This document shows positions 1-64,000 of a stretch of DNA of 64,000 bases, piece by piece; the stretch's first letter is position 1, and every line of letters begins with the position of its first letter. The notes under the pieces are model-generated. The model ran no database searches. It saw only the letters and a list, made by a program, of their open reading frames with translations, and was not told the DNA's origin. Source of the stretch: an uncultured Prevotella sp. (GTDB lineage: Bacteria > Bacteroidota > Bacteroidia > Bacteroidales > Bacteroidaceae). Location: assembly GCA_944321295.1 (NCBI GenBank), contig CALUKU010000013.1, positions 3,317 to 67,316 on the forward strand. Direction: 5' to 3'. Made by a program: the position numbers and the translations under genes.

Positions 1-294
1 CACGTGTATGGTTTCCTTCAGTCTGTTACAAAGAAGGTAAGAGTAAGTTGGCTGTTCCACGGCGTTGCCGTTGCGCAGCTCGTTGACGTGCTTTACGAGC
101 AGACGCCAGTCGAAGGCGTCCGGGTGGTCGAAGTTTATCGCGCGGCGCTCTTCCTCGGTCATGTCAGACGTGTCGTTGTAGTATGAGTCGAGCGGCACTA
201 CTACCACATGGTGCGGCGGCAGGGCCTCGGCTATCTTCTTCACTACGGTGGTCTTGCCCGAACCTGTGCCGCCGGCTATTCCTATTATAGTCAT
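1..294 (-). CDS. udk: Uridine kinase, N-terminal part (runs off window)
   Basis: Manual translation of minus strand from ATG at 294: MTIIGIAGGTGSGKTTVVKKIAEAL...LDSYYND...NFDHPDAFDW; P-loop and uridine kinase motifs. Absent from ORF track because truncated. Confidence 0.93.
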   Translation of the reverse strand, partial: MTIIGIAGGTGSGKTTVVKKIAEALPPHHVVVVPLDSYYNDTSDMTEEERRAINFDHPDAFDWRLLVKHVNELRNGNAVEQPTYSYLLCNRLKETIHV

Positions 295-388
295 GTCAAT
301 CTTGTTTTTAAGGCTTTATTCAAGCCATAAAATTACTGCTTTTTGTCTGATTGGACAACTTTTCAGCCTTATTTTATGGAAAAAAGGA

Positions 389-949
389 TTATTCCAGGAT
401 TTTCTTATAATATTCAGCCTTCCACTCAACAGGGCGTGGATAGGCGCGTGACGACGAAGGCATGCGCCACACTTTTATTTTCCTGCCTGCGTATTCCGTG
501 TCGACGCATCCGCCTACGGGCAGCGCTTCGCAGCCGATTGAGGCTTGCAGGGTTTCAGCCGACTTCTGCCCGGTGGCGATTATCGAGCGGCACTCGGGCA
601 GTTGTTCCAGCAGGGCGGCGATATTTGTAGGGCGCACAATTTGCAGGAAATTGTCAGAGGCGTTGTTCTTCAGGCGTACAACCTCTTCGGCTGTGTCGTA
701 CAGGGCAATGCCGTAGTCGCAGCAGAACAGTTCAATCTTTTCACGGTCGAAACGTTTCTCGTCGGGCACGGCAAAATAATTCTTGTCGCCTTTGGCTATA
801 TAGCCCCAAATGCGCCAGAAGTCGTTGGTCCAGTTGGGGTAGAAAAATTCCATGCACCACCTTGCCTTGGGAGGCGGGAAACTGCCAAGTATCAGATACT
901 TAGCTCCTTTAGGAAGGAAGGGCTTAAGCGGGTGTTGTTCTTTATTCAT
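389..949 (-). CDS. Uracil-DNA glycosylase superfamily protein
   Basis: Motifs LILGSFPP, FFYPNWTNDFW, MPSSSRA. Start placed at ATG 949 because the upstream ORF extension to 991 is made of octamer repeat sequence. Confidence 0.8.
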   Translation of the reverse strand: MNKEQHPLKPFLPKGAKYLILGSFPPPKARWCMEFFYPNWTNDFWRIWGYIAKGDKNYFAVPDEKRFDREKIELFCCDYGIALYDTAEEVVRLKNNASDNFLQIVRPTNIAALLEQLPECRSIIATGQKSAETLQASIGCEALPVGGCVDTEYAGRKIKVWRMPSSSRAYPRPVEWKAEYYKKILE

Positions 950-960
950 TTTTTTTATTG

Positions 961-1063
961 GCAGACGAGTGACTGGCAGATGAGTTATCAATCAAAAACA
1001 GACAAGTGACAAGCAACTTGGCAAATCTTCTTGTCTGCCCGTCTGCTTGTCACTTGTCTGCTT
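961..1063. repeat. Inverted cluster of GCAGACAA-type octamer repeats
   Basis: gcagacgagt/cagacaagtgacaagc facing cttgtctgcc/gtctgcttgtcacttgtctgctt. Confidence 0.7.
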
Positions 1064-1072
1064 ATATAAAAT

Positions 1073-2122
1073 CTATTTCTGTTCTTTTACGAGGTAAATT
1101 ACTACCGGCAGGTGGTCGCTGTAGCCGTCGAGCCATATTCCGCTTGAGTGGGTGCGTTTGGGCGTACCCTTGTAGCGGCCTTCGTTGTTCATCAGGTAGT
1201 CGCGGCGGAATATCTGGTTTTTCCAGAATTTAAGCGTTGAGAAGTCTTTGCCGCCTTTCTTGTTAACCATGTTCGGCGTGATTACGATCTGGTCGAAAAG
1301 GTTCCATGAACCTTGGTATGAAAGCGTGCCTGTGCCTTGTTTTACAAGCAGGTTGTACCACGGGTTGTACATCTTGCCGTCCGTCACGTCCTTTACGTCG
1401 CCCACTGCGCCGAGCACTTCCTTCATGCTCTTGTTTGTTGGGTCGTCGTTCATGTCGCCCATAATCATGACCTTTGTGTCGGGATTAACTCTCAGTAGCG
1501 AGTCCTTGATGGCTTTCACCTGCGCGGCGGCACATTCGCGGTATGACGGGCCGGCGAAGCGGCTCGGCCAGTGGCACACGATTACCGCCACGGGCTCACC
1601 CGCCATCGTGCCGCTGACGGTAAGGAAGCCGCGCGTCTTATAGTCGCTCTTCATTGATGCGTCGGGCACGTAGGGCAGCAGCTTAGACTCCTTAACCTCG
1701 AACAGTGCGGGGTTGTAGAGCATGGCGCAGTCAATGCCGCGGGCGTCAGGCCCCTCGATGTGTACATACTTATATCCGCGCGCACGCAACGGCTCCTGTG
1801 CCGTGAGGTCGTCAAGCACTTTTGAATTCTCTACTTCAGAAAGTCCTATTATTGCGCAGCCTACGGTCGGCAATACGTCTGTGCCCATGTCGGCTATGGC
1901 GCGCGCCATGTTGCGCAGCTTGTGGGTGTATTTCAGTCCGTTCCAGCGGTATGAGCCGGTCGGCAGGAACTCGCTGTCGTTCTTGCCTGCATCGTGGCAT
2001 GTGTCGAACAGGTTCTCCTGATTGTAGAAACCTACGGCGTAAACCGAATACTTCTTTTGTGCCTGCACGCATGTCGTGGCGAGCAGCAGCGATAATAAAA
2101 TGAATATGTGAAGTCTTTTCAT
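1073..2122 (-). CDS. Secreted endonuclease/exonuclease/phosphatase (EEP) family protein
   Basis: Signal peptide; FYNQENLFD, GLSEVEN, HWPSR, GDMNDDP, LFDQI, GYSDHLPV motifs. Confidence 0.88.
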   Translation of the reverse strand: MKRLHIFILLSLLLATTCVQAQKKYSVYAVGFYNQENLFDTCHDAGKNDSEFLPTGSYRWNGLKYTHKLRNMARAIADMGTDVLPTVGCAIIGLSEVENSKVLDDLTAQEPLRARGYKYVHIEGPDARGIDCAMLYNPALFEVKESKLLPYVPDASMKSDYKTRGFLTVSGTMAGEPVAVIVCHWPSRFAGPSYRECAAAQVKAIKDSLLRVNPDTKVMIMGDMNDDPTNKSMKEVLGAVGDVKDVTDGKMYNPWYNLLVKQGTGTLSYQGSWNLFDQIVITPNMVNKKGGKDFSTLKFWKNQIFRRDYLMNNEGRYKGTPKRTHSSGIWLDGYSDHLPVVIYLVKEQK

Positions 2123-2228
2123 AACTCTTATTGATTTTTCTGCAAAGATAGCTCAACGGGGTGAGAAATCAAAATTATGAAGCTTGTTTTTTGCCTGCGC
2201 ACGGTTTGGTAACGATATTGTAAAGTTT

Positions 2229-2454
2229 AGCAGACGAGTTGACGAGCAGACAAGCAAACAAGCAGACAAGCAGACAAGCAGACAAGCAAACAAGCAGACA
2301 AGTAGATTTGCCTTGCAGATAATAACCTGCAAGCTTGTTGACTTAAAAAACTCGTTTACTAATAACTTGTCTGCTTGTTTGCTTGTCTGCTTGTCTACTT
2401 GTCTGCTTGTCTACTTGTCTGCTCGTCACTTGTCTGCTCGTCACTTGTCTGCTT
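2229..2454. repeat. Two inverted tandem arrays of octamer (ACAAGCAG)n / (CTTGTCTG)n
   Basis: About 9 units at 2229-2306 and about 10 reverse-complement units at 2365-2454. Confidence 0.9.
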
Positions 2455-3529
2455 TTATTTTTATCGAGCGGTTAAGCGCAAGGTTGAGTCCTATATAAGT
2501 CAGCACGTCGATTACGAATACCCATGTGTTGGCAATGACTTTCAGCATGAAATGGTTGGCGGCGATATAGGCCAAGGCTATAGCCACGATGCACGCCAGC
2601 GTCTGGTGTTGTGTCAGTCCGGCGCGCATGAACTTATGGTGGATGTGCCTCTTGTCGGCTTTGAACGGCGAGCCGCCGTGCCATATCCTGACGACGAACA
2701 CGCGCACTACGTCGAACATCGGCACGAGCAGCAGCGTGAACGGCATGATGAAGTCGAAATCATGTTTTATGATTACGTTGGGATTGTTCATGGTGTATTT
2801 CACGCAGAGCACGCCGAGAATGAAGCCCAGCGTTAGGCTGCCGGCGTCGCCCATGAATATCTTGCGGTTCTTAGACGCGTCGCCGAAGAGGTTGAAATAC
2901 AGAAAGGCCGTAAGCACGCCTATCATTCCGGCTATTAGTATGGCGTAAGTCCATACGCCCTGCGACGCGAAGATGTAAAGGAAGCCGGCGAAGGCTATTA
3001 TCGACAGGCTTGCCGCCAGGCCGTCAATGCCGTCGATTAGGTTGATTGCGTTGTCGATGAACACGATGATGAGCACCGTCAGCGGGAAGCCTACGGCGTA
3101 AGGTATTTGGTGTATGCCCATGAAGCCGTAAAAGTCGTTGACGTACAGATAGGCGGCGGGCAGCAGGCATGCAGCCAATACTTGCACGGCGAACTTTATG
3201 CCGGGCGGAAGTCCCAGCACGTCGTCGACAATGCCCATGGCATAAATAAGGAGTATGCTTATTAGGAAATAAACGCTCCAAAGGTTGATGGAGATAAGCC
3301 TGCCGCCGGAGTTAATCACGGCTACGGCTATGGTGAAGGCTATGAGCATGCTCGGCACGAACGCCACCCCGCCGAGCCTCGGCACGGCGTTGCTGTGCAC
3401 TTTGCGCGCGTTGGGCAGGTCGTACAGGTTTTTTGACTTGCAGAAGTTCAGGATGACAGGGATGAACGTCAGTCCGCAGGCGGCGCTGATGACGAACACC
3501 ACAACTATCCATAAAACATATGTGCTCAT
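2441..3529 (-). CDS. MraY/WecA-family polyprenyl-phosphate GlcNAc-1-phosphate transferase
   Basis: Multi-TM; PRLGGVA, GIVDD, NAINLIDGIDGL, KIFMGDAGSL, DKRHIHH motifs. Confidence 0.9.
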   Translation of the reverse strand: MSTYVLWIVVVFVISAACGLTFIPVILNFCKSKNLYDLPNARKVHSNAVPRLGGVAFVPSMLIAFTIAVAVINSGGRLISINLWSVYFLISILLIYAMGIVDDVLGLPPGIKFAVQVLAACLLPAAYLYVNDFYGFMGIHQIPYAVGFPLTVLIIVFIDNAINLIDGIDGLAASLSIIAFAGFLYIFASQGVWTYAILIAGMIGVLTAFLYFNLFGDASKNRKIFMGDAGSLTLGFILGVLCVKYTMNNPNVIIKHDFDFIMPFTLLLVPMFDVVRVFVVRIWHGGSPFKADKRHIHHKFMRAGLTQHQTLACIVAIALAYIAANHFMLKVIANTWVFVIDVLTYIGLNLALNRSIKIKADK

Positions 3530-3752
3530 AATCTTCTATATCCGATTCAGGGCTATGACAATGCCTGATACTTGTTATATAACATGCAAAACCTTAAAAT
3601 ATTGCACGAAATATTAAAATTTTTAATCCGTGCCGCCGCTTAAGATGTTGCCATACGGCCTTATTGCCTTTAGCCTTCAGAGCCGGTAAGTGTAATATGT
3701 TTGCAATGTCTTTTACTCTCTTTACTTTTTTACACCTTAAATTATATACGCA

Positions 3753-3780
3753 ATAAAGCACCGCCTGGGCGGTGCTTTAT
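3753..3780 (-). terminator. Hairpin terminator directly after the ssrA 3' end
   Basis: ataaagcaccgcc / ggcggtgctttat 13-bp inverted repeat. Confidence 0.75.
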
Positions 3781-3781
3781 G

Positions 3782-4179
3782 TGGAGCTGGAGGGATTCGA
3801 ACCCTCGTCCAAACAGGGAAACCATATGCTTTCTACACGCTTATTCCGGCCTTCGGTTTTCGTGCTGCCGCAAGACCCGGACCACCAACGGCAACCTTAT
3901 CCCCTGAATTTTCACCGTGTGCGCGGGGCCGCGCGCGGCTATTCCCGATTTAACCGCACCGCCTTGTCGGAACGCTTCGGGACGATAGCTTCCGGGCGAT
4001 GTCTCGTCCTGTCACCTTGTGACTGGATTAAGCCAGTAATCTACTATGCTTCGATTAGGCAGCGAGAGCGTATTTGTTTTCGCCAGATAAATTTATGACC
4101 GCTGAGATTTAGGAGCAAACAGACGACGCTCCGCGTGCTTACATACCATTCCAACCCGCTGTCAAATCCGGTCAACCCC
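3782..4179 (-). ncRNA. ssrA: tmRNA
   Basis: 5' GGGGTTGACCGGATTTGACAG, 3' T-arm and acceptor ...GGTTCGAATCCCTCCAGCTCCA; tag ORF 4084-4055 = GENKYALAA*. Confidence 0.97.
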
Positions 4180-4208
4180 GTTGCGACATACGTGCGGAAC
4201 ACGCAATT

Positions 4209-4224
4209 TATCTTTGCAAAGATA
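4209..4224. promoter_or_regulatory. Palindromic double -7 box TATCTTTGCAAAGATA; minus-strand box is the likely ssrA promoter
   Basis: Matches Bacteroidota TAnnTTTG on both strands, about 37 bp upstream of the mature tmRNA 5' end. Confidence 0.65.
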
Positions 4225-4409
4225 CATATTTAATATGTAACGCATGGCTTTAATATAGTTGTTTTAGCATTGTTTAACTGATTTTGCCGGGTGGACGCTG
4301 CGGCATTAGCATCGTTTGATATCATTATATATGGTAATAAACGTATAAATGATGAATGTCTGTCATGCACTTATGCTGCGGATGAATTTCGTGTCATAAG
4401 CTTTTATGT

Positions 4410-4475
4410 TGCAAAAGCTTACCTTTTAGAGCGTGAAAGGCGGTCTTTTGCACGATAAAAGACAGCCTCTTATAA
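4410..4475. repeat. 22-bp-period palindromic array (3 units)
   Basis: tgcaaaagcttaccttttagag / cgtgaaaggcggtcttttgcac / gataaaagacagcctcttataa. Confidence 0.7.
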
Positions 4476-4627
4476 TGCTCTGGTTTACAAGAGGTTATGA
4501 TGAAGGCTGTTGCCTGCGGTGAATAAGTCTGTTGCATGGTGTCTGTCAATGTGTTGATGGAAGCTTGACAGACCGTCACGTAAGTAAAAATACGCCGATG
4601 ATGGCCGTCTATTAAAATAAATTGTGC

Positions 4628-4635
4628 TATCTTTG
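4628..4635 (+). promoter_or_regulatory. -7 promoter box of the polysaccharide locus
   Basis: TATCTTTG 49 bp upstream of the GTG start at 4684. Confidence 0.6.
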
Positions 4636-4683
4636 CAACAATTTTCGGATTTTAGGGTTATATATTAGGAAAAACAAGTAAAA

Positions 4684-5325
4684 GTGGACACCGTATACAG
4701 CGAAGAAACAAACCTTGCCGTGAGCGGGCGCGACGCCATGGGCGCCGCGCAAAGGGCCGTTAAGCGGGCCTTCGACTTTGCGGCGGCCCTTGTAGGCCTG
4801 GTCGTGCTGTCGCCGCTGTTCCTTGTCATTTATGTTATGCTGAAGCGGCAGAAGAACGGGCCTGTGATATTCTCCCAAGAACGCATAGGTTACGGCGGAC
4901 GGCCGTTTACGATATACAAGTTCCGTACGATGAGCAGCGTTGAAACGGCGCCCCGCCTCACTCCGGGCAACGGCGGCCCCGGCTCTACCGTTACGGAGCG
5001 CTTCCTGCGCGAGCACCATCTTGACGAGCTGCCACAGCTGTGGAACGTGCTTAAGGGCGACATGTCGTTCGTAGGTCCGAGACCGGAGCGCAAGTATTAC
5101 ATCGACAAGATAATGACCGTTGCGCCCGAGTATGAGCTTATTTACCTGATGCGCCCCGGGCTGACGTCGGAGGCGACGCTCTACAACGGCTACACCGACA
5201 CCATGGAGAAAATGCTCATCCGCCTGCGCATGGACTTGCATTATCTTGAAACACGCTCGCTCAGGCTCGACCTGAGTATTATCTTGCGCACGGCGCTGAG
5301 CATTGTCAGCGGTAAGAAATTCTAA
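4684..5325 (+). CDS. Bacterial sugar transferase (initiating phosphoglycosyltransferase)
   Basis: KRAFDF, FSQERIG, YKFRTM, LDELPQLWNVLKGDMSFVGPRPE, MRPGLT motifs. Confidence 0.93.
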   Translation: MDTVYSEETNLAVSGRDAMGAAQRAVKRAFDFAAALVGLVVLSPLFLVIYVMLKRQKNGPVIFSQERIGYGGRPFTIYKFRTMSSVETAPRLTPGNGGPGSTVTERFLREHHLDELPQLWNVLKGDMSFVGPRPERKYYIDKIMTVAPEYELIYLMRPGLTSEATLYNGYTDTMEKMLIRLRMDLHYLETRSLRLDLSIILRTALSIVSGKKF

Positions 5326-5365
5326 CTTTCGTAACATATCCTTATTTGCATAAACAAACTTGAAA

Positions 5366-7957
5366 ATGAGAAAGTTCTTCATATTGGTTATTCTTTCCGT
5401 CCTGTTGCCCGTCGTGGCCCAGGCCCAGTCGGGCATGACAGACGAGCAGGTGATGAAGTTCGTCGTAGAGGAGAACTCATCGGGCACTCCGCAGGCGCAG
5501 ATCGTTACTAAGCTTATGCAGCGCGGCGTTAACATAGAGCAGATTCGCCGCGTAAGGCAGAAGTATGAGCGCCTGGCCAAGAATCAGGGCCTCGGCGCCG
5601 TCAGCGCAGGACAGGACGACGGCAAGGACAAACGGCTGCGTAAGAACAACGCGAAAACGAAGAAAAAGAAAACTTACGAAGAGGATGACGACGAGGATAG
5701 ACCGTCGTACCGCCTGAAGGACACGCGCGACGACGACGATGACGAGCCTACGACGTATGACGAAACCAACGACGACTGGTTGATGATGCAGGACGAGCTG
5801 AACGAGTTCGTGCCGGACACGGCGGCCATAGTAGAGTGGTATATGAACCGCGATAAGAAGAAAAAGAAAATAAAGGTGTTCGGCCGTGACATATTTAATA
5901 ATAAGGAGCTGACCTTCGAGCCGGAGATGAACATCGCTACGCCGCAGAACTACCGCCTCGGTCCCGGCGACGCCGTTTTTATTGACATTTACGGCGCCTC
6001 GCAGAAGACGATAGAGGCTACCGTGTCGCCCGACGGCATGGTGACGATTGAGGGTTTCGGCCCTGTCAGCGTGGGCGGCATGACCGTTGAGGAGGCCAAC
6101 GCCCATCTGCGCCGCACTCTCGGCGCCCGATACAGCAGCTCGAAGGTGCGCCTGACGGTAGGACAGACGCGCTCGATAATGGTCAACGTCATGGGCGAGG
6201 TTAAGAATCCGGGTACGTTCACGCTGCCCGCTTTCGCCACGGTGTTCCACGCCCTCTATATGGCCGGCGGAACCAACGACCTCGGAACGTTGCGCGACAT
6301 CAAGGTTTATCGTAACAACCGCCTCGTTTCCACCGTCGATATTTACGACTACATACTCAACGGCAAGCTCACGGGCAACGTGCGCTTGGCCGAGGGCGAC
6401 GTCATCTCGGTAGGTTCGTATGACTGCCTTGTCAACATCACCGGTAAGGTGAAGCGTCCGATGTATTACGAGATGAAGCGCAGCGAGAGCGTCGCCACGC
6501 TTCTTAAGTATGCCGGCGGATTTACCGGCGACGCCTATAAGAAGTCGGTGCGTCTGGTGCGCAAGGCCGGAAAGGAATACTCCGTTTACAACATTGATGA
6601 GTTCGACATGGGCACGTTCACTCTCGCCGACGCCGACTCGGTTAGTGTAGACTCAATCCTGCCGCGCTTCTCCAACATGGTTGAAATCAAGGGTGCCGTG
6701 TTCCGTCCGGGCATGTATCAGGTTGGCGGCGACATCAACAGCGTGCGCACGCTCATCGAGTATGCCGACGGCCTGCGCGAAGAGGCCTTCACGGCGCGCG
6801 CCGTCATGCACCGCATGAAGCCCGACCGCACGCTTGAGGTTGTGCCGGTCGACGTTGACGGCATACTGTCGGGCCGTGTGGCCGACATTCCCCTGCAGAA
6901 GGACGACGTGCTCTTCATCCCCACAAAGCAGGAGATGATGGAGGAACAGACTATAACGATACACGGCGAAGTGTTCTATCCCGGTGTCTACAAGTATGCC
7001 GACAACGAAACGCTTGAGGACTTCGTCCTGCAGGCAGGCGGACTGAAGCAGACCGCGTCGACGGTGAAGGTCGACGTGTCGCGCCGCCTCGTCAATCCGA
7101 AGGCGCTCACCACTGACACCATTATAGCCCGCACCTACACCTTCGCCCTTAAGGACGGCTTCGTGATTGACGGCGAACCCGGCTTCAAGCTAATGCCGTT
7201 CGACGAGGTCTACGTGCGCAAGAGTCCCGGTTTTTACAAGCAGCAGAACGTTGAGGTTGAGGGTGAAGTCATGTTCGGCGGCACGTACACGCTGTCGAAG
7301 AAGAACCAGCGCCTCAGTGACCTTGTAAAGAACGCGGGCGGACTGAACGACCGCGCCTATGCTGCCGGTGCGCGCCTTGAGCGCAGGCTCAACGAGAGCG
7401 AGCGCAAGCGATACGAAATGATTCTGCAGATGGCGCGCGAACAGGCCGAGAATCTTGAGCTTGAGGCCGCCAGCCAGAACAAGCAGATAAAGATAGACGA
7501 GAAAGACAGCGAGAAGCTGAAAAAATACGAGGTGCCCGAAACCTACTCGGTTGGTATAGAGCTTGACAAGGCCTTGGCCGAGCCGGGCTGCGACGCCGAC
7601 ATCGTCTTGCGCGAGGGCGACCGCCTCATCGTGCCTCAATACACCGCCACCGTTAAGATTAACGGCGAGGTGATGTATCCTAACACCGTAGGTTACCAGA
7701 AGGGCAAGAAGGCAAGTTATTACATCGACCAGGCCGGAGGCTACAGCAGCCGTGCCAAGAAGAGCCAGGCTTACATCATCTACATGAACGGCACGATTGC
7801 CAAGGTCAGCAAGGGCGCCAAGCCGTTGCCCGGCTGCGAGATATTCGTTCCTGAGAAGAACGTATCGGCAATGACACTTGCCGAGAAGATGTCGCTCGGC
7901 ACGACGGCCGCCTCAATCGCGACTATGATAGCCACACTCGTCAACATCCTGCAGTAA
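5366..7957 (+). CDS. Polysaccharide export protein (Wza/KpsD-like) with multiple SLBB domains
   Basis: Signal peptide; YRLGPGDAVFIDIYG Poly_export motif; repeated GEV..PG.Y SLBB motifs. Confidence 0.88.
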   Translation: MRKFFILVILSVLLPVVAQAQSGMTDEQVMKFVVEENSSGTPQAQIVTKLMQRGVNIEQIRRVRQKYERLAKNQGLGAVSAGQDDGKDKRLRKNNAKTKKKKTYEEDDDEDRPSYRLKDTRDDDDDEPTTYDETNDDWLMMQDELNEFVPDTAAIVEWYMNRDKKKKKIKVFGRDIFNNKELTFEPEMNIATPQNYRLGPGDAVFIDIYGASQKTIEATVSPDGMVTIEGFGPVSVGGMTVEEANAHLRRTLGARYSSSKVRLTVGQTRSIMVNVMGEVKNPGTFTLPAFATVFHALYMAGGTNDLGTLRDIKVYRNNRLVSTVDIYDYILNGKLTGNVRLAEGDVISVGSYDCLVNITGKVKRPMYYEMKRSESVATLLKYAGGFTGDAYKKSVRLVRKAGKEYSVYNIDEFDMGTFTLADADSVSVDSILPRFSNMVEIKGAVFRPGMYQVGGDINSVRTLIEYADGLREEAFTARAVMHRMKPDRTLEVVPVDVDGILSGRVADIPLQKDDVLFIPTKQEMMEEQTITIHGEVFYPGVYKYADNETLEDFVLQAGGLKQTASTVKVDVSRRLVNPKALTTDTIIARTYTFALKDGFVIDGEPGFKLMPFDEVYVRKSPGFYKQQNVEVEGEVMFGGTYTLSKKNQRLSDLVKNAGGLNDRAYAAGARLERRLNESERKRYEMILQMAREQAENLELEAASQNKQIKIDEKDSEKLKKYEVPETYSVGIELDKALAEPGCDADIVLREGDRLIVPQYTATVKINGEVMYPNTVGYQKGKKASYYIDQAGGYSSRAKKSQAYIIYMNGTIAKVSKGAKPLPGCEIFVPEKNVSAMTLAEKMSLGTTAASIATMIATLVNILQ

Positions 7958-7993
7958 TGACGGCACGGCGTGAACTGCAACAACCATTTTTAT

Positions 7994-9349
7994 ATGGACG
8001 ACAAGGATTTAAGACAGCATGACGAAAGCAGCAGGCGAACGAAGTTGCTGAAGCATAACATCGTAGCTTCCTTTGCTATAAAGGGATGGTCTGTCGCCAT
8101 GCAGTTCCTGCTCGTACCGCTTACGTTGCATTGCCTCGGCGCCTATGAGAATGGACTTTGGATGACGATAAGCTCGATGTTGTTGTGGATTGATAATCTT
8201 GACATAGGCCTCGGCAACGGCCTGCGCAATAAGTTGGCCGAGCATTTGGCCCACAACGATATCGACAAGGCCCGCCGAGTGGTGGCCTCCACGTTCTTCA
8301 TGTTGATTGTCTTGATTGTGCCGGTATGTGTGCTGATAAACATTTTGATATGGAACGTCGACGTTTATTCATTCTTCAATGTTGATGATAAGATTGTAAA
8401 CGACCTGCGCACTGTGCTGTCGCTGACGACCATCATGGTTTGTTTTACGTTCGTATTCAAGTTCATCGGCAACTTCTATATGGGGTTGCAGCTGCCCGCC
8501 GTAAACAATTTGTTTGTCGCCCTCGGTCATACCCTTACCGTGCTTGGGGTCGGTGCGGCGTATCTTTGCGGCAGCAGGTCGTTGCTGCTGATAGCGGCTG
8601 TTTACACAGTGTCGCCGCTGTGTATCTATCTTATCAGTTATCCGGTGACTTTTTACGGAAGGAAATATTCACAGTTGCGTCCCAAATTCACGAATGTTAC
8701 ATCCTCGATGGTTAAGGAGCTGCTTAACATAGGTGTAAAATTCTTCGTCTTGCAGATAGCCGGCATAGTGCTGTTCATGTCGTCAAATATCATTATCTCA
8801 CGGCTGTTTTCGCCCGACATGGTTACTCCTTATCAAATATCTTACCGCTATTTCAGCGCAGTGCTTTTGGTGTTCACCATCATCTGCGTGCCATATTGGA
8901 CGGCAACCACCGACGCCTATCAGCGTAAGGATAAGGAATGGATAATACGTTCAAGCAGGATTCTTAACCGTCTGATTGCCTTTGCGGCCGGACTTATGGT
9001 AGTTATGGTAGTCCTGTCGAAGCCGGTATATAAAATATGGATTGGCGATGTCGTTGAAATTCCGTTGCCCATGACACTGTTCATGGCGCTGTATGTTATG
9101 ATCTTGACTGTGAGTTTGCGCTATTCTTACATCCTGAACGGCTTTGGAACACTTAACTTGCAGCTTATAATGACGGTGCTCGCAGCTGTCTTATTTATAC
9201 CTATATCCATTTGGGTAGGCACTGCGACAAAAGACATAAATTATCTGTTCGTTGTTATGTGCTTGGTACATCTGCCGGGACTTATCGTCAATTACGTGCA
9301 ATATCATAAGATAATCAACGGCAAGGCGAAGGGTATCTGGATTAAATAG
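7994..9349 (+). CDS. Wzx-type polysaccharide flippase (MATE-like)
   Basis: About 12 TM segments; DIGLGNGLRNKLA motif; position within the polysaccharide locus. Confidence 0.8.
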   Translation: MDDKDLRQHDESSRRTKLLKHNIVASFAIKGWSVAMQFLLVPLTLHCLGAYENGLWMTISSMLLWIDNLDIGLGNGLRNKLAEHLAHNDIDKARRVVASTFFMLIVLIVPVCVLINILIWNVDVYSFFNVDDKIVNDLRTVLSLTTIMVCFTFVFKFIGNFYMGLQLPAVNNLFVALGHTLTVLGVGAAYLCGSRSLLLIAAVYTVSPLCIYLISYPVTFYGRKYSQLRPKFTNVTSSMVKELLNIGVKFFVLQIAGIVLFMSSNIIISRLFSPDMVTPYQISYRYFSAVLLVFTIICVPYWTATTDAYQRKDKEWIIRSSRILNRLIAFAAGLMVVMVVLSKPVYKIWIGDVVEIPLPMTLFMALYVMILTVSLRYSYILNGFGTLNLQLIMTVLAAVLFIPISIWVGTATKDINYLFVVMCLVHLPGLIVNYVQYHKIINGKAKGIWIK

Positions 9350-9356
9350 TAATGTT

Positions 9357-10199
9357 ATGAACAAAAAGTTGGCCATATTGCTCGCCACGTATAACGGTGA
9401 ACGTTATCTGCAGGAACAAATTGATTCTTTGTTCAGGCAGACGTATAAGGATTGGGTCTTGTACATACACGACGACGGCTCAACCGACGCCACCCCCCGT
9501 ATAATAAGCGACAACGCCAAGATGCATGACAATATAGTCGTGATGGAACATGTGGGAGGACATGGCGCAAAGGAAAACTTTTTCGGCATGTTGCGGCGCG
9601 TGGAGGCAGATTATTACATGTTCTGCGACCAAGATGACGTCTGGCTCGAAAACAAGGTGGAACTGTCGATGAGACGGATGCAAGAACTTGAAAACCGAAT
9701 AAACAATTGCGACGTTCCGATAATAGTGCATAGCGACCTGTTTGTTGTTGACGAACGCTTGAACGTTGTCAGCGACTCGTTTTGGCGGTTTGTAGGAATC
9801 AATCCTGACTATCTTACAAAATTCGAGCGGTTGTCTGCGGTAAGCCTTACAACAGGTTGTACAATGCTTATAAACAATAGGGCCAAGACTACGGCGTTCG
9901 GTTTTCCGTATGATAAGGCTTGCATGCATGACGCATGGATTACGGCCTGTACGATGAAAGCGGGCGGAATAGTTTCGGGCATTAGTACACCATTGATCTA
10001 TTATCGTCAACATTCGGATAATTGCATAGGAGCTTCTGAAGCTCATCCGTTTAATATTGTTTTCTTGTTCAGGCATATAAAAGAACTATATAAGTCTAAC
10101 AGGAAAACTTCTCGGATGTTTAAAAGCCTGGGTTGCCCTTTGCATGTGTATCTTTACAATAAAATAATGTATCGGATAAAAAATAAACGTTTGAACTGA
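9357..10199 (+). CDS. Glycosyltransferase family 2 (rhamnosyltransferase-like)
   Basis: LLATYNGERYLQEQIDS, DDGSTD, FCDQDDVW, TGCTM, HDAWI, YRQH. Confidence 0.9.
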   Translation: MNKKLAILLATYNGERYLQEQIDSLFRQTYKDWVLYIHDDGSTDATPRIISDNAKMHDNIVVMEHVGGHGAKENFFGMLRRVEADYYMFCDQDDVWLENKVELSMRRMQELENRINNCDVPIIVHSDLFVVDERLNVVSDSFWRFVGINPDYLTKFERLSAVSLTTGCTMLINNRAKTTAFGFPYDKACMHDAWITACTMKAGGIVSGISTPLIYYRQHSDNCIGASEAHPFNIVFLFRHIKELYKSNRKTSRMFKSLGCPLHVYLYNKIMYRIKNKRLN

Positions 10200-10206
10200 C
10201 ATTGTC

Positions 10207-11223
10207 ATGGAAACTAATAATTCATATAACTTTGATTTCAAGAAAATCATCACCATTGCGCTGCAAAACAAGAAAGGCTACGTTATAACGTTCTTTTCAT
10301 CAGTCGTTTTGGGATTGATTGTCGGTTTCAGTATTCCAAAGACATATACGACAAAGGTTATGCTTGCGCCTGAATCAAGCTCTGAAAGCGCTTTAGGCGG
10401 AAGCCTCAGCTCGTTGACGTCGTTGGTTGGAATTAACATGAACGGAATGTCTGTGGATGCGATATTCCCGGAGATATATCCCGACGTTGTAAGGTCGACG
10501 ACTTTCCTTGTCGGATTGTCTGAAATACATGTTCAGTCAGCCGACAAGAAAATATCCACAACGTTGTATGATTATATCGCAAACGAGCAGAAATATCCAT
10601 GGTGGCTTTATCCGATAGAGCTGTTCGACGGCGATGACGAAGAGGCTGCCAAGAAAAAGCTGAACGCTTACCGCCTTGACGAGGAGCAGGCGGAGGTCAT
10701 AAAGGCTATAAACGAGTTTATAACATGCAGCGTAAATAAGACAACTGGCGTGATAACGATAACGGCTACGGCGCAAGACCCGTTGATTTCGGCCGTCTTG
10801 GCTGACTCTGTGCGTGTGCGTCTGCAAGACTTCATAACCGATTACAGGACGAGTAAGGCCCGAAACGATCTGAACAACATTCAGAAGTTATACCGTGAGG
10901 CGAAGGCTAATTACGATAAGGCCCGCCAGAAATATGCCGCTTATTCTGATGCGAACCAAGATTTGGTGCTTGAATCGTTTAAAGCGACTGTCAACGACCT
11001 TGAAAACGAGATGCAGCTGAAATATAACATTTACACACAGCTGACGGCCCAATTACAGATGGCGCGCGCTAAGTTGATAGAGAAAACGCCTGTTTACGCC
11101 GTGCTGCAACCTGCTGTTGTGCCGTATCGCCATTCCGCGCCGAAGAAGTCTTTGGTGCTGTTGGCTTTTGTGTTCGTAGGATGTATGGGCTACACCGTTT
11201 ACCTGATGTTCAAGAAAGTGTGA
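10207..11223 (+). CDS. Wzz-type chain-length determinant
   Basis: N- and C-terminal TM helices, coiled-coil middle, VLQPAVVP..HSAPKK motif. Confidence 0.85.
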   Translation: METNNSYNFDFKKIITIALQNKKGYVITFFSSVVLGLIVGFSIPKTYTTKVMLAPESSSESALGGSLSSLTSLVGINMNGMSVDAIFPEIYPDVVRSTTFLVGLSEIHVQSADKKISTTLYDYIANEQKYPWWLYPIELFDGDDEEAAKKKLNAYRLDEEQAEVIKAINEFITCSVNKTTGVITITATAQDPLISAVLADSVRVRLQDFITDYRTSKARNDLNNIQKLYREAKANYDKARQKYAAYSDANQDLVLESFKATVNDLENEMQLKYNIYTQLTAQLQMARAKLIEKTPVYAVLQPAVVPYRHSAPKKSLVLLAFVFVGCMGYTVYLMFKKV

Positions 11224-11235
11224 TTTGTTTGACAG

Positions 11236-12459
11236 ATGTTGCTAAGTAAGACAAATAAAGCGGACATACCCTTATATGTCGGTTCTTTTTTAATGACCCT
11301 GTTTATCTTGGTCGTTATGATAGACCCGACAAACACATTATTGCATAAAAAGGATATAGCTTTTGTCTTGGTCGTAGCATACAATATGGTGCTGTTCAAG
11401 CCCGACTTCGGCAAACTGCCGTACATCATGCTGATGTTTTGTGCCGTGGCCGTACCTTGGATATTCTCAACGATGAGGATGACGCCCGTTGACCCAGACG
11501 AGGTCTTGGCTGCCTTTAAGTCTATAGCCCCGGTTGTGCTCCTCTTGTGGACGAGAAATTACAATATGGTTAAGCTTTCACGCTTTCCTGTCGTGCTATG
11601 TTGTTTTATCTCGTTGGCTACTTACATTGCAATGTCGGTAAACCCATTGATTGAGAGGGGAGTATGGATGTTTATGCAAAACATAGACGATCCTGTAACC
11701 ATTTCGCGTAGAACAATCTTAGGAGTTGAAATTCTTGGTTTCTATTTAAAGTCGTGCGTGTCGTTCATTTTCGTGTTTTCATATTACATGTTGTATTCTT
11801 TGGACAAGACGAAACGCAATGTTGCTAATTTCATTTTCCTTATAATAATTTTCTCGTATTTCATGATAAGCGGTACGCGCAGTACCATGCTTATGCCGTT
11901 TTTCCTGTTCATAGTCATTGCGTCGTATGTTTTCAAGAATTCGAGGTACATAAAATATGTGATGTATCCTCTTATTTTCGTGTTGGCCATAGCCTTTGTT
12001 ACGGTGCTGCTGGCAGCCATTATGGAAACTGACGAGCTTTCAAATACCATAAAGTACGGGCATTTGGACTCTTATGCCGCCTTGTTCGACGAGAACCCGT
12101 TATTCCTTATATTCGGCCAGGGACCTGGCGCAACCTTTTATTCCGAGGGCTTCGGCGAGGTGGTTGTCAGGACAGAGTGGTCTTATCTTGACCTTATTAG
12201 GAATTATGGTGTATTCTCGCTTATAATTGTTTTTGTTTTTGCGAAACCAATTTTCTCGTTTTGGAAATACCGCAAGCAAGACGATTTCAACTATTGCATG
12301 TTCTGGAGCTACTTGGTTTACCTGCTGATTGCGGGTACGAATCCTTTGCTCATGTCGTCGACGGGCATGATAGTGCTGCTTATGGCCTACTCGTATGAAG
12401 ATAAGATTAAAAACTCTATAAATCAAATTGACGATGAAGACAATATTACACATATCTAA
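11236..12459 (+). CDS. Putative Wzy polysaccharide polymerase
   Basis: About 10 TM, periplasmic loop with SGTRS and GQGPG...RTEWSY; locus context. Confidence 0.65.
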   Translation: MLLSKTNKADIPLYVGSFLMTLFILVVMIDPTNTLLHKKDIAFVLVVAYNMVLFKPDFGKLPYIMLMFCAVAVPWIFSTMRMTPVDPDEVLAAFKSIAPVVLLLWTRNYNMVKLSRFPVVLCCFISLATYIAMSVNPLIERGVWMFMQNIDDPVTISRRTILGVEILGFYLKSCVSFIFVFSYYMLYSLDKTKRNVANFIFLIIIFSYFMISGTRSTMLMPFFLFIVIASYVFKNSRYIKYVMYPLIFVLAIAFVTVLLAAIMETDELSNTIKYGHLDSYAALFDENPLFLIFGQGPGATFYSEGFGEVVVRTEWSYLDLIRNYGVFSLIIVFVFAKPIFSFWKYRKQDDFNYCMFWSYLVYLLIAGTNPLLMSSTGMIVLLMAYSYEDKIKNSINQIDDEDNITHI

Positions 12460-13549
12460 ATATTATTATCCGACTCTTGGAGGAATAGAGTCGGTTGCTA
12501 AATACCTGGCAGAAGGATTAGACGGTTTTGGCAATATTGTGGTATGTTTTTCTACAGATGGTAAATATCATGAAGACGAGGTTAATGGCGTCAAAGTATT
12601 CCGAATACCTGTAGACTTCTCGTTTATGAGTCAGGATGTATGTTTCAGTTATTATCATTACTTGAAAAAAATTTACGGAATGTATAATCCTGAAGTTCTG
12701 CTGGTTCATTGCCCTAATCCGTTCGTTTATCCATTGGTGATGAGAGTTGTAAAGCGTACCGACAAGGTTGTGCTGTTGTGGCATTCCGACATCTTGTCAA
12801 AGAAACTTATGTACACGTTGGTTAAGCCGTTTGAAACAAGTATATTGAGAAGGGCGGATATGATAATATCTACGAGTCCCAATTACATACCTTTTTCGGT
12901 GATAAACGGATATGTAAATAAAGTGCAAGTGCTACAAAATGGAATCTACACTCCTAACTTTGTTAAACATGAAGGTGATGATGAACGCATAAATGTAATT
13001 AAAGATAAGTATGCCGGTAAGAAGATCATATTTTACGTAGGCAGGCACGTGGCGTATAAGGGTCTTGACTGCCTTATAGAATCTGAGCGTTTCGTTAAGT
13101 CTGATTGCGTGTTCCTCATCGGCGGTAGTGGTCCACTGACTGAAACATTGAAAAAGAAAGCCTCAGGACGACAACGGATTAAATTTTTAGGAAGGTTGTC
13201 TGACGACGATTTACGGTGTTATTTGTACGCATCTGATATTTTTGGATTTTCGTCAGTCACCAAGGCGGAGGCTTTTGGCGTAGCCTTGGCCGAGGCTATG
13301 TATTGCGGTTGCGTGCCTGTTTGTTTTACGTTAAACGGCTCAGGTGTTAACTGGGTGTCTTTAGGCGGACAGACTGGCGAGGAGGTTGCGTTGCGTGACG
13401 TTAAGGCTTATGCTGCGGCTATTGATAAAGTGTTGTCAGATAAATGCTTGCATGGAAAGTATGCCACTGCCGGCCATGATAGGATAAAAGAAAACTTTAC
13501 GTGTAAGGCAGCCGTTGAAAAGGCAAATAAGATTTTCAATTCGTTTTGA
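12434..13549 (+). CDS. Glycosyltransferase family 4
   Basis: KYYYPTLGGIE, YVGRHVAYKGL, EAFGVALAEAM (EX7E). Confidence 0.9.
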   Translation: MKTILHISKYYYPTLGGIESVAKYLAEGLDGFGNIVVCFSTDGKYHEDEVNGVKVFRIPVDFSFMSQDVCFSYYHYLKKIYGMYNPEVLLVHCPNPFVYPLVMRVVKRTDKVVLLWHSDILSKKLMYTLVKPFETSILRRADMIISTSPNYIPFSVINGYVNKVQVLQNGIYTPNFVKHEGDDERINVIKDKYAGKKIIFYVGRHVAYKGLDCLIESERFVKSDCVFLIGGSGPLTETLKKKASGRQRIKFLGRLSDDDLRCYLYASDIFGFSSVTKAEAFGVALAEAMYCGCVPVCFTLNGSGVNWVSLGGQTGEEVALRDVKAYAAAIDKVLSDKCLHGKYATAGHDRIKENFTCKAAVEKANKIFNSF

Positions 13550-13599
13550 AATTATGCAGTGCGTTTAAGTTTTTTGTGTGAAAATGATAATGCGTTTTT

Positions 13600-14352
13600 A
13601 TGTTGTCAAATAGTCCACGGATATCAGTTTGCATAGCAACGTTTAACGGCGAGAAGTATATAGGCCAACAATTAGATTCAATATGTGAACAATTGTCGGC
13701 TTGCGATGAGATAATAATATCTGATGACGGTTCCACCGACGGAACATTGGATGTGGTGAGAGATTATCATGATCCGCGCATAATAATATTGGAACATAAA
13801 GATAAGTTCGCCAAGTTTAAGAATGATTATGTCACTCATAACTTTGAGAATGCGTTAATGCATGCTGAAGGCGAGATAATTTTCCTTTCAGACCAAGATG
13901 ACGTATGGCTTCCAAATAAGGTAGAGAGGATGGTTGACGCTTTGAAATACAATGACGTCGTTATGTCCGATTGCAGCATGACTGATTCAAGTCTGAATAT
14001 TGTCCATAAGTCTTATTTCACGACAGAGCGTAATTTTAAACAATCTATATTCTATAATTTTGTTAAGCCGTCATTTTTGGGGAGTTGCATGGCATTTAGA
14101 AAATGTGTACTTGACCAGGCTTTGCCATTTCCTAAATATGGTGTAGGACATGATTTATGGCTCGGACTTGTGGGTATGACCCTTTATAGGTTCTTTTTTA
14201 TCAATGAACCTCTGATTTTATACAGGAGGCATAATTCATCTGTAACTGACGGTGGAAAAGTAAATAATACATCCCTATGGTTTAAGATAAGGTATAGAGC
14301 GTATGTATTATTGGCTTTATATAGATTATTTATGATGAAAAATAATAAGTAA
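13600..14352 (+). CDS. Glycosyltransferase family 2 (rhamnosyltransferase-like)
   Basis: CIATFNGEKYI, ISDDGSTD, NFENAL, LSDQDDVW, GSCMAF, HDLWLG. Confidence 0.9.
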   Translation: MLSNSPRISVCIATFNGEKYIGQQLDSICEQLSACDEIIISDDGSTDGTLDVVRDYHDPRIIILEHKDKFAKFKNDYVTHNFENALMHAEGEIIFLSDQDDVWLPNKVERMVDALKYNDVVMSDCSMTDSSLNIVHKSYFTTERNFKQSIFYNFVKPSFLGSCMAFRKCVLDQALPFPKYGVGHDLWLGLVGMTLYRFFFINEPLILYRRHNSSVTDGGKVNNTSLWFKIRYRAYVLLALYRLFMMKNNK

Positions 14353-14468
14353 TAGCTTTGTTTGTTAACTTTATGACCGGCCATTATAATAAGTCGTGAA
14401 AATCATTCGTTTCAGTATTATACTGAAAGAACATTTATTACTGAAGAATAGGTGCTTTTTTGCGAGTG

Positions 14469-14556
14469 CGTTAAAGGTAAGCATTTGATTTGTAAAACGC
14501 CGCCTTTCACGTTGCAAAAGGCGGTGAACGGGAAAGCGGAAGGCGGCATATTGCAA
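14469..14556. repeat. 22-bp-period array (4 units) preceding TGTCAC module copy 1
   Basis: Units start at 14469, 14491, 14513, 14535. Confidence 0.65.
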
Positions 14557-14583
14557 AACGAAGATTATTTTTGTTTAAGATTA

Positions 14584-14778
14584 TAATGTCACAATGTCAC
14601 GCCATGGTGTAATGTGTTGATAGCCACGGCGTTATGTTGTGATATTATGATGTGTGCCACCGTCACTACCGTCACGCCTCGGGCTTGTGACAATGGTGAC
14701 GGTGGATACAGACGTAATGTCACGGTTTAAATCGCTGATAATCAGCGGTATGCGTGCGGATGTGACATTGTGACATTA
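14584..14778. repeat. TGTCAC/GTGACA mirror-symmetric module, copy 1 (195 bp)
   Basis: Ends taatgtcacaatgtcac / gtgacattgtgacatta; two arms with 38-bp spacers. Confidence 0.85.
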
Positions 14779-14850
14779 AATTCGGCGTGAATTTTGTATA
14801 AGAAACACACGTGTGAATATTAACACCCCTTCTTCCAAGTGAGGTACTCG

Positions 14851-15060
14851 GTAGCCGTCATCCCGGACTTGGTCCGGGAACCAGACGAATACACCCTCAA
14901 TCCGGCAACGTGGCGGAATACGACTGGATCCTGAATCAAGTTCAGGATGACGGTTACCGAGCGCCTCATTTGGGCGATGGCGCTTGCTTTTTGAATCCCG
15001 TGTCAAGCACGGGATGACTGATTTGCGAGAGCCTCACTTAAAACGAGGATGTTTCATTAT
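14851..15060. repeat. CGTC-type palindromic repeats (inverted doublet plus a third unit)
   Basis: ccgtcatcccggacttggtccggga (14855-), reverse complement ccgtcatcctgaacttgattcaggatccag (14924-14953), and gtcatcccgtgcttgacacgggattc (about 14992-15020). Confidence 0.75.
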
Positions 15061-15091
15061 ACCGCACTCACGTTGGATTATTATCATAAAT

Positions 15092-15124
15092 AGGCCCTTA
15101 CAGGGGATGAACCTGTAAGGGCCT
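15092..15124 (-). terminator. Terminator hairpin downstream of DUF4301 gene
   Basis: aggcccttacagg / cctgtaagggcct 13-bp stem. Confidence 0.7.
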
Positions 15125-15156
15125 CAGACAATTTCCGTTTACAGCATGTAGGCCGT

Positions 15157-16674
15157 TTACTGGTGCTGTTCGCGCAGAAGGTCGTTAACCGTCTTTACGG
15201 GGTTGAACGTCGACAGGGGCACTTCTACGAACACTGTGCTCCAGTCGCTCATGGCTCCGTTCCAGAGACCCGGCAGTTCGAGCGCTTTTAGCTCGCGGCC
15301 GTTCTTACTCTTTGAGCTGATGAAGCCGGTGGTCTTGTCAACGTAGTCGGGCAGGTTGAAGGGTTGTCCCTTATAGTCCTTAACGGCACAAACGAGGTCG
15401 ACGGGATTGAAGTGGGTGCCTTCGGTGAACATGCGCATATACTGCTCGTTGCTCTTGTCAATCTGGCTGCTCTCGAGTATTTGCAGGCTTACGGTGCCGT
15501 CCTGGTTGTAGGTGAGGAACGGGCCGCCGCCGGGTTCGCCTACGTTCTTTACCACGCCGCAGACGCGCATCGGGCGGTTGAGCTTCTTGCGGAGATAGAT
15601 TACCAGTTCGGCGTCTTCAAGTTCCTTTATGTCGGCCTTGCGGCAGCACAGGTCACGCTGTACGAACTGTATCATCTCGGCAAGCTGCTCGTGGGTGTAG
15701 CTGCCGGTGTCGAGCAGGCGCAGGTAGCCGAAGGCCTTGGCCTGCAGCGTTACGAGCACGCCGGCTATGAGCTGCTTGTAGGTCACGGTGTCGTCTTTCA
15801 GACGGTCGGGCACGACGTTGTCGATGTTTTTTATGAACACTACGTCGGCGTCGATGTCGTTAAGGTTCTGTATCAGCGCCCCGTGGCCGCCCGGACGGAA
15901 CAGCAGCGAGCCGTCGTCGTTGCGGAATGGCGTGTTGTCGGGGTTGGCGGCGATGGTGTCGGTCGACGGCTTCTGCTCAGAGAAGCTCACGTCATACTTA
16001 ATGCCGTATTTCTTGGCGTAGGCGTCGCACTTTTCTTCAACCTTGGCCTTGAACAGCTCGCGGTGCTCGTGGCTCACGGTGAAGTGGATGTGGGCCTCGC
16101 CGTTTGAGGCTGCGTAGAGCGCGCCCTCGACGAGGTGTTCCTCAAGCGGCGTGCGCGGGCCTTCGGCATACTTGTGGAACAGCAGGAGGCCTTTGGGCAA
16201 CTGGCCGTAGTTGAGGCCTTTGCCCTCGAGCATGTTGGCTACGACGGCCTTATAGTTGCCTTCAGCCATAAGTTGCTTAATGCCTTTACCCTCGTTCTTC
16301 AAGCAGGCGGCGTCAAGCTCGTCGTAGAAGGCGAACTTGTCGATATTGTCGAAATATTTCTTTTCGAAGTCTGTCTGCGGCTCGTCGTGGTCGCCGTTGA
16401 GGAAGGCGAACATGTCCTTAAACATTCGGCTGGCGGCTCCGCTGGCCGGAACGAACTTTACTATCTTCTTGCCTTCGGCCTTGTAGGCGTTCCAGGCGTC
16501 GATGTATTTTGAGCGTTCCTCGCCGTCGGGGGCGGCAATGCCGTTGCCTATGCCGGCGGCAGCCTCGAGCTTAAGGAAGGGGAAACCTTGTTTGAATTCC
16601 TCGAGTTGCGTCGCAACCTGAGCCTCGGTAATGCCTTTGCCGGCAATCTGCTTTAAATCGTCTTGTGATAACAT
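15157..16674 (-). CDS. DUF4301 family protein
   Basis: KFVPASGAASRMFKD, YGQLPKGL, RPGGHGALI, GEPGGGPF, HFNPVDLVC, ELPGLWNG, FNPVKTVNDLLR. Confidence 0.85.
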   Translation of the reverse strand: MLSQDDLKQIAGKGITEAQVATQLEEFKQGFPFLKLEAAAGIGNGIAAPDGEERSKYIDAWNAYKAEGKKIVKFVPASGAASRMFKDMFAFLNGDHDEPQTDFEKKYFDNIDKFAFYDELDAACLKNEGKGIKQLMAEGNYKAVVANMLEGKGLNYGQLPKGLLLFHKYAEGPRTPLEEHLVEGALYAASNGEAHIHFTVSHEHRELFKAKVEEKCDAYAKKYGIKYDVSFSEQKPSTDTIAANPDNTPFRNDDGSLLFRPGGHGALIQNLNDIDADVVFIKNIDNVVPDRLKDDTVTYKQLIAGVLVTLQAKAFGYLRLLDTGSYTHEQLAEMIQFVQRDLCCRKADIKELEDAELVIYLRKKLNRPMRVCGVVKNVGEPGGGPFLTYNQDGTVSLQILESSQIDKSNEQYMRMFTEGTHFNPVDLVCAVKDYKGQPFNLPDYVDKTTGFISSKSKNGRELKALELPGLWNGAMSDWSTVFVEVPLSTFNPVKTVNDLLREQHQ

Positions 16675-16975
16675 AAGTATTTGTTTAATTTAGGTTATAA
16701 GTATTGTTTTTAAGGGATGGCGACGGTGCGGCCCAGTCTTTGCGGTAAGCTGCAGGACGTAAACCATCGCTTTGCAAAAATAACTCTTTTCTATCAATAA
16801 ACACGGCAAATGGCATTAAAAAGTTATTACTTTGTACAATAAAACTTACAATTTACACTTTATGCGCCGTAAAATCTGCGTATCTCAAGAAAAATGAGTA
16901 AGTTTGCAAGCCGACGGGCGGCCTATGGCGTGACGACCTTAAAGCGGGCCGCCGATTACCAAAAATGTATCTACG

Positions 16976-19186
16976 ATGAGCAAACTGATATTCACCCCCG
17001 AAGAACGTAAGGAGGCAATGGCCTTGGGCAGGTCGCTTAAGGCCGGCATAGGAACGCTGCTTAAAGACCGTGACGAGGAGCGGATGTTCGAGTTCTTAAA
17101 GAAGGCGCTGAGGAGCGGAGCCGTAGAGCGTGACGTCTTCGGACTCAACCCAATACTCACCGGACTGCAGACGGCGAAGATTGCCGTAGACGAGATAGGG
17201 CTGAGGCGCGACGGCGTGATAGCCATCTTGCTTTATGCCGTGACGGGCGCGACGGCTGCCGACCCCGAGGAAATTAAGGCAGAGTTCGGTGACAACGTTG
17301 CGCGCATAATACACGGATTGGTAAAGATTCAGGAGCTTTACAAGAAGAACCCTGTGATAGAGAGCGAGAACTTCCGCAACCTGCTGCTGTCGTTCGCCGA
17401 GGACATGCGCGTGATACTGATAATGATTGCCGACCGCGTGAACCTGATGCGCCAGATACGTGACACGGAGAACGTTGAGGCGAAGACGGAGGTGAGCGAG
17501 GAAGCCAGCTATCTGTACGCGCCGCTGGCTCACAAGCTGGGTCTGTATAAGCTGAAGAGCGAGCTTGAGGACTTGAGCCTCAAGTATCTTGAGCACGACG
17601 CCTATTACATGATAAAAGAGAAGCTTAACGCCACCAAGCAGAGCCGCGACGCTTACATAGGGCGCTTCATAGGCCCGATAGAGGAAAAGCTGAAGGCGGC
17701 CGGCTTTAAGTTTCACATGAAGGGGCGCACGAAGAGCATACACAGCATCTGGCAGAAGATGAAGAAGCAGAAGTGCGAGTTCGAGGGTGTTTACGACCTG
17801 TTCGCCATACGAATAATTCTTGACGCGCCTATTGACAAGGAGAAGATGCAATGTTGGCAGGTGTTCGCCATCATTACAGATATGTATCAGCCTAACCCGA
17901 AGCGTATGCGCGACTGGTTGAGCGTGCCGAAGTCAAACGGCTACGAGAGTCTGCACATCACCGTGCTCGGCCCTGAGAACAAGTGGGTGGAAGTGCAGAT
18001 AAGGACGGAGCGCATGGACGAGATAGCCGAGCGCGGACTGGCCGCCCACTGGCGTTATAAGGGCGTTAAGGGCGAGAGCGGACTCGACGAGTGGCTCAAC
18101 AGTATAAGAACGGCTCTTGAGAACAAGGACGACATGCAGGTGATTGACCAGTTTAAGATGGACCTGTATGAGGACGAGGTGTTCGTCTTCACGCCGAAGG
18201 GAGACCTGATGAAGTTCCCCAAAGGTGCCACCGTGCTTGACTTCGCTTACAGGATACACTCGAACATCGGCAACCGATGCACCGGAGCTAAGATTAACGA
18301 CAAGGTGGTGACCTTCCGTTACGCGTTGAAGAACGGCGACCAGGTGGAGATAATAACGGCAAACTCGCAAAAGCCTAAGCAGGAGTGGCTGAACATCGTT
18401 AAGACGAGCCGCGCCAAGTCGAAAATACGCATGGCGCTGAAGGACATGATGGTGAAAGACGGCGCTTACGCAAAGGAAATGTTTGAGCGGAGGCTGAAGA
18501 ACAGGAAGATTGAGTTTGACGAGAGTGCCGTGTCGCATCTGATAAAGAAACTCGGCTTCAAGGAAGCCAATGACTTTTACCGCCGCATGGCCGACGGCAC
18601 GCTTGACGTGAACGACGTCATTGATAAATATGAGGAAATGCTGCACCACGATGGCGGCAACACCATGCAGCAGCAACAAGCCCGAAGCGCCGGCAACTTC
18701 AGTTTTGAGAACCCGAACGAAGAGTTGGCCCGCTCAACGGACGACGTGCTCGTAATAGACCGCAACCTTAAGGGTGTGGACTACTCTCTTGCCAACTGCT
18801 GTCACCCGATCTACGGCGACGACGTGTTTGGTTTCGTGACGGTAAGCGGAGGAATAAAAATCCACAGGAAGGACTGTCCCAACGCCACTGAACTGCGCAA
18901 GCGCTTCGGCTACCGCATTGTCAAGGCGAAGTGGAGCGGCAAGGGAAACTCGCAATATTCGACGACGTTGCGAATCATCGGCAACGACGACATCGGCATT
19001 GTGAACAATGTGACGAGCATTATATCAAAAGAAGAGAAGATAATGATGCGCAGCATTAACATTGACAGCAACGACGGCCTGTTTAGCGGCAACGTGGTGG
19101 TTAACGTTGAAGACACGTCGCGCCTTGAGCAGCTGATAAAGAAATTGCGCAACGTAAGGGGTGTGAAGCAAGTGTTAAGGCTTTGA
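16976..19186 (+). CDS. relA: Long RelA/SpoT homolog with degenerate HD hydrolase domain
   Basis: Synthetase motifs GRTKS, DLFAIRI, GYESLH, EVQIRT; TGS (VFVFTPKG), ZFD (LANCCHPIYGD) and ACT domains. Confidence 0.9.
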   Translation: MSKLIFTPEERKEAMALGRSLKAGIGTLLKDRDEERMFEFLKKALRSGAVERDVFGLNPILTGLQTAKIAVDEIGLRRDGVIAILLYAVTGATAADPEEIKAEFGDNVARIIHGLVKIQELYKKNPVIESENFRNLLLSFAEDMRVILIMIADRVNLMRQIRDTENVEAKTEVSEEASYLYAPLAHKLGLYKLKSELEDLSLKYLEHDAYYMIKEKLNATKQSRDAYIGRFIGPIEEKLKAAGFKFHMKGRTKSIHSIWQKMKKQKCEFEGVYDLFAIRIILDAPIDKEKMQCWQVFAIITDMYQPNPKRMRDWLSVPKSNGYESLHITVLGPENKWVEVQIRTERMDEIAERGLAAHWRYKGVKGESGLDEWLNSIRTALENKDDMQVIDQFKMDLYEDEVFVFTPKGDLMKFPKGATVLDFAYRIHSNIGNRCTGAKINDKVVTFRYALKNGDQVEIITANSQKPKQEWLNIVKTSRAKSKIRMALKDMMVKDGAYAKEMFERRLKNRKIEFDESAVSHLIKKLGFKEANDFYRRMADGTLDVNDVIDKYEEMLHHDGGNTMQQQQARSAGNFSFENPNEELARSTDDVLVIDRNLKGVDYSLANCCHPIYGDDVFGFVTVSGGIKIHRKDCPNATELRKRFGYRIVKAKWSGKGNSQYSTTLRIIGNDDIGIVNNVTSIISKEEKIMMRSINIDSNDGLFSGNVVVNVEDTSRLEQLIKKLRNVRGVKQVLRL

Positions 19187-19214
19187 CATAATGTGTTAAA
19201 GCCTTAGCGCCCCG

Positions 19215-19841
19215 CTACATTTCTTCTGTGAACTTGTCGAGATATTCAAGTCCTTTTTCCGTGCAGCACCCTCTGAGGAACACGACTATGAAGCTGTGGA
19301 ATATCTCGTCGAGTTTGTATTTCTCGTAGAGCCGGGCCTGCATTACGTGGTTCATAGCAGCGTCGCCCAGCTTGTTTATTATGTCGTAGTTGATGTCCTT
19401 GCGGAAGAAACCGTGCTCAATGCCGCTTTGCATGAACTCTTGCGAGTGGGCCGCCTGTATTTCGCCGTTTTCCTTGAAATAGTTGACAATGCGTCCGTAC
19501 TTGTTTATCTCTGCGAAAAACAGAGGGTTGATGTTGCCGAGGTCGTTGAGCTTTAGCTTGATGAAAAACGCGAGGACGGCCATCTCGTTTTCAGCCGTAG
19601 TGGCATAGTCGGTAAGCTTTTCAGACATGGTCTTGCCGTCGTTCTTAACACATTCGTAAAGCAAGTCTTCCTTGTTGCTGTAAATTTCGTACAGCGTGCG
19701 CTTGGATATTCCCATCTCCGTGGCAATATCGTCCATACGCACCGCCTTAATGCCCCTTTGCTTGAAAAGAGTCATCGCCGTGTTGAGTATCTTGTTACGC
19801 AGGTTTTCGCGGTAGGCGGTGATATTTCCAGTCTTGCGCAT
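19215..19841 (-). CDS. TetR/AcrR family regulator
   Basis: N-terminal HTH: MDDIATEMGISKRTLYEIYSNKEDLL. Confidence 0.9.
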   Translation of the reverse strand: MRKTGNITAYRENLRNKILNTAMTLFKQRGIKAVRMDDIATEMGISKRTLYEIYSNKEDLLYECVKNDGKTMSEKLTDYATTAENEMAVLAFFIKLKLNDLGNINPLFFAEINKYGRIVNYFKENGEIQAAHSQEFMQSGIEHGFFRKDINYDIINKLGDAAMNHVMQARLYEKYKLDEIFHSFIVVFLRGCCTEKGLEYLDKFTEEM

Positions 19842-20015
19842 TGTCGTTATATTAATTAATTTTATGTTAAGATAGCTGTTAACACTTGCAAAGTTAATAC
19901 ATTTTTTCGAAAAAACTATTTGGCTTCATTTATTTTTATTACATTTGCAAGAGATTTCATTACAAAATGACATCGCGTTTACTTTCCCATAATCAAGATA
20001 ACACAATTACAGCTT

Positions 20016-22307
20016 ATGGTTAACATCTCAAAAGAAGCCGCACTTGAATACCACCAGGGCGGTAAACCCGGAAAAATAGAAGTAAAACCGACAAAGCCTT
20101 ACAGTACGCAGACCGACTTGAGTCTGGCTTACTCTCCGGGCGTTGCCTTTCCGTGCCTTGAAATCCAGAAAACTCCTGACGACGTTTATAAGTATACCGC
20201 AAAGGGAAATCTCGTAGCGGTGATTAGCAACGGCACGGCCGTGCTCGGCCTTGGCGACATCGGCGCCATGAGCGGCAAGCCCGTGATGGAGGGCAAGGGG
20301 CTGCTGTTCAAGATTTACGGCGGCATTGACGTGTTTGATATTGAAGTTAATGAGAAAGACCCCGAGAAGTTCTGCGAGGCAGTTGAGCGTATTGCTCCCA
20401 CCTTCGGCGGCATAAACCTTGAGGACATCAAGGCGCCCGAGTGCTTCTACATAGAAGAAAGGTTGAAGCGTACGCTTGACATTCCCGTGATGCACGACGA
20501 CCAGCACGGCACGGCCATCATATCGGCAGCCGGCCTGAAAAACGCCCTTGAGGTGGCAGGCAAGGATATCGCAAAGGTGAAGATTGTAGTAAATGGCGCA
20601 GGAGCAGCCGCCATATCATGCACAAAGCTTTACGTGGCGCTCGGCGCGAAGAAGGAGAACATCGTAATGCTCGACTCTAAAGGCGTCATAACGTCTGACC
20701 GTGAGCACCTTACCGAGCAGAAGCGCCTCTTCGCCACTGACCGGCGCGACGTGCATACGCTTGAGGAGGCCGTAAACGGCGCGGATGTGTTCGTAGGCCT
20801 GTCGAAGGGCAACGTGCTCACGCAGGACATGGTGCGCTCTATGGCCGATAAGCCAATTGTATTCGCATTGGCAAACCCCGTGCCGGAGATTTCTTATGAG
20901 GACGCCTTGGCCAGCCGCCCCGACGTGCTGATGAGCACCGGCCGCTCCGACTATCCCAACCAGATAAACAACGTAATAGGTTTCCCGTATATCTTCCGCG
21001 GCGCACTTGACGTGCACGCCACAGCCATAAACGAGGAGATGAAGATGGCCGCCGTAGACGCCATTGCCGGTCTGGCAAAGCAGCCCGTGCCCGACGTCGT
21101 TAACGATGTATATCAGGTTAACAACCTCACTTTCGGCCCGTCGTATTTCATACCCAAACCCGTAGATCCGCGCCTTATCACCGAGGTGTCGGCAGCGGTG
21201 GCCAAGGCCGCAATAGAGAGCGGCGTGGCGCGCAAGACGATAACTGACTGGGAAGCCTATAAGAACCATCTGCGCGAAATGCTGGGGCAGGAGAGCAAGC
21301 TCACCCAAAAGCTGTATGACACGGCCCGCAAGCACCCGCAGCGCGTCGTCTTCGCCGAAGGCATACACCCCACAATGCTCAAGGCCGCCGTGCAGGCAAA
21401 GAACGAGGGAATATGTTGCCCGATATTGCTCGGCAACGACGAGCGTATAGCCAAGCTGGCCAAGGAGCTTGACCTTAGCCTTGACGGCGTAGAGATAATC
21501 AATCTGCGCCACGACCGCGAGAACGACCGCCGCGAGCGTTACGCCCGCATACTGGCCGAGAAGTGCCGCCGTCAGGGATACACGTTCCAAGAGGCCAACG
21601 ACAAGATGTTCGAGCGTAACTACTTCGGCATGATGATGGTTGAAACAGGCGACGCCGACGCATTCATCACGGGCCTTTACACAAAGTATTCAAACACCAT
21701 CAAGGTTGCCAACGAGGTGATAGGCATACAGCCGGGTTACGGCCACTTTGCCACCATGCACATCCTTAACACCAAGCGTGGCGTGCTTTACATAGCCGAC
21801 ACTCTGATCAACCGTCATCCGGAGAAGGATGTCCTCGTTGACGTGGCAAGGCTGAGCGCCGACACCGTGCGATTCTTCAACGACGAGCCGCGCATAGCGA
21901 TGATAAGCTATTCTAACTTCGGAAGCGACAACTTCGGCAGTGCCGCCGAGGTGCATGCCGCCGTGGAGGAAATGCAGCGCATGTATCCAGACCTGGCCAT
22001 TGACGGCGAGATGCAGGTCAACTTCGCGCTCAATAAGAAATTGCGTGACGCCAAGTATCCTTTCACCCGTCTGAACGGCCTTGACGTGAACACCCTCATC
22101 TTCCCCAACCTCTCAAGCGCCAACAATGCCTACAAGCTGCTGCAGGCCGTCGACAATGACGCGGAGATTATTGGTCCGATACAGATGGGACTCAATAAAC
22201 CAATCCACTTCACTGACTTTGAATGTTCAGTGCGCGACGTAGTCAACATTACAGCCGTGGCCGTAATTGACGCTTACGTACAGAAAATAAAGGAAAATCT
22301 TAAGTAA
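20016..22307 (+). CDS. maeB: NADP-dependent malic enzyme with phosphotransacetylase-like domain
   Basis: [49 protein letters not shown]; PTA domain in C-terminal half. Confidence 0.95.
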
Positions 22308-22337
22308 GTGGATCTGAAAACAGATAATTAAATTAAG

Positions 22338-22378
22338 GAAAATCCAATGGCTTTGCGATAATGTGCCATTGGATTTTT
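22338..22378 (+). terminator. maeB terminator
   Basis: gaaaatccaatggc / gccattggattttt followed by T-rich run. Confidence 0.75.
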
Positions 22379-22456
22379 CGTTTTTTCAGCCCAAGATAGG
22401 ATTATTGATTTGGGTTTAAAGGCGATTTAGTATTATAGGACGTCAGAATGACGCTT

Positions 22457-22544
22457 TGCAAGAAAGCGCTTTTTACGATGTAAAACGTGCTCTTTTGCAA
22501 TGTGAAATGCGGCAAATGGGCATGTGAAAAGCGGCATTTTGCAA
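22457..22544. repeat. 22-bp-period array (4 units) preceding TGTCAC module copy 2
   Basis: Units start at 22457, 22479, 22501, 22523. Confidence 0.7.
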
Positions 22545-22570
22545 ACAGGAAATGATTTTCATTCAGGTTA

Positions 22571-22755
22571 TAATATCACAATGTCACAAGCGGGTGTAAT
22601 GTGTTGAAAACCATGAAATTACGTGGTGACATTATGATCGGGACACTTTCACGACCGTCACGTGTGACAATGGTGATGGTTGCTGGATGCGTAATGTCAC
22701 GGTTTAAGTCGTTGATAATCAGCGGTATGCGCATAGTTGTGACATTGTGATGTTA
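22571..22755. repeat. TGTCAC module, copy 2 (185 bp)
   Basis: taatatcacaatgtcac ... gtgacattgtgatgtta; both arm spacers 38 bp. Confidence 0.85.
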
Positions 22756-22841
22756 AATCTGCGTTCGATTTACATTCATATTTCTACACGTAGTGAGTTC
22801 CTTATCCATAACATTGTGAATTTAAGATGTGTCAAACGAAA

Positions 22842-22877
22842 AAATCCCCGTATGCTTACGGTAGCATGCGGGGATTT
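22842..22877 (-). terminator. Terminator of the OB-fold repeat gene
   Basis: aaatccccgtatgct / agcatgcggggattt with U-tract on the minus strand. Confidence 0.75.
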
Positions 22878-22901
22878 GTGTTTTGTTATAAGGGCAATTG
22901 T

Positions 22902-24248
22902 TTACTTGTTGATGAACTTCTTGCCGTTCTTGATGAGTATGCCCTTAGCGTCTTTGCTTACGCGCTGTCCTGCGAGGTTGTAAACGGGAGCGTCAGCGTC
23001 GTCGCCGTCAACGGTTACCTTGTTGATACCGGTTGTGAAGCCGTTAACCGAGTAAAGCTCGTTACCGCTGTTAATCTCGTATGTTCCGTTGTAATTTATC
23101 AGTTTGCCGTAAACTACCACTTCGTCGCCGACCTTGATTTCTTCACCGGTGGTGAACTTCTCGCCGCCGAGATAGTAGCCGTGGAATACCTTAAGCTGTC
23201 CTTCGGGGCTGTCTGTGTCGTTGATGTTGTAGGTGGCGTTGCCGAAGCCGCCTTCGCCAACTGAAATCTCGTCAATGCTTACGATTACACCCTTTACGTA
23301 AACCTCTGTTTCAAGGCCTTCTCCGGCATAAATCAGTTCGTAGGCCTTTGCCACGTTGTAGGCTGTTTCAGGCGTGTTGCTGATGTCAACGCTCGGAGCC
23401 GGGGGAGTGGTTTCGCCGTTGAGCGAGTAGATTGAGCTGCCCTGGGCAATCTGGGGAGTGCCGTAATAGTCGGCAAGCTCGCCGTAGATTACGACCTCGT
23501 CGCCAACCTTAATTGCGTCTTCCGAGGTGAACTTATCGCCGTCGAAGTAGTAGCCGCGGTAAATCTTGAGCTGACCTTCAGTGCTCTCCGTGTCGTTAAT
23601 GTAGTATTCGGCGTTGCCGTAGCCGGTGTCTACATTCTTAATCTCGGTTATGATACCCTTCATGTAGATCTTCGTGCCTATGCCTTGGCTTTGGTTGTAG
23701 TAGTTGAGCACTTCGGCTACGGTGTATGCCGTTTCGGGAGTGTTCGAGATGTCAACAGGCTCTTCACCGTCAAGATAAACGGTGATGAAGTTGCACTGGG
23801 TGTTGCCGGCAATGGTGAGCGTTACGCTGGCTGCCGAGCCTGCCCATGTGGCGTTGTTGCCGTCAGTTGTCAGTTCGCCGCTGTCGGCCTTGTTGCCTGC
23901 GTTCCATTTGCCGCAGTTGTACTCAATGCCGGTGATGTTCTTGCCGTCGGGCGCCGTAACGGTGAGTGTGCCTGAGTACATGCGCAGGCGGGGCGTAGAA
24001 GACCAGATGCGGTTGGCGTTGTTGTTGCTCGGGTCTTTGGCCGATACTGTCACGGTTATGCCGTCAACTGGCGTACTCGTCGTAGCTTCGGTGAAGTCGC
24101 CGTCGCCACTATCGTTGCTTGATGTTCCGGCAAGCGTGGGGAACAGCTCTGCGTAGTCATTGTTGAAGTTGAACGACGTTTGGGCGAAAGCCGTTCCGAA
24201 GAATACGCTGAGCATGCATGCTAATGATAAACGTAAAATTTTGCTCAT
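22902..24248 (-). CDS. Secreted protein with two OB-fold-like repeats and a T9SS-type C-terminal domain
   Basis: Signal peptide; two 122-aa-spaced repeats DISNTPETAY..A...Y.KG.I....GNA.Y.I.D....GQL....GYY..G.KFT....IKVGDEVV.YG; C-terminus APVYNLAGQRV...KGILIKNGKKFINK. Confidence 0.65.
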   Translation of the reverse strand: MSKILRLSLACMLSVFFGTAFAQTSFNFNNDYAELFPTLAGTSSNDSGDGDFTEATTSTPVDGITVTVSAKDPSNNNANRIWSSTPRLRMYSGTLTVTAPDGKNITGIEYNCGKWNAGNKADSGELTTDGNNATWAGSAASVTLTIAGNTQCNFITVYLDGEEPVDISNTPETAYTVAEVLNYYNQSQGIGTKIYMKGIITEIKNVDTGYGNAEYYINDTESTEGQLKIYRGYYFDGDKFTSEDAIKVGDEVVIYGELADYYGTPQIAQGSSIYSLNGETTPPAPSVDISNTPETAYNVAKAYELIYAGEGLETEVYVKGVIVSIDEISVGEGGFGNATYNINDTDSPEGQLKVFHGYYLGGEKFTTGEEIKVGDEVVVYGKLINYNGTYEINSGNELYSVNGFTTGINKVTVDGDDADAPVYNLAGQRVSKDAKGILIKNGKKFINK

Positions 24249-24371
24249 AATCCAATGGTTTTTGATAATTAGTAATATATTTTACAACTCTTGTTTGCAA
24301 AAATAATGTTTTTATTTAAAATTCAAAATGTTTTGGTATTAAAAAGCTGTTAACATGAGCTTGGGAATAAA

Positions 24372-24403
24372 AAAAAGGAAACATCGGACAATGTTTCCTT
24401 TTT
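24372..24403 (-). terminator. Terminator of the pectin operon
   Basis: aaaaaggaaacat / atgtttccttttt. Confidence 0.7.
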
Positions 24404-24425
24404 CTATTATAACCCTTTAGAACGT

Positions 24426-26186
24426 TTATTTAATCACTTTGTCACTTGCGGTCTTGCCGTTAGCGTAAGTAATCTTTCTGATGTTAATGCCCTTGGTCGG
24501 AGCGTTGAGCTTAACGCCGTCAAGCGTGTAGTACTCAATCTTCTCGATTTCAGACGAGATTGTGGGTGAGGATATTCCTGCGGTTACGTGCTGCGGGAAG
24601 TATTCGTCAACAGACTCTTCGGCGTCGGCGTTCTGGCCTTTTACGATGTCCTCGACGATGGCGTTGAGATAAACCTCAACGTTGGTGTACCAACCTTTTT
24701 CAGTGTCGATTGTGTACAGGTTGCCGTCGGTGGGGTCGTTGGGGTTGAGGCCGTTGGCTGTTTCCCATTCGTCGGGCATGCCGTCGCCGTCAGTGTCGAA
24801 ATCGGCAGGGCGTGCACCTGTGGGGAAGTCGGCCTCGGTGTATCCCTCGACGTCAGACACGAGGTCGATTTGTCCCGGACGTTTTGTAACGGAACCGGTA
24901 TATTCTGCTGTGCCGGTACGTGCTTCTTCCATGTAGCGTGCGTCAACATCATCGCGGTAGAGTGAGGCACCGCAGTATTCGAGTACTTTGTTATATGCCA
25001 TCTCTGCAGTATGTGTGGTGACATCGCCAATAGGTGCTTCCTCGTCAAGTCTTATTCTTACGCAAAGTTCGCCGTTGACATTCTCCTTATGTTCCACGCC
25101 GTCACCGTAATAATTATTGAGGTCTTTGCTCCATTTCTCACCGTCTATGGTGTGTACGCCTCCGTCGTAGTTAACGCGGTCCCAGTCATCTCCGATTATA
25201 ATATCGCCTTTGTTTGTTTCAGATGTGTTACCAGCTATGTAATAGCGGCTCGTCATACCGACCTTGTCTTCGGGAGTTGAGTTTCCATCGGCGCCTACAG
25301 TAACTTTGGTAACCTGTTTAGCCTTGCTGTCTGAAGTTGCTGGACCACCTTTGTAATAGTTGTTTACGATGTTAATCTGTCCGCCTCCGGGGCCTCCGTA
25401 GCAGTCGCCGTTCCAGTTATACATCACGCAGTTGCGGAAGTCAACGTTTTCTGCTTGTACGGGGTTTTCCCATTTGTATTCATCATAAAGTTGGTTGTTT
25501 GTATATCCTTCCCATCCGTAGCGTGCTCCATTGAAGCGTGGTGCGCGGTTGCCGACATGTGCGATCATGTTGTGATGGAAACTTGCCAGCTTGCCGCCCC
25601 ATATTCCACCATAGCCGTGAGCGCCCTTGCCGTGACCTGCGTTGTTGAGGCTTTCTCCTATTGTACACCATTGCATAGTGAAGTTATTCATATCGTAGAA
25701 TGATGCAACCTCGTCGATGCTCCAGCTGAACGAGCAGTGGTCAAGTATCATACCAGTGCGCTCTCGTGTCCATATGGCATCAGCTCCGTCGTTAACATCA
25801 AGCTCTTGACCCCTGCGTACACGGATGAAGCGCATGATAATGTTATCGCCGTCAGGACGTACGGTATAATAACGTAATGTTATGCCAGGATAAGGAGCTG
25901 TTTGGCCTGCAATGGTTGTATTGTCGCCGATAACCAAGTCCCTGCTCAAGGGGATGACTCCAGCTACGTCGAACACGATGATTTTAGGTGTATCGTCTGA
26001 AACTGCTGCTCTCAATGTTCCTACGCCTTTGTCGTTAAGGTTGGTGACGTGTCTGATTTCGCCGCCGCGTCCGCCTGTTACATACCTGCCGTGGCCCTCG
26101 GCTCCGGGGAATGCCGGAACGTCTTGCGCCAATGCTGCAGTTACTCCTAATAAAGTAAATGCTGATAAAAGTAATTGTTTTTTCAT
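24426..26186 (-). CDS. Pectate lyase (PL1-like), secreted, T9SS-type CTD
   Basis: AFPGAEGHGRYVTGGRGG, IAGQTAP, DHCSFSWSIDE, FHHN, DTDGDGMPDEWE; CTD YYTLDGVKLNAPTKGINI. Confidence 0.85.
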   Translation of the reverse strand: MKKQLLLSAFTLLGVTAALAQDVPAFPGAEGHGRYVTGGRGGEIRHVTNLNDKGVGTLRAAVSDDTPKIIVFDVAGVIPLSRDLVIGDNTTIAGQTAPYPGITLRYYTVRPDGDNIIMRFIRVRRGQELDVNDGADAIWTRERTGMILDHCSFSWSIDEVASFYDMNNFTMQWCTIGESLNNAGHGKGAHGYGGIWGGKLASFHHNMIAHVGNRAPRFNGARYGWEGYTNNQLYDEYKWENPVQAENVDFRNCVMYNWNGDCYGGPGGGQINIVNNYYKGGPATSDSKAKQVTKVTVGADGNSTPEDKVGMTSRYYIAGNTSETNKGDIIIGDDWDRVNYDGGVHTIDGEKWSKDLNNYYGDGVEHKENVNGELCVRIRLDEEAPIGDVTTHTAEMAYNKVLEYCGASLYRDDVDARYMEEARTGTAEYTGSVTKRPGQIDLVSDVEGYTEADFPTGARPADFDTDGDGMPDEWETANGLNPNDPTDGNLYTIDTEKGWYTNVEVYLNAIVEDIVKGQNADAEESVDEYFPQHVTAGISSPTISSEIEKIEYYTLDGVKLNAPTKGINIRKITYANGKTASDKVIK

Positions 26187-26202
26187 GTTTTCCTATTTTT
26201 AT

Positions 26203-26234
26203 GCCCTGCGCATAAACTATCTTATGCGCAGGGC
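26203..26234. other. Intercistronic 13-bp perfect hairpin without U-tract
   Basis: gccctgcgcataa-actatc-ttatgcgcagggc. Confidence 0.6.
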
Positions 26235-26255
26235 GTTGTTAATGTTTATCGTTTC

Positions 26256-28832
26256 TTACTCGTTGAGCTTCTTTACGTCGTAGCCCATTTTCTCCATCTC
26301 GAGCGAGGCCCAGATGAACGGAGCAACTCCCTTACCGTCGTTGTCGCGGATGGGTTCGCTCATGTAGTAGTCGAACGAGCCGTCGCGGCGGCGTCCCTTA
26401 GCGTCGTCGGGGCCGAGGCCTGACACCTCGCAACAGCGTGTCAGTGAGATTGTTTTGTCGGGATTAACCTTGATGAACTGCTTCAGTATGCCCATGTAGC
26501 CCTTTATGCCGGCCTCTTTCATGTCGTCGGTGAAGTAGCCGAGGCGTGAGCCTTTCAGCAGGACGTAAGTGAACATCGACGAGGCAGTGGCTTCGAGATA
26601 GTTGCGCGGGTCTTTAACGTCGAGCACGTCATACCATACGCCTGTTTTCTCGTCCTGGCATTTTATTGTGGCTTTCATCACGTCGTTGAGCATTTCAATC
26701 ATCTTGCCGCGATTCTCGTAGTCTTGCGGCAGAGCGTCGAGCACCTCGAGCAGTGCCATGGCGAACCATCCCTGGGCGCGTGCCCATGTATGCTTTGACA
26801 GACCTGTTACGGGGTCGGCCCAGAACATCTTGTTCGTTTCGTCCCAGGCATGTTTCCACAGACCGGTGGCCTCGTCGTAAGTGCGTTTGTATGTCTTCGA
26901 TATTTGCTCGAAGGTGTCGTCATAATACTTTGCGGCTTTCTTCTCTCCCTTGAGTATGGGGGCGGCCATTGTGTAGAAGGGGTGACCCATGTACACGCCG
27001 TCAAGCCACACTTGGTGGGCGTAGATTGCCTTGTGCCACCATACCCCGTCCTTGGTGCGCGGCTGCTTCTCGAGCTGCTTGAAGATTGTCTTCAGCGCCT
27101 TGTCTGATTTCTTCTCGGGGAAGAGCTGGTTCATGCGCAGGACGAAGCGTCCCGGACGAGTGTTGTCAAGGTTGAAGTCTTCGTATTTGTAGCCGGTGAT
27201 GTCGCCGTTCTCGGCAATCATCCTTTCCGTATACTGTTTCAGATAGCTGATAATGCTGTCGCCGCCGTAAGCCAGGTATGTGTCGAGCATGGCTTCAAGC
27301 TCTATGCCGCTGGTGTAGCTCCAGCGGGGCTTCTTCGCGAAGTCGAGCATGTAAGGCTGCGGCACGCGCTTCATTTCAGAGTAAGTCAGCCACTCACTGT
27401 AATGCTTGTAAGGAGCCTCGGCCAGCACGAGCGAACCGTTGATGTAAAGGTTGTCGTAGTTTACGCCCTCTGTGCGGCCCGTAGAGTAGACGGGTTTGTC
27501 GTACACTCCGTCGAAGCGGCAGTCTTTCAGGTTGATGTTGCTGACGTTGGTGCGGTCGTCGAAGGCCACAATCATCACGCCGTACTTGCTCTTCTTGCAG
27601 GTTACGTTTTCCATGTAAACGTTGCGCACGATGGGGTAGAAGCCGCGCTTTGCAACTTCCTTGGGCTCGTAGTCGAGATTTATCTTGAGCACGGCCTCGG
27701 CGCACTGGCCTACTTCGACGTTGCGCATGTAGATGTTCTCAATCACGCCGCCGCGTGCCGAGTTAGTCTTTATTCGCAGTATGCGGTCAAGGTTGGGGCT
27801 GTCCATCTTGCAGTTCTCCACGAACACGTTTTGGCATCCGCCTGATATTTCCGAACCGATGACTACGCCGCCGTGGCCGTCTTTCATAACGCAATTGCGC
27901 ACGATGATGTTTTTGCTGGGCAGACCGGTGTAGCGGCCCTTGCCGCCTTCGCGGCCGTCCTCGTTGCGTCCGCTCTTTATGGCGATGCAGTCGTCGCCGG
28001 TATCAAAGACGCAGTTCTCAATCAGCACGTTCTCGCACGACTCGGGGTCGCAGCCGTCGCCGTTAGGACCGTCGTTATGCACGGTGACGTTTCTTACTGT
28101 TACATTCTTGCAGAGCAGCGGGTGCATAACCCAGAACGGCGAGCGCAGCATGGTTACGCCTTCGATGAGCACGCCGTCACACTGGTTGAAGTTCACCATC
28201 TGCGGGCGCAGGCCCTTACCCTTGCCGAATACGCGTTTTTCCAAAGGCACACCCTCTTCTGCCATCTTCAGCAGGTCGGCGCGTCCGCCAGGGTTCTGCT
28301 GCTTCTCGGCTACGGCTACGTTTCTGCTTTTGGGCGTCTTGCCGCTCATCAGCCACCACGTGTCGTCCGACGCATTGCCGTCGATTGTGCCTTCGCCCGT
28401 CAGGGCTATGTCTGTTTCCTTATACGCATAAATCAGCGGTGAGTAGTTCATGCAGTCAAGACCCTCCCAGCGCGTTTCAACGAGCGGGTAGAGGTCCCTG
28501 TCGAAGGCGAATAACAGCGTTGCGCCTTTCTCAACCACGAGGTTGACGTGGCTTTTCAGCCTGATGGCTCCCGTGTTCCATGTTCCGGCCGGCACGATAA
28601 CCCGTCCGCCGCCGGCTTTCGAGCAGGCGGCTATGGCCTTGTTGATGGCCTTCTGGTTTTTTGCGGCTGTTGCCGAAGTCGACGCGCCGTAGTCGGTTAT
28701 GTCGAACGTGCGGTCGGCAAACTGTGGTGTCCTAATACTTTTTTCGATTTGCTTGTACTCCGTGTCCCATGCCGTAGCCCCGGCTGCCAAGGGCAACAAC
28801 AGGCAGAGCAGCAATGTCTGTAAGTGTTTCAT
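26256..28832 (-). CDS. Fusion of GH28 polygalacturonase and GH105 unsaturated glycuronyl hydrolase
   Basis: N-terminal GH28 motifs NGDGCD, GDDCIAIKSG, GHGG, RIKT; C-terminal GH105 motifs NLDN, WLDGVYM, HAWDE, WARAQGW, EATASSM. Confidence 0.88.
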   Translation of the reverse strand: MKHLQTLLLCLLLPLAAGATAWDTEYKQIEKSIRTPQFADRTFDITDYGASTSATAAKNQKAINKAIAACSKAGGGRVIVPAGTWNTGAIRLKSHVNLVVEKGATLLFAFDRDLYPLVETRWEGLDCMNYSPLIYAYKETDIALTGEGTIDGNASDDTWWLMSGKTPKSRNVAVAEKQQNPGGRADLLKMAEEGVPLEKRVFGKGKGLRPQMVNFNQCDGVLIEGVTMLRSPFWVMHPLLCKNVTVRNVTVHNDGPNGDGCDPESCENVLIENCVFDTGDDCIAIKSGRNEDGREGGKGRYTGLPSKNIIVRNCVMKDGHGGVVIGSEISGGCQNVFVENCKMDSPNLDRILRIKTNSARGGVIENIYMRNVEVGQCAEAVLKINLDYEPKEVAKRGFYPIVRNVYMENVTCKKSKYGVMIVAFDDRTNVSNINLKDCRFDGVYDKPVYSTGRTEGVNYDNLYINGSLVLAEAPYKHYSEWLTYSEMKRVPQPYMLDFAKKPRWSYTSGIELEAMLDTYLAYGGDSIISYLKQYTERMIAENGDITGYKYEDFNLDNTRPGRFVLRMNQLFPEKKSDKALKTIFKQLEKQPRTKDGVWWHKAIYAHQVWLDGVYMGHPFYTMAAPILKGEKKAAKYYDDTFEQISKTYKRTYDEATGLWKHAWDETNKMFWADPVTGLSKHTWARAQGWFAMALLEVLDALPQDYENRGKMIEMLNDVMKATIKCQDEKTGVWYDVLDVKDPRNYLEATASSMFTYVLLKGSRLGYFTDDMKEAGIKGYMGILKQFIKVNPDKTISLTRCCEVSGLGPDDAKGRRRDGSFDYYMSEPIRDNDGKGVAPFIWASLEMEKMGYDVKKLNE

Positions 28833-29318
28833 AAGTTAAAGTTTGTAATCTGTTTGTTTTAAGTTAGTATTCAGTAGGTATGTCGTCAAGAGCGCACAAT
28901 AGGTGGTGCGTGCTAATCTTCGGCAAAGATAAGTATTTAATCGTGAAACAAGAAATTTAGACTGCTTTATTTTGTTTTTTTCGCTAAACGGCGGTGCTAT
29001 ATATATTTAAGGTGAAGGTGGCTGTATGGATGATGGAAATAAAAGTTTGCCGTACGAATATTTACGTTCGTCTTGTTGTTTTTTCACCATCCGTTATTCA
29101 CTGATTTTTTTATTTGTAGCCTTTTAGCTTGCAAAAGACAGCAAATTACGCTGTAATAAGTGATAGATTGCACGGTAAAAGACGGCCGTTTGTAACACGT
29201 TGAATATCAATGCCGTCACAACGCCGCCACTGACTGAAATAAAATATCGTTTTATGCGTAATAAAAGTGCGTGTGAGGCGTTACATAAATAAAACCCAAA
29301 CTAAAATCGAAAAAGCCT

Positions 29319-29447
29319 ATGAAGAATTATTTTACACTTGAAGAGAAAAAACCGTCGAGTGCAACGCTTAACATTATCAGGCAAATAGCCTACACTTACA
29401 GAATAATGAAGATGAACGGGCAAAACGAAGCATATTGCCTAAACTGA
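29319..29447 (+). CDS. 42-aa small ORF upstream of rpe
   Basis: MKNYFTLEEKKPSSATLNIIRQIAYTYRIMKMNGQNEAYCLN*; A-rich leader typical of Bacteroidota starts; stop 18 bp before rpe. Confidence 0.6.
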   Translation: MKNYFTLEEKKPSSATLNIIRQIAYTYRIMKMNGQNEAYCLN

Positions 29448-29465
29448 AAAGACATAGATTATATT

Positions 29466-30116
29466 ATGGCAACATTGGTTTCACCCTCGTTGTTGGCGGC
29501 AGATTTTCTCAACCTGCAGAGGGATATTGAAATGATTAACCGCAGTGAGGCCGACTGGCTTCACCTTGATGTGATGGACGGCGTTTTCGTGCCTAACATA
29601 TCGTTCGGCTTTCCTGTGCTCGAGGCTGCGTCGAAGGCCTGCACTAAGCCTCTTGACGTACATTTTATGATAACCAAGCCCGAGCGTTACATTGCTCAGA
29701 CGGCAAAGACCGGCGCCATGATGATGAACGTGCACTATGAGGCGTGCACGCATCTTCACCGCACCATTCACGAGATACACGAGGCTGGGATGAAAGCCGG
29801 CGTAACGCTTAACCCGTCAACACCCGTATGCATGCTTGAAGACATCATCGGCGACGTCGACATGGTGCTCCTCATGAGCGTAAATCCCGGTTTCGGCGGG
29901 CAGGCGTTCATCGAGAATACTATAAATAAGGTGAAAAGGCTGCGCCGTATGATATCAGAGGCCGGCTCGAAAGCCTTGATTGAGGTTGACGGAGGCGTAC
30001 AGGCAGATACGGCCCCGAGGCTCGTTGCCGCAGGCGTGGACGTGCTCGTGAGCGGCAGTTATGTGTTTAAGGCAAAAAATCCCGAAGAGGTAATTCGCAG
30101 TCTAAAGGCGCTCTGA
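29466..30116 (+). CDS. rpe: Ribulose-phosphate 3-epimerase
   Basis: SPSLLAADF, HLDVMDGVFVPN, DVHFM, MSVNPGFGGQ, EVDGGV. Confidence 0.97.
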   Translation: MATLVSPSLLAADFLNLQRDIEMINRSEADWLHLDVMDGVFVPNISFGFPVLEAASKACTKPLDVHFMITKPERYIAQTAKTGAMMMNVHYEACTHLHRTIHEIHEAGMKAGVTLNPSTPVCMLEDIIGDVDMVLLMSVNPGFGGQAFIENTINKVKRLRRMISEAGSKALIEVDGGVQADTAPRLVAAGVDVLVSGSYVFKAKNPEEVIRSLKAL

Positions 30117-30135
30117 CGGGTGAAGGGAATATGAT

Positions 30136-30191
30136 AAACGCCCGACAATCAAGCCTTTACTAATACGTAACGGCGTGGTTGTCGGGCGTTT
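30136..30191. terminator. Bidirectional terminator between rpe and ECF sigma
   Basis: aaacgcccgacaa / ttgtcgggcgttt. Confidence 0.65.
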
Positions 30192-30215
30192 GTTATCGTT
30201 TATGGTAAAATGTGT

Positions 30216-30815
30216 TCAGTTGTCAAGCTGCAGCACGATGTTGTGCTCCCTTGTCATGCGCCGCAGGTTGAGTATGGCATACCTCATCCTGCCGAGCGAC
30301 GTGTTGATGCTTACGCCCGTAAGTTCGGCAATCTCCTTGAACGAAAGGTTCTGGTAGAAACGCATGAAGACGACCTCGCGCTGCGTTGGCGGCAATAGGT
30401 TCATCATCCTTTTCACGTCAGCCATGACCTGGTCGTTCACGTACCGGTTCTCTACGTTCAGGTCGAGCACGTCGTTCATGCTAAGGTTCGACAGGTCGTT
30501 TGTTTCTGTCGGCTCTATAAGGTTGCGTGATTTTTGCTCGCGATACCAGTCCATGATGACGTTGTGGGCAATGCGCATGACCCATGCGCCGAACTTGCCG
30601 CTGTCTACGTAGCGGCGCTGGTGCAGTTTGGTTATCACCTTTACGAATGTTTCCTGGAACAAGTCGTTGGCCTTGTCTTCGTCCCTTACGACAAAATAAA
30701 TATACGAGAACAACTTGTCTTGGTTACGGGCCAGCAGCTCGTCAAAGGCTTTGTTGTTACCGTCAATGTAAGACAAGGCAAGCTCCTCGTCCGTCAACGC
30801 ATTGAAATTTTCCAT
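30216..30815 (-). CDS. ECF-type RNA polymerase sigma factor
   Basis: Region 2 DLFQETFVKV...WVMRIAHN; region 4 LPPTQREVVFMRFYQNLSFKEIAE. Confidence 0.92.
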   Translation of the reverse strand: MENFNALTDEELALSYIDGNNKAFDELLARNQDKLFSYIYFVVRDEDKANDLFQETFVKVITKLHQRRYVDSGKFGAWVMRIAHNVIMDWYREQKSRNLIEPTETNDLSNLSMNDVLDLNVENRYVNDQVMADVKRMMNLLPPTQREVVFMRFYQNLSFKEIAELTGVSINTSLGRMRYAILNLRRMTREHNIVLQLDN

Positions 30816-30953
30816 TATTACTTATCTTTTTTCTTTGAAGTAATGATGTTTCGATAGGCGTGTTAATATGGGTTTGACTTTAATTTATTTTGATACTGCT
30901 TGCAAAAATAAGCATATTTGTCCGTCCGCCAAAAAATATCCGACGTTTTTTGC

Positions 30954-31511
30954 TTATTCTAACGGAAACTGGTATCCGTCAATCTGCTTGATTCCGGGAA
31001 TTTTAAGGTATGTGGCCTGGAAACCGAACACGGCAATGCGCTTGCCGTAATTCTGCGGATTGTCTTTCAGGTTGAGCTCGCTGCGGCGGCTTCCTTTTGG
31101 CAGGCACACTGAGATCACGTCGCTTATGTCGTCGGCGTTCGCGTCGTCGGCCAGCAGGATTGCCGTGTCGAAAGTGAATTCAGGTCCGAACTCATATCGG
31201 TAATCCTGGTTCTTGCCCGTGGCAGCGCCTACGATGTAGCCCTCCACCCACACTTGGGTGTATATCGCGCTGTGCCTGAACGTTGCCACATCTAACACGT
31301 CGCCGGTATGTATTTCGTCGCCGTCGTCATCTTCGTTCTCGTCGTCGTAAGGGTTAATCCATCCTCCGTTTATGTCTGATGCGCCTTGGTTGCCGTTGTC
31401 GTCTTTGATGTTCTCTTTCTTGTCCTCGCCGTCTTCGAGGTTAACTTTTTCGCAAGAGCCTAATCCGAGCGTGGCTGCCAGCATTATCACGGTTAGCATT
31501 AATGTTTTCAT
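30954..31511 (-). CDS. Lipoprotein, probable DUF6359 domain
   Basis: Lipobox LGSC; acidic linker; VWVEGYIVG...ILLAD...ELNLKDNPQNYGKRI..G...YL..PGIK. Confidence 0.6.
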   Translation of the reverse strand: MKTLMLTVIMLAATLGLGSCEKVNLEDGEDKKENIKDDNGNQGASDINGGWINPYDDENEDDDGDEIHTGDVLDVATFRHSAIYTQVWVEGYIVGAATGKNQDYRYEFGPEFTFDTAILLADDANADDISDVISVCLPKGSRRSELNLKDNPQNYGKRIAVFGFQATYLKIPGIKQIDGYQFPLE

Positions 31512-32019
31512 GGCGTAAGTGTTTTTAGGTTATGCAAATATAATAAATTTTCCGTTCGCCGTACCATTTACGGCCGAAAGATTGGCAAGTGTAACGTGTT
31601 TTATGCGTAAAGGCATGTGCGTAGCTGACAAAAAAAGAGGTTGATGCAGGATGCTACCAACCTCTAAGCGATTTCGTTAAAACCTCGAAATCATAAATAA
31701 GATGTGGCAAATATATAGTATAAAAATGTAAAATGCAAATTTTAATCCATAAAAAATTATTATTTAACATATCGTATGGCGTAATTGTTATAAAGAGTAA
31801 ATCTTTCGTAATACTGCGGTCCGTCGCGTATTTGTTGTTTCATTGCGCCGTTATACCGCCTTGTCGGTATTCAGCGTCAGGCGTGTAAAGTGGTTTTCAT
31901 GTTAAAAATACCTATTTATGGTGATTGCATGTTTCGATGTTTTTTTGTTATTTTGCAAATGGGTTTACAGACATTATGATTATTATAAAAACCGTATTGC
32001 AATAGTAACGGAGGCGATA

Positions 32020-32976
32020 ATGAAGAATAACAAGATGTATGAGGCCGACGATAAGATGATATCGCTTATTGCCGACAATTATAACATATTGCAAAGTTTG
32101 GGCCGTTTCGGCATAAACCTTGGTTTCGGCGACAAGACCGTGAGCGAGGTTTGCGAAGATCAGGGCGTTGACACATATACCTTTCTTGCCGTTGTCAACT
32201 TCTCGATTAACGGTTATCGCGACTTCGACGACGGAGGGCGTTTCTCCATACCCACGTTGCTTCATTACCTGAAAGCGTCGCACGAGTATTACATTAACTT
32301 CCAGCTTCCCACCATACGCAAGGAGCTTGAAGCCGCGCTCGACGAGAACGACAACCTGGCGCGCCTGATAATCAAGCTTTACGACGACTATGCCCACGAG
32401 ATACGCAAGCACATGCAGTATGAGGAGAAGACGGTGTTCCCTTACGTCGACAACCTGCTTGCCGGCAAGACCAGTAACGACTACGACATCGAAACCTTCT
32501 CGAAACACCACGGACAGATAGACCTTAAGCTAAAGGAGCTGAAGAACATCATCATCAAATACCTTCCGAGCGACATGAGGCGCAACAACCAGCTGACGGC
32601 TACGCTCTACAACCTATATAACAACGAGGAATGGCTTGGGAACCATTCGCAGGTTGAGGAGTGCATTTTCATCCCGGCCATAAGGAAGCTTGAGCGTAAA
32701 TACAAGCAGAACGACGTGAGCGTGAAGATATCTAAGATGATAAGCCGCAACCAGGACGGTAGCGAATCGCTCAGCGACAGGGAGAAGGACGTCATAGTAA
32801 GCCTTGTGCAGGGAATGACCAACAAGGAGATTGCCGACCATCTGTGCATATCCATCAACACCGTGATAACCCACCGCCGCAACATCGCCCGCAAGCTGCA
32901 GATACACAGTCCGGCTGGACTTACGATTTACGCCATCGTCAACAACCTTATTGACATCTCGGCCGTAAAACTATGA
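32020..32976 (+). CDS. Hemerythrin/RIC-like domain fused to LuxR HTH regulator
   Basis: HEYY, HMQYEE, HGQID, HSQVEE motifs; C-terminal LSDREKDVI...GMTNKEIADHLCISINTVITHRRNI. Confidence 0.82.
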   Translation: MKNNKMYEADDKMISLIADNYNILQSLGRFGINLGFGDKTVSEVCEDQGVDTYTFLAVVNFSINGYRDFDDGGRFSIPTLLHYLKASHEYYINFQLPTIRKELEAALDENDNLARLIIKLYDDYAHEIRKHMQYEEKTVFPYVDNLLAGKTSNDYDIETFSKHHGQIDLKLKELKNIIIKYLPSDMRRNNQLTATLYNLYNNEEWLGNHSQVEECIFIPAIRKLERKYKQNDVSVKISKMISRNQDGSESLSDREKDVIVSLVQGMTNKEIADHLCISINTVITHRRNIARKLQIHSPAGLTIYAIVNNLIDISAVKL

Positions 32977-33100
32977 TGGACGGCCGTTTGACTTCGTTCT
33001 TTAATGGCGTAAATAGGCATTAAGGACCGAAAAGATTTGTTCGTGTCGGTGAAAAGTTATAATTTTGCACGCAGATACAAATCAAAGAATATATTTAAAG

Positions 33101-33958
33101 ATGACTCACAATTTATTGAAAGGTAAGCGCGGCATTATCTTCGGTGCGCTTAATGAAGATTCGATAGCATGGAAAGTGGCTGTGAAAGCCGTTGAGGAAG
33201 GTGCTTCGATAACGCTCAGCAACACGGCCATGGCCCTGCGCATGGGTACGCTTGACGAACTGAGCAAGCAGCTCAACGCTCCTGTCATTGCCGCCGACGC
33301 CACGAGCGTTGAAGACCTTGAGAAGGTATTCTCGGAGTCTGTACGTCTGCTTGGCGGTAAAATCGACTTCGTGCTTCACTCTATCGGCATGAGTCCCAAC
33401 GTGCGCAAGCACCGCACCTACGACGACCTTGACTACAACTATCTGCAGAAGACTCTCGACATATCTGCCATCTCGTTCCACAAGATGTTGCAGGTGGCCA
33501 AGAAGCAGGACGCCATAGCAGAGTACGGCTCTGTGGTTGCGCTGACATACGTTGCATCGCAGCGCACGTTCTTCGGTTATAACGACATGGCCGACGCCAA
33601 GAGTATGCTTGAGAGCATTGCCCGTAGCTTCGGCTACATCTATGGCCGCGAGAAGAACGTTCGCATCAACACCATCTCACAGTCGCCTACGCCTACCACT
33701 GCCGGTAAGGGCATTAAGGACATGGACAACCTCATGGACTTCGCCAACAAGATGTCGCCCCTCGGCAACGCTACTGCCGACGACTGCGCAGACTATTGCG
33801 TAATGATGTTCTCTGACTTCACGCGCAAGGTAACCATGCAGACGCTTTACCATGACGGCGGCTTCTCGTCGATGGGTATGAGCCTCCGCGCCATGAACCA
33901 GTATTCTAAAGACCTCGCTCCGTATGAGGACGAGAACGGAAAGATAATCTACGGATAA
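33101..33958 (+). CDS. fabI: Enoyl-ACP reductase
   Basis: LLKGKRGIIFGALNEDSIAW, HSIGMS, YNDMADAK, RINTISQSP. Confidence 0.9.
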   Translation: MTHNLLKGKRGIIFGALNEDSIAWKVAVKAVEEGASITLSNTAMALRMGTLDELSKQLNAPVIAADATSVEDLEKVFSESVRLLGGKIDFVLHSIGMSPNVRKHRTYDDLDYNYLQKTLDISAISFHKMLQVAKKQDAIAEYGSVVALTYVASQRTFFGYNDMADAKSMLESIARSFGYIYGREKNVRINTISQSPTPTTAGKGIKDMDNLMDFANKMSPLGNATADDCADYCVMMFSDFTRKVTMQTLYHDGGFSSMGMSLRAMNQYSKDLAPYEDENGKIIYG

Positions 33959-34000
33959 GCCGTTTCTCTTTTTGGAAATAGTTTATTCATGAGATAATAA

Positions 34001-34034
34001 AAACGGGCATTGTCTGTCAAGGCAATGCCCGTTT
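34001..34034 (+). terminator. fabI terminator
   Basis: aaacgggcattg / caatgcccgttt. Confidence 0.7.
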
Positions 34035-34069
34035 CTCTTATATTGTTTTGCCATTTTTTAATGAATGTC

Positions 34070-34198
34070 AGTTCGGTATAATACTTATCGCTTGCAAATA
34101 TTTCAAACAACAAAGTAGGGACATAATAGATTAATGTGTGTTTCTTATGTCAAACCCACGTATTTTTTTATATCCCTACTTTCTTCTTGTGCCGAACT
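34070..34198. repeat. Degenerate GTAG-type REP doublet with outer ARTTCGGTATAA inverted repeat
   Basis: agttcggtataa...aaagtagggacataat ... tatccctacttt...gtgccgaact. Confidence 0.65.
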
Positions 34199-34230
34199 CA
34201 CGAACTGAATGTATAAACGGAACTCGGATT

Positions 34231-34429
34231 TAATATCACAATGTCACATCCGCACGCATGCCGCTGATTATTAACAATTTATGCCGTGACATTACGCTTG
34301 TTTCACATTCACCATATATCACCATGCAACACGAATTGTGACGGTTGTGAAAGAGGCCTTCTTCATAATGTCACCACGTAACATTGTGGTTTTCAATGCC
34401 TTGTGCCGCTTTGTGACATTGTGATGTTA
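34231..34429. repeat. TGTCAC module, copy 3 (199 bp, reverse orientation)
   Basis: Reverse complement aligns with copies 1 and 2 including upstream tgcaaacc-gaaaatgattttcatt; both spacers 38 bp. Confidence 0.85.
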
Positions 34430-34567
34430 AAACCGTCAATGAAAATCATTTTCGGTTTGCAGCATGTTGCTCTCCGTGTTCCCGTTTACCGCTTCTCACA
34501 ATGTAAACGGGAATATTTCATTAATTCGTGCAATGTTCGGACGAAGTTCATATGTCTTAACAAAGGT

Positions 34568-34633
34568 TGCAAAAGGCGGCAAAACGGCGCTTAGAAGGTA
34601 ACCTTTTGCAAGATGAAAGACGGCCTTTTGCAA
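34568..34633. repeat. 22-bp-period array (3 units)
   Basis: tgcaaaaggcggcaaaacggcg / cttagaaggtaaccttttgcaa / gatgaaagacggccttttgcaa. Confidence 0.65.
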
Positions 34634-34651
34634 GGTAAAAATGATGTCGTC

Positions 34652-35062
34652 TTATCCGATAATCGTGGCTATAATCCTGCGCTCCCCGCCGTGGTTCCTG
34701 TATTCGCAGAGATAAATGCCCTGCCATGTGCCGAGGTTCAGACGTCCGTGCGTTATTGGTATGTTGAGGCTTACGCCCGTCAGCGCCGACTTGGCGTGGG
34801 CAGGCATGTCGTCGTCGCCTTCGAGCGTGTGCGTATAATATGGTTGGTTTTCGGGCGCAAGGCGGTTGAATATGCTCTCCATGTCGGTGCGCACGTCAGG
34901 GTCGGCGTTCTCGTTGATGCACAATCCGCAGCTTGTGTGCTTCACGAAGAGGTTGAGCAGGCCCTTCTCGGGCAACGTCGGCAGTTGGCTTACTATCTCT
35001 TCGGTCACCAGATGGAACCCCCTGCGTCTTGCCATGAGCCTTATTTCCTTTTGTTCAATCAT
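34652..35062 (-). CDS. YjbQ / UPF0047 family protein
   Basis: HTSCGLCINENADPDV, HTLEGDDDMPAHAKS, LNLGTWQGIYLCEYR. Confidence 0.92.
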   Translation of the reverse strand: MIEQKEIRLMARRRGFHLVTEEIVSQLPTLPEKGLLNLFVKHTSCGLCINENADPDVRTDMESIFNRLAPENQPYYTHTLEGDDDMPAHAKSALTGVSLNIPITHGRLNLGTWQGIYLCEYRNHGGERRIIATIIG

Positions 35063-35076
35063 GTTGTTTATAATGG

Positions 35077-35164
35077 TTATCTTATGCAAAGATAATGCAA
35101 ACGAGCGGAAAGAAAGCTTGCTTTCAGTTTTCCGAGTGCGCTTATCTTATGCAAAGATAATGCA
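35077..35164 (-). repeat. Promoter-duplicating hairpin unit (23-bp direct repeat containing the -7 box)
   Basis: ttatcttatgcaaagataatgca at 35077-35099 and 35142-35164 around hairpin cggaaagaaagcttgctttcagttttccg. Confidence 0.8.
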
Positions 35165-35288
35165 TATCTTGGCCTTTTTGTGTGCTATTGTTTATTTTTT
35201 GTGTCGCTTTCTTAATTTTTTAATATTCTTATTGTAACGGTTTTGTAACACATAATGCTTAATTTTGCAAAAAAATTCGAGCACGATT

Positions 35289-36332
35289 ATGAGTAGGAAA
35301 TATTTGCTTATAGCCTCGTTCGCATTGTTTGCCGCCATGCCTGTGGCTGCTGAAGACGACGGTGACAAGGTTGACCGTACACCGAAAATAAATGGAACGT
35401 TGCGCGGAAAATATGAATACCAAACAGAAGAGGGCGAAGGACGCTTCCAGGTGCGCAATGCCCGCGTAAGCATTACGGGCAATGTCACTAAGGTCGTTTC
35501 GTATAAGGCGGAGATTGACCTGTCGGACGAGGGAAAGATAAAAATGCTCGACGCTTACACAAGGCTGAAGCCTGTGCGCGGACTCGACTTCACGATCGGC
35601 CAGATGCGCGTGCCGTTCACCATCGACGCCCACCGCTCTCCCCATCAGCAGTATTTTGCCAACCGCTCGTTCATAGCCAAGCAGGTGGGCAACGTGCGCG
35701 ACGTGGGCGCCACGCTGGGCTACATGTTCAACGTCGGTTTCCCCATTAAGCTTGAGGCCGGTATCTTCAACGGCTCGGGGCTTACTGACCAAAAAGACTT
35801 CTGGACTAACAACATAAACTTCTCCGTCAAGGCGCAGTTCATGCTGCCGCGCGGTTTCAACATAACGTTGAGCACACAGAAGATACGCCCCGACCACTTG
35901 TCGGTCATGATGTACGACGCCGGTGCGTATTACCATGCCCACGGCTGGCACGTCGAGGCCGAGTATCTTTATAAGCATTATGCAGACAACGCTTTCAAGG
36001 CCGTCCATTCGGTTGACGCCTTCGTCAGCTACGACATACCCCTGCGCAAGTGCTTTTTCAAGAAGATATCGCCGCTCGTGCGTTACGACTACATGAGCGA
36101 CCACAGCGACGGCATGCGCTATAACGCGGCCGGCGACGAGGACGCAACGGGCTCGCTCGTAGTCAATGACTATCAGCGTTCGCGCGTTACGGGCGGCGTG
36201 ACGCTCAGTCTTGATCTGCCGTTCGTTTCTGACATAAGGCTCAACTATGAAAAGTATTTTTATCGTGACGGCGCGATAGCCAAACCGTCCGAGCGCGACA
36301 AGATAGTGGTGGAATTCATGACAAGATTCTAA
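35289..36332 (+). CDS. Outer-membrane porin (OprO/OprP-like)
   Basis: Signal peptide; FQVRNARVSITG, LDAY, GQMRVPF, RDVGA motifs; C-terminal Phe. Confidence 0.78.
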   Translation: MSRKYLLIASFALFAAMPVAAEDDGDKVDRTPKINGTLRGKYEYQTEEGEGRFQVRNARVSITGNVTKVVSYKAEIDLSDEGKIKMLDAYTRLKPVRGLDFTIGQMRVPFTIDAHRSPHQQYFANRSFIAKQVGNVRDVGATLGYMFNVGFPIKLEAGIFNGSGLTDQKDFWTNNINFSVKAQFMLPRGFNITLSTQKIRPDHLSVMMYDAGAYYHAHGWHVEAEYLYKHYADNAFKAVHSVDAFVSYDIPLRKCFFKKISPLVRYDYMSDHSDGMRYNAAGDEDATGSLVVNDYQRSRVTGGVTLSLDLPFVSDIRLNYEKYFYRDGAIAKPSERDKIVVEFMTRF

Positions 36333-36375
36333 GTTAATAACAAGGTTGTAAACGCAGCACCTTTCTTAAAAGGTG

Positions 36376-36416
36376 AAAATCCGTAGAGGCTGCTTTGGCA
36401 GGCGTCTACGGATTTT
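36376..36416. terminator. Bidirectional terminator between porin and uvrA
   Basis: aaaatccgtaga / tctacggatttt. Confidence 0.7.
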
Positions 36417-36485
36417 TTTGTATGCCGTCGCCGTGGGGCTGACGGCGGTCTTTGCGGTGTCTGGGCGGTTGTCGGCCGTGCGGCG

Positions 36486-39308
<2,823 letters not shown>

Positions 39309-39431
39309 ATATCTATTCAGTAGTTAAGGGCTTTCTTTTAATTAGGAGTTAAGAATGGGGAACGAAGAACGGGTAATCCGATTGCTTTTCAACGGTTTAC
39401 CGTTTTGCTTGTTTGCCTTTTTACTTTCACG

Positions 39432-40160
39432 TCATTCCGCCACGCTGCCCGTACTCTCGGTGTAGCCCCTGAGCAGGTTGACGTCGCGCCTGATGTTATA
39501 TTTGCGGCCGTCGGCTCCGCGCGCCTTCACTACAACGAAGTAGACGCCCTGGGCCACGTCCTTGCCCTTGTAGGTGCCGTCCCATCCGCCGGCGGGGTCG
39601 TCCCATTCGTACAGCTTCTGCCCCCACCGGTTGAAGATTGTTGCCTTGAACTCGACTATCGACTGATAGTTGGTCTTGGCCTGGTAGATGTCGTTAATGC
39701 CGTCGCCGTTTGGCGAGAAGGCGTTGGGCATTTCAAGCCGGCTTTCGCTCACGCTTACGCGCAGCGGTCCGCGCTCGGCCCAGTAGTCCTGCGTGTAGGC
39801 CACGGTGTCGTTGCCGTTGACGAAGGTGGCGTAGAGCACGATGTTGTGCGTGCCCGCCTGTGTGAACGTGTACTCAGTGTCCTGCTCGTAGCGGATGAGG
39901 TACGGCTCGTCGTCGGTGTCGACTGTGAAGCGCCATTCGTAGCTGGCCGTATAGTCGCCGACGTTCTCCGGGTTGGCCTCGAAGCGTCCCAGGAGCGGCG
40001 CGTTGCCCGTGTATTCCTCGCTTTCCTCCTCGCCGTCCTCGGTGGTGTATGTGGCCGTGGGGTTGATGGTAGGCAGTTCGTCGTATGTCTGCGCCGCCGC
40101 CGTGCCGGCAAAGGCCGTCAGCATGGCGGCAATGAGTGCTGTCAATAATCTTTTTTCCAT
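39432..40160 (-). CDS. Secreted protein with T9SS type-B (gliding-motility-associated) C-terminal domain
   Basis: Signal peptide; MPNAFSPNGDGIND, IFNRWG, WDGTYKG, GVYFVVV. Confidence 0.85.
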   Translation of the reverse strand: MEKRLLTALIAAMLTAFAGTAAAQTYDELPTINPTATYTTEDGEEESEEYTGNAPLLGRFEANPENVGDYTASYEWRFTVDTDDEPYLIRYEQDTEYTFTQAGTHNIVLYATFVNGNDTVAYTQDYWAERGPLRVSVSESRLEMPNAFSPNGDGINDIYQAKTNYQSIVEFKATIFNRWGQKLYEWDDPAGGWDGTYKGKDVAQGVYFVVVKARGADGRKYNIRRDVNLLRGYTESTGSVAE

Positions 40161-40480
40161 AGAGTCTGCTCCGTAAGATTGTATTTATTGCATCTGCAAA
40201 AGTACGCAATAAAGTTGACTTTGCCGTTCATTGTTAATGATTTTTTATATTGCCGTGCGTTTAAGAGCAGGTTTTTACTTTTTGTAAGAATAACCGCCGC
40301 CGTGCTTTCTTTTTGGTTTACGATGGCGCTGCAGAGAGGCTTCGCTCTGTGCGGAAAGGCCGTTCGGCGGAAATAACGGCAGAATTTGTGTGCAAGCGTA
40401 ACGGCTTTTAAGTCTGCCGGTTATGCCGTTGGCAAACAGGAATGTGCAATTTCCGTGTGCGGCGGGCGGCCTCAGCGGCA

Positions 40481-40610
40481 GCCAAAGCTTGCCTTTTGCG
40501 GCGTGAGAGGTAAGCTTTTGCCATGCCGAAGGCGGCTTTCACGGCGGCGTTTCGCCGCCGTCAGGGCTGTAATATGCGGCCTTTCAGGCATAAAACGGGC
40601 GCTTTATGTG
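40481..40610. repeat. 22-bp-period array (GC-richer variant)
   Basis: Units at 40481, 40503, 40525, and about 40567 and 40589. Confidence 0.5.
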
Positions 40611-40794
40611 TGAAAAATGCTTGTCGGCGGCTGACGGATGGCGTGCCGGCGGCGTCGTGCTTTTCCTGTTTCGGCGGATTGTCAGTAAGTTCACGGTTTG
40701 ACAGAATGAAGCGTTATTTACGTAAAAGGTGACATTCTGGCCGATAGTAGGCGCTTGGTTTGTAAGCTGTTGGTTACATTATTATATTTATAGA

Positions 40795-40896
40795 GTTGTC
40801 TTTATATAAGATAAGCTGCGCCTCGGAAATGAAAATAAAACCTCGTTTCACTCGCTTTTATTTTGCTTTTCGCTCGGCTTGCATTATCTTTGCAGT
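40795..40896 (+). repeat. Promoter-associated hairpin unit, longer variant, upstream of the LysM gene
   Basis: taagataagctgcgcctcgg-hairpin-cgctcggcttgcattatctttgca; upstream box degenerate (ttgtctttata). Confidence 0.65.
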
Positions 40897-40918
40897 CTGT
40901 AAGGATAAAGTTTAGGAC

Positions 40919-42256
40919 ATGAAGCGATTAGCATTATACGTTCTGCTGCTGCTCGCGCTTGTGACGGTGGACGGCTTCGCCCAGAAGGGGTCGTGGCAGG
41001 ACATACACAAGGTGGAGAGCAAGGAAACAATGTTCGGCATTGCCCGCCGTTACGGCATAACCGTTGACGAGCTGGTGAAGGCCAACCCCGACATGGCCGT
41101 GCCCGGCTACAATCTCCGTGTGGGCGACTATGTGTTCATTCCGTTCCCGGCCTCGCAGGCCGGCGCGGCAGGCTCGGCGCCGAGGGCGGCCAAGCCTGTG
41201 CCCGAGGGGGCGCTAAGGGTTGGGGTGATGTTGCCCCTGCACGATGACGACGGCGACGGCCGCCGCATGATTGAATATTACCGCGGACTGCTGATGGCAT
41301 GCGAGGACCTGAAGAAGGAGGGCGTGTCGATAGCCGTCAACGCGTGGAACGTGCCTATCGACGCCGACATCTACCGCACGCTGGTGAAGGACGGCGCCGA
41401 CAAGTGCGACGTCATCTTCGGCCCGCTATACTCAAAGCAGGTGAAGCCTATGTCGTTCTTCGCCAAGGACAACGGGATAAAGCTCGTCATTCCGTTCTCC
41501 ATCTCGGGCGACGACGTGGACTCTAATCCCAACATCTTCCAGGTGTACCAGTCGCCCGAGGACTTTTACGGCCGCGTGGCCGACCACTTTGCCTACCGTT
41601 TCAAGGACTACCACGTCGTCGTCGTAGACTGCAACGACAAGAAGAGCGACAAGGGTGTGTTCACCTTCCCGCTGAGGAAGAAGCTGGCCGCTAAAGGCGT
41701 GTCGTGCAGCGTCACCAACTTAACTTCCGACGACGGCGTGTTCGGCGGCGCGTTCAGCGCGGTAAAGCCCAACATGGTGGTACTCAACACTTGGCGCTCG
41801 CCCGAGCTGACGGTGGCCCTGCGCAGGCTTGACGAGCTGACCGGGCGCCACCCCGGGCTGAAGGTGTCGCTCTTCGGTTACACCGAGTGGCTGATGTTCG
41901 TCAACCATAACCAGGACAAGTTCTTCAAGTACGACACGTACATCCCCACAAACTTTTACTATAACGTCTACTCGTCGAAGGTGGCCGCCTTCGAGGCGCG
42001 CTACCGTGCCGCCTTCGGCAGCGGGATGATGGACTACCTGCCGCGCTTCGCCCTCACGGGCTACGACCACGGCATGTTCTTCCTGCGCGGGCTGCACCGC
42101 CAGGGCAAGGCCTTCAGCGGCGCCGAGGAGGACAAGAACGCCCTGCAGACGTGGATGCGCTTCGCCCGCAGGAAGGCGGGCGGCGGCTACCGCAACGAGG
42201 CGCTGCAGTTTGTCCACTACAACACCGACAAGTCAATATCGATAATTAACTTCTGA
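40919..42256 (+). CDS. LysM-domain protein with periplasmic-binding-protein-like fold
   Basis: HKVESKETMFGIARRYGITVDELVKANP LysM; VGVMLPL and DVIFGPLY in C-terminal part. Confidence 0.8.
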   Translation: MKRLALYVLLLLALVTVDGFAQKGSWQDIHKVESKETMFGIARRYGITVDELVKANPDMAVPGYNLRVGDYVFIPFPASQAGAAGSAPRAAKPVPEGALRVGVMLPLHDDDGDGRRMIEYYRGLLMACEDLKKEGVSIAVNAWNVPIDADIYRTLVKDGADKCDVIFGPLYSKQVKPMSFFAKDNGIKLVIPFSISGDDVDSNPNIFQVYQSPEDFYGRVADHFAYRFKDYHVVVVDCNDKKSDKGVFTFPLRKKLAAKGVSCSVTNLTSDDGVFGGAFSAVKPNMVVLNTWRSPELTVALRRLDELTGRHPGLKVSLFGYTEWLMFVNHNQDKFFKYDTYIPTNFYYNVYSSKVAAFEARYRAAFGSGMMDYLPRFALTGYDHGMFFLRGLHRQGKAFSGAEEDKNALQTWMRFARRKAGGGYRNEALQFVHYNTDKSISIINF

Positions 42257-42263
42257 CCCATCG

Positions 42264-43019
42264 ATGAAGTTCCGCAACACTATCGTAACGTTGCTGCTGC
42301 TGGCCTGGGCGGCCGGCGCGGCGGCTCAGGTGGGCAAGTACCGCAACGACCTGGCCTTGGGCGTCAACGGCGGCTACGTGCTCAGCACGGTGGGCTTCAG
42401 CCCGCGGGTCAACCAGAAGATGCACGGCGGCGTGACGGGCGGCGTGTCGTTCCGCTACGTCTGCGAGAAGTATTTCAACACCATCTGCTCGGTCCAGGCC
42501 GAGGTGAACTACGCCGCGATAGGCTGGACCGAGAACATTCTTGACGCCGTCGACGCGCCCGTCATCAACGCCGCCACGGGCCTGCCCGAGGAGTACAGCC
42601 GCACGATTAACTACATACAGGTGCCCGTATTCGCCCACCTGGCGTGGGGCCGCGAGGAGCGCGGCCTGCAGTTCTTCTTCCAGGCGGGGCCGCAGCTGGG
42701 CTTCTGCATAAGCGAGTCGACGAAGACCAACTTCGACCCGAAGCAGGCCAACTTTGCCGACCGCGTGAACGACGTAACGGCGCAGGACACGATGGCCGTC
42801 GAGAACAAGTTCGACTACGGCATTGCCGCCGGCCTGGGGCTTGAGTATTCGCACCCCAAGATTGGCCACCTGCAGCTCGAGGCGCGCTATTACTACGGCC
42901 TGGGAAACATCTACGGCAACTCGAAACAAGACTATTTCGGCAAGTCGAACTTCGGCAACATCGTGGTGAAGCTTACCTACCTGTTCGACATCTTCAAGAC
43001 TAAGAACCGCGAACTCTGA
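42264..43019 (+). CDS. Outer-membrane beta-barrel (porin family) protein
   Basis: Signal peptide; YIQVP..AH..WG, AGPQLG, FDYGI..GLG, EARYYYGL. Confidence 0.75.
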   Translation: MKFRNTIVTLLLLAWAAGAAAQVGKYRNDLALGVNGGYVLSTVGFSPRVNQKMHGGVTGGVSFRYVCEKYFNTICSVQAEVNYAAIGWTENILDAVDAPVINAATGLPEEYSRTINYIQVPVFAHLAWGREERGLQFFFQAGPQLGFCISESTKTNFDPKQANFADRVNDVTAQDTMAVENKFDYGIAAGLGLEYSHPKIGHLQLEARYYYGLGNIYGNSKQDYFGKSNFGNIVVKLTYLFDIFKTKNREL

Positions 43020-43055
43020 CCACGCGCCGCCTTGACGGCGACCCCGCATAGGCTA

Positions 43056-43090
43056 AAGGCCCGTCCCTCACAGTTGCAGGGGCGGGCCTT
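43056..43090 (+). terminator. Terminator after the OMP gene
   Basis: aaggcccgtccct / aggggcgggcctt. Confidence 0.65.
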
Positions 43091-43117
43091 ATTCTTTGGC
43101 GCGGCGGCCGCCCGGAG

Positions 43118-43227
43118 CTCAAGGGGCCTCCCCTTTATGTGTAAGGAACCGTTCCTTGCAGTGTAAGGAACGGCTTTTCGGAATGTAAGGAACGGTTCCT
43201 TACAATCCGGGAGGCGGCTTCCCTGTC
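43118..43227. repeat. 22-bp-period palindromic array (5 units)
   Basis: tgtaaggaac at 43140, 43162 and 43184; flanking units at 43118 and 43206. Confidence 0.85.
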
Positions 43228-43300
43228 GTCGGGAGGACGCCCCGCGGACGATGACGGATAATTAACTTAATTTTGCGGAGATGGATTTTGCGGTTCCGCA

Positions 43301-43385
43301 CGTTTGCGTTATCTTTGTATAAGATAAGCTACACTCGGGAAATTGAGAGCAAGCTCTCTTTCCGCTCGTTTGCGTTATCTTTGTA
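43301..43385 (+). repeat. Promoter-duplicating hairpin unit (19-bp direct repeat) upstream of the HU-like gene
   Basis: cgtttgcgttatctttgta at 43301 and 43367 around taagataagctacactcgggaaattgagagcaagctctctttccgct. Confidence 0.8.
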
Positions 43386-43427
43386 AACGGCAACCTTTGC
43401 CGTATGTAAAACTAAATATTTAAGCTT

Positions 43428-43883
43428 ATGTCAGTCAAGTACAGACTTTACAGGAACAACATTTCAAACACCGGCACGCACCGCAAGTGGTACGCCCGTG
43501 CCGTGGTCAGCCGCACGGTGGGCATTGACGAGATAGCCGCCCGCATACAGGACGGCTGTACCGTGAAGCGCTCCGACGTGCTGGCCGTGCTCTGCGAGCT
43601 GTCAGAGGCCGTGCGCGACGAGCTGCTGGCGGGCAACCGTGTCGTCCTGCCCGGCCTCGGCTCGTTTAAGGTGGGGCTGGCCTCGGCGCCCGCCGACACG
43701 CCCGACGAGTGGACGCCCGCCCGCCATCTGCGCGGCGCCCACATAGTGTTCCGCCCCGAAACGGCCGACTCTTACGCCTCGGGCCGCCGCTCGCGCTCGC
43801 CCAAGGCTCTGCGCGGCCTCGAGGTGGAGGAGCTGCCCCGCTACGACAAGGGCGGACGGCCCAAAGACGCGGGCCGGCGCTGA
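43428..43883 (+). CDS. HU-related DNA-binding protein of Bacteroidota type
   Basis: KWYARAV, IDEIAARI...TVKRSDVLAVL, GNRVVLPGLGSFKVGL, IVFRP. Confidence 0.85.
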   Translation: MSVKYRLYRNNISNTGTHRKWYARAVVSRTVGIDEIAARIQDGCTVKRSDVLAVLCELSEAVRDELLAGNRVVLPGLGSFKVGLASAPADTPDEWTPARHLRGAHIVFRPETADSYASGRRSRSPKALRGLEVEELPRYDKGGRPKDAGRR

Positions 43884-44025
43884 GCTGTAGCCGCGGCGTC
43901 ATGCCTGCACGCAGGCCGCCGCTTCGGCATGTTGAAACGAAAAGGGGGCGCCCCTCTGCGGAGCGTCCCCTCTATGTCGTGCCTTCGTCGGCGGCACATG
44001 CGCATGCGGCCGCCGGCGACTGGCG

Positions 44026-45594
44026 TCAGAACTCGCTGGTGAAGTGGAAGCGTATGTGCTTGAAGTCCTGCTGCGCCATTTGCAGCACGTAGCCCGAGTC
44101 GGCCAGGAACACGTCGCGGCCGTCCTTGTCCTTAGCCATGTACTGGTACTTGCGCTTCTTAAACTGCTCCAGCTCCTCGGCGTCGTCAGAGTCAATCCAG
44201 CAAGCCTTGTACAGGTGAACCGGCTCCCAGCGGCACTTTGCGCCGTACTCGTTCTCCAGGCGGTATTGTATGACCTCGAACTGCAGCTGGCCTACCGTGC
44301 CGATTATCTTGCGGCCGTTGAACTGGTTGACGAACATCTGCGCCACGCCCTCGTCCATCAGCTGGTCGATGCCCTTGGCCAGCTGCTTTGCCTTCATCGG
44401 GTCGTCGTTCTCGATATACTTGAACATCTCCGGCGAGAACGACGGCAGGCCGCGGAAGTGGAGCGCCTCGCCGTCGGTCAGCGTGTCGCCTATCTTGAAT
44501 ATGCCGTTGTCGGGCAGTCCCACTATGTCGCCGGGCCACGCCTCGTCGATGGTGCTTTTCCTCTGCGCCATGAACTGCGTAGGTGACGAGAAGCGGACCG
44601 TCTTTCCCAGACGCACGTGCAGGTAGGGCTTGTTGCGCTCGAACTTGCCGCTGCATACCTTGCAGAAGGCTATGCACGAGCGGTGGTTGGGGTCGATGTT
44701 GGCCGTAATCTTGAAGATGAAGCCCGTAAACTTAGGCTCCTCAGGCTCAACCATGCGCTCCTCGGCCTTAGTGGGGCGGGGGCTGGGCGCTATGCGGACG
44801 AAGCAGTCGAGCAGTTCCTGCACGCCGAAGTTGTTAAGGGCGCTGCCGAAGAACACCGGCGCGACCTCCGCCGCGCGGTAGTCGGCCACGCTGAACTCCG
44901 GGTAGACGCCGTCAACCAGCTCCAGGTCGTCGCGCAGCTTACCGGCGTCGGCCTCGCCCACGCGGGCGTCAAGCTCGCTTCCCGTTATGTCGACCTCGAC
45001 CTTTTCGGTCACGCGCTGCTTGTCGGGCGTGAACAGGTTGAGCCTGTTCTCGTAGATGTTGTACACGCCCTTGAACTTGGCGCCTTGGTTTATCGGCCAC
45101 GACAGGGGGCGCACCTTTATCTCAAGCTCCTGCTCCAGCTCGTCGAGCAGGTCGAAGGGGTCGCGCCCCTCGCGGTCCATCTTGTTGATGAAGATAATCA
45201 CCGGCGTAGAGCGCATGCGGCACACGTTCATCAGCTTGCGCGTCTGCGCCTCCACGCCCTTAGCACCGTCAACCACGATGATGGCCGAGTCGACGGCGGT
45301 GAGCGTCCTGTAGGTGTCCTCGGCGAAGTCCTGGTGGCCCGGCGTGTCAAGTATGTTCACCTTGTAACCTTCGTAGTCGAACTCCATGACCGAAGTCGAC
45401 ACCGATATTCCGCGCTGCTTCTCGATGTCCATCCAGTCTGACGTGGCCGTCTTGCGTATCTTGTTGTTCTTCACGGCGCCAGCCACCTGTATCTGGCCGC
45501 CGAAGAGCAGGAACTTCTCGGTCAGTGTCGTCTTACCCGCATCGGGGTGTGATATGATGGCGAAAGTGCGCCTTCTCTCTATTTCCTTGTTCAT
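44026..45594 (-). CDS. prfC: Peptide chain release factor 3
   Basis: [40 protein letters not shown]. Confidence 0.97.
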
Positions 45595-45731
45595 TGCTTA
45601 TCGTTGTTTAGCGGCCCGGCTGACATGCGGCGGGCTGGCCGGGCCGAAGCCCCGTCAGCCCGCCGTGGCCTGCCGGCCCGTTGGTTTGTCGTTGTGCGTT
45701 AAGCGTGCCGCCGCTGCGGGGCCGTAGCCCG

Positions 45732-46274
45732 TCAGAATTCCAGCGGCTCCTCCTTGTCCTTGTGGTAATAGTCCGACAGCATGCCGACGAACGTGCTTAT
45801 CTCCTTGACGGCGTGCTCCGTGTCGGGACTTATCTTCTTTTTCTGCAGGCGCAGCATCATCACCCCGTAAAGGGCGTTGAAGCACGTCTCAATCTCCTGC
45901 TCGCCGCCGTCGGCGCCGCGCTTGCGCAGCTCCACGATGAACGGCAGCACCTTGTAATACTCGCTGTTGTAGAAGGGGTATTTCGTGCTCTGCAGCAACT
46001 GGGCGTTAAGCTCCACGAGCTGCTGCATCACTATCTTGTTGATCTGCAGGTGGCCCCGCTCGCGGCAGCCCTCCTCGTTCATCATCCTGACGAGGTTGCC
46101 GTACCAGTCGGCCATCTCGTCCTTCTGCTCGTCGGAGTAGTCGAAGCGGTCGATGTACTCGCGCCTTATGCGCCCCAGGCTGCAGCCGTAGGCGCGTATG
46201 ATGTCCTCCACCTGCCACATGTACAGCAGGTATTCGGCAATGTTCTTCTTCCTTAATTCTTGTGAGATAAACAT
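45732..46274 (-). CDS. DUF4924 family protein
   Basis: MFISQELRKKNIAEYLLYMWQVED...GHLQIN...CFNALYGVMMLRL; the ORF-track extension to 46520 overlaps the LysE gene and is not used. Confidence 0.75.
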   Translation of the reverse strand: MFISQELRKKNIAEYLLYMWQVEDIIRAYGCSLGRIRREYIDRFDYSDEQKDEMADWYGNLVRMMNEEGCRERGHLQINKIVMQQLVELNAQLLQSTKYPFYNSEYYKVLPFIVELRKRGADGGEQEIETCFNALYGVMMLRLQKKKISPDTEHAVKEISTFVGMLSDYYHKDKEEPLEF

Positions 46275-46321
46275 GTCTTGATTGTGTGTTATGCCGTCGT
46301 CCGAATGTGCGCGGCCGCCCG

Positions 46322-46990
46322 TCAGTAGCTGAAGGTGTAGAGGTTGAACACCGTGCCGATAAGCACCACCAGCGAGAATATCATCACAATGCTGCCGATG
46401 AACTTGTTGATGATGACGATACTGCTGTTGTCGAACTTGTTGCGGACCTTGTCTATCAGCCACGTCAGCCCGAACCACCACAGCAGCGCGCCGCATATTA
46501 TGCTGAGGTAGCCCACGCACATGTGCAGCGGATGCTTGGGTATGACGAACGCGAACTGGGCGAACGACGCCATGAAGAGGAATATTATAAGCGGATTGGA
46601 GAACGTGACGAGAAATGCCGTCACGCCGTTGTGTATCAGCGTGCCCTTCTTGTTGCCGCTGACGTGTATCTTCTTAGTGGGGTCGGAGCGGTAACAGTAG
46701 ACGCCGAAGGCAAGCAGCATTATGCTGCCCGTTATCTGCAGGATGAAGCGGTTGTGGCTGTTGTTGATGAGGTCCATCACGAAGCTCATTCCGAAACCTG
46801 TTATCAGGGCGTAGATAAAGTCGCTCACGGTGGCGCCGACGCCTGTTACGAAACCGTACCAGCGGCCCTTGTTGAGCGTGCGCTGTATGCAGAGGACTCC
46901 AACGGGACCCATAGGCGCAGACGCAACAATGCCTATTAACATTCCCTTGAATATCCAATCGAGTATGTCTAAATGAATCTGGAACGGCAT
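46322..46990 (-). CDS. LysE family transporter
   Basis: SAPMGPVGVLCIQRTL, GVGATVSD, TFSNPLII; hydrophobic. Confidence 0.85.
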   Translation of the reverse strand: MPFQIHLDILDWIFKGMLIGIVASAPMGPVGVLCIQRTLNKGRWYGFVTGVGATVSDFIYALITGFGMSFVMDLINNSHNRFILQITGSIMLLAFGVYCYRSDPTKKIHVSGNKKGTLIHNGVTAFLVTFSNPLIIFLFMASFAQFAFVIPKHPLHMCVGYLSIICGALLWWFGLTWLIDKVRNKFDNSSIVIINKFIGSIVMIFSLVVLIGTVFNLYTFSY

Positions 46991-47126
46991 AACGGCTGCA
47001 AAATTGCGAATTTTTGACGAAAGAAACAAATTTTGGAAGTAAAAGTTTGCCGTGTGTGGGATTTTTGATACCTTTGCAAGTATTCAACTTTCAACATCAT
47101 TATTTAAAATTTAAATCTCGAATATC

Positions 47127-48107
47127 ATGATACCACAAACTTTGAAACCCTACGTGATAGGTCTTGACCTTGGCGGCACCAACTCTGTTTTCGGAATAGT
47201 TGACAGCCGCGGCGACATAAAGGCCACTACGGCCATTAAGACGCAGGCTTACGACAACGTGGAAGACTACGTTAAGGCTTCCATTGAGGCGCTGAACATA
47301 ATCATAGACCAGGTCGGGGGCATTGAGAACATAAAGGCCATGGGCATAGGAGCGCCCAACGCCAATTATTATAAAGGTACCATCGAGTTCGCTCCGAACA
47401 TTGCCTGGGCGCACAGCTGCTGCGTTCCGCTGGCCGAAATGTTCAGCAAGGAGCTGGGCGTGCCTGTCGCCATCACCAACGACGCCAACGCCGCCGCCCT
47501 TGGCGAGATGAACTACGGCGTGGCGCGCGGCATGAAGAACTTCATCATGCTGACGCTCGGCACGGGCGTGGGCTCGGGCATTGTCATCAACGGACAGATG
47601 GTTTACGGCTGCGACGGCTTTGCCGGCGAGCTGGGCCACGTAATCATGCGCCGCGATAACGGCCGCTCGTGCGGCTGCGGGCGCACGGGCTGCCTTGAGG
47701 CATACTGCTCCGCCACGGGCGTGGCTCGCACAGCGCGCGAGTTCCTCTCGACAAGCGACATGCCGTCGCTGCTGCGCGAATACAAGCCCGAGGACATCAC
47801 TTCGTTGGAGGTGTCGATAGCCGCCGGCAAGGGCGACGAGCTTGCCAAGAAGGTTTACGACTTCACCGGCGAAATGCTCGGCGAGGCCTGTGCCGACTTC
47901 GCCGCTTTCGCTTCGCCCGAGGCGTTCGTCTTCTTCGGCGGACTGACAAAGGCCGGCGATCTTATAATGGAGCCGATTAAGAAGAGTTACGACGAGCACG
48001 TAATGCCCGTGTTCAAGGGTAAGGCGCAGTTCCTGATTAGCGGACTCGACGGCTCTTCTGCCGCCGTGCTCGGCGCGAGCGCCATCGGCTGGGACATTCA
48101 AGAATAG
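47127..48107 (+). CDS. ROK family sugar kinase (glucokinase-like)
   Basis: GLDLGGTN, NDANAAALGE, TLGTGVGSG, GELGH, CGCGRTGCLEAY. Confidence 0.92.
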   Translation: MIPQTLKPYVIGLDLGGTNSVFGIVDSRGDIKATTAIKTQAYDNVEDYVKASIEALNIIIDQVGGIENIKAMGIGAPNANYYKGTIEFAPNIAWAHSCCVPLAEMFSKELGVPVAITNDANAAALGEMNYGVARGMKNFIMLTLGTGVGSGIVINGQMVYGCDGFAGELGHVIMRRDNGRSCGCGRTGCLEAYCSATGVARTAREFLSTSDMPSLLREYKPEDITSLEVSIAAGKGDELAKKVYDFTGEMLGEACADFAAFASPEAFVFFGGLTKAGDLIMEPIKKSYDEHVMPVFKGKAQFLISGLDGSSAAVLGASAIGWDIQE

Positions 48108-48231
48108 TATATAAGCATGCAGGCGGCGTGCAGACAGGGAGATTTGACGGCGTTGGCCGTGCTCGGCGCAAGGCGGCGCGGGCGAATCTCCCTGTCTGCT
48201 TGTCGTTTGTGGAAGGTAATCGGTTAAAAAG

Positions 48232-48801
48232 ATGAATCAACAGGAAGACATTAAGAACGCCGTCGAGGTGATGAGGCAGGGCGGCGTCATTCTTTATCCC
48301 ACCGACACTGTGTGGGGAATAGGCTGCGACGCCACCAACGCAGAGGCCGTGGCAAAGGTGTACAAGATAAAGCATCGGGACGACAGCAAGGCTCTCATCT
48401 GTCTTGTTGACTCCGACGTAAGGTTGCAGCGGTATGTCCGCGACGTGCCCGAGGTGGCTTGGCAGGTGATGGAGCTTGCCACTAAGCCGACCACCGTGAT
48501 ACTTGACAATGCCGTAAACCTTGCCCCTAATTTGGTGGCCGAGGACGGCAGCATTGCCATGAGGATAACCCGTGAGCCATTCTCGAAGGAGCTTTGCTAT
48601 AGGTTCCAGAAGCCCGTCGTGTCGACAAGCGCCAACTTTAGCGGGCAGCCGGCGGCTGAAAACTACCGCGACATCGACCATGCGCTGCTTGAGGCGGTCG
48701 ATTACGTGTGCTTCGCACGCAGGCAGGAGAAAAATCCGCACACTCCCTCAAGCATTTTGAGAATAAGGCCTGACGGGCAGGTGGAAATCATCCGTAAGTG
48801 A
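48232..48801 (+). CDS. L-threonylcarbamoyladenylate synthase (Sua5/YrdC/TsaC)
   Basis: YPTDTVWGIGCDATN, STSANFSG. Confidence 0.92.
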   Translation: MNQQEDIKNAVEVMRQGGVILYPTDTVWGIGCDATNAEAVAKVYKIKHRDDSKALICLVDSDVRLQRYVRDVPEVAWQVMELATKPTTVILDNAVNLAPNLVAEDGSIAMRITREPFSKELCYRFQKPVVSTSANFSGQPAAENYRDIDHALLEAVDYVCFARRQEKNPHTPSSILRIRPDGQVEIIRK

Positions 48802-48889
48802 CAAGACGCTGTGCCGTTGCCGGCGTGGGCGTTGCCAGTACGGCGCGGGGCGGCTTCTTAAAATCTCTGTTATCATTATTTTCTTTGAT

Positions 48890-50710
48890 ATGGGCCAGGC
48901 AGGCGTTGATGTGGAAGAGCAGCAGCGTGGACAAACGTTCATGCAGCGCGTTATAAAATTGCGTGAACAGTATGTCACCGACAGGCAGTTCACGCTTGTG
49001 TTGAGTTTCCTCGTTGGATTGTTCGCCGCGGTTGCGGCGTTCATTCTGCATTGGCTTATCGAGGAGATACAGATGTTGCTTACGTCGAGATTTGACGCCG
49101 ACACGTTCAACTGGCTGTATCTTGTCTATCCCGTGATAGGCATTTACATCACGTCGCTTTTCGTCCGTTATGTCGTTAAGGATGAGATCAGTCACGGCAT
49201 AACGCGTATCCTTTACGCCATAAGCAGCAAGCGCAGCCGTCTGAAGGGGCACAACTGCTGGAGCTCCGTCATCGCCTCGGCCATAACCATCGGCTTCGGC
49301 GGCAGCGTCGGGGCGGAGGCGCCCATCGTGCTGACCGGTTCGGCCATAGGCAGCAACCTCGGTCAGCTGTTCAAGATGGACAACAAGACGCTGATGTTGC
49401 TTGTAGGCTGCGGTGCGGCGGCCGCCATCGCCGGCATATTCAAGGCGCCGATAGCCGGCCTTGTGTTCACCCTCGAGGTTCTGATGCTCGACCTTACGAT
49501 GGCCTCGTTGCTGCCGATACTCATCTCCAGTGTCACCGCTACATGTTTCACGTATATTTTTACGGGCAGCGACTCGCTGTTCGTCTTCAATCTTGACAAC
49601 CCTTGGCCCGTAGAGCGTATTCCCGCCAACATCCTGTTGGGAGTGTTCGGCGGTTTTGTCAGTCTTTACTTCATGCGGACGATGACGGTGTGCGAGTCGG
49701 TGTTCGGACGTCTGAAGGACAGGCCGATCGTAAAGCTCGTGCTGGGCGCGATGGTGCTGAGTCCGTTGATATTCCTTTTCCCTTCGCTTTACGGCGAGGG
49801 CTATTCAAGCATAAACATACTGCTTAGCGGAAAGTCTGAGGCCGACTGGGACGCGCTGCTGCACAATTCGCCGTTCTACGGGCAGGGCGCGCTGCTCATG
49901 CCTTACGTGGCGATGGTGCTGCTGACGAAGGTCTTCGCCACGTCGGCCACTAACGGTGGAGGCGGCTGCGGCGGAACTTTCGCTCCGTCATTGTTCATAG
50001 GCGCCTTTGCGGGCTTTTTCTTCGCGAGGATGTGGAATATATATGAATTAGGCGTTTATCTGCCTGAAAAGAACTTCGCCCTGCTCGGTATGGCAGCCGT
50101 GATGGCAGGTGTCATGCACGCGCCGCTTACAGGTATCTTCCTGATTGCCGAGATTACGGGCGGTTATCAGATGTTCATTCCGCTGATGATAGTGAGCATT
50201 TGCTCTTACCTCACTATCATCATATTCGAGCCGCACAGTATTTACGGCATGCGACTGGCGCGCCAAGGCAAGCTGATAACACACCACACCGACCGTGCCG
50301 TGCTGACGCTGATGAGTCTTGACAGCGTGATTGACAAGACTTACACGGCCGTCAGCCCCGACAAGGACTTGGCTTCGCTCGTACATGCCATAAGCCGGAG
50401 CCATCGTGACATACTGCCCGTGCTCGACGACGCGGGCAACCTGCTCGGCGAGATTGACATCACGAAGCTTAGGCACATCGTGTTCCGCACGGAGCTTTAC
50501 CATCATTTCACGGTGAGGCAGCTTATGTCGCAGCCGAAGGCATTGCTCTCCGTCAACGACACGATGGAAGAGGTCATGAAGCGTTTCGACGCCACTGATG
50601 CGGCCATGCTGCCCGTGCTTGACGGTGACGGCCATCTTTTCGGCTACATATCGCGCACCCATATGTATGCAATGTACCGTAAGATGGTGGCCGACATGTC
50701 TGAGGACTGA
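48890..50710 (+). CDS. ClC-family chloride channel/antiporter with CBS domains
   Basis: SHGI, GGSVGAEAP, IFKAPIAG, GGTFAPSL, HAPLTG; two C-terminal CBS domains. Confidence 0.92.
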   Translation: MGQAGVDVEEQQRGQTFMQRVIKLREQYVTDRQFTLVLSFLVGLFAAVAAFILHWLIEEIQMLLTSRFDADTFNWLYLVYPVIGIYITSLFVRYVVKDEISHGITRILYAISSKRSRLKGHNCWSSVIASAITIGFGGSVGAEAPIVLTGSAIGSNLGQLFKMDNKTLMLLVGCGAAAAIAGIFKAPIAGLVFTLEVLMLDLTMASLLPILISSVTATCFTYIFTGSDSLFVFNLDNPWPVERIPANILLGVFGGFVSLYFMRTMTVCESVFGRLKDRPIVKLVLGAMVLSPLIFLFPSLYGEGYSSINILLSGKSEADWDALLHNSPFYGQGALLMPYVAMVLLTKVFATSATNGGGGCGGTFAPSLFIGAFAGFFFARMWNIYELGVYLPEKNFALLGMAAVMAGVMHAPLTGIFLIAEITGGYQMFIPLMIVSICSYLTIIIFEPHSIYGMRLARQGKLITHHTDRAVLTLMSLDSVIDKTYTAVSPDKDLASLVHAISRSHRDILPVLDDAGNLLGEIDITKLRHIVFRTELYHHFTVRQLMSQPKALLSVNDTMEEVMKRFDATDAAMLPVLDGDGHLFGYISRTHMYAMYRKMVADMSED

Positions 50711-50790
50711 TTTCGAGGGGTTACACGAGGGATGACGGTAAGGTGTTTTTCCGCCACCGGCGGGATGTCGCCATGATTGATGATATAAAC

Positions 50791-50972
50791 GATTCGATAT
50801 AAGAAAACAACAAAGTAGGGACATAATTTATTATGTCCGCACGTTCTGTAAAGAACGTTTTTATATGCAAAATCAACTGAATACGCCTCTTCGCGGCGTG
50901 CGGATATAATAAATTATGTCCCTACTTTGTTGTTTGACAATGTTTGAAAGAAAACAAGCCTTATACCGAATT
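50791..50972. repeat. GTAG-type REP doublet (REPIN-like)
   Basis: gtagggacataattttattatgtccgcac (50815-50843) and inverted gtgcggatataataaattatgtccctac (50898-50925), with further outer inverted repeats. Confidence 0.85.
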
Positions 50973-51008
50973 GACGTATGATATGATGATTTAATAAGAC
51001 CAGAAGTT

Positions 51009-51536
51009 ATGAACGAAGTATTGAAATGTATGGAAACGCGCCGTAGCGTGCGCGGGTTCAAACCGGATGTAATGCCTGAAACTGAACTTATCGAACAGGT
51101 CTTGAGGGCCGGCACTTATGCTCCCACGGGCCGTGGGGCGCAGTCGCCTGTCATTGTCGCCGTTACTAATAAGGCCGTGCGCGACAGGTTGTCGCAGATG
51201 AACGCCGAGGTGCTCGGCACTACGACCGACCCGTTTTACGGAGCGCCCGTAGTTCTTGTTGTGTTGGCAGACAAGTCGCGTCCTACGTATCTTTATGACG
51301 GCTCGCTCGTTATGGGCAATCTTATGAACGCCGCCCACGCCGTAGGCCTCGGCAGCTGCTGGATTCACCGCGCCAAGGAGGTTTTCGCCTCGCCTGAAGG
51401 TAAGGCCTTGCTTAAAGAGTGGGGCGTTGAGGGCGACTATGAGGGCATAGGCCACTGCGTCATCGGCTATCCTGCCGACGGACAACCGCTTGCCGCCAAG
51501 CCGCGCAAGGACGATTATGTCGTCTGGGTGCGCTGA
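51009..51536 (+). CDS. Nitroreductase family protein
   Basis: RRSVRGF, APTGRGAQ, FYGAPVV, AAHAVGLGSCWI. Confidence 0.9.
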   Translation: MNEVLKCMETRRSVRGFKPDVMPETELIEQVLRAGTYAPTGRGAQSPVIVAVTNKAVRDRLSQMNAEVLGTTTDPFYGAPVVLVVLADKSRPTYLYDGSLVMGNLMNAAHAVGLGSCWIHRAKEVFASPEGKALLKEWGVEGDYEGIGHCVIGYPADGQPLAAKPRKDDYVVWVR

Positions 51537-51893
51537 CCGCGCTTCGTCATTAAGATGAACGTGAGTTCGATTGATTATCATAATCTCATTTAAACAATAT
51601 GCCTCCTTTTAGCGGTTAAAAGGTCGCCTTTTACAAGCCGAAAAGCCGCCTTTTGGAATACGCCTCCGGCAAAACGGTAATCAACACGACGGACATAAGC
51701 GGATAATACGGGGCATCCGCTGTTTGGAATGACGATTAGCGAGAGCCTCATTAGGAAGAGGATGCGTTCGTAATCAATAAGACTTTAATTAAATAAGGTG
51801 AAACCCGGACATACAAACCATTCCGCCGATGAACCGCAATACGCCAAAGCACAGTGACGGATTTGGGTTAGAATGTTTTTTATTGAGGTTTTA

Positions 51894-52091
51894 TAATATC
51901 ACAATGTCACAACACGGCGCAAGGCATTGGAGGCTAAGGCATTGTGTGGTGACATTAAGGGTGATTTCACTTTCACAGACTGTCACGCTTCATGGCTTGT
52001 GACATTAGAGTGAAGGTGGCAGCAAGCAAATGTCACAGCCTAACTTGCTGGCAATTAGCAATATGCGTGCAGATGTGACGTTGTGACGTTA
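51894..52091. repeat. TGTCAC module, copy 4 (198 bp, most diverged)
   Basis: taatatcacaatgtcac ... gtgacgttgtgacgtta; both spacers 38 bp. Confidence 0.8.
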
Positions 52092-52175
52092 AACCCAAAT
52101 CGGTCATTATACTTCAGACCGATTTGGGTTAAACCTGTGTTAGTTCGACAAAGGAACTCGCATTAATAACGTCGT

Positions 52176-52401
52176 GAATTCGGTATAAACTTTTATGCCT
52201 AAAATTCAAGCGAGCACCCTCGCGTAGGGACATAATTTTGAAGATTGCACCATTAAAACGCAATCGTGTCCTTAGCCGCGAAGAGGCGTATTATGCAGTA
52301 ATATTGCCAATAACGTTCTTTGCTTTCAGCGAACTTCGTTTCAGAACGTGCGGACATAATAAATCATGTCCCTACGAAGGGTGTTCTTCTTATACCGAAC
52401 T
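52176..52401. repeat. GTAG-type REP doublet, opposite orientation to the 50.8 kb copy
   Basis: gtagggacataat (52224) ... gtgcggacataataaatcatgtccctac (52348-52375); shared spacer gcacgttctg / aatacgcctcttcgcggc; outer gaattcggtataa / ttataccgaact. Confidence 0.8.
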
Positions 52402-52407
52402 TACGTA

Positions 52408-52926
52408 TTAATACAATTTTCCCTCCTGCCAGTTGAGTGTGGGGTAAGCCTTCTTCAGTTCTTCAACGCTTTGCTCTATGCCGCTGCCGCCCGATGTGGC
52501 GAACGGACGGATGGTCTTGCCCTTTAGGTCGTGGCTTTCGATGAATGTGTTGATTATCCTCGGAGCCACGCCCCACCATATCGGGTAACCGATGTAAACA
52601 GTGTCATAGTCGGCAATGTTTGCCTTGTTTCCTTTTATTGCGGGACGGCTGTTAGGGTCGTTCATTTCAACCGAACTGCGTGACGCCTTGTCGTTCCAGT
52701 TGAGGTCTGCGCCGGTGTACGGCTGCGCAGGCTCAATCCTGTAAAGCTCTCCGCCCGTTTCCTCTGCTATGAGGTTTGCGGCTTTGGCCGTCGTTCCCGT
52801 TGCCGAGAAGTATGCAATCAATACTTTCCCGCTTTTTCCGCCTTCGGTGTTGCCTTTGCAGGCGCAAATGTTCATGCACATGGCTGTAAATACGATTAAC
52901 GTTAAGATTAACTTGCTTGGTTTCAT
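52408..52926 (-). CDS. Flavodoxin with N-terminal signal or lipoprotein leader
   Basis: AYFSATGTT, IGYPIWWG, FATSGGSG; hydrophobic leader ending ICAC. Confidence 0.88.
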   Translation of the reverse strand: MKPSKLILTLIVFTAMCMNICACKGNTEGGKSGKVLIAYFSATGTTAKAANLIAEETGGELYRIEPAQPYTGADLNWNDKASRSSVEMNDPNSRPAIKGNKANIADYDTVYIGYPIWWGVAPRIINTFIESHDLKGKTIRPFATSGGSGIEQSVEELKKAYPTLNWQEGKLY

Positions 52927-53162
52927 GATTTGTTGTTTATTATGTTTATTATTTTACATAAAGGAAGGTTCTTGCTTTATGCCGGAATGTCTTATATGTT
53001 TCCGTTTGCAAATTTAGTAAATCATGTGCGGTTGCGGCGTAGACATATTACGGGGCGTCATACCAATTTTACGGAAAGTTCAGTTTCTTGCGTTATCTGT
53101 GTAAACAAACGCTGCCGGCGGATTTATGCCGGCAACGGTGTGACATGCGTGTCAGAGTATGG

Positions 53163-53888
53163 TTATTCTCCGCTGACTATTTGCCGCCAAGTGTCTTTCA
53201 GTGCGGTCATCGTCGGGAATATAAGGTTTGCGCCTTCGTCGGCAAGCGCCTTGTCGGGTAGGGGGCCGGTGTTTACGGCAATGGTGAATATTCCTGCCGC
53301 CACGGCGGCACGTACTCCTAAAGGCGCGTTCTCAACGACGATGGCCTCGTTTGCCTTTACTCCTGCTTTGTCAAGTCCCCGCAGGTAAGGCTCGGGGTCG
53401 GGCTTGCCGTGTTTCACGTCGAAACTTGTGACTACGAGGCTCGTGCTGACCAGTCCATTGAAGTCATCTTCAAGGCGTTGCAGCAGCGTGCGTTGTCCGC
53501 TGCCCGTCACGATTACTATTTTCAGTCCGTCAGCCTTTATCATCCGCATCAGCTCCTCAACGCTTTCCATTTTCTGCGCCTTAGGGCACGCCCTGAAGTC
53601 TTTTGCCTTCTCTTCATACATCAATGCGGCTTCGTCGTCGCTGATCTCCTTGCCCCATTGGCGGCGGGCGAGCATTTTGATTGTTTCCACTCCGCGCATG
53701 CCTTCGTATTCGTAAGCTTCCTCCGGTGCCATGTTTATGCCGAGCCTCGCCATCGACGAGTGCCAGCTCCGGGCATGGTAGGGCATGCTGTCATACAGGA
53801 CGCCGTCCATGTCAAAAAGCACGGCTTTGGGCGTGAACGCCTCAAAGCCGTGCTTCTCAAGATATTTGTTGATTTCAGTGTCAAACAT
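53163..53888 (-). CDS. HAD-family hydrolase (beta-phosphoglucomutase-like)
   Basis: FDMDGVLYDS, VTGS, GKPDPEPY, VENAPLG. Confidence 0.88.
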   Translation of the reverse strand: MFDTEINKYLEKHGFEAFTPKAVLFDMDGVLYDSMPYHARSWHSSMARLGINMAPEEAYEYEGMRGVETIKMLARRQWGKEISDDEAALMYEEKAKDFRACPKAQKMESVEELMRMIKADGLKIVIVTGSGQRTLLQRLEDDFNGLVSTSLVVTSFDVKHGKPDPEPYLRGLDKAGVKANEAIVVENAPLGVRAAVAAGIFTIAVNTGPLPDKALADEGANLIFPTMTALKDTWRQIVSGE

Positions 53889-53895
53889 TTGTTTT

Positions 53896-54048
53896 GTGGT
53901 TTTAAGGTTGTGCGGTTATGCGGTTTTACGGTTGTAAGGTTTTAAGGGCTGACAATTGTGAATTTGTGTGGTTATAATAAAACCAGACCTCTTCAACCGT
54001 AAAACAGTGTAACCTTATAACCGCAAGACCTTATAACCGCATAACCCC
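53896..54048. repeat. Inverted clusters of a second octamer family (GGTTRTRM / AACCKYAW)
   Basis: 8-bp period at 53896-53947 and reverse complement at 53995-54048. Confidence 0.7.
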
Positions 54049-54058
54049 AATCAAGCCT

Positions 54059-55417
54059 TTATTTCTCTTTTGCGAGCCTTTCCTTTATCGCCTTGCTTTC
54101 AGCCTCGTATCCGGGCTTGTCGAGCAGGGCGAACATGTTCTTCTTGTAGGCCTCTACGCCGGGCTGGTTGAACGGGTTGACGCCCAGCACGTTGCCGCTT
54201 ATGCCGCAAGCCTTCTCGAAGAAGTAAATCAGCTGTCCGATGTAATACTCGTTAAGTTCGGGAACGCTGATAAGTATGTTGGGCACACCGCCGTCAACGT
54301 GTGCAAGGCGCGTGCCGAGTTCGGCCATCTTGTTCACTTCGTCGACGCGCTTGCCTGCCAGGAAGTTAAGTCCGTCAAGGTTCTCCTCGTCGTTGGGGAA
54401 GAGCATTTCGCGGTTGGGCTTTTCAACGCTGATTACGGTTTCGTAGATTGAGCGTTCGCCCTCCTGAATCCACTGGCCCATTGAGTGCAGGTCGGTCGTG
54501 AAATCACATGATGAGGGGAATATACCCTTGTTCTCCTTGCCTTCGCTTTCGCCGTAAAGCTGTTTCCACCATTCGCTCATGTAATGAAGCTTAGGCTGGT
54601 AGTTAACCATTATTTCAATCTTCTTTCCGGCCTGTGCGTAAAGTCCGTTGCGCACGGCTGCGTAAACGGCAGCGGGATTTTCCTCGTAAGGCACGTCAAT
54701 GCCGCAGGCTTTCTCCATGTCGGCCGCTCCGGCAACGAGCTGCTTGATGTCGAATCCGGCGCATGCTATCGGCAGCAGGCCTACGGGAGTGAGCACGGAG
54801 AAGCGTCCGCCTACGTTGTCGGGTATGACGAACGTCTTATATCCCTCCTTGTCGGCTGCGGCGCGTGCGGCGCCCTTCTTCGCGTCGGTCACGGCTACGA
54901 TTACCTTCTTTGCCTCCTCCTTACCGCGCTGCTGCTCGCATTGTTTCTTAAGCAGGCGGAAGGTGAGCGCCGTTTCGGTAGTCGTGCCTGATTTTGATAT
55001 GTTGATTACGCCGAACTTCTTGTCTTTCAGGTATTCGGTGAGTTCGGCCAGATAGTCTTCGCCGATGTTGTTGCCGGCAAAAAGTATTGTGGGGTTCTTC
55101 TTGTCGTTTACAAGCCATGCGAACGAGTTGCCGAGTGCCTCAATGACGGCACGTGCGCCGAGGTAGCTGCCGCCGATACCGGCAACTACTATTGCCTCGC
55201 AGTTTGCGCGCAACGTGTCGGCGCAATCCTGTATGTCCTTGATGAAGTCAGGGGTTATAGACGACGGCAGGTGCAGCCATCCCAAGAAATCGTTACCCGG
55301 ACAGGTGCCGTTCTCAAGAGCCTCTTGGGCTTCCTTCACTTTCGGTTCGTAAGCCTTCACCGTTCCCTCTGCAAGGAACTGGGTGGCTTTGGTTACGTCT
55401 AATGTGATATTTTTCAT
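54059..55417 (-). CDS. pgi: Glucose-6-phosphate isomerase
   Basis: [48 protein letters not shown]. Confidence 0.96.
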
Positions 55418-55438
55418 TGCTTATAGGTATTGTGATTC

Positions 55439-56434
55439 TTATCTGAAAGAATCGGTTAATAACTTTATCTCAATCTGTGGCGATATGCGTTCGTAAAGGA
55501 TGTTGTAAACGGCGTCAAGTATCGGCATGTTGACGTGGCAGTGGCGGTTGATTTCCTTCATGCATTTCGTGCCGAAATATCCCTCGGCTATCATCTCCAT
55601 CTCTATCTGCGCGCTTTTTATGCTGTAGCCTTTGCCTATCATGGTGCCGAAGGTGCGGTTGCGCGAGAAGTTGGAGTAGCCCGTTACGAGCAGGTCGCCG
55701 AGGTAGACGGAGTCTGTTATGTTCCTGTCAAGAGGGTAGACCGACTTAAGGAAGCGCGACATCTCTTGCACGGCGTTGGCCATTAGTACGGACATGAAGT
55801 TGTCGCCGTATTTCAGGCCGTTGCATATTCCGGCGGCTATGGCGTAGACGTTCTTCAGTACCGAGGCGTACTCTATGCCGATGACGTCGCTGCTCGTCTT
55901 TGTCTTGATGTAGTCGCACGCCAGCACTTCCGAGAAGGCCTGCGCCTTGTCGCGGTCGCTGCATGCCACTGTGAGGTATGACAGTCGTTCGAGGGCTACC
56001 TCCTCCGCGTGTGACGGTCCGCCCAGGCAGGCCAGGTTTTCGTAAGGCACGTCGTAAACCTGGTGGAAATATTCCGAGCACACGAGGTTCTCGTCAGGCA
56101 CGATGCCCTTGATGGCCGTCACGACGAACTTGTCTCTTATGCGTGTCTTCAGTTTCCTCAGGTGGTTCTTTATGTAAGCCGACGGGGTTACGAAGATGAG
56201 CGTGTCGTAGGCCTGCACGATTTTGTTGATGTCGCTGTAGAAGTCGATTTCGCCGATGTTGAAGTGCACGCTCGTAAGGTAGGCCGGGTTGTGTCCGAGT
56301 CGTTTGAAGTCTTCGATGCGGTCGTCGCGGCGCATATACCACCCTATGCGGTGGGTGTGCTCCACCACAATCTTGGCTATGGCCGTTGCCCAGCTGCCGC
56401 CTCCGATTATAGCTATTCTTCCGCAGTCGTACAT
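55439..56434 (-). CDS. gpsA: NAD(P)H-dependent glycerol-3-phosphate dehydrogenase
   Basis: IIGGGSWATA, AIKGI, GPSHAEEV, LKNVYAI, GDLLVT, SRNR. Confidence 0.93.
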   Translation of the reverse strand: MYDCGRIAIIGGGSWATAIAKIVVEHTHRIGWYMRRDDRIEDFKRLGHNPAYLTSVHFNIGEIDFYSDINKIVQAYDTLIFVTPSAYIKNHLRKLKTRIRDKFVVTAIKGIVPDENLVCSEYFHQVYDVPYENLACLGGPSHAEEVALERLSYLTVACSDRDKAQAFSEVLACDYIKTKTSSDVIGIEYASVLKNVYAIAAGICNGLKYGDNFMSVLMANAVQEMSRFLKSVYPLDRNITDSVYLGDLLVTGYSNFSRNRTFGTMIGKGYSIKSAQIEMEMIAEGYFGTKCMKEINRHCHVNMPILDAVYNILYERISPQIEIKLLTDSFR

Positions 56435-56492
56435 TTTTCTATGATTAAACCCCATCCCAACCCCTCATGATATGAAGGGTTGGGGCGGGTGC

Positions 56493-58223
56493 TTATTTAT
56501 TTGCAGCCTCTATCCACTTGGCAAATTCGTCAACCTTCGGGTTGTCGTAGCCCAGTTTGTATTTCTTGTTCACTCCGCAGACGTCCTGCTGCAGCTTCTG
56601 CGGGTTGACGTCCTTGATGTCTTGCACGAGGTAGTAGCCGCATTTGTTGAGCACGGGCACCCATTCTTCGGGCACGCCGACGGCTTTCCATTCCTCAACG
56701 CTGCTCTTCGGAGCTTTCTTCTCCGGGCGCATCTGCGGGAAGAAGAGCACCTCCTGTATGTATGTCTTGCCCGTCATGAGCATTACGAGGCGGTCTATGC
56801 CTATGCCTATGCCGCTCGTAGGCGGCATGCCGTACTGCAGTGCGCGCAGGAAGTCCTGGTCTATAATCATCGCCTCGTCGTCGCCCTTGTCGGCCAGTCG
56901 CATCTGCTCCTTGAAGCGTTCCTCCTGGTCGATGGGGTCGTTAAGCTCGGAATAGGCGTTGGCCAGCTCCTTGCCGTTCACCATCAGCTCGAAGCGTTCG
57001 GTCAGTCCGGGCTTTGAGCGGTGCATCTTCGTGAGCGGCGACATCTCCACGGGGTAGTCGGTAATGAACGTAGGCTGGATGAACGTGCCTTCGCAGAACT
57101 CTCCGAATATCTCGTCGATAAGCTTGCCTTTGCCCATCGTGTCGTCAATCTCCATGTTGAGTTTCTTGCACACCTCGCGTATCTGCGCCTCGTCCATGCC
57201 CGTCAGGTCGTAACCTGTCTTCTCCTTGATGGCTTCGAGTATCGGCAGACGGCGGTAGGGAGCCTTGAAGCTTACGATATTGCCGTCAATCTCGCGCTCG
57301 GGCTTGCCGTTAACGGCTATGCATACGGCCTCGAGCAGCTTCTCGGTGAACGACATCATCCAGTTGTAGTCCTTGTACTGGACGTACAGCTCCATGCAGG
57401 TGAACTCGGGGTTGTGGTTGCGGTCCATGCCCTCGTTGCGGAAGTTCTTGCCTATTTCGTAAACGCCCTCGAAGCCGCCTACTATCAGGCGCTTGAGGTA
57501 AAGCTCCGTGGCGATGCGCATGTACATGTCGGTGTCGAGCGCGTTGAAGTGCGTGATGAACGGCCTTGCGCTCGCTCCGCCAGCTATTGTCTGCAGCGTA
57601 GGCGTTTCAACCTCGGTGTATCCGGCCTCGTCGAGCACCTTCCTTATTGTCCTTATCACCGTGGCGCGCTGCAGGAAGGTGTCCTTCACGCCGTCGTTAA
57701 CCACGAGGTCGACGTACCGCTGGCGATAGCGCAGCTCGGGGTCGTCAAACTTGTCGTAAGCCACGCCGTCCTTATATTTCACTATCGGCAGGGGCTTGAG
57801 GCTCTTCGAGAGCAGCGTCAGGCTCTGCGCGTGTACGCTGATTTCGCCCGTCTGCGTGCGGAAGACGAAACCCTTGACGCCGATGAAGTCGCCGATGTCA
57901 AGCAATTTCTTGAACACCTTGTTATATAAATCCTTGTCCTCGCCCGGACAGATGTCGTCACGCGTTATGTAGACCTGTATCCTGCCCTTAGAGTCCTGAA
58001 GCTCGGCAAAAGCGGCCTTGCCCATCACGCGGCGGCTCATCATGCGTCCGGCTATGCACACCTCGCGGCGCGGCTCGTCGTCGTTGAAACCGTCCTTTAT
58101 GTCGGTTGAGAAAGCATTTGTTGGATACTCTGCCGCGGGATACGGGTCAATGCCCATCGCGCGCAACTCTTCGAGGCTTTGGCGCCTGCCTATTTCCTGT
58201 TCACTCAGTTCTAAAACGTTCAT
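56493..58223 (-). CDS. lysS: Lysyl-tRNA synthetase (class II) with C-terminal extension
   Basis: YRQRYVDL, GGASARPF, RIATELYL, FRNEG, HNPEFT, GMPPTSG.GIGIDRL. Confidence 0.97.
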   Translation of the reverse strand: MNVLELSEQEIGRRQSLEELRAMGIDPYPAAEYPTNAFSTDIKDGFNDDEPRREVCIAGRMMSRRVMGKAAFAELQDSKGRIQVYITRDDICPGEDKDLYNKVFKKLLDIGDFIGVKGFVFRTQTGEISVHAQSLTLLSKSLKPLPIVKYKDGVAYDKFDDPELRYRQRYVDLVVNDGVKDTFLQRATVIRTIRKVLDEAGYTEVETPTLQTIAGGASARPFITHFNALDTDMYMRIATELYLKRLIVGGFEGVYEIGKNFRNEGMDRNHNPEFTCMELYVQYKDYNWMMSFTEKLLEAVCIAVNGKPEREIDGNIVSFKAPYRRLPILEAIKEKTGYDLTGMDEAQIREVCKKLNMEIDDTMGKGKLIDEIFGEFCEGTFIQPTFITDYPVEMSPLTKMHRSKPGLTERFELMVNGKELANAYSELNDPIDQEERFKEQMRLADKGDDEAMIIDQDFLRALQYGMPPTSGIGIGIDRLVMLMTGKTYIQEVLFFPQMRPEKKAPKSSVEEWKAVGVPEEWVPVLNKCGYYLVQDIKDVNPQKLQQDVCGVNKKYKLGYDNPKVDEFAKWIEAANK

Positions 58224-58585
58224 ACTCAAATTTAGTATTCTTGTTGAAGCGGTAACGCCGCGCCGCCTTCCAGCGTAAACACCCTCACGCTGAAGCATGT
58301 GTCAAGCCGACCCTTTGCGGCGCGGTTTATTCCTTGCAAAAATACAAATAAATGCTGACATAGACGAAAGATTAAGGAAGATTAATTAAAATAAGGTCTG
58401 TCGGGGTGTAAAGTGCGTGTGAAATAAATGTGATGATGTCATTTGTTCTCAAAATTATTTCTTATTTTTATGTCGGTTCTGCATAAGTAACTCACTCCTT
58501 AACTGAATGAAGTATTAGCAAATGTTCATGCCCGTAGCTTGGACGTTTTTAGAATGTAAGCGCACTCCGGTGCGCAACTTACGAT

Positions 58586-58673
58586 TTGAAAGGTAAGCTT
58601 TCGTCGTCTGAAAGATAAGCTTTTATGGGCCTAAAGGTAAGCTATCGCAGTGTGAAAGGTTAGCTTTTGTGGG
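58586..58673. repeat. 22-bp-period array (4 units)
   Basis: aaaggtaagc / aaagataagc / aaaggtaagc / aaaggttagc at exact 22-bp steps. Confidence 0.8.
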
Positions 58674-58921
58674 ATGGTATGAAAACCAAGCGTTGGTACT
58701 TTGAATATGTAAGAAGTTGTGCTCCTAAATATGTTGTTCCTATAAAATACGTATGAATTTTGTGATAAATCCTTCGTTTTTGCCGTTGAAAACTTGTGCA
58801 ATCAAGAAAAATTTTTTTATTTGGCAAAATAATGTAAAGTTGTTAGCCTATGAAAGATTATTAATGTTTTTTATTTCGTGACTATTAGATTGAGTGATTA
58901 ACTTCTAAACCTTAATAATTT

Positions 58922-60094
58922 ATGAAAAAATTTATTTTTATTGCAGTAAGTTTTTTATTTATTATTTCATGTACGAGTGAAATAATGGAGATGAACGATG
59001 GTGGAACAACTTTTACACAAGTCGTAGAAACAAGTGACATAAATAAAATAACAGAGGAGCAAGCATTAGATATTGCGAACAAAATTTTAACTAGAACAAG
59101 GGCTAATACGAATATTTCCGTTTCTTATGTGTTAAATGAAAATAACCCAATAACAAGGAGTGCAGGGGTGTCGGATACACTTGCATACATCTTTAATTAT
59201 GGCGTGAATAATGGTTTTGCGGTGATTGCTTCTGACAATCGTGTCTTTCCATTGTTGGCGTTTTCTGAAACTGGACATTTTGCATATGAAGAAGATGGAA
59301 ACGATCCAATTTATGCCTGTTTTGTTTCTCGAATAGATGATTATCTGGCAACTGCTGATGAAAATGATACGATAATCACTATACCTGATGATTTTATGAG
59401 TACATGTTATTGGACTGCTCCTCTTTTGGAAACATCAGGTTGGAGTCAAGGTGCACCTTATGACAAATATGTTAAGATGGAACATCCAGGATGTCCAACT
59501 GGATGTGTGGCTGTAGCAACGGCTCAAATTATGATTAATTGTAAAAAAAAGTTTTTATTATCATGATTCGTTATATCGTTGCCATGCCATAACGGAAGGA
59601 TTGAAAACACATCGAACAAAAATTGTTGGTGGAGATCCTGATTCTGTGATATATTCTTATGAAACGGCCGTAGATCATGCTGCAAGACTTTTATATTGGT
59701 AGGTAAGGATTTATATATTAATTATACTCCTAACGGAAGTTCTGGTTCTAGTTATAGTGCAAGATCTTTTTTAAGTAGATTAGGATATGATGTAAAGGAA
59801 TCAACTTTAATAAGTTTTTCAGATACAGCAATAGCTAATCGTATTGATGAAAATCGTTTAATTTATGTTGATGGGCGTTTGATGAGTAATACCTCTAATG
59901 GTCATGCGTGGATAATTGATGGTTATGGCTTTAATTGTTCTGCTCCAGAAACAATGATATTCCATTGTGATTGGGGATGGGGTGGAAATCATAATGGTTT
60001 TTATAGTAGTGTTGGATATTATTGTGGAGATGTTTTTGCAATTCCTGATTATGAATATGGAAATATGAAATACTTTTCTGTAAAAATTAATTAA
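58922..60094 (+). pseudogene. C10 (streptopain/SpeB-like) cysteine protease lipoprotein with two frameshifts
   Basis: Lipobox ISC; prodomain GFAVIASD; catalytic GCVAVATAQIM and GHAWIIDGY; WGWGG. Frames break at A8-G-T5 (about 59543-59556) and at tattggtagg (about 59693-59702); the middle segment is open in a third frame. Confidence 0.85.
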
Positions 60095-60104
60095 TCACAA
60101 TGTC

Positions 60105-60941
60105 ATGAAAATTTTTAATATCATTCTAATATCTTTAATTGGACTGACGTCTTGCTCGGGAGATGCGTATCTTATGGAAGATTATGCAATCGGGAATAAT
60201 GAAACCGAGTGGGAAACAGGCAAGGGTGAAGACAATATTAAATTGTCGACAAAGGAAGTGGCGTTCGGCTTCGCTGGCGGACAGGTAACTGTGAACGCCG
60301 AAGGCCGACATTGGTGGATAACTGAGATTGTTGTTGATGGGGAAAGGCTTTTCTCTATGGATGTTGATAAAGACGCGATGAAGCAGATGGCAGAAACAGG
60401 CAATTTCACCGCTCAGTACGGATGGCTTACCATTAAAATGGAGAACTGGCAGATGACATTCATAGCTGAGCTTAACGAAGGTGACCAGGACAGGACGTTC
60501 TGCGTTGGGGTAGAGTCTGGCGATTATTTCGATCGGATTGAGGGACGTCAGGACTGGCTTGTCACCGGTGATTGGGACGATATTATAAAATTATCGACAA
60601 AAGAAGTTACGTTCGGCTACGACGGCGGACAGGCAATGGTGAATGCTGAGGGCCGTTATTGGTGGATAACAGAAATCATTGTTGACGGGGAACGGCTTTT
60701 CTCCATGAATGTTGATAAAGACGAAATGTTTCAGATTACTGAAACTGGTAATTTCACCGCTCAGTACGGATGGCTAACCGTGAAGATGGAGAACTGGCAG
60801 ATGACCTTTATTGCCGAGCCAAACTATGGCGACAGTGAGAGGACGTTCAGCATTGGGCTTGAGGCCGGCGACTATTTCGACCGGATTGAGGGACGGCAGG
60901 CAATGCAGACATCTGGAATCCGGCCTGTTATATGCGAGTAG
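60105..60941 (+). CDS. Lipoprotein with two tandem about 116-aa repeats (possibly BACON-like)
   Basis: Lipobox TSC; near-identical repeats 348 bp apart (IKLSTKEV.FG..GGQ..VNAEGR.WWITEI...GDYFDRIEGRQ). Confidence 0.75.
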   Translation: MKIFNIILISLIGLTSCSGDAYLMEDYAIGNNETEWETGKGEDNIKLSTKEVAFGFAGGQVTVNAEGRHWWITEIVVDGERLFSMDVDKDAMKQMAETGNFTAQYGWLTIKMENWQMTFIAELNEGDQDRTFCVGVESGDYFDRIEGRQDWLVTGDWDDIIKLSTKEVTFGYDGGQAMVNAEGRYWWITEIIVDGERLFSMNVDKDEMFQITETGNFTAQYGWLTVKMENWQMTFIAEPNYGDSERTFSIGLEAGDYFDRIEGRQAMQTSGIRPVICE

Positions 60942-60968
60942 AACCATCGCCGATAATAATAGAAATAG

Positions 60969-61003
60969 GAGGGTGTATCAAAATTCAGGTACACCCTCTT
61001 TTC
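60969..61003 (+). terminator. Terminator after the lipoprotein gene
   Basis: gagggtgta / tacaccctc followed by tttt. Confidence 0.7.
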
Positions 61004-61376
61004 AAATCCATTTGTTAAATAATGCTTATAATGAAACAAAGCCCCGACTTTCCTAAGCCAGGGCTTTGCCATGTCAAAAAAAATCGTCCTTTATGACATG
61101 CAATCATAATACACCCTCTTCAAGCGTAATACACCCTCTTCAAGCGTATAAAGACAGCTTCTGGCAATGCGAAAAACGGTCTTTTGCACTGCCAAAGGTG
61201 GCAAAGGCAATGAGAAATGCCGTTTCTTATAGAAACAAGGGTCACAATACGGCTCGCCGTCAATCTGTTTCGCGAACGCAGACGTACATTTTCCGCCTGA
61301 CGTTTTGCCGCAAAATTACGGCCAAAGGTTTCAAAATGGCGCAACGGTTGTCCGCATGAAGTTCACCGTCAGCGGC

Positions 61377-62399
61377 TCAACTGCGCATGAACTTATTGTA
61401 ACGGTCAAGCTGTTCAGTTATATCTTGCGTGTCGTTTTCCCTGAAAAACGCGGCTGACTTTTTGGGGTGCCAGTTTCCGACGACGCGCCCTCCGCTTACG
61501 ATTATCGGGTAAAACAGACCATTGTTGCTGTATGCACGCGGACGAAACTCGTCATCAAGTACATGGTGGCGGCTCTTGTAGCCGAGCAGGTATTCGTCAT
61601 ACGACGGCAACAGGAGCGTCTGCCGTCGGCAGCCGCGCGTGCGGCAATCCTGGTGGATGTAGTATGCCGCGCCGTCATGCTTTTCTTCTATAAGTTCGTC
61701 GCGGAGCGCATCGATTGCCGCGCGACATTCGCCGACGTTCAAGTTACTCCACCACGTAAAGTCTTCAAGCGTGGCCGGAGAGTGGCTGCGGAAGTATTTT
61801 CGGGCGAGCATGGCTACCGCCTCCTCGCGTGAAGGCTCTTCCGCCGGAGGTATGCGTTCGTCAATGAGCGCGTATGTGTTTTCCCTGTCGTCAAGCTCTC
61901 CGCTGCAAATGATGCCGTCAAGTTCCGCCCTGCGCAGGAAGATAGACATGGCATGAGTAGTATCCGACAGGCCAAGCTCCGCCAACCGTTCAACAAGCAT
62001 GGTTTTGGTCGTAGAGCTGCGTCCGGCAAGTGCCTGCCGTATCAGGCTGTTGGCGCGATTATATTCATCTTCACTGATAACACGTCCATGATATGCCGTA
62101 AACCCGTTGATTGCTGTCTTGTTTCTGTCTGCGCAGAGCTTCAGCATCCAACGCAGGTCTTCCGCCGCAACAAGCTGCCATGTGCAGCGGAACAGGTGCG
62201 TGCGGACGATACGTCCCGAATTGTACGCCGACCTGAACGCCGCCATTGAGGGACGTTTCATCCTTATGCCGACAGCCCAGCGCATCATCCTGTATTCCTG
62301 CGCCTGCAACATGCCCATGTATGCGACGAGGTCGTGAACGTCGGTAAACTCCTGTGCTACAAGCTGTTGGTTTAGCAACCGTATGTTGGGTATGTTCAT
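61377..62399 (-). CDS. AlkZ/YcaQ-like winged-helix DNA glycosylase
   Basis: LQAQEY (QxQ motif), RTHLFRCTWQLV, YFRSHSPATLEDFTWWS, LLPSYDEYLLGY. Confidence 0.85.
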   Translation of the reverse strand: MNIPNIRLLNQQLVAQEFTDVHDLVAYMGMLQAQEYRMMRWAVGIRMKRPSMAAFRSAYNSGRIVRTHLFRCTWQLVAAEDLRWMLKLCADRNKTAINGFTAYHGRVISEDEYNRANSLIRQALAGRSSTTKTMLVERLAELGLSDTTHAMSIFLRRAELDGIICSGELDDRENTYALIDERIPPAEEPSREEAVAMLARKYFRSHSPATLEDFTWWSNLNVGECRAAIDALRDELIEEKHDGAAYYIHQDCRTRGCRRQTLLLPSYDEYLLGYKSRHHVLDDEFRPRAYSNNGLFYPIIVSGGRVVGNWHPKKSAAFFRENDTQDITEQLDRYNKFMRS

Positions 62400-62418
62400 G
62401 CCACCAATGCGCTTCTAT

Positions 62419-63084
62419 TTACCTGTAAATAAAATACCTGCAATTCGTTCCTTGTGCGTACTGCTCGAAAAGGCGCACAAGATATTCAGCGTTGGCCCTT
62501 ACCTGTTCTTCATTCCCGTCGTAACCATTGACGAGGACGAGCACGCGCGTCGTGCCGATGGTGATTTTCGTGCGCTCGTTGTCGCTCGTAGGCGTGCCCA
62601 CACCGCCTATGGCGTCACGATAAACGGGCAGTCCGGCAATGTTGAGCATGCCACGGCCGATACCCTCGTAAGGCTCGCCTTCGCGCCCAATGCCCAGCGT
62701 AAGCGTGTCGCCAACGAACTTGTCGGCGTCGAAGCCGCCAATGCTGTAGCCGTAAGCAATGCTCGCAAGGTTGATAAGGTCGACCAAAGTGTCGATTTTG
62801 TAAAGGTCTTTTCCCTGCAACATCCGCCTTATCAGCGCCTCGGCCGCCGGGCGGTAGCGGCTCGGGTCCTTGCCGCAGGCGCGGTAGACGCGGCGCGTGG
62901 CCTCAATGCCCGGTATTTGCTTTATCGTTTCCGTGGTGTATTCGTCCTTGTACTTCCGGCCCAGAGCCTCTATTTCGGCCCACAGCTCGGCGTTGTATTC
63001 AGTGTTGACGACCTCGGCTTCGACCGCCGCGCCTACGAAGCCGGGACACACCTGTTCGATTTCTTGTGATACGATGATGTTCAT
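62419..63084 (-). CDS. Stand-alone B3/B4 (PheT editing-like) domain protein
   Basis: GKDPSRYRPAAEALIRR, DLINLASI, SIGGFDAD, TPTSDNERT. Confidence 0.85.
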   Translation of the reverse strand: MNIIVSQEIEQVCPGFVGAAVEAEVVNTEYNAELWAEIEALGRKYKDEYTTETIKQIPGIEATRRVYRACGKDPSRYRPAAEALIRRMLQGKDLYKIDTLVDLINLASIAYGYSIGGFDADKFVGDTLTLGIGREGEPYEGIGRGMLNIAGLPVYRDAIGGVGTPTSDNERTKITIGTTRVLVLVNGYDGNEEQVRANAEYLVRLFEQYAQGTNCRYFIYR

Positions 63085-63216
63085 TATTTATATTTGCTTT
63101 TTAATTTAATGTTTGCAAAGATACGTCCTTTTTCCTTTTTAAGAAAAAACACATTCGCTTTTTTTGCGAATATGGAATAATAGCACTATATTTGCAAGCG
63201 TAAAAGACACGTTGTG

Positions 63217-63529
63217 ATGGAAATCTTTTTCGGTAAAAATACTTGCAAGAACTTTATACAACAGAGAAAACGGATAAAAAGCATCGTTACCAACCACAAA
63301 TCGTGCGCAAATACATTCGTGTAATAGACCTTATGATGGAGGTGCCTGACGTACAAGCCTTATGCAATATAACTCGTTGAACTACGAGAAACTGACAGGC
63401 GACAAGAAAGGACTGTCATCCGTCAGGGTGAACGACCAATACCGCATTGAATTTGAAGAATATACGAAAGATGGTGAAACTGTCGCCACAATATGTAATA
63501 TCACCGATTTGTCAAACCATTATAAATAA
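63217..63529 (+). pseudogene. higB: HigB/RelE-type toxin with two 1-bp deletions
   Basis: 313 bp; restoring one base at about 63235-63239 (A5) and one at about 63362 yields about 104 aa MEIFFG..YLQELY...KKHRYQPQIVRKY...LNYEKLTGDKKGLSSVRVNDQYRIEF. Confidence 0.8.
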
Positions 63530-63537
63530 TTGTGACT

Positions 63538-63882
63538 ATGATTACAATGAAAGATGTTGACCCCGAAATGATAGCCAACAATTTAACACCGGCAACCCCC
63601 ACACATCCAGGTGAGATACTGAAAGACGAGATAGAATTCCGCGGCATCTCACAACGTCAACTGGCAGAACAGATGGGTATACAGTATTCCGTTTTAAACG
63701 AAATACTAAACAAGCGGCGGCCGCTTACAGAGAAAACGGCTCTTTTATTTGAGGCTGCATTAGGCATAGATGCCGAACCGCTGATGCGGTTGCAGCTGAA
63801 ATACAATATGCAAACAGTACGCAAGGACAAATCATTCACGGAGCGATTGGCAAAGATACGCAAAGTGGCAGCATTATTGTAA
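63538..63882 (+). CDS. higA: HigA-family antitoxin (HTH-XRE)
   Basis: PTHPGEILKDEIEFRGISQRQLA...LNEILN..RPLT...ALLFEAALG...LMRLQ. Confidence 0.9.
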   Translation: MITMKDVDPEMIANNLTPATPTHPGEILKDEIEFRGISQRQLAEQMGIQYSVLNEILNKRRPLTEKTALLFEAALGIDAEPLMRLQLKYNMQTVRKDKSFTERLAKIRKVAALL

Positions 63883-63901
63883 CCTCATAACCCCAAACCC
63901 A

Positions 63902-64000
63902 ATGGACGAGAAACAACGGATATTGCAGCTCCGACGTGAGCTGAACGAGCATAATTACAAGTATTATGTATTAAACCAACCTACCATCGGCGACCAGGAG
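63902..64000 (+). CDS. ligA: NAD-dependent DNA ligase, N-terminal fragment
   Basis: MDEKQRILQLRRELNEHNYKYYVLNQPTIGDQE matches the LigA Ia subdomain; only 33 codons visible. Confidence 0.85.
   Translation, partial: MDEKQRILQLRRELNEHNYKYYVLNQPTIGDQE

Follow-up and report, generated by a model that had tools for sequence, protein, structure and literature searches.

A palindromic repeat at -7 boxes of gut Prevotella, a putative portable cassette of promoter and leader not described before

Repeat units in a 64-kb stretch of a gut Prevotella genome

The DNA studied here (the window) is a 64,000-nt stretch, C13:3317-67316, of a 2.58-Mb gut Prevotella MAG that comprises 47 contigs with 52.5% G+C (Cn denotes contig n). 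A first-pass annotation of this DNA had claimed repeat units at three sites, and these are present by direct reading as well as by a direct-repeat search. A covariance model, which we built from 69 distinct units and ran on the window, returned exactly three copies plus a 22-nt ends-only piece at 35150-35171. Each copy adjoins an upstream -7 promoter box (TAnnTTTG) and ends in TGCRTTATCTTTGYA shortly before a gene.

Copy 1 is a 65-nt unit of the form TAAGATAAGCGCACTCGG-hairpin-CCGCTCGTTTGCATTATCTTTGCA on the minus strand (35085-35149; covariance model 83 bits, E 1.4e-20), located 22 nt upstream of the ATG of a 136-aa yjbQ/UPF0047 gene (34652-35062, minus strand; Pfam PF01894, E 1.9e-39). The last 15 nt of the unit (35085-35099, minus strand) form the gene-proximal -7 box, while the distal -7 box TGCATTATCTTTGCA (35150-35164, minus strand) is preceded by CAAGATA. 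After the proximal box follows a truncated unit start, TAAGATAACC (35075-35084, minus strand), and the minus strand as a whole reads TGCATTATCTTTGCA / TAAGATAAGCGCACTCGG AAAACTGAAAGCAAGCTTTCTTTCC GCTCGTTTGCATTATCTTTGCA / TAAGATAACC. The truncated start lengthens the direct repeat, which is exact over 23 nt (35077-35099 and 35142-35164) with a period of 65, as originally described. The ends-only piece (AAGATA-TGCA-TTATCTT, minus strand) includes the distal box and reads as a unit reduced to its two ends, with model positions 1-66 matched over just 22 nt (E 0.03). As candidate excision footprints, ends-only units amount to this one clear case and a few AAGGTA..TACCTT look-alikes, which are too few to interpret. 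Copy 1 is identical in five other strains.

Copy 2 lies on the plus strand (43320-43385; 92 bits, E 4e-23) and is a 66-nt unit with a GAGAGC/GCTCTC hairpin. Its proximal box TGCGTTATCTTTGTA (43371-43385) closes the unit, and 43 nt after the unit comes the ATG of an HU-like HU-HIG gene (43428-43883, plus strand; Pfam PF18291, E 8e-26). Upstream (43294-43319, plus strand) are the distal box and, in decayed form, what was the right part of an older unit (TTCCGCACGTTTGCGTTATCTTTGTA). The 19-nt exact core CGTTTGCGTTATCTTTGTA with a period of 66 that had been noted before this gene is found again, and it sits inside a 37-nt repeat of 84% identity (43294-43396).

A longer copy with a decayed first box had been described before a LysM gene, and we find there an 88-nt long-form unit, copy 3 (40807-40894, plus strand; 35 bits, E 5e-7), 25 nt upstream of the ATG of a LysM/Peripla_BP_6 gene (40919-42256, plus strand; Pfam PF01476 and PF13458). 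The left box TTGTCTTTATA (40796-40806, plus strand) has lost the G of TTTG. The hairpin of copy 3 is formed by GAAAATAAAA/TTTTATTTTG with a loop of 13-15 nt, and the unit holds a full canonical promoter motif, namely TTTG at -33, a 19-nt spacer and TATCTTTG at -7 (within 40880-40894). Copy 3 is identical across strains.

The junction between units, TTATCTT-TGCAT-AAGATAA, is indeed a 7-5-7 inverted repeat. A possible remnant proposed at 58556 gave no covariance-model match even at E<=10 and belongs to a different palindrome, GTAAGCGCACTCCGGTGCGCAACTTAC (58556-58585), which stands in a run of ..GGTAAGCT.. / ..GATAAGCT.. words. The window also contains a tmRNA gene (3779-4179, minus strand; Rfam RF00023, 131 bits).

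Abundance, fold and placement of the unit

A search of the whole genome, which the first-pass annotation had called for, gave about 64 covariance-model matches, and an nhmmer profile found about 65 units in 44 arrays of one to three units. This is a repeat family far beyond chance. The unit consensus reads TAAGATAAGCTGCACTCGGGAAAyTGAAAGCAAGCTTTCTTTCCGCTCGTTTGCATTATCTTTGCA. The unit size given at first has to be extended, as three length classes exist, of 65-68, 76-77 and 87-93 nt (about 66, 77 and 88 nt). They have their ends and the CTCGG / CnCTCG flanks in common and differ in the central hairpin, which is longer in the 77- and 88-nt units. The classes step by 11 nt, approximately one helical turn. 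Exactly identical 66-mers occur at three unlinked loci (C7:30758, C9:53015 and C14:39317), and arrays mix hairpin subtypes, each of which recurs at other loci.

For 33 of the 44 arrays a co-directional ORF starts within ~130 nt. The downstream genes are unrelated to each other and include yjbQ, the HU-like and LysM genes, AraC, WYL, a PIN toxin pair, an AhpC/TSA-family redoxin and RNase P RNA. Two units at C7:68850-68981 lie immediately before the RNase P RNA gene (..GGAGGAAAGTCCGGGC..), and thus the cassette also fronts a housekeeping RNA gene. Altogether, approximately 1 in 10 promoter-type boxes in the genome is occupied by the cassette. The genome has one convergent pair of arrays. It encloses, at C7:30851-31461, an antitoxin-like ORF of 60 aa together with a PIN-domain toxin, and among the loci compared between strains the array upstream of this toxin-antitoxin pair is the most variable.

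The unit had been described as a small hairpin. The hairpin itself is upheld, but its confinement to the interior is not, as the whole unit is one long imperfect hairpin in which the ends pair too. The fold consists of an outer stem (AAGATAAGC/GC-TTATCTT), two conserved internal loops and an inner stem of variable sequence. Terminal inverted repeats are thus present, with AAGATAAGC pairing with GC(A)TTATCTT, and these pairs covary (AAGCTAA/TTAGCTT, AAGGTAA/TTACCTT, AAGTTAA/TTAACTT, AAGACAA/TTGTCTT and AAGATAG/CTATCTT). Array C18:6166 shows that covarying partners are found within one unit, at a distance of 60 nt, and not across the junction palindrome. The column pairs with the highest mutual information (0-based 26-37, 27-36, 22-39, 7-55, 29-34, 19-42, 13-49, 25-38 and 30-33) are all nested exactly as predicted, and they include pair 13-49, which is located in the 'loop'. 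We examined the pairing of the named structure on 69 distinct 66-mers from the Prevotella genome and others. In this test 95.7% of cells were paired, changes on both sides were seen in 12 of 23 pairs (143 cells), and the observed score was reached by 0 of 500 shuffles. This is contrasted by just 40-54% pairing in a control in which the partner was slid by 1-3 columns.

For copies 2 and 3, minimum-free-energy folding reproduces the long hairpin whether the sequence is treated as DNA or as RNA. Stability is slightly higher on the antisense strand, with z values of -2.5 to -3.6 compared with -1.1 to -2.3 for the sense strand. On the gene-sense strand the non-Watson-Crick cells are A.C in 49 cases and G.T in 10, counts that are not phylogenetically independent, and each A.C cell on the sense strand equals a G.T wobble on the antisense strand. 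As far as base composition at the mismatches can tell, this hints at a requirement for folding on the antisense strand, and speaks against selection on a sense RNA hairpin.

To characterize the boxes next to the units we took 879 gene-proximal TAnnTTTG boxes without units as background, and as left edges a set of 158 array edges from the Prevotella genome and 109 loci of other genomes. The consensus of unit-free boxes in the genome is TAnnTTTG-CA, with CA in 46% and TATC in 15%. TAnnTTTGnn directly adjoins 118 of the 158 left edges, and the units are dispersed; at the level of DNA, the earlier proposal of a miniature element that integrates at promoters and regenerates them is thereby largely borne out. 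TATC accounts for 61% of the array left boxes, compared with 15% of the background, followed by TACC (14%) and TAAC (6%), whereas boxes with T as their fourth letter (TATT) are rare at left edges (5 of 158) and TAAT plus TATT make up 26% of the background. Thirty-three left boxes have their own TTTG 18-21 nt upstream, and left boxes keep a locus-specific nn and upstream sequence. The left-edge box counts indicate that the left box is native, and the sequence favoured as a target is similar to the end of the unit itself over ~7-10 nt.

At its other side every unit ends in TATCTTTG. The 88-nt units have a canonical promoter layout (TTTTATTTTG, 19-nt spacer, TATCTTTG), and this hairpin-plus-promoter layout is common to many unit-free promoters, tRNA promoters included. 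The 66-nt units carry T-tracts only at -33 and no canonical TTTG at 19-21 nt, and judged by these motifs their box may be a weak promoter. All eight long-unit loci examined in the genome have TTTA(N)A in their upstream boxes and keep TTTG in the gene-proximal box only. Array-terminal boxes are followed by an TAAGATAA-like 8-mer in 23-31% of cases compared with 3-4% of solo boxes. From this enrichment it follows that many arrays either terminate in the cut-off beginning of a further unit or favour sites where part of the right arm is present.

In several places a 66- or 88-nt unit starts exactly where a REPIN doublet has its outer end (..CCGAACTCACGTTTGCA|TAAGATAAGC), among them C7:31609-31760 (C7:31673), C2:157600-157723 (C2:157662) and C6:81150-81270 (C6:81220). 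These units start right after ..ACGTTTGCA, and with such units at REPIN-like doublet ends it appears that sequence alone suffices and that a working promoter is not required. Either the REPIN end is a target through its TTTGCA, or both repeats travel together.

Variation between strains and spread among bacteria

Strains of the same species were recovered by exact matches to the downstream protein. The yjbQ, LysM and AhpC/TSA-family redoxin loci are invariant between them. At the HU locus, alleles have one unit (the window and L004), two (L003, L005) or three (L002, L006). Writing hairpin variants as letters, the alleles of the Bro-N locus are [A'], [A',B], [A,A',B] and [A',B',B], and those of the C7:46677 locus are [B], [C], [C,C], [C,C,B] and [C,B',B]. 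The PIN toxin-antitoxin locus ranges from one to five or more units of different subtypes, among them one internally deleted unit and chimeric units. This in-register variation in unit number fits both gain and loss, in agreement with the recombination between repeated boxes that the first-pass annotation had suggested. Most variation within a locus can be explained by in-register deletion and duplication, without transposition.

The AraC locus has alleles with no full unit (L182, L184), with one (L180, L183 and the source genome), and with another hairpin subtype at the same site (L187). In L187 the left junction reads TTTGCA|T and the right one TTTGCC|G, which is the native sequence of the empty allele L182. 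Empty alleles with a single box were thus found in part, in that L182 and L184 lack a full unit but still carry a 23-nt unit stub; among strains of the source species no completely naive single-box allele was found. There is unit-like sequence on both sides of the AraC site, and ectopic recombination could have filled it.

Comparison of orthologous promoters shows that the unit is not fixed. Among 28 congeneric genomes with a yjbQ orthologue, the source genome only has a unit in the promoter. The yjbQ promoters of the other 27 congeneric species have no unit, and many carry a single tatctttgC box at a similar distance from the gene.

The family as such is not a rare local insertion; it is instead near genus-wide, with units detected by the covariance model in 56 of 61 congeneric species at 1-69 copies. 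Across the taxonomic family, the same model found units in 23 of 35 genera (49 of 101 genomes). An exact-pattern scan with one genome per species found carriers among gut Prevotella MAGs, Leyella lascolaii, Segatella paludivivens, Marseilla massiliensis, Prevotella bivia and some Muribaculaceae MAGs. Cultured carriers with many units are Leyella lascolaii khD1 and Segatella hominis HDD12. Sixteen other families of the order gave no match to a strict 19-mer pattern. A function for the host could also account for the conserved consensus and for the occurrence of units in nearly all species of the genus. Among 2.9 million IMG/VR viral contigs there was no unit match, and in a plasmid collection the sole match was a chromosome-like 317-kb replicon of Segatella hominis, on which the unit is unannotated. 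A phage or plasmid vehicle is rejected on these two results. Metagenome and MAG contigs often start or end inside a unit array (L161, L179, L181, L183, L185-L189, G004:C8:4-69 and G062:C56:3-68). Copy numbers in draft genomes are therefore underestimates, since the repeat breaks short-read assemblies at promoters.

Readings of the unit and known relatives

The junctions constrain how a unit could arrive. Boxes flank every unit as a possible target-site duplication, whose length the junctions do not fix, and left boxes keep their own TAnn. GTA/GTA tails correlate in 13 of 17 cases, mostly in one species. Allele L187 contradicts a simple 4-bp TGCA target duplication, and so do the internal boxes of long units, which are of the TTTA type. 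The junctions fit a single exchange within a shared box, where the left box has the native left part and the right box the native tail; such a native right tail is seen in L187 and in the TATTTTTGCA allele of the source genome at the toxin-antitoxin locus. Template switching with the box used twice as microhomology would fit them as well.

We consider it fairly probable that the unit is a promoter-homing and promoter-regenerating palindromic cassette whose arrays change by box-to-box recombination, with tandem promoters and a leader as predicted products. The cassette family would have a main class of 66 bp together with 77- and 88-bp classes with a longer central hairpin. A unit would begin directly behind the sigma-A -7 box of a native promoter (TAnnTTTG-CA) and end in its own TATCTTTGCA. 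The promoter would be regenerated because the unit's own end box leaves the gene a -7 box at the original distance, and units would stack head to tail because the unit's end is itself a target. Growth, shrinkage and exchange of units within arrays are shown by the strain comparison, and would proceed by recombination or slippage between the repeated boxes. Spread to new promoters is expected to depend on identity with the unit's own box, either through a site-specific or single-strand mechanism acting on the junction TTATCTT-TGCAT-AAGATAA, or through template switching with the box as microhomology. Each insertion would add extra tandem promoters to the host gene. In Flavobacterium the sigma-A box spans -12 to -5 (PMC9723704), and on this basis transcripts from the upstream box are predicted to begin with A1/A2 of the unit, where pairing of the outer stem sets in; they would thus carry a 5'-terminal hairpin leader. 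The number of units may then act as a heritable and fast-changing dial on expression. We see a considerable probability of an undescribed mechanism behind the unit. One such route, which we put forward tentatively and hold to be possible though doubtful, is that the folded strand (probably the antisense strand) or the junction is inserted at -7 boxes by a conserved non-HUH Prevotellaceae protein, perhaps at melted open-complex DNA, in which case each insertion would rebuild the promoter it hits.

A different reading is that the unit does not move and is a host-selected cis-regulatory RNA, that is, a structured 5' leader or small RNA gene acting on mRNA stability or translation. The strong covariation, the coincidence of the predicted start with the first paired base, the consensus kept across 23 genera and the constant orientation towards the downstream gene would all be expected of such an RNA. 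However, the unit is not kept at orthologous promoters, its number varies from 0 to 5 or more between strains with identical downstream proteins, and the genes served are unrelated. Furthermore, the mismatch spectrum favours the antisense strand, Rfam has no match, and no terminator is found behind the hairpin, which makes a discrete sRNA unlikely. Taken together, we regard the RNA reading as unlikely. A protein site has also been considered, in which TTATCTT-N5-AAGATAA over the -7 box serves a global repressor or activator and units multiply it into an operator array. The perfect 7-5-7 inverted repeat does overlap the -7 box at every unit junction, but most array-terminal boxes lack the right arm, and the arms covary (AAGCTAA/TTAGCTT and others), which is the mark of nucleic-acid pairing and not of a fixed protein site. 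Since the covarying partners lie within one unit and not at the junction we reject the operator model, which has next to no probability in our estimation.

Could the arrays be a pure minisatellite, generated by local slippage at promoters, with the likeness between loci due to a shared consensus and gene conversion? In-register copy-number change dominates strain variation, chimeric units show recombination, and unit-free promoters have the TTGCAtTATCTTTGCA-like and -33 hairpin features of long units, all as this reading would have it. Against it, identical 66-mers that include the non-promoter left half and specific hairpin variants occur at unlinked loci, the subtypes mixed in one array recur elsewhere, units adjoin REPIN ends that merely contain TTTGCA, and orthologous promoters of sister species lack units. 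Local slippage as the whole explanation is for these reasons very unlikely. The remaining candidate is a REP/REPIN-like or IS200/IS605-derived (PATE) hairpin, moved as ssDNA by a Y1 HUH transposase (RAYT/TnpA). It would fit a small hairpin with conserved flanks and strand-asymmetric mismatches, several units sit directly beside REPIN ends, and the fixed target of units after ..TTTG(CA) is compatible with a PATE, L187 fitting a break after TTTG. The genome also has one Y1_Tnp gene, of the RAYT type (175 aa, C2:6265-6792). This sole Y1 gene is, however, followed by its own two inverted GTAG hairpins (GTAGGGACATAAT..ATTATGTCCGCAC; GTAGGGACATAATTCATTATGTCCGCAC), which constitute a separate repeat family. 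A GTAG next to the hairpin is absent from the unit consensus (TAAGATAAGCTGCACTCGG...), and units lie at promoters and not behind stop codons. Y1_Tnp (PF01797) is absent from five unit-rich genomes, G112 (28 units), G141 (34), G140 (47), G166 (13) and G093 (13). HUH enzymes are not the driver, since genomes with 13-47 units lack the domain, and this absence and the context of the RAYT gene rule out RAYT. A PATE is further contradicted by the many carriers without TnpA and by the single central hairpin of the unit. Movement by a Y1 transposase is thus extremely improbable. A full-length transposase partner was also sought as a gene enclosed by unit ends, and none was found in the genome.

As the first-pass annotation had left to be checked, no Rfam family or described repeat matched the unit. 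A search of the whole window with Rfam 15 at the gathering score returned tmRNA as the only match and none to the unit, a search of the 3-unit allele at E<=10 returned just a chance mir-1 match elsewhere in the locus, and a literature search found no description of this Prevotella repeat. Small palindromic intergenic repeats are a known kind of element, and the Prevotella unit is a variant of that kind. Correia elements (CREE) of Neisseria are small, gene-less, palindromic and present in many copies between genes; they carry promoter elements at their ends and form hairpins when co-transcribed. They are 100-155 bp long, insert at TA and form no tandem arrays, and to our knowledge no transposase has been identified for them. 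The Prevotella unit resembles them as a small gene-less palindromic intergenic element with promoter elements at its ends, but it is 66-88 bp long, adjoins and duplicates the Bacteroidota -7 box, stacks head to tail and shows compensatory variation along the whole hairpin. BOX elements (boxA-boxB(n)-boxC) of Streptococcus pneumoniae are modular intergenic repeats near gene starts for which stable structures are predicted, and we know of no enzyme that mobilises them. Both families have a variable number of internal units near gene starts; BOX, however, consists of three different modules with no tie to a promoter hexamer, whereas Prevotella has one unit type that recreates the -7 box.

In the attC sites of integrons, which are imperfect palindromes of 57-141 bp, the outer arms and certain unpaired bases are conserved and the centre varies; their structure is kept more than their sequence, and one strand may be the active folded form. 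The Prevotella units share the imperfect palindrome with conserved arms and a variable central part, as well as a structure more conserved than the sequence and possibly one active folded strand, but are found at promoters chromosome-wide. They are contiguous with no ORF between them, and the RYYYAAC/GTTRRRY core of attC is absent from their consensus. REP/BIME/REPIN sequences with RAYT are likewise short structure-conserved hairpin repeats, widespread and old in their lineage, but REPs carry a GTAG tag, lie behind genes and co-occur with RAYT, and in the Prevotella genome such a system exists separately. Within the Bacteroidales, BrickBuilt is an intergenic MITE/minisatellite of Porphyromonas gingivalis that, like the Prevotella arrays, has a tandem repeat core, with small inverted ends, at least 19 copies and promoter-active segments (PMC4596501). 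Its 23-nt repeat is framed by a leader and a tail module, and the element stands at 49-591 nt from genes and is species-specific (PMC4596501); it shows no sequence similarity to the Prevotella unit, no abutment to a -7 box and no full-length hairpin. Putative mobile promoters, near-identical promoter sequences before unrelated genes, have been surveyed as a general phenomenon, and the survey gives no element anatomy, target or arrays (PMC3575422). None of these systems shares the combination of a -7 box that is abutted and recreated, a full-length covarying hairpin, head-to-tail stacking and no identifiable partner gene. Judged by its sequence features, the unit seems to be a portable cassette of promoter and leader that has not been described before.

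Prevotella and Segatella belong to the dominant bacteria of gut and rumen; genetic tools for them are few, and little is known of how their genes are regulated. As about one in ten boxes is occupied and unit number varies between strains, the cassette would be a ready source of heritable strain-level differences in expression, for instance at the toxin-antitoxin pair, at the regulators AraC and WYL, at the HU-like protein and at RNase P RNA. Should a dedicated mechanism be at work, the unit would be the first known case of a mobile element that homes to the Bacteroidota -7 box and restores it, and it would offer a natural, portable part with promoter and leader to those who engineer these bacteria.

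We also note that the REP doublets seen behind the RAYT gene, which have CTTATACCGAACTCACG as their outer inverted repeats, are dispersed over the genome and occur in the window at 50815-50925 and 52224-52375. The RAYT at C2:6265-6792 supplies the otherwise missing transposase of these doublets.
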